From Promethearchaeota archaeon (GTDB taxonomy: Archaea > Asgardarchaeota > Lokiarchaeia > Sigyniarchaeales > SOKP01), in assembly GCA_019894975.1 (NCBI GenBank), contig JAGXNO010000051.1:1-21098 (forward strand): a stretch of DNA of 21,098 nucleotides. Reading direction: 5' to 3'. Positions 1 to 21,098 of this stretch are shown here, piece by piece. Position 1 is the stretch's first letter, and every line of letters starts with the position of its first letter. The notes below the pieces were generated by a model. That model was not told where the DNA came from and did not search any database. It saw only the letters and a list, made by a program, of their open reading frames with translations. A program made the position numbers and the translations under genes.

Positions 1-606
1 AGCTGGATCTTCATCGAAGAATGTAAAGATCCTAAATCTGTCGTAATTTTAATACGAGGCGGTACTGATCTCATTGTTGACGAAGTTGAAAGAGCCATTC
101 ATGATACTCTTTGCGTCATTAGAGACGTTGTAGAAGATGAAAAACTTGTAGGTGGCGGCGGTGCTCCTGAAATCGAGACTGCTATTCAATTACGAAAATA
201 TGCTTCCTCTCTTGGTGGGCGCGAACAACTTGCTGTCGAGGTTTTTGCTGACTCGCTTGATATCATTCCTAAGACCTTAGCTGAAAATGCAGGCGTAGAC
301 CAAATTGATACCCTAATGAAATTAAGAGCCTCTCATCAAAAAGGCAATAAATTCGCTGGTTATGATTTAGACGCAGAAGATGTTGTCGATGATATGAGCG
401 CGATCGGTGTAGTTGAACCAACTGTCGTAAAGATTCAAGCCATAAAAAGCTCGACAGAAGCAACTTCTATGATTTTACGCATAGATGATGTTATCGCTTC
501 CCAACGCAGTGCAATGCCACCTGGCGGTGGTATGCCTCCTGGTGGAATGCCGCCGGGAATGGGTGGTGGTATGGGTGGTATGGGGATGCCTCCGGGCATG
601 ATGTAG
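1..606 (+). CDS. ths: Thermosome subunit (group II chaperonin), 3' part; 5' end lies outside the window
   Basis: Frame 1 is open from base 1: [59 protein letters not shown]...[12 protein letters not shown]...[30 protein letters not shown], then a Gly/Met/Pro-rich tail. These are classic group II chaperonin motifs. The ORF track shows only 316..606. Confidence 0.97.
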
Positions 607-618
607 AACAAACAATAT

Positions 619-649
619 TCTTTTTAATTATTTTTTTCTTATTATTTTT
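619..649 (+). terminator. Oligo(T) archaeal-type terminator region
   Basis: Several T runs (TTTTT, TTTTTTT, TTTTT) directly follow the thermosome stop codon. Confidence 0.55.
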
Positions 650-774
650 AAGGAAGCTCATCTTCATTGTTTTTATAATGCAATTCAATATGAGAAAACC
701 TTATTTTTTTTCAATCCGATAAAGATTATAATATATTGAATTTAGTTCAGTATCATAGTTATGGTGAAAAAAAA

Positions 775-1878
775 ATGTCAGATAAAAATCCAAGATATTT
801 GATTGATACTATTCATGCAAAATCATTAGAAGATAATCCTTTAAATAGTCCAGTTAATCGAGATCTTCACATTTATTTACCGCCAGATTACTTTGAAAAT
901 GAAGAAACAAGATTTCCAGTGATTTATTATTTACATGGATATGCGGGGAATAATAAAACTTGGACAGTTACTTCAGAAATGTCTAATGATAAAGCAATGG
1001 ATCGGAAAAACATGCCTCAAGACATTCTAGATCAGATAGATATAGATAATTTAGCTACGTTTGAAAAGATGGACGATCTAATACGAAATGGTGATATTAA
1101 ATCTTTTATCTTGGTACAACCTGATGGTAGCTTACATGTACCTAATATTTTCAATCGAAAAGATTTAAGAGGTAATATTGAACCTAAAGGAAGCTTCTTT
1201 GTGAATTCTCCATATTCAGGTAATTATATGGATTATATTATTAATGACGTTATTAAGTATGTAGATTCAAATTATAGGACAATAAATAGTATAGAACATC
1301 GTGCATTAATGGGAGGTTCTATGGGAGGATATGGGACTTTATATTTAGCTCTTCATCACCCAGAAAAATTTATAGCTGCATCTTCATTAAGTCCTGGAAA
1401 TCCACGAGATATTGAAATATTAGATCTGAAGGTAAGGATACCATTATATACACAAATATTAGGTGAAGAATTAGCTAACCAAATAGCAGATTCCGCATGG
1501 AAGGATATTATAGATTCTTATGATTTGGTTTTTTCGAATGAGAATCGACTCATTCCAACAGTTAAAAGAAATCAAGAGGGAAAAATAACAGATTATAATA
1601 AAGAAGCTCGTGATAATTGGAGAAATCATAATCTTATTTCTGTCATTGAAAAAAAACCCGATGCTTTAAAACAGTTGAATTTACAGCTTAATTGCGAAGC
1701 AACAGACGAATTTGGTCTAGCAGAGGATGCACAACTTATCCATAATAAATTAATAGAATTAGAAATTAATCATGATTATGAACTATACTCTGATCCAAAA
1801 GCAGCACTAACTCCACATATACTTGGAATTGGATATCATATAATTCTTGGAATTAAATATTGCTTAAAATTCATTTAA
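775..1878 (+). CDS. Alpha/beta-hydrolase-fold serine esterase (putative esterase family)
   Basis: IYLPPDY...FPVIYYLHGY, nucleophile elbow GGSMGG, candidate Asp (ATDEF) and His (TPH). ATG at 775 is preceded by a GGTGA SD-like motif at 763-767, so it is preferred over TTG at 736. Confidence 0.88.
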   Translation: MSDKNPRYLIDTIHAKSLEDNPLNSPVNRDLHIYLPPDYFENEETRFPVIYYLHGYAGNNKTWTVTSEMSNDKAMDRKNMPQDILDQIDIDNLATFEKMDDLIRNGDIKSFILVQPDGSLHVPNIFNRKDLRGNIEPKGSFFVNSPYSGNYMDYIINDVIKYVDSNYRTINSIEHRALMGGSMGGYGTLYLALHHPEKFIAASSLSPGNPRDIEILDLKVRIPLYTQILGEELANQIADSAWKDIIDSYDLVFSNENRLIPTVKRNQEGKITDYNKEARDNWRNHNLISVIEKKPDALKQLNLQLNCEATDEFGLAEDAQLIHNKLIELEINHDYELYSDPKAALTPHILGIGYHIILGIKYCLKFI

Positions 1879-2103
1879 TTTAAGAATTTAAATATTTTAA
1901 TGATACTGTTAAGGTTGATTAATTAAAAAATGTTGAAATCCTTGATATACCAAGGTTAAAAAAGTAAATCCAATGTCAGATTTCAATGAAAATTCTATGG
2001 AAAAACAGAATAAGAAACTATAAGAAAAAAAAGAATTTTGTTTACTATTTTTTACTACTCAAAATGTTTTGTACAATTAGTGGATTTATATTCTTATATA
2101 GAA

Positions 2104-2475
2104 TTAGTAGCTTCTTTTTTTACCACCGCTTCGGCCACCACCTCGACCACCACCACCTCGACCACCACCACCTCGACCACCACCACCTCGACCACCACCA
2201 CCTCGACCACCGCCACCACCGCCACCATAAAATGAGCTTTGTTGGGGAGGGGCTTTTTTAGTGACGACAACGTTACTTGCTTGGGGACCTTTTTGACCTT
2301 CTGTTAATTCAAATTCAACTTCATCATTTTCATTTAATGTTTTATATTCATCATCATTTCCAGCTAATGCCGAAAAATGAACAAATACGTCCGTTCCTTC
2401 TTCAGAATTTATAAATCCAAAGCCTTTTCGTCCATTAAACCACTTTACTGTTCCTTTTACCAATTTTATTACCAT
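2104..2475 (-). CDS. csp: Cold-shock domain protein with C-terminal RGG/Gly-rich tail
   Basis: [11 protein letters not shown]1 KGFGFI, RNP2 [24 protein letters not shown], followed by (GGGGR)n and SGGKKRSY. Confidence 0.95.
2141..2215. repeat. 15-bp tandem repeat CCTCGACCACCACCA x5 (coding for RGGGG on the minus strand)
   Basis: Four exact copies at 2141-2200 and a fifth with one mismatch at 2201-2215. Confidence 0.95.
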
Positions 2476-2796
2476 ATTTTTAATTTTTTAATAAATAATA
2501 GTTCGAAGAGAACTAATTCTTATAAGACACTCAAGGAAATAAACTTTTCCGAAGCTCATATTTCAAGCACCAGAAGATGGCATTTAGATGTGTGTATCGT
2601 AAAAGAATATAGGAAGTATGTTAGAAGGAGAATAGATCAGTTAATTCATTCTAAAGATTATCGGTCTGAAATTATAGATTTGATATTAAAATTAATTAAT
2701 ACGATAAGAAAGATTGCCAATTCAAGAGCTGCAGTGATTGGTTTTTAGCGAGAATCTGATTATGAATAAATTAAGTAACTGATGATTCGAAAACAT

Positions 2797-3141
2797 CTAA
2801 TCGGATATTTTTTTCTGATTGATTTCCTCAATATCTTTTATGTACCATTTGAATTGCATTGCTCCAAGAATGGACAGGATATTTCCACCACCTACAAGCC
2901 CTCCAATCAAAATAATGATCCATGCAATTCGTATGCTATCTGGTGTCTTAGTAAATAGTGATATAAATACTCCGACGAGGGTGATGATTCCTCCTATTGT
3001 CATAATAATTCGGAATGTTAAGATAAATACACTCCCTAAAATTTCGAACTCAGGATAGATAATCATAAGCATAAATCCAAAAAGAAAAATGGATACAAAT
3101 CCCCCAATCAAACCTAAAATGATTCCGCCAACTCTAGTCAT
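2797..3141 (-). CDS. Small Gly-rich integral membrane protein (3-4 TM), function unknown
   Basis: 114 aa with hydrophobic segments GGIILGLIGGFVSIFLFGFMLMII, IIMTIGGIITLVGVFISLF and IAWIIILIGGLVGGGNILSILG. Confidence 0.75.
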   Translation of the reverse strand: MTRVGGIILGLIGGFVSIFLFGFMLMIIYPEFEILGSVFILTFRIIMTIGGIITLVGVFISLFTKTPDSIRIAWIIILIGGLVGGGNILSILGAMQFKWYIKDIEEINQKKISD

Positions 3142-3263
3142 TTTAATCAGTTCTTAGTAATTAATATATGTAAATAATTGGATCTGTTATCTTTAAGGTT
3201 ATAACGAGATTTAAATATTTTGGAAATCACTGTATTTTCGCATTGATAAGAGTTTTTATCCAG

Positions 3264-3297
3264 TTTGTCCCATTTTTAATGAAAATTGGATTGGAAA
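3264..3297. repeat. Degenerate ~34-bp direct repeat, copy 1 (copy 2 at 3882-3915)
   Basis: TTTGTCCCATTTTTAATGAAAATTGGATTGGAAA versus TTTGTCCCAGTTTCCCATGAAATTGGAATGGAAA. Confidence 0.65.
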
Positions 3298-3430
3298 GGT
3301 AAATTTAGGGTTTGATTTTAATGAAAATTCCTATTAAAAAACTTTACAGTTAGCTATCAATAGGTATGAGTAATAGGAGATTCAATAAGTTGTTTATATT
3401 TTTTGCCGTTATAGTGGTATTGTAAAGATG

Positions 3431-3607
3431 TTATGTGTCATAATCTCCTTCGTTGAATAAATCTTCATTTTCGCCCATTTCCTCATCTTCATCATCTTTT
3501 TTATTCCAGTCTCTGTCTTCTTCTTCAGTATTATCTTCTTCGCGATCTCTACTCATCTCATTCCATTTATCAGCTTGGATTTGTTTCTTACCTTTATTTT
3601 TTTTCAT
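3431..3607 (-). CDS. 58-aa microprotein with basic N-terminus and highly acidic body (not in the ORF track)
   Basis: Manual translation, ATG 3607 to TAA 3431: MKKNKGKKQIQADKWNEMSRDREEDNTEEEDRDWNKKDDEDEEMGENEDLFNEGDYDT. Its GAA/GAT periodicity explains the Ser-rich shadow ORF at 3453..3686(+). Confidence 0.75.
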   Translation of the reverse strand: MKKNKGKKQIQADKWNEMSRDREEDNTEEEDRDWNKKDDEDEEMGENEDLFNEGDYDT

Positions 3608-3881
3608 AATAGTATCTCTTAAGTATTTTTCTTATTTGCATATCAAACATCAATTTATTAACTTAAGTATTTGTGTTGTAAATTAAATTGTTTCTAAAAA
3701 TGCTAATTACTCATATTCAACGATTCTTTTCTCTGGATATAGTCAGATATAATTCTTATCACGAATTTAGAAGTAGAATTGAAGTTCTCCTTATTGGCAT
3801 GATGTTTTGTGTGGGTTTGATTTTTCTCTCATTTATTTTTTCCTCCATTTTAAGAGGCACTAGGCTCGAGCCTTTTTAAAT

Positions 3882-3915
3882 TTTGTCCCAGTTTCCCATG
3901 AAATTGGAATGGAAA
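3882..3915. repeat. Degenerate ~34-bp direct repeat, copy 2; overlaps hairpin GTTTCC(C)AT...ATGGAAAC
   Basis: See copy 1. An internal inverted repeat spans 3891-3916, and the 12-bp perfect palindrome AGGCTCGAGCCT lies nearby at 3862-3873. Confidence 0.6.
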
Positions 3916-3927
3916 CCTATCTTTATG

Positions 3928-4152
3928 TCACTGACTTGCTTGATATGCTTTTTCGGCGTAATCTAATAATGTTTCTTTATCTTTCAATTTATCAGATAAA
4001 AAACCCATAAGGATATAATAAGATACTTGTTCATAATGAGAAAGATCTTTCCTTTCCCCGAAGTCTTTTAAAACTTGAGATGCATCATCAAATCTCCCAT
4101 GTTCAATGGATTCCTTTGCATTAACCAATTCTTTTGGTTCTAAATCAGACAT
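3928..4152 (-). pseudogene. Truncated N-terminal fragment of a TPR-like helical repeat protein
   Basis: EPKELVNAKESIEHGRFDDASQVL...LLDYAEKAYQAS resembles the start of the long TPR proteins common in Lokiarchaeia. It stops after 74 aa, and no TPR-like continuation is seen past the TGA. Confidence 0.55.
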
Positions 4153-4179
4153 TTTTATTCGAAAGCTTATGAAAAATTA

Positions 4180-5082
4180 TTAATCTTTATAAAGTGGGGA
4201 TCCTGCTTTCATAAAACGATTCAAATGACGCATTGAGGCTATTATTTTTCCTGTTTCCTTTTCTTCTAATGTAGAATCAAGCCATAAATATTCTGTCTTC
4301 CCAGAGGATCCAATACAAGCGAATTTCCCTTTAGCTACATACGGAACACCTATGAGTGCAGGTCCGTTTATATTCCGGATTTCGGTCGCACCATAGAACG
4401 GAACAGCTTGATATTCGTCAGTAGCTGTATGCGCAAAGCCAAATGCCATTGCCTCAAACATAGCAGTAGGATATATAATGGCGTTTCCCCATGGAGATTT
4501 CTCCTTTCCCTTATAAAACTCCAATTGATCTGTTATTCTTCTTACTCCATCATTGGCGTCGTCTTGTGAAAGTAAAATCTCTTCAGAAGGAAGCTCATCC
4601 CCAACTTTATGTCTTGCCAAAATACGTAATTCCTCGTGTGGACTATTTCTTAGTTTTGCAGCTTGCAAATATGACGGTTCTTTGGGTGAACCTATCGATA
4701 CTGTTCCAGTCATTATTTGTTGCCCGTTTTTTAATTCAGCCCAGGCATTAACTTGCACATCATTAGTTGTAATAGGTAGCATCTCCTCAGTTGTATCGGA
4801 TGGTAATTCAATGATTGCTCTTACTTCTTCTTCATCGACTGTTGCAAACGTGTAATACATACTAACAGCCCCCTGCTCAAACCAGCGATCACCAAATATT
4901 TTTTGAGCTAAAGGTGCGAACATACTTAAGTGTATAGTTCCTTGTATTGTTCCACCACGCATACCAACACTTTTGGCTACACCATCATCATGAATTGATG
5001 TAGTACTAGCCCTAGCAAGATTTTTTGGTGCTCGCCAACCTCCGAACATTTTTCCTTCTTTAATTTCGATATCATCTGTCAT
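4180..5082 (-). CDS. MaoC/hotdog-fold-like protein (possible double hotdog dehydratase)
   Basis: SIHDDGVAKSVGMRGGTIQG resembles the MaoC hydratase motif (IHxDxxxAxxxGxxxxIxxG). The 300-aa length and SPWGNAIIYP in the second half suggest a second hotdog unit. Confidence 0.6.
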   Translation of the reverse strand: MTDDIEIKEGKMFGGWRAPKNLARASTTSIHDDGVAKSVGMRGGTIQGTIHLSMFAPLAQKIFGDRWFEQGAVSMYYTFATVDEEEVRAIIELPSDTTEEMLPITTNDVQVNAWAELKNGQQIMTGTVSIGSPKEPSYLQAAKLRNSPHEELRILARHKVGDELPSEEILLSQDDANDGVRRITDQLEFYKGKEKSPWGNAIIYPTAMFEAMAFGFAHTATDEYQAVPFYGATEIRNINGPALIGVPYVAKGKFACIGSSGKTEYLWLDSTLEEKETGKIIASMRHLNRFMKAGSPLYKD

Positions 5083-5227
5083 ATTACGTTAACCTATTCT
5101 CATTTAAATTTTAAAATTTGATATTACCTCATATCAATATTAAGTTTAAATCTTAAAAAAATTTTTTAAGAAAGAACTCGCAAATGCTCAAAATTTTTAT
5201 ACAAATCATTGAGCACAAATTAATACT

Positions 5228-6402
5228 TCACTGATTATTTTTACTAACTTCTTCCGCTAGTTTTTTCTTTTTTAAGCTCATTCCAAATAGAAATCGAAGG
5301 ATATTAACCTGTCTAATAATCAAAACTAATGCAATAATAATGGCAAAGGATACAGTGCAAATGATAAGGTATTTCAATATGATGACTAAGCTTGTTTGAA
5401 CTACAAAAAAACCAATAATGACCATTATTGTTTGATGAAGTATATAAAATGGCATGACATTATCATTCAGAAACTTTCTTGATTTATGGTTAAAATTGAG
5501 GTGTTTACTTGCCATTCCAAGAATTAATATTAGCCAGCTCCACATATAAGTAATACCAAGAATCCAAAATAAGAAATAATTATAAAAGATTACTGCTACA
5601 ACCCCTACTAATAATGTCGATATAATCCCTACGATCAAAGCAATTCGCCCATGGTTCTCAATAGATTCTTTGAATTGTCTATCAGAAGCTATGAGAAATC
5701 CTATTATGTAGAAAACTAATAAAGAAAAGAGATTATATCCCCCAAATTCACCAAGAATAGAGAGAGGATTAAATAACTGCAGTAGTATTACAGGAATAAT
5801 TAATAAGTAAAGGGAACCAGGTTCTTGAAAAAGGGTGCCATTTTTGAGATTTTCTCAAGATTTTTTTCTTTTCTAAGGTACACAAACAGATTAACAGTTA
5901 TTAGAGAGAAGAGGAAAAGTAAAATTATAAACCATAAATGAAATCCTGCCCATGGAGAATTTCCTCCATAATCATATAATCCATTAAAATATTGAGGGTA
6001 AAATTCAAAGAAAGAACCAGTGAACTCAGAATGGTTTACTCGATCAAGATAGACCTATATAGGAATTTGAGTAAATATAGCAAATAAGAATGGGATCATG
6101 AGACGAACAAATCTTGCTTTGGTATAAAGCTTGGCATTCGCAAAACCTAAAAAGTAGAATGTAGCCATCCCGGAGATTATGAAGAAAAGAGGCATTTCAA
6201 TACCACCTAGGAAAGTGAAAAAAATTGTTATACCTTCATCCGTTACACCATTTTTAATATGCCACTCCCTCTCATCGAAGAATCTTGAACAATGGTAAAT
6301 AAAAACCAATAAGACTGCAATTATTCTCAACCAATCTATATCATAACGTCTTTCAAAATTGGCTTTTTCCATATTTAAAGTTATTTCATTAGAAGATGCC
6401 AT
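5228..6402 (-). pseudogene. Acyltransferase family 3 (OpgC/MdoC-like), disrupted
   Basis: RRYDIDWLRIIAVLLVFIYH, MPLFFIISG, RFVRLMIPF, HLWF and PFYILHQ motifs. In-frame TAG at 6055-6057, after which the same frame continues VYLDRVNHSEFTGSFFEFYPQYF...KISKMA. A 1-nt frameshift near 5828-5836 then leads into LFQEPGSLYLL...GGYNLF...YIIGFLIASD and joins ORF 5228..5638. Confidence 0.88.
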
Positions 6403-6532
6403 AATTTATCCTGTTTTTTTACATTATTTCACTATCCTAAGCTTAATGTTTAATATTATTTTTCTACTAAAACTATATATATTTTTAGAAAAAAAATGAA
6501 GGTTTCAATGAAAATTACTTAAAAAAATATTA

Positions 6533-8878
6533 TCATGATGAGAAGGAAAATAGTTCCTCAATCTCATCTATAGGTAATCTTGAAATAATAGAATAAGTGG
6601 GAGTTATAATCTGATTTGATAACCTTCTTTTTTCTTCAAGTAGTTTATCAATTTTTTCTTCGATTGTTCCTGTAGCAACAAATTTGTAGACATTTACATT
6701 CTGATCTTGACCAATCCGATAAGCTCTGTCAGTAGCTTGGGATTCCGTGCTAGGATTCCACCACCGATCTACATGTATTACAGTTGTTCCTTGAGTTAAA
6801 TTTAAACCAAAACCGCCAGCTTTTAGGGAAGCAATTAATATTTTTGAACTTACTTCCGTTCTTGATTGAAAATCCTTAACAATCTTATCTCTTTGATTGG
6901 GGCTTAAGCTACCATGATAAAATGATATGATATCACCGAATTTAGCATTAAGTGCCTTTAGTAAAATATCCCCCAATGTTTTATACTGTGAAAACAGAAG
7001 AACTTTTTGATCATTTTCAAGAATGGTCTCAATGATATCAAAAATCCTCGCGATTTTAGGAGATTGTACTAAAAAATCCTTGAGATTTTTATTAAAATCA
7101 TATTTAGCTACATCAACTTTAAGATATTGCAGTGGATGATTGCATAGCTGTTTTAGCTTAGTTAATAGCTTAAGTACAAAACCATTTCGCATTTTTGCAT
7201 TATTATAATTTTCTCTTATATCCTTAATAACCTCATCCACTAATTTTTTATATAGGCTTATTTGGGAATTAGAAAGATTAATATATATTGTAATTTCATT
7301 TTTTTCTGGTAAATCTGTAATTACGTTTTTATCTGTTTTCAAACGTCTTAGTATGAAAGGATCTATAATTTTTTTTAACTTTTTGATTTTTTCAACATTT
7401 TCATGATTTTCAATAGGGTTAACAAATGTTTTCCTGAACGCATTCAATGAACCTAACAATCCTGGATTTAGAAAATGAAAAAGTGACCATAGTTCATCGA
7501 GATGGTTTTCGATAGGTGTTCCACTTAATGCGATTCTAAAACCTCCTGTCAATTGGTAAACAGATTTGGCTCTTTTAGAATTAGAATTTTTAATATTTGT
7601 TGATTCATCAATTATGATACCATTAAATTTTATATCTTTTAGGAAATCTATGTCGTTTCTTATAACTCCATAGGAAGTTAAAATTACTTGATGAGCAATA
7701 AAAAAGTCATTTCTTCTATGCCGGAGATTCTCTCTTTTCGGTCCATAATATTTCAGAACTTTTAATTTCGGTGAAAATCTCCTTATTTCATGTTCCCAGT
7801 TAGTTACTAAGGATTTAGGGCATACAATTAAAATGCTACCTTCATCATCAGGATAATTCTCTAGTCGGTATAAGAGATAAGCTATAATTTGTATAGTCTT
7901 GCCGAGTCCCATATCATCTCCCAAGCATACTCCTAAGTTCATTTCACACAACATCGCTAACCAAGACAGACCCATTTGTTGATAATCCCTAAGTTCACCC
8001 ACGAAACTCTCCGGGGTTTCTATTTGTTTAAAATCTAACTTATTCTTGAAAGATTTTATTTTTGTCCTAAGATCTCCTAAAATTTTAATTTTGTAATCAT
8101 TTCTTAACAATAATTTTGAGTATTTTTCTAGTAACTTTAATTTTATTACCTCTGCTGCTCTTATTTTACCTGAAAATCCATCGCTATCATAAATCCTTTT
8201 TAAAAAATCTAAATCTTCCTTGTTAATGTAAATCCATTTAGTGTTTCTCCATTTTATCAAAGGCTTATCCATTTCCGACAATCTTTTCAATTCGTCTAAT
8301 CCTACAGGTTTTCCGAAAAGGTATATTTCCCACCGGAAATCTACTAGAGATTCCAAACTAAAATCAGAATTACTGTTAAATGATTTTGACTCTATTACTA
8401 ATCGATAAGATAAACCTTTCCCTTGTGTCAGTCTTAATTTGGGAGGGTATTGGACCTTAAATCCAACATATTGGAGTATCTCTATTGGACGATTAAGAAA
8501 TTCAGAAACCTCAAAATAAGTCATCTCAATATTTTGGGGGTATTTATTCTTTAAAGTGCGGTTTAATGGGGGAAATACTTTAGTTGCTAGTTTCATGGAA
8601 TCCAATAGCAAATTTAAAAACTTCTTTTTCTTTAAAAGAATACTCAAAAACTTCTCACGAAATAAATCGCCTTTTTTCCACAAATCTCCCAATGGTGTGA
8701 AAAAATCTTCATTTTGGAATTTTAGATAAAATTTGATTGGCCATCTATTCGATTCTTTTTTAGGTAATTCTATCGAGATATAGAACTCCACTGTTTTATG
8801 AAAGATTGGCTTGAGTTTTGCTTGAAATTTTGGATCAAACTTCCTATTAGTTGACAAATCCTCTATAAACTGATGCAT
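6533..8878 (-). CDS. SNF2-family (SWI2/SNF2) DNA-dependent ATPase, prokaryotic SSO1653-like type
   Basis: LRDYQ, DDMGLGKT (motif I), LIVCPKS, IIDEST (II), LSGTPIEN (III), LRRLK, LKQLCNHP, LLFSQY (IV), SLKAGGFGLNL (V), QATDRAYRIGQ (VI), GTIEEKI. Confidence 0.95.
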   Translation of the reverse strand: MHQFIEDLSTNRKFDPKFQAKLKPIFHKTVEFYISIELPKKESNRWPIKFYLKFQNEDFFTPLGDLWKKGDLFREKFLSILLKKKKFLNLLLDSMKLATKVFPPLNRTLKNKYPQNIEMTYFEVSEFLNRPIEILQYVGFKVQYPPKLRLTQGKGLSYRLVIESKSFNSNSDFSLESLVDFRWEIYLFGKPVGLDELKRLSEMDKPLIKWRNTKWIYINKEDLDFLKRIYDSDGFSGKIRAAEVIKLKLLEKYSKLLLRNDYKIKILGDLRTKIKSFKNKLDFKQIETPESFVGELRDYQQMGLSWLAMLCEMNLGVCLGDDMGLGKTIQIIAYLLYRLENYPDDEGSILIVCPKSLVTNWEHEIRRFSPKLKVLKYYGPKRENLRHRRNDFFIAHQVILTSYGVIRNDIDFLKDIKFNGIIIDESTNIKNSNSKRAKSVYQLTGGFRIALSGTPIENHLDELWSLFHFLNPGLLGSLNAFRKTFVNPIENHENVEKIKKLKKIIDPFILRRLKTDKNVITDLPEKNEITIYINLSNSQISLYKKLVDEVIKDIRENYNNAKMRNGFVLKLLTKLKQLCNHPLQYLKVDVAKYDFNKNLKDFLVQSPKIARIFDIIETILENDQKVLLFSQYKTLGDILLKALNAKFGDIISFYHGSLSPNQRDKIVKDFQSRTEVSSKILIASLKAGGFGLNLTQGTTVIHVDRWWNPSTESQATDRAYRIGQDQNVNVYKFVATGTIEEKIDKLLEEKRRLSNQIITPTYSIISRLPIDEIEELFSFSS

Positions 8879-8987
8879 TCCTCCTTCAAAGTATTAAATG
8901 TTTCTTTCAACTTATTTTTTACCATTTCTCAAAACAAAACACTATATATTTCACAATGAAAAGAAGTTGGCTTCTCAAATTTAATGC

Positions 8988-9009
8988 TAATTAGGAAAAA
9001 ACCTAATTA
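8988..9009 (-). terminator. Hairpin TAATTAGG-N6-CCTAATTA downstream of the nitroreductase gene
   Basis: Perfect 8-bp inverted repeat 12 nt after the stop at 9022; the loop reads T6 on the minus strand. Confidence 0.45.
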
Positions 9010-9021
9010 AAGTAGGATTAT

Positions 9022-9831
9022 TTAATCTAAACCTATTACGTCTAGAGGTGCTCGGGGAGGAGTGTGATGATATTTAACAGCAGGATATCCAATCGTTAAT
9101 ACTCCTTGAATTGGACCTTCTAAGCCAATAAGTTTCATCATATCTTTATTCATTCCTAACCCATGAGCCATTCCGATCCAACAAGTCGTTAAACCAAGTG
9201 TATATGCGGCAAGTTGACCATATGTAAGTATGATTCCCGCATCCACAGCGGGCATCGAGGCATTTTTACCTACGGTATGAAATATCAGCGCGGGTGCATT
9301 ACGAAAAATGGGATCTTTACCGATTGTTTCAGCATACTTCAAAGCTGCTTCAGCAGAGGGAAATCCCATATAAGGATACACTATTTTAATTGATTCTTGG
9401 CTTAATTTTTTAATTAATGATGGATCGGATACAACTGAAAATTTCCATGCTCTCCGATTATCTGCACTTGAAGCATAGCGCATAGCTTCAAACACTTTTT
9501 TGAGTAACTCTTGAGGAACTTTTTTAGGTTTATATTGACGAACAGATCGTTTAGCTTTTAATAATTGCATTAAGCTTTCAAAAGATACATTTTCTTCATA
9601 ATTTTTTACACCAGGATACGATTCCACATCATCTTCCCAATTACCTTCCCACAAAATGGCATTCTCTTTACAAATTGCAACACATTTTCCGCAGAAATTG
9701 CATCGATGCATCTCATCAGCAAGGCGGATAATTTTACCAGACGAATCTTCAGCAAAAAGACCTCTGGTGCAATCAGTTATACAGCTTTTACACCTAGAAC
9801 ATTTTTCATGATCTATTCCAACTATAGACAT
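9022..9831 (-). CDS. Nitroreductase family protein with N-terminal 2x[4Fe-4S] ferredoxin domain
   Basis: CSRCKSCITDC and CNFCGKCVAIC, then KRSVRQY, YASSADNRRAWKF and LGLTTCWIG...TIGYP (FMN-binding nitroreductase motifs). Confidence 0.92.
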   Translation of the reverse strand: MSIVGIDHEKCSRCKSCITDCTRGLFAEDSSGKIIRLADEMHRCNFCGKCVAICKENAILWEGNWEDDVESYPGVKNYEENVSFESLMQLLKAKRSVRQYKPKKVPQELLKKVFEAMRYASSADNRRAWKFSVVSDPSLIKKLSQESIKIVYPYMGFPSAEAALKYAETIGKDPIFRNAPALIFHTVGKNASMPAVDAGIILTYGQLAAYTLGLTTCWIGMAHGLGMNKDMMKLIGLEGPIQGVLTIGYPAVKYHHTPPRAPLDVIGLD

Positions 9832-9979
9832 AAAAAATAGGACGTTCTAAACGATTTAAACTTTTTCTTAAAGAATTATAACTTGTTTATTACTGTGGGA
9901 GATCCAGAAAATTAAACACTGAAATAATTAAAAGAGATAAAATCAAAATAGAATATATACAAAAAAATGGTAGTAAAAA

Positions 9980-10186
9980 ATGAAAATTGAAGCAATTACA
10001 ATTAATCTATTAAACCATACTCTTTATCATGCGAAATCTTCTGGTATAGATAAAATGGAGCTCGAGAAAAAGGGCTTTTTTTCAAGTGCCTTGGGATTCA
10101 TTGAAGAATATTGTACAAAAAATGGATTTGATATCATTAATGTACATGGTTCTAACAATAGAGTTTACGAGCTTATTAAACGATAA
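9980..10186 (+). CDS. Small hypothetical protein (68 aa)
   Basis: ATG start, plausible composition, fills an intergenic gap and is followed by a long T tract at 10188-10206. Confidence 0.65.
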   Translation: MKIEAITINLLNHTLYHAKSSGIDKMELEKKGFFSSALGFIEEYCTKNGFDIINVHGSNNRVYELIKR

Positions 10187-10243
10187 ATTCTTTTCCTTTT
10201 TTTTTTAATTAATTTAGGGAAAATCAAATGTTCCCAATTGCCC

Positions 10244-11071
10244 TTAATCAGACTCTTTTATTGCTTTTAATGTGAACAAAAGAGGAATCTCCGCTTTTTG
10301 ATTTTTTAATCGATAGTATCCATTTTCACCAAGTTCTGCAAACGGAAATTGCTTCCAGACAGTGAAAGGGTATTCATTAAGAAATTCTATTCTTAAACCA
10401 GCCTCAATAATTGAATTAATTATCTCTGATATGCTATGAGCCCACTCATATTGTTTTTTTGGTTCAAATTTAGTTTCAATTGAAGCATAAGTACCATCTG
10501 ACTCAAATTCAAATGGTTCTGGGTTATGAAAATAATCATAAAATACTTGAAGGTCTTTAATATCACGGGACTCATTATCAAAAACATATGAAAATGGGTG
10601 GATCTCAGCTATATAAAAGAAACCTCCTGGTTTTAGGTAATTTCCGATAATTCTTCCCCATTCTTTCAGATCATTTAACCAACAGAGTACTCCAATTGAA
10701 GTATATACTATGTCAAATCTCTCAGATAGAAGCTTAGGTAAGTCATAGATATTCGATTCAATAAAAGTAGCTTTAAGATTAGCTCTCTCAGTTAATATTT
10801 TTGCTAATCGAATCCCATCACTGGAAAGATCAATTCCTGTAACTATTGCGCCTTCTCTTGCCCAAGAAAGCGTGTCGAGTCCAAAATGACATTGAAGATG
10901 CAGTAGTGATTTACCTTTCACATCTCCCATTTCTTTTAATTCATAAGATTTTAAAGTAGACTGCCCTTCTAAAAATGATTTTACGCTATATTCTTCACTT
11001 TCTGTTTCATAATGCAATCTCGCAAACCTATCCCAAAGTTCCTTATTTGCTTTAAAATATTTCTTGTTCAA
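10244..11071 (-). CDS. Class I SAM-dependent methyltransferase
   Basis: LLHLQCHFGLDT (motif I variant), VTGIDLS, FDIVYTSIGVLCWL, LKPGGFFYIAEIHP. Confidence 0.92.
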   Translation of the reverse strand: MNKKYFKANKELWDRFARLHYETESEEYSVKSFLEGQSTLKSYELKEMGDVKGKSLLHLQCHFGLDTLSWAREGAIVTGIDLSSDGIRLAKILTERANLKATFIESNIYDLPKLLSERFDIVYTSIGVLCWLNDLKEWGRIIGNYLKPGGFFYIAEIHPFSYVFDNESRDIKDLQVFYDYFHNPEPFEFESDGTYASIETKFEPKKQYEWAHSISEIINSIIEAGLRIEFLNEYPFTVWKQFPFAELGENGYYRLKNQKAEIPLLFTLKAIKESD

Positions 11072-11233
11072 GAATGTTCAACTCCAGAATTAATATTTTA
11101 TTGAAACTTATTTCACTTGAAGTGCTTAAGTTATTACTCATAATTAATAAAAATATATTTATTTTTAGAAAAAAGAAAATAAACTAACAATGCGAAATTA
11201 ATTTAGTTTAGCTAAAAAAAATTTTGATTAAAT

Positions 11234-11983
11234 ATGGTAAAATATCATCATTGTGAGAAATGTAAAAGCATTTATGATACTGAACCTTGGATAGGTGAGG
11301 TACACATATATAATGGAACTTGTCCTTCATGTATGGAGGGAGACCATGAAGAAATTCATATATCCTTAGAAAATGTAGAAGAAAATTTATTGGATGAACA
11401 TGTTAAAGAACAAGCTGAAATCATCCAAAATACTCATAAGCATACTCGATCTAGCTCATTGGAAATAGAGAAGGAACTACTTTCAAATTTAGAACAGAAA
11501 GCTACTGATGTCTTATCAGGGAAAGGTTCAATAAATGTATTAATTAAGGAAATCAAAGACGATCTTATTGATAAAGCAAAAGAAAGGATTGAAGAGACAT
11601 TTCAAAGCTTTGATGTAAATAAAATTGATGCTCAAAAAACAGTTGATTATGCTGAAAGTATTCTGAGTTATTTAAACGAATATAAAGACTTTATTGATAG
11701 TGTAGTTAAAGCAATTGAGATTAAACCTAAATTGAAAATAAAAACAGCTTTAGATAAAGTCTTAAAAGAATCAATGGCAAATCTACCAAAAGATGTCGCA
11801 AAAGATGTGCTTCTCGACAGGAAAGCATTGTTAAAAACTATATCTGAAAAAGCGGGGAAATGGTACAATATCTATTCTGATACGAAGGATCCTTTTGAAC
11901 TTATTAAAGAAATGGGCTTACATCCATTTAACGAAATCCAGAAGAAGCTCAACACCCTACCATTCTACAATTCAGCAAATTAA
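11234..11983 (+). CDS. Hypothetical protein: N-terminal Zn-ribbon (CxxC-x19-CxxC) plus long charged helical region
   Basis: CEKC...CPSC followed by an E/K/L-rich, probably helical or coiled-coil sequence. Confidence 0.75.
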   Translation: MVKYHHCEKCKSIYDTEPWIGEVHIYNGTCPSCMEGDHEEIHISLENVEENLLDEHVKEQAEIIQNTHKHTRSSSLEIEKELLSNLEQKATDVLSGKGSINVLIKEIKDDLIDKAKERIEETFQSFDVNKIDAQKTVDYAESILSYLNEYKDFIDSVVKAIEIKPKLKIKTALDKVLKESMANLPKDVAKDVLLDRKALLKTISEKAGKWYNIYSDTKDPFELIKEMGLHPFNEIQKKLNTLPFYNSAN

Positions 11984-12092
11984 TAAGTAAGGTCTGTGTT
12001 ATATTGATCAAATTTCAACTATTGATGAATTATTATGTAACCGAATTAAGACGTTATAATATTTAATATTTTACTGAACGTGAACAAAATCT

Positions 12093-12737
12093 TCATAGAT
12101 TTGATTCGTTAGATTGACTATTCTTTTGTTTATCATAAAAATTCTGAAATTCAGGGCATAAGATCTCATTTGGTTTAACTATAATGATTTCTCTTTCAGA
12201 TTCATCAATATCAATTTCTATGTCTAATTTCTCACAGAATTGTATTAAGCTTGAAATAATCATACCTTGTTTCTTATATTTATAAGGAAAACACCATAAC
12301 CTTACAGTTTTATTTAAACTTGGTCCAATAAATTGTAGAGTAAAACCAGAGTATATAATTGGTGGGATTCTAGCACTATGACTGGGATATTTCCAGCGTT
12401 CTCCAAATATTTTAATAGTGTTGATATCAGACCAATTAATCTGTAAAAATAAATAATTCAGCCAATGAAATTCAATTTTAACATTAGTAACTACTAACTT
12501 TGATTTCCTTTTCCAATCTTTAAACCAAATAAAAATAATGTATATAAATGGAGGTAGAAGTAATCCAACAAAAGTTAAACTAAAAGTCAAGCTAAGGTTA
12601 ATAGGAGGAATATAAATAAATAATATAAAGAAACTTAATCCAGGTAATACTAGCACTAAAGCATAAATAATAAACTTATACCATTTTTGCGAACTACTGA
12701 CTTTAAAAATTTCTTTTAATTCTTTATTTTTTTCCAT
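12093..12737 (-). CDS. Two-TM membrane protein with a possible PH-like cytoplasmic domain
   Basis: Likely start is ATG 12737 (MEKNKELKEIF). Two hydrophobic helices are followed by LVVTNVKIEF...INWSDINTIKI, a pattern typical of prokaryotic PH-like domains. Confidence 0.65.
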   Translation of the reverse strand: MEKNKELKEIFKVSSSQKWYKFIIYALVLVLPGLSFFILFIYIPPINLSLTFSLTFVGLLLPPFIYIIFIWFKDWKRKSKLVVTNVKIEFHWLNYLFLQINWSDINTIKIFGERWKYPSHSARIPPIIYSGFTLQFIGPSLNKTVRLWCFPYKYKKQGMIISSLIQFCEKLDIEIDIDESEREIIIVKPNEILCPEFQNFYDKQKNSQSNESNL

Positions 12738-12881
12738 AGATCGTGTTGTTAAAGATGATATTGTTTTTAAATATAATAAGAAGTTATCTTCTTCCAGAAG
12801 GAAAAACAATTAAACATAAATTAGATGTAGGTTTAAGAAGACAACAATAAAGATGACAAAAACTATACTAAGTGGGCGAAA

Positions 12882-13343
12882 ATGGCAGTTTTAGAAATCG
12901 GAATTAACTTAGGTACAAAAAAGCTACTTGAAATCAGATATTATTCTTCAACTGACAACGTGTTAGATCCAAAAATCCGTGCTTTATTTCTAAATGGATT
13001 GGAAGATTTTATAAATGAAGTATTTGGAGATGAGATCAACGTTATATCTCTCTCAAATTTTGAAATTATTTGTTATTATAAAATGGTACAATTCTCAATT
13101 AAAGATACAAATGAATTCCTACCATTATTAACCTTTGCTATAATTGAAAAAGGAACAGATCATGATTTTGTGAAACAACATTTAAAGAAGGTTTACTCTC
13201 TTTTTATTGAAAACTATGATCTCAATGAGATTTTTATGAATAAATCTAAATTTTTCAAGGATTTTGAACCTCAAATTACCGAAATTCTTGGAGATCTAAG
13301 ATTTAAATTAGAAGATCGTATCAGAACCCTCTTTAAGGATTAG
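12882..13343 (+). CDS. Standalone longin-like domain protein
   Basis: Pattern fits beta-beta-alpha-beta-beta-beta-alpha-alpha: VLEIGIN / LLEIRYY / DPKIRALFLNGLEDFINEVFG / INVISL / FEIICY / LLTFAII / FVKQHLKKVYSLFIENY / FKDFEPQITEIL. Confidence 0.7.
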   Translation: MAVLEIGINLGTKKLLEIRYYSSTDNVLDPKIRALFLNGLEDFINEVFGDEINVISLSNFEIICYYKMVQFSIKDTNEFLPLLTFAIIEKGTDHDFVKQHLKKVYSLFIENYDLNEIFMNKSKFFKDFEPQITEILGDLRFKLEDRIRTLFKD

Positions 13344-13446
13344 ATGCTATCTGAGTTTACTATAGCTGATTTTCTTTTTCATAACATTCTAATTAAATTA
13401 ATCATGAATTTTATCATAATTTAAATATCTAAATGAGTGAAAGAAT

Positions 13447-14307
13447 GTGAGAATTGATTTTCATTGTCATCTTTTTCCGGCTATGGATACAAGTAAAATG
13501 GTAAAAGTGGGTTCAGTAATATTTGAAGGATATGGGTTTTATGAAAGAATGGTTAAGAAGATACAAAATATAAAATCCAGTGAAGCAAACAATATCATGG
13601 AAAAGACTATTTTTCATTTGAACAACGCAAATATCGATAAAGTTGTATTATTACCAGTAAACATGAAAGAAAATCAAGAAGTACAAAAGTGGGTAGAGTT
13701 CGCACCAGAAGTTTTCATTCCTTTTTATAACCCTCCTGAGAAATCAGATACTAATGTTAATGTTACCGATGTAATAAAAAAAGCCATTGTTGAGGAAGGT
13801 TATAAGGGATTTAAAATAATGCTTACGTTTCGGAAAAAAAAGTTGGATGATCAATTAATATATCCTGTTTTGGAGGCAGCTCATAAATATAAAATTCCTA
13901 TTGTAATGCACTGTGGCTATCCCCCCCCAGGGACAAGAAGGAGTGTGCTCACATATTCAAATCCAATTTATATTGACAATTTTGCTAGTTCATATCCAAA
14001 AGCTAATATAATTATTACTCATATGGGGTATCCTTTCACGGATATTGCAATTGCATTAGCAGCTCAATATCCTAATGTATATTTAGATTTAAGTAATTTA
14101 GCTTATATGATGCCTTCTCGTTTAAAAGAGTTATTAATTCAAGCTAATGAAATTATAGGAGTACAAAAAATTCTTTTCGGTTCAGATGGAAATACTCCAG
14201 AAATGATAGAAATTGCTGTGGATTACTTCGATAATATAGATTTCCTTTCTAATGAGGAGATTGAGAAAATTTTAGGGCTAAATGGGGCTAAATTATTGGG
14301 TTTATGA
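13447..14307 (+). CDS. Amidohydrolase_2 family metal-dependent hydrolase
   Basis: IDFHCH, KGFKI, IPIVMHCG, IIITHMG, NVYLDLS, KILFGSDG, KILGLNGAKLL; GTG start. Confidence 0.92.
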   Translation: MRIDFHCHLFPAMDTSKMVKVGSVIFEGYGFYERMVKKIQNIKSSEANNIMEKTIFHLNNANIDKVVLLPVNMKENQEVQKWVEFAPEVFIPFYNPPEKSDTNVNVTDVIKKAIVEEGYKGFKIMLTFRKKKLDDQLIYPVLEAAHKYKIPIVMHCGYPPPGTRRSVLTYSNPIYIDNFASSYPKANIIITHMGYPFTDIAIALAAQYPNVYLDLSNLAYMMPSRLKELLIQANEIIGVQKILFGSDGNTPEMIEIAVDYFDNIDFLSNEEIEKILGLNGAKLLGL

Positions 14308-14361
14308 ATTAAATAATTTCAAAGATTTATTCATACATAATTAAATGAGTGATTTGGAAAA

Positions 14362-15147
14362 ATGAAATTTATCGATTTATCAATACCATTAATTAATCCT
14401 AATGAACTATTGTTTGATCCAGGAGGTACAGAGTTAAAAATTGAATATAATGATCATACAATAGGAGCTAAACAGATGGGACGTATCTTTAATTTAACAC
14501 CAGAAAAGCATTTACCTATTGGAACAGGTTGGGCAACAGAGAGAATAATAGTGAGTACTCATAATGGTACCCACATGGATGCCCCATGGCATTTTGCTTC
14601 TATCCAAGATAAAGAAATTGGCCAGAGAAAAGCAATGACAATAGATGAGATTCCTCTCGAATGGTGTATTGGTCCTCTTATTGTTCTTGATTGTACTAAT
14701 TATGAGGATGGGTATGTCTTAACTCCTGAAGATGTCAACCAAAAATTAGAGGATATTAATTACAAACTTTCAGGAGGAGAAATTTTATGCATTCATACCA
14801 CCGCCCCTAGGTATTATGGCACCAAAGAATTTGTCCATCATGGAGTCGGAGTTGGAAAAAAGGCTACTATCCATATAATAAAGCAAGGAGTTCATATAGT
14901 TGGTACGGATTCTTGGTCCTGGGATGCTCCATTTTCTATCACTGCTCAGAAATGGGAAAAAACTAAAGATCCATCTATTATCTGGGAAGGCCATTTTGCG
15001 GGTATTGAAAGAGGATATTTTCAAATGGAAAAGCTTGCCAATTTAGATAAGGTTCCTCCTGTTGGTGCCACAATTTATTGTTTTCCAATAAAAATAGCCA
15101 GAGCTAGCGCAGGTTGGGTTCGTGCTGTTGCTACTCTTCCAGAGTAA
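14362..15147 (+). CDS. Cyclase / kynurenine formamidase-like metal-dependent hydrolase
   Basis: IDLSIP, signature HNGTHMDAPWH, VGTDSWSWD, MEKLANL, PIKI...GWVRAVA. Confidence 0.93.
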   Translation: MKFIDLSIPLINPNELLFDPGGTELKIEYNDHTIGAKQMGRIFNLTPEKHLPIGTGWATERIIVSTHNGTHMDAPWHFASIQDKEIGQRKAMTIDEIPLEWCIGPLIVLDCTNYEDGYVLTPEDVNQKLEDINYKLSGGEILCIHTTAPRYYGTKEFVHHGVGVGKKATIHIIKQGVHIVGTDSWSWDAPFSITAQKWEKTKDPSIIWEGHFAGIERGYFQMEKLANLDKVPPVGATIYCFPIKIARASAGWVRAVATLPE

Positions 15148-15183
15148 AATAAAAAAAATTTAAAAAAAAAACAATAGCCGTTT

Positions 15184-17412
15184 TTAATCTTCTTCAAATA
15201 TGCTTTCAACTAATTTGTTATTTTCGTCATCCTTAAAATGAACCAGTGCTCCCGTCCAATCTCTCAATACTTCTCCGTATTTTTGTTCAAATTTTTGTAC
15301 AAATTCTTTCAAAGGAGCTCTCACTTCTGAACTTTCAGTGCCTTTTATGAATAAAGCACCAAAAATTTTACTACCATACTCTAAGAGGATTGTTATATCC
15401 CCGTGGTCAATTTTTTTCAAAACTTCTGTCGACTTTGTCATTTCTTTAACAAATGAAGTAATTGCAGAGAACATACCCGATACAAGGCCAGGATCTTGAA
15501 TTTCATCACTTCGAAAAGCATAATTAAAGACACCTCTTCCATCATCATAAATAATATAAAGTCCTTGCTTTTCGACTTGTTCAAACTTATAGGAATATTC
15601 CGGTTTCCATATTTCTATTGCTCTATTTCTATAGAGATACTTAAGTGTAAAGTAAAATCTCCTCTTCTCATTGTTATCATCAGGTTTAATTTTATTTAAA
15701 AACTGATCCGTTTCCATAGATTTTAGCAAGTCAAGAATTTCTTCCCTCTCATTTTCGGTATCATACCCAACAGCCTCTTCCTTTCGAGATATCAGATAGG
15801 ATGTCTTACCTTGAATATAATCATTGTAACTCGGAAATTCACTAATAGTCGAAAAAACAATCTTTTCCACAAAATCTTCTTCTAATTTTATATTCTTACT
15901 CTTAAACTCTTTACCGACATAATGAATTAGTAAACTCCAAATTATAACATTAAAAATATATCTTGAAAATAGATAAGGTATTGAAAGAATATATGTTACC
16001 CCAACTAATTCTGCGTCAAAAATAGCAGATCTTAGAATAAAAAAATCAAAACCAAAAACTGAGGTAAAACTGGTTTGACCTGTTATCCAAAATTCATCTG
16101 TTTGACCCATAACCCAATTTACTATATCTCCACTTACAAAAACAGAAATTAAAACTAAAATGGGCAAATATATGTAAAATCCGAGTCTGATATTTGTAAT
16201 ATATTTCAACCCACGAGAGATGATGAATCCAATAACCAAAGTTGATACAAGAATATTTGCAAAACCTAAAATTACTAATATTTCAAAATTAATGGAATTC
16301 ACCAAAGTAGGATTGGGAGTTGGGGATATGAAATTCGCTGAATCAATGATTGCTTTATCACTTAACTGTGGAATTATTAGCCCTCCTATCAATAAATAGT
16401 ATAAAAAGTAAGCTGCAATAGCAATTGCGCCATATAAGGCAACATAAGTTTTGTTATTACTCTCCACAGATTTTTCTCGTTTTTGCCTATTTCTCCACCA
16501 ATCAATTAATTTAATAAAAATTAATATTGAAATTGGCTCAAAAACTTTCAGAAATAATATAAAGATTACTGAAGCCATGATGAAATACGCAAAAAAGTAA
16601 ATAATAACCGGTAAAGTGTCAAGTGAATTGCTACTGATATTGTCAGCAACGAAAAGAAGAAGCGATATTATTGATATTGGCACGCCTACAGTATATAAAC
16701 TTTTGTAGGTCTGTTCCCTGACGCGTTCTCCAAAAAATTTCCCTTTTAAGGAGATTTGAGAGCTGAAAAGTAATTCGATACTAAAAATGAACGTAGCAAT
16801 ATAGACAAATAAGATTTCTAAAAACCACCCAAGTGAGCTTTGTAAAGATGCCTCAGTTCCCGAAATTTTGATGATAACTTGTAAAAGATATAATGAAACA
16901 GGTAATAGAACAATTAGTAATTTTAAAATTTCCTTTTCTCTTTTCCAATCGTTTCTGATTAATCCTTCTCGAATTCGTTTTGAAGGGCTTTCTGAAACCT
17001 GATATGCAATAAGGTTTAAGTTATTTTGAATTGTACCTTCTTCCTTTCTTAAACGATTCCATACAATTATCATCGATATAAAGGGTGAAATGAAAAAGAT
17101 GAATGGTAATGTGGCGAAAGGATATGAAGCGAAAGATGTTAATAGTGCCGTAAAATGTGATATAATATACCCAATTCCTAAAGCCAGATCACCTTCTTCT
17201 CCAGATTGCAATTCTAATTCTATTGGGGTATCACGTACCTGAAAAATAATTGGTAACACCCAATAAATTAGATAAAATATCAAGATTCCTGCGTAAATCC
17301 GCAAATACAGGTTCGAAAGAGCTTTTTTTTTAATAAAGAAGTAAGGGAGAAATAAAATTGCAATAGGGATTGAATTAATTATTGTCGTTAAAAGAATATC
17401 TATAAAGGCCAT
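15184..17412 (-). CDS. Polytopic membrane protein (>10 predicted TM) with C-terminal longin domain
   Basis: About 500 aa of successive hydrophobic segments, a soluble linker, then GLYIIYDDGRGVFNYAF..DPGLVSGMFSAITSFVKEMT..LKKIDHGDITILLEYG..IFGALFI..VRAPLKEFVQKFEQKY..LRDWTG, the typical Asgard longin pattern. Confidence 0.85.
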   Translation of the reverse strand: MAFIDILLTTIINSIPIAILFLPYFFIKKKALSNLYLRIYAGILIFYLIYWVLPIIFQVRDTPIELELQSGEEGDLALGIGYIISHFTALLTSFASYPFATLPFIFFISPFISMIIVWNRLRKEEGTIQNNLNLIAYQVSESPSKRIREGLIRNDWKREKEILKLLIVLLPVSLYLLQVIIKISGTEASLQSSLGWFLEILFVYIATFIFSIELLFSSQISLKGKFFGERVREQTYKSLYTVGVPISIISLLLFVADNISSNSLDTLPVIIYFFAYFIMASVIFILFLKVFEPISILIFIKLIDWWRNRQKREKSVESNNKTYVALYGAIAIAAYFLYYLLIGGLIIPQLSDKAIIDSANFISPTPNPTLVNSINFEILVILGFANILVSTLVIGFIISRGLKYITNIRLGFYIYLPILVLISVFVSGDIVNWVMGQTDEFWITGQTSFTSVFGFDFFILRSAIFDAELVGVTYILSIPYLFSRYIFNVIIWSLLIHYVGKEFKSKNIKLEEDFVEKIVFSTISEFPSYNDYIQGKTSYLISRKEEAVGYDTENEREEILDLLKSMETDQFLNKIKPDDNNEKRRFYFTLKYLYRNRAIEIWKPEYSYKFEQVEKQGLYIIYDDGRGVFNYAFRSDEIQDPGLVSGMFSAITSFVKEMTKSTEVLKKIDHGDITILLEYGSKIFGALFIKGTESSEVRAPLKEFVQKFEQKYGEVLRDWTGALVHFKDDENNKLVESIFEED

Positions 17413-17517
17413 AATTATCGTAACTATTTTTTTTTATTATTTTGAATTTATTTAAAATCAATGTATGTAAATTTAATTATAATAATTTAGGTATTTTTCA
17501 GATATTTAATTTGTAGT

Positions 17518-18615
17518 ATGCCAGCAATTAATAAAATTGGATTAATAATTGATGAAGATTTTTCTTCAAAAAACATCCCACCTTACCCGCATCCTACTTT
17601 TCTTTCATATGAAACCCCTCTTCGTATACAGTCAATTTTGGATTTACTTGAAATAAATAGAATTTTTGTAAATGAAAGAATTACTAAAATAAAGCCTGCC
17701 TTCATAGACGAAGTAGTGTTAAATTTAGCACATACAACCTATCATATTGAGTCTATTAAGAATTTTTCAAATAGGGGCTATGGAATACTTGGGGATGAGG
17801 TCTTTATTACTGAAGATACATACGAACTAGCAAAAAAAGCAGTAGGGGGAGCAATACAGGCAATTAAAAGTATCTTGGATTCTGATGTTAATCAATCTTT
17901 TGCATTGATTAGACCTCCTGGCCATCATGCTTTGCAAGAAAAGCCTTCAGGTCTTTGTATTTTTAATAATATTGCTAATGCGATAATGTATTTGAGGAAA
18001 AAAATCAATTATAATGAGAAGATCGCCATAATAGATATTGATGCTCATTTTGGGGATGGATTAGTACAATATTTCTATAATGATCCAAGTGTTCTTTATT
18101 TCTCTGTTCACGAATTTGATTTTGTTGAAGGTGATTTAGGATTTATTGATGAATTAGGGGAAGGAGAGGGCCTTGGTACGAGTGTCAATTTTCCTATGCC
18201 TTTAGGGATTTCGGATGTTGAGTTCTTAGAATTTATGGATGTATTAGAGCCTATATTAAATGAATTCAATCCCGATTTAATAATAATTGCTGCTGGGTTT
18301 GACATGTATTTTTCTGATCCTATAGGGAATGCTTTTTTAACTTCAGATTCCTATTATAGATTTACTCAAAAAATATTGAAAATTTCTGAAAACATTTGTG
18401 AAAGCAAATTAGGGTTCATTCTAGAAGGGGGATATAGCTTAATTGGTCTTCCACAGTGTGTTTACGCGGTTATACAAGCTCTTTTAGGAGAAGAATATGA
18501 AGCCCCCAATTTTGAGAAGTTTCATCTTTCGAGTGAAACCAAGATTGATGAAGTGAGAAAAATTAAAATTTCGTTAAAAAAATTGCTAGCAAATTACTGG
18601 AGTTGCTTCAAATAA
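17518..18615 (+). CDS. Zn-dependent histone deacetylase family protein (HDAC/AcuC/APAH superfamily)
   Basis: ETPLRI, RPPGHHA, GLCIFNN, DIDAHFGDG, SVH, AAGFD, LEGGY. Confidence 0.95.
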   Translation: MPAINKIGLIIDEDFSSKNIPPYPHPTFLSYETPLRIQSILDLLEINRIFVNERITKIKPAFIDEVVLNLAHTTYHIESIKNFSNRGYGILGDEVFITEDTYELAKKAVGGAIQAIKSILDSDVNQSFALIRPPGHHALQEKPSGLCIFNNIANAIMYLRKKINYNEKIAIIDIDAHFGDGLVQYFYNDPSVLYFSVHEFDFVEGDLGFIDELGEGEGLGTSVNFPMPLGISDVEFLEFMDVLEPILNEFNPDLIIIAAGFDMYFSDPIGNAFLTSDSYYRFTQKILKISENICESKLGFILEGGYSLIGLPQCVYAVIQALLGEEYEAPNFEKFHLSSETKIDEVRKIKISLKKLLANYWSCFK

Positions 18616-18632
18616 TAAAAAATTAGTAGAAT

Positions 18633-19034
18633 TTAAACCAGATTTTCAAGCTTCTTAGCATAATCTTGAACGTTAAAGAGAGCATCTCTTGGGCCTACTT
18701 GGGGGTTAATATATGCAATTATTGCTCCAGTCCCACCAATAGGAATTGGGCAAATAATAATATGACCCTTTCCGGTAATACTTGTACCAATTTTTCGTTC
18801 TTCCGTATTTTCTACAATCATATATTTAATACCTAGAATAGTCAAGCTAGAAATTCCCTTTTGGCCCAATTCTAACTTAAGGTTCAGCATTTCATTTATT
18901 AAAGCAAGATCGTTCGTAAGATCCCAGTTTGCAGTTTGTGTAATCAACTCTCCAGCTCTGCTAATAATTCCTATTCCAAAAATGTTTTGTTCCTCGTTTA
19001 ATAAGTCATCAATAATACTTTCTATTTCAGACAT
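18633..19034 (-). CDS. Profilin (Lokiarchaeal profilin-1-like actin regulator)
   Basis: From ATG 19034: MSEIESIIDDLLNEE..GIGIISRAGELITQTANW..GIKYMIVENTEERKIGTSITGKGHIIICPIPIGGTGAIIAYINPQVGPRDALFNVQDYAKKL. This closely matches the Loki profilin-1 sequence as I recall it. Confidence 0.93.
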   Translation of the reverse strand: MSEIESIIDDLLNEEQNIFGIGIISRAGELITQTANWDLTNDLALINEMLNLKLELGQKGISSLTILGIKYMIVENTEERKIGTSITGKGHIIICPIPIGGTGAIIAYINPQVGPRDALFNVQDYAKKLENLV

Positions 19035-19141
19035 GATACCCAAATATTTATTATTAAATTGTTATAAATAAAATAAATACTAACAATTATAAATTTAAAC
19101 ATAAACAAAAAACTAATTCAAATAAAAAACGGTGAAAATGA
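19035..19141. promoter_or_regulatory. Divergent AT-rich promoter region shared by profilin and the ABC permease
   Basis: 107-bp gap with TATA-like TTATAAAT and TTTAAA elements, and a GGTGA SD-like motif at 19131-19135 before TTG 19142. Confidence 0.5.
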
Positions 19142-19684
19142 TTGGCATTTAGAATGTGGAGAAAAGCTATTTTACTCTCTTTACGTGAAAAAAAAGTATT
19201 TACAGTTTTTACACTAATTTATACAACGTTGATATTTTTAACGTCTTTTTTCATAAACCTAGGATTTCAAGGTGATTTGGGAGAATTGGCTATTCCACTT
19301 ATATTGATATTTTTTGGAACATCTTTATTTCTTTCTTTACTCTACGCATGGATTTTAGTATCAAGAAAGAGACGTGTTTGGGCAACGTTCAAATGTATCG
19401 GGTATACAAATAAAAATATATTAGTTTTAGTTTCAGGAATGATATTTTTTACAACTCTAGTTGGTTTCTTTATTGTAATTGAAGTTTTATTCCATTTCGC
19501 TGCAGCTATTGCGTATCTTAATCAAACGGATTTAGATTTGACTCTTACCATATTAGTTGATTTAGGTCCTGTCATCTTTACAAGTGTTATTTTTATTGTG
19601 GTTCAATTATTTGCTTTCTACTTAGCGTATAGAAAAGTCCTTAAAGTGAGACCAATTATTGCATTAAAAAAAGTAGGTGAGTGA
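19142..19684 (+). CDS. Minimal FtsX/MacB-type (type VII ABC) permease, 4 TM, no extracellular domain
   Basis: Amphipathic N-terminus (MWRKAILLSLREKK), coupling-helix motif RKRRVWATFKCIGYTNKNI (cf. RRREIAxLKALGAxxxxI) and C-terminal RKVLKVRPIIAL. Confidence 0.82.
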   Translation: MAFRMWRKAILLSLREKKVFTVFTLIYTTLIFLTSFFINLGFQGDLGELAIPLILIFFGTSLFLSLLYAWILVSRKRRVWATFKCIGYTNKNILVLVSGMIFFTTLVGFFIVIEVLFHFAAAIAYLNQTDLDLTLTILVDLGPVIFTSVIFIVVQLFAFYLAYRKVLKVRPIIALKKVGE

Positions 19685-19695
19685 GGAGAAAAAGC

Positions 19696-20385
19696 ATGTC
19701 AGCAGATAAAGATGTAATGATTGAAGCGATTGATGTTAATAAAGAGTATAGGAGAGCAGGTGCAATTATTCGAGCTTTAGCAGATGTTAATTTGAAAATA
19801 AAATCTGGTGAATTCGTTGTTGTTCAAGGGCCAACTGGTTGTGGAAAATCTACCCTTCTTAATGTTCTCTCAGGATTAGATTTACCTGATTCAGGAAGGA
19901 TAATATTTGATGGGGAGAATATCGCAAGAGCAACTGAAGATAGATTAAGCAAACTTAGACGTCATAAAATCGGTTTTGTGTTTCAGGATTTTAATTTGGT
20001 AAATTCTTTAACAGCGATTGAAAATGTGGAGGCCGTTTTATGGCCCACAGTGCTACGTCAAAAAGAAATTGAAAATAGAGCAATTACTGCCTTAAGGGAT
20101 GTTGATTTACTTGATCGTAAAGACCATTATCCGTCCCAAATGTCTGGTGGTGAGAAACAGAGGTGTGGTATTGCTCGAGCAATTATTCATAGACCACGAG
20201 TCATTTTAGCGGATGAGGCTACTGGTAATTTAGATCCTGAAAGTGAAAAACAGACGATGGCCCTAATAAAGAAAATCAATAAAGAAATGGAAACGACTAT
20301 TATTTTTGTTACCCATAGAGATTTATCTCAGTACGGATCAAAAACAATACGAATGGATAAGGGAAGAATAACGAAAATTCAATAA
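19696..20385 (+). CDS. ABC ATPase, LolD/MacB/FtsE-like (MJ0796-type)
   Basis: Walker A GPTGCGKST, IGFVFQDFNL, MSGGEKQR, ILADEATGNLD, VTH. ATG 19696 is preceded by GAGGAG; the alternative GTG at 19681 overlaps the permease stop. Confidence 0.94.
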   Translation: MSADKDVMIEAIDVNKEYRRAGAIIRALADVNLKIKSGEFVVVQGPTGCGKSTLLNVLSGLDLPDSGRIIFDGENIARATEDRLSKLRRHKIGFVFQDFNLVNSLTAIENVEAVLWPTVLRQKEIENRAITALRDVDLLDRKDHYPSQMSGGEKQRCGIARAIIHRPRVILADEATGNLDPESEKQTMALIKKINKEMETTIIFVTHRDLSQYGSKTIRMDKGRITKIQ

Positions 20386-20446
20386 TTTAATTTTTAAATA
20401 ATTATTTTATCTCATTTTTTTTGTAATAAGGGATTTTATTTGAATA

Positions 20447-20484
20447 AGATATAACAAATGATTTCAATTTCTCTTGTTATATCT
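20447..20484. repeat. Perfect 11-bp inverted repeat AGATATAACAA-N16-TTGTTATATCT
   Basis: Arms at 20447-20457 and 20474-20484, in the intergenic region after the ABC ATPase. Confidence 0.8.
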
Positions 20485-20623
20485 AACCTCAGACCTTAAA
20501 GATACCTTTTTAGCAAATAGTTATGAAAACATAAATATAAATATAAATAAGATCTGAGTTATGATCAAATTACTTAAATTTTTAAATTGTTTAAAAATAT
20601 AAAAGTAGAACAAGGGGATATGA

Positions 20624-21098
20624 ATGGGTTTTAAGCGTGTGTTTTGGTCAGGTGTAGTTGGAATGATAGTTCTAATTCCAATGTCTTGGATTTCTTTTAG
20701 GTTTTTAAATTTAACTGAGGGTTTAACAGGGGGTTTGTTAGAGAACATCGATGATGCATTAAGTATTATTACAGTTCCTGTAATAGAAATTATTGCAGGA
20801 GCATTTATTGGTCTTGCCCTTGTACTCTTATTCCCGATTCATTGGTGTATATATTATCGCCCAGAGGATATTGGATTAGTAATAGCCGTCACAGTTCCCT
20901 GGATTCTATGCTGCGTTATTGCGAGTGGATTATTTGCTCACTCTCCTCGAGGAGGGATCCATACCAGTTTAGCAATAGGAATTGGCTACGCTATAATTCT
21001 TACAGTTGGCTATATCGTCTTAGTAGTAGCTTTACCGATGGGATCTGCAATATTGGATGGACTATTATTAGGGTTAACAGATTTACCCTACCTTGTCG
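20624..21098 (+). CDS. Multi-pass membrane protein, runs off the window end (not in the ORF track)
   Basis: Open from ATG 20624 (GGGGA upstream): MGFKRVFWSGVVGMIVLIPMSWISF...AFIGLALVLLFPIHWCIYYRPEDIGLVIAVTVPWILCCVIASGLFAHSPRGGIHTSLAIGIGYAIIL..., with no stop before 21098. Confidence 0.85.
   Translation, partial: MGFKRVFWSGVVGMIVLIPMSWISFRFLNLTEGLTGGLLENIDDALSIITVPVIEIIAGAFIGLALVLLFPIHWCIYYRPEDIGLVIAVTVPWILCCVIASGLFAHSPRGGIHTSLAIGIGYAIILTVGYIVLVVALPMGSAILDGLLLGLTDLPYLV

Follow-up and report, generated by a model that had tools for sequence, protein, structure and literature searches.

Introduction

Bacterial FtsEX is a type VII ABC mechanotransmitter whose targets include EnvC, PcsB and CwlO. 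Among eukaryotic deacetylases, HDAC6 combines tandem catalytic domains with a ubiquitin-binding zinc finger and acts on tubulin and cortactin, and HDAC10 is a polyamine deacetylase. A further target of bacterial FtsEX is FtsA, an actin homologue (PMC7343993), which serves here as an analogy only. For Loki profilin-1 and profilin-2, the literature cited in PMC8410842 describes binding of actin monomers and modulation of polymerization, and the same article, citing Akil and Robinson 2018, adds PIP2 to their ligands.

In this work we analyze a window of 21,098 nt, constituting a whole contig of a Lokiarchaeales genome, in which an orthologue of these profilins stands back-to-back with a minimal FtsX-like permease and its ATPase. 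Our literature search found no paper describing the genomic context of this profilin gene, and that context is its new element. The initial annotation had read the neighborhood as a possible link between membrane state and actin dynamics, a proposal that our results uphold in part: a core of profilin and FtsX-ABC stands, but not the five-gene module, the analogy to HDAC6 or any reach beyond the order. Kept in one archaeal order and absent in other Asgard classes, the pairing therefore provides a testable, unproven lead on membrane-actin coupling.

Results

The listing of open reading frames (ORF) for the whole contig confirmed six genes between positions 15184 and 21098, together with their coordinates, strands and gaps, in exact agreement with the layout and the 105-, 17- and 107-bp gaps of the initial annotation. 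These gaps are a divergent spacer between the TM-longin and HDAC genes (17413..17517), a convergent spacer between the stop codons of HDAC and profilin (18616..18632) and a divergent control region between profilin and FtsX (19035..19141). The six are ordinary, intact genes, the last of which is cut by the contig end because the window is the whole contig. Earlier family assignments for HDAC, profilin, FtsX and the ABC ATPase hold by profile and sequence scores, and that of the longin domain at the level of predicted fold (AlphaFold2, Foldseek, VIA-align); the view that the locus is not a single operon also proved correct, FtsX-ABC being the sole operon among its genes.

The profilin gene (18633..19034, reverse strand) lies in an ORF that extends to 19043, its true start being the ATG at 19034, which is kept as GACAT in all orthologous loci. 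Comparison with PDB chains using phmmer aligned residues 5-136 to Loki profilin-1 (5YED/5YEE; 206 bits, E 1.8e-60), with an E-value of 2.7e-60 for 5ZZB and weaker matches to the Odin (5ZZA, 6.5e-10) and Heimdall (7PBH, 0.0028) profilins; the Pfam Profilin model, with 21.1 bits, stays under its cut-off of 25. Orthologues share 70-80% identity within the family, and three more distant paralogues are located on other contigs of the genome. By sequence and fold, the protein is best regarded as a member of the established profilins, its presumed role in actin dynamics being carried over from close orthologues.

On the opposite side of the control region, the 180-aa permease (19142..19684, forward strand) matches PF02687 over residues 54-169 with 34.1 bits (cut-off 25.5). 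It has four transmembrane (TM) helices, and its hydrophobic segments are conserved in a 51-row alignment in which the TM1-TM2 loop spans a few to ~20 residues in 51/51 permeases, none of which contains a large extracytoplasmic TM1-TM2 domain. The public annotation of this gene reads 'FtsX-like permease family protein'. The permease yields a single match per genome in 168/301 Asgard genomes, with lengths of 166-194 aa. The 234-aa ATPase (19681..20385, forward strand) matches PF00005 (E 2.8e-34), and its best NCBIfam matches, FtsE (199.3 bits) and LolD (199 bits), both under the equivalog cut-offs, are followed by DarD, DevA and MacB. The FtsX stop and the ATPase start overlap by 4 bp, and the ATPase gene follows the FtsX gene in every locus examined; FtsX-ABC is a two-gene operon, kept across the phylum. 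Its permease domain and cognate ATPase identify it as a type VII ABC system of the MacB/FtsX superfamily, minus the extracytoplasmic domain. The cell-division system FtsEX proper was considered as an identity and rejected, given an FtsE model score of 199.3 bits, where the cut-off is 264.85, and the absence of an extracellular domain.

Downstream lies a membrane protein gene (20624..21098, forward strand; ORF 20624-21097), open at its 3' end, of which the N-terminal 158 aa are present. Full-length orthologues of ~250 aa (e.g. L070:9411-10163) end in a C-terminal CxxC...CxxC zinc-ribbon tail, and the protein has no match in Pfam or NCBIfam. The gene comes after the ABC gene in most loci of the window's family (f1), directly after profilin in family f3, and ~2 kb away on the opposite strand in genus g15 of family f2.

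The 365-aa HDAC (17518..18615, forward strand) matches PF00850 with 241 bits (E 1.9e-71), and the translation shows its zinc-binding and catalytic motifs (PPGHHA, DIDAHFGDG, AAGFD, EGGYS). Its best single-domain relatives in PDB are bacterial HDAH (178 bits), HDAC10 (165) and the individual HDAC6 catalytic domains (~145-150 each); the high whole-chain HDAC6 scores result from both HDAC6 domains being matched, in two stretches. The genome encodes four or five such paralogues, this protein among them; from its sequence it appears to be a generic, single-domain class II histone deacetylase-like amidohydrolase. With a single 365-aa domain, no tandem domain and no ZnF-UBP, it was rejected as an HDAC6, and the suggested functional analogy is weak for an enzyme that resembles bacterial HDAH and HDAC10 no less closely.

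The first gene (15184..17412, reverse strand) encodes a 742-aa protein whose polytopic membrane region is followed by a cytoplasmic C-terminal part, with a longin-like domain (residues 596-742; 15187..15627, reverse strand) at its end. Orthologues share 35-60% identity, and the protein has no sequence match in Pfam, NCBIfam or PDB. An AlphaFold2 model from 22 orthologues (pLDDT 74.8) consists mostly of long helices as far as residue ~500, and as a whole has no Foldseek match in PDB. The domain modeled from a 55-row alignment (pLDDT 88.9) adopts the topology b-b-a-b-b-b-a-a, and its top Foldseek matches are Mon1-Ccz1, AP sigma, TRAPP and the VAMP7 longin (E 2e-4 to 2e-3). With VIA-align, Z reaches 10-13 against the longin domains of CPLANE, TRAPP, Sec22, VAMP7 and AP mu over domain residues 19-147, and 9-11 against roadblock proteins, where only the first ~100 domain residues are covered. 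These models support a longin fold for the C-terminal ~130 residues, an assignment that relies on predicted fold, given the lack of a Pfam match. In a library of 1.8 billion proteins the domain family counts 1683 representatives, and at least 35 ORFs of this genome contain it; no small-GTPase gene lies within the locus.

In family f1, ~54 genomes (genera g1-g9) have profilin and FtsX in divergent orientation and less than 300 bp apart. This divergent pair recurs in 6/6 paired f2 genomes (G018, G039, G055, G063, G078, G079), where profilin identity reaches down to 37-40%, and in family f4 (G149). In family f3 the order is FtsX, ABC, profilin and membrane protein on one strand (G131, G091; with one inserted gene in G140), so the proximity of profilin to FtsX-ABC has outlived a rearrangement. 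Four families within the order keep profilin beside FtsX-ABC. The two are found on different contigs in the f2 genome G136, and insertions of 1.6-3.3 kb separate profilin from FtsX in three f1 genomes (G054, G059, G077), indicating that tight linkage is dispensable. The full set of TM-longin, HDAC, profilin and FtsX-ABC genes is restricted to most f1 genera and f2 genus g15 (L056, L073), in which protein identity is 34-47% and the set retains two divergent junctions and a convergent one. Eight f1 loci (L037, L038, L045, L050, L051, L064, L065, L067) lack the TM-longin gene, and when five such genomes were searched for a full-length copy elsewhere, the sole matches were to the widespread longin-like domain. 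Genus g2, f2 genera g14 and g17, and family f3 have no adjacent HDAC gene.

The background control set the genome under study against the closed f2 genome G055, from which twenty 20-kb pieces had been drawn at random. Between f1 and f2, adjacency was kept for 31/72 co-directional, 2/17 divergent and 1/22 convergent pairs, small numbers that derive from one genome pair; the compared genomes being related, synteny counts do not represent independent events. Rearrangement is slow across the whole region: the flanking cyclase and thermosome genes are likewise syntenic within the family, and in Odin, f26, f4 and f1 a thermosome gene is no more than a few kb away from FtsX-ABC. Order-wide conservation of profilin with FtsX-ABC exceeds the background control. 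The conserved core consists of three or four genes, profilin and the adjoining FtsX-ABC, usually with the zinc-ribbon membrane protein, and HDAC and TM-longin are looser, lineage-variable neighbors that have been repeatedly lost from the locus. Of the conserved cluster postulated at the outset, the core extends beyond close relatives (four families, versus 2/17 in the control), but the five-gene set does not behave as one unit.

The 107-bp spacer between profilin and FtsX contains a pair of TATA-like A/T boxes placed back-to-back and, ahead of the FtsX gene, a GGTG ribosome-binding site. In an alignment of 24 family-level loci, AAATATT..TATTATT adjoins the profilin start and ATAAATTTAAA lies ~40 nt upstream of the conserved GGTG. 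Within the genus this spacer is 88% identical and the flanking coding DNA 76-78%, which points to constraint on the spacer; the TM-longin/HDAC spacer is 73% identical, no better than coding DNA.

The profilin link to FtsX-ABC is confined to one order. Comparison of gene neighborhoods beyond it, a step that the initial annotation had proposed, revealed no such link in Odin-, Thor-like or further Asgard classes: 20 FtsX-ABC loci, drawn from 10 additional Asgard families, were all free of profilin within ~8 kb of the operon, and in closed genomes the distance between them is 41-45 kb (f18), ~0.4-1 Mb (Odin) and 0.18-0.46 Mb (Thor-like). The FtsX-ABC operon is itself present in these lineages with different neighbors in each class, its divergent neighbor being sometimes metabolic (CoA transferase, ELP3, argininosuccinate lyase). 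Thor-like loci carry, ~6 kb from FtsX-ABC, an HDAC whose best match in the genome under study is the window HDAC. The gene that takes the divergent position of profilin in Odinarchaeota LCB_4 and a related family with small genomes gives a weak, sub-threshold ARPC4 match in 3/4 members.

Discussion

We favor, with a probability of roughly 45%, a reading in which profilin and the ABC module are co-regulated from back-to-back promoters and act in one membrane-proximal process. The two promoters in the strongly conserved ~100-bp region would drive both units, and their shared spacer is the basis on which we infer co-regulation. Having nothing to push outside, the ABC module may convert ATP hydrolysis into a conformational change in the membrane or at its cytoplasmic face, with the zinc-ribbon membrane protein as a possible object of that change, and profilin, binding actin monomers (and PIP2 in vitro), would set the local supply of polymerizable actin. 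Co-regulation, physical contact and the direction of signaling are all conjectural elements of this scheme. Against a shared process, the two genes are divergent in f1, f2 and f4 and do not form one transcript, and neither is a regulator.

There is also a substantial chance, if below even odds, that the adjacency is inherited and reflects no shared function. Profilin and FtsX-ABC would then be unrelated housekeeping genes, back-to-back since the ancestor of the order and held together by slow regional rearrangement and by two compact promoters filling a short spacer, and the ABC module would serve some general membrane function, for instance the extraction or flipping of a hydrophobic compound, here as in the Asgard classes where profilin is elsewhere. 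Such an origin is in keeping with a single-copy FtsX-ABC in 168/301 Asgard genomes amid class-specific and in several cases metabolic neighbors, with the distance to profilin in closed Odin and Thor-like genomes, with the family-level synteny of cyclase and thermosome, with the 43% of co-directional pairs that survive between f1 and f2, and with the fact that G136 tolerates separation of the genes and that G054, G059 and G077 tolerate insertions between them. It is harder to reconcile with a pairing maintained in four families, through the f3 reordering, when divergent pairs survive in 2/17 cases in the control, and with a spacer that outscores its flanking coding DNA in conservation, although strong separate promoters could also account for that constraint.

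The module as originally conceived, in which all five or six genes signal from membrane to actin, with the longin protein as a receptor or GEF-like input and HDAC deacetylating cytoskeletal proteins, appears quite improbable. It can draw on the complete arrangement in most f1 genera and in f2 g15, whose junction types are rarely kept in the control, on the longin fold supported by modeling and on the related HDAC near FtsX-ABC in Thor-like loci. Yet TM-longin is absent from eight f1 loci, with no full-length copy elsewhere in five genomes; HDAC is non-adjacent in g2, g14, g17 and f3, and is a generic class-II enzyme with several paralogues; and the longin-like family is so expanded in the genome, with at least 35 ORFs, that one such neighbor becomes less telling.

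A further reading, which we deem unlikely, would cast the minimal FtsX-ABC as an ancestral Asgard membrane-embedded, ATP-driven switch that recruits or regulates actin machinery through partners particular to each lineage: profilin and the zinc-ribbon protein in Lokiarchaeales, an ARPC4-like protein, encoded in the corresponding divergent position, in Odinarchaeia, and a small GTPase with a SNAP/TPR-like protein in Thor-like archaea. If true, this switch would be a prokaryotic forerunner of membrane-to-actin signaling.

Relative to described systems, the window profilin aligns over its full length with Loki profilin-1/-2 (5YED/5YEE, 5ZZB), most aligned positions being identical, and differs by sequence variation only. 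The HDAC shares with HDAC6, HDAH and HDAC10 the Hist_deacetyl domain and the His-His, Asp-x-His, Asp and Gly-Gly-Tyr motifs, but its score against bacterial HDAH exceeds that against an individual HDAC6 domain. Predicted fold and topology of the longin-like domain agree with those of known longin proteins (VAMP7, Sec22, TRAPP, Mon1-Ccz1, AP mu/sigma and the Lokiarchaeota roadblock-longin 8YQG), from which it differs in being fused C-terminally to a ~500-residue polytopic membrane region without a fold match. With MacB, LolCDE and HrtBA the ABC module has in common the permease domain family and ATPase subfamily, and we take its stoichiometry to be the permease2-ATPase2 expected from that family; those systems, however, possess a large periplasmic Porter/Sabre domain that the 166-194-aa Asgard family entirely lacks.

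Bacterial FtsEX differs in several respects. The Asgard permease lacks the extracellular TM1-TM2 domain and so has nothing with which to activate a wall hydrolase, its host is an archaeon without peptidoglycan, the permease gene precedes that of the ATPase, and the neighbor is profilin rather than an actin homologue itself. The two systems nonetheless have in common the FtsX Pfam domain, four TM helices, an FtsE/LolD-type ATPase and a two-gene operon, and the genomic tie to a regulator of an actin-family cytoskeleton parallels the contact between FtsEX and FtsA.

Methods

Profilin orthologues were located in 151 genomes of the class, 301 genomes from across the phylum were scanned for the FtsX gene, and the pairing of the two genes was read from the two coordinate lists combined. 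Forty loci, each of up to 20 kb, were searched with all proteins of the window. Families f1 (that of the window) to f4 belong to one order, while f12, f15, f18, f21, f26 and f31 are other Asgard families; g denotes genera, and G, C and L numbers denote compared genomes, contigs and fetched loci. Background synteny was estimated from twenty 20-kb pieces, taken at even intervals along the closed f2 genome G055 and compared with the genome hosting the window (G000, 3.9 Mb in 175 contigs), hereafter this genome. The window makes up all 21,098 bp of its contig C122. Only pairs with both genes matched in this genome were counted, and survival was defined as adjacency with the same relative orientation.

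Results

The locus (15184-21098) contains genes for a TM-longin protein (A, 15184-17412, minus strand, 742 aa), an HDAC (B, 17518-18615, plus, 365 aa), a profilin (C, 18633-19034, minus), a minimal FtsX permease (D, 19142-19684, plus, 180 aa), an ABC ATPase (E, 19681-20385, plus, 234 aa), whose start codon overlaps the stop of D by 4 bp, and a zinc-ribbon membrane protein (F, 20624-21098, plus), whose reading frame is open at the contig end. The lengths of A and B come from the ORF listing, and the profilin start (ATG 19034) and the D start (19142) were set by alignment of orthologous loci; the spacers are therefore 105, 17 and 107 bp, which bears out the layout and spacing described in the initial annotation.

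That annotation had also proposed a candidate five-gene membrane-actin coupling locus. Conservation across the order holds for profilin with FtsX-ABC, often joined by F, and does not extend to the five-gene arrangement, which is a family-level state. Profilin and FtsX are divergent with less than 300 bp between them in about 54 genomes of f1 (genera g1-g9), with 1.6-3.3 kb inserted in G054, G059 and G077, and f4 (G149) has the same divergent pair. They are adjacent in 6/6 paired f2 genomes, at a profilin identity of 37-47%, and lie on separate contigs in the f2 genome G136. The f3 loci are co-directional, not divergent, with FtsX, ABC, profilin and F in that order on a single strand (G131 and G091; locus L114 of G131, C381, 3605-6335; also L059 and L060); an inserted 463-aa gene (G140; L060) lies on the opposite strand between the ABC gene and profilin. 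Most of f1, as well as f2 genera g15 and g18, have the HDAC and profilin genes tail-to-tail; in g2, g14, g17 and f3 the two do not adjoin. Eight f1 loci have no gene A, and a search of five genomes lacking it at the locus found no full-length copy elsewhere, only the common longin-like domain being matched. HDAC and A being less stable, the stable core is profilin plus FtsX-ABC, with or without F. Two individual genomes may be recorded here: in G044 an FtsX fragment of 71 aa adjoins profilin (C158:6696-6899) and a full FtsX copy lies at C67:3643-4182, and G026 has two complete profilin/FtsX pairs (C18, C322), for which strain mixture or duplication is possible.

In the control, adjacency survived in 31/72 co-directional, 2/17 divergent and 1/22 convergent pairs, values from a single pair of related genomes and small numbers. 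Given the divergent survival, the profilin/FtsX junction belongs to a small minority, and the retention of two divergent and one convergent junctions in f2 genus g15 (L056, L073) is unusual. Separately, a thermosome subunit gene (window 1-606; L074, L075, L078, L115) lies 2-5 kb from FtsX-ABC in Odin, f26 and f4 and about 5-18 kb from it in f1; with this gene near the operon in all four, the region seems slow to rearrange.

Alignment of the profilin/FtsX spacer from 24 f1 loci revealed two conserved A/T boxes that look like back-to-back core promoters. One adjoins the profilin start, as would suit a leaderless or short-leader mRNA; the other stands about 40 nt before a GGTG, likewise conserved, that lies ahead of the FtsX start. 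Within the genus, this spacer is 88% identical, against 76-78% for flanking coding DNA and 73% for the A/HDAC spacer, which shows constraint.

The FtsX domain of D matches above cut-off. With only 180 aa and a TM1-TM2 loop of a few to about 20 residues (51-row alignment), D therefore has no extracellular domain. A homologue search recovered only close Asgard relatives, labelled 'FtsX-like permease family protein'. The top matches of E are FtsE and LolD, both under the equivalog cut-offs. Full-length orthologues of F have about 250 aa and a C-terminal CxxC...CxxC zinc ribbon, which the contig end cuts from the window; in one of them (L070:9411-10163) a Lys-rich linker precedes the double CxxC zinc ribbon at the end.

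Profilin C matches the crystallised Loki profilin-1 and -2 at 206 bits. This genome has three other profilin paralogues, far more divergent and on separate contigs, and three actin-family genes (contigs C12, C55, C137). Co-folding of two FtsX, two ABC ATPase and one profilin chain with separate alignments gave a score of 0.01 and a mark of 0.32, a result that counts neither way on binding. Gene B matches Pfam Hist_deacetyl (1.9e-71), with catalytic and zinc motifs readable in its translation, and is one of a group with four or five paralogues in this genome. Among solved structures it comes nearest to bacterial HDAH, HDAC10 (a polyamine deacetylase) and individual HDAC6 catalytic domains; B is a single-domain class-II enzyme with no special kinship to HDAC6.

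Gene A has no sequence-family match. Its whole-protein model (pLDDT 74.8) shows a large helical membrane region, and a Foldseek search of the 742-aa model against the PDB returned nothing at E <= 0.001, so no known fold has been matched to the membrane part, and this alone does not make it new. The last 147 residues are modelled with a longin topology (55-row alignment, pLDDT 88.9) and match longin domains (Foldseek E 2e-4 to 2e-3; VIA-align Z 10-13 over the whole domain). This domain, for which there is no Pfam model, has 1683 representatives in a large protein library, and an HMM search finds it in 35 or more of this genome's ORFs (C112:2964-7624, C113:634-2928, C123:14984-17041, C105:38317-40263 and about 30 more). 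Several of these proteins have about 650-765 aa (some about 765) and carry the domain near the C-terminus, roughly where A has it, and are thus probably its paralogues. A 153-aa protein considered as a further longin-like copy (12882-13343, plus) is unsupported, with a BLASTP E of 0.005 over 34 residues and a place outside the 35 HMM hits. It is conserved in the genus (L037:11676-12134; L038:11685-12143), has no family match, and directly adjoins the HDAC in L037 and L038, where the TM-longin gene is absent.

A single copy of the minimal FtsX-ABC operon is present in 168/301 Asgard genomes, among them Odinarchaeota LCB_4 (whose profilin matches 5ZZA) and members of a large Thor-like family and of several further lineages. 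A jackhmmer search of all ORFs found no profilin within about 8 kb of it in 20 loci from ten families outside the order; in closed genomes the same profile does recover the profilins of Odin, f18 and the Thor-like lineages, at tens of kb to about 1 Mb from FtsX. The divergent neighbour of FtsX-ABC varies by lineage. In Odin and f26 it is a 377-434-aa Cys-rich protein (L074:8735-9865, plus; L075:6952-8082, minus; L078:5639-6940, plus; L079:5946-7169, minus), in the position held by profilin in Lokiarchaeales, with a sub-threshold Pfam match in 3/4 (best E 9.7e-5) to ARPC4, an Arp2/3 subunit. The match is uncorroborated, a profile search of PDB sequences having returned no Arp2/3 chain; PF05856 has no match in this genome or in the control genomes, and the Odin protein has only partial domain matches in this genome. 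Its C-terminal, zinc-ribbon-like end of about 55 aa recurs as a separate 68-87-aa ORF in nine Thor-like loci (L076:10416-10634, L081:6203-6430, L093:6018-6281 and six more), 1-2 kb past the ABC gene in most and about 3.8 kb in L091. Thor-like f12 (L076, L077, L085, L087, L090, L093) and f31 (L086) have a Ras- or Arf-family GTPase upstream of FtsX-ABC and a 264-279-aa TPR/SNAP-like protein downstream; the f12 loci also have, about 6 kb off, a class-II HDAC that in this genome matches the window's HDAC best. The divergent neighbours in f18, f15 and f21 are metabolic genes. We regard the ARPC4-like, GTPase, TPR/SNAP-like and HDAC neighbours as leads.

Discussion

The pairing of profilin with the ABC module is real, spans the order and exceeds the background estimate. 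It is also limited to one order, forms no operon and is dispensable in a few genomes. We give a probability of roughly 0.45 to a functional association of the core genes, meaning that they are co-regulated and act in one process; the spacer constraint is compatible with co-regulation of profilin and FtsX and is no proof of it. That the adjacency was merely inherited and is functionally empty is a serious contender, itself somewhat short of even odds: the proximity of the thermosome gene is a hint of ancient, slowly eroding synteny around the operon, and against this stand the rarity of surviving divergent junctions in the control and the spacer identity. A module of all five genes, as originally proposed, has the retention of the full arrangement in most f1 genera and in f2 genus g15 to recommend it, and is improbable given that HDAC and A are repeatedly lost from the arrangement.

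A membrane-proximal link between profilin and the ABC module is plausible, because Loki profilins are reported to bind both actin and PIP2 in vitro (PMC8410842), FtsEX of bacteria makes contact with FtsA, an actin homologue (PMC7343993), and the ABC module lacks an outside domain. A full-text search of the Asgard and Lokiarchaeota literature found no description of a profilin-FtsX/ABC pairing and no paper describing a four-TM FtsX without an outside domain; the L. ossiferum paper treats profilins only in general terms. All the gene families are already known, and what is new is this form of FtsX and its fixed pairing and context with profilin. We know of no membrane partner of Asgard profilins. 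Actin control at the membrane in these archaea bears on protrusions and, by extension, on ideas of how eukaryotic membrane remodelling arose. That the best-characterised Asgard profilin is paired with a membrane ATPase module across the order offers a concrete candidate, cheaply testable in two cultured Lokiarchaeia; if the pairing is inherited synteny only, the locus is ordinary.

The type-VII ABC family is thought to operate through movement of an outside domain, and the extracellular domain defines the mechanism of MacB, LolCE and FtsX. Gene D has none, and a permease of this type kept without any outside domain across Asgard classes is an unexplained variant, which must act inside the membrane or at its cytoplasmic side.
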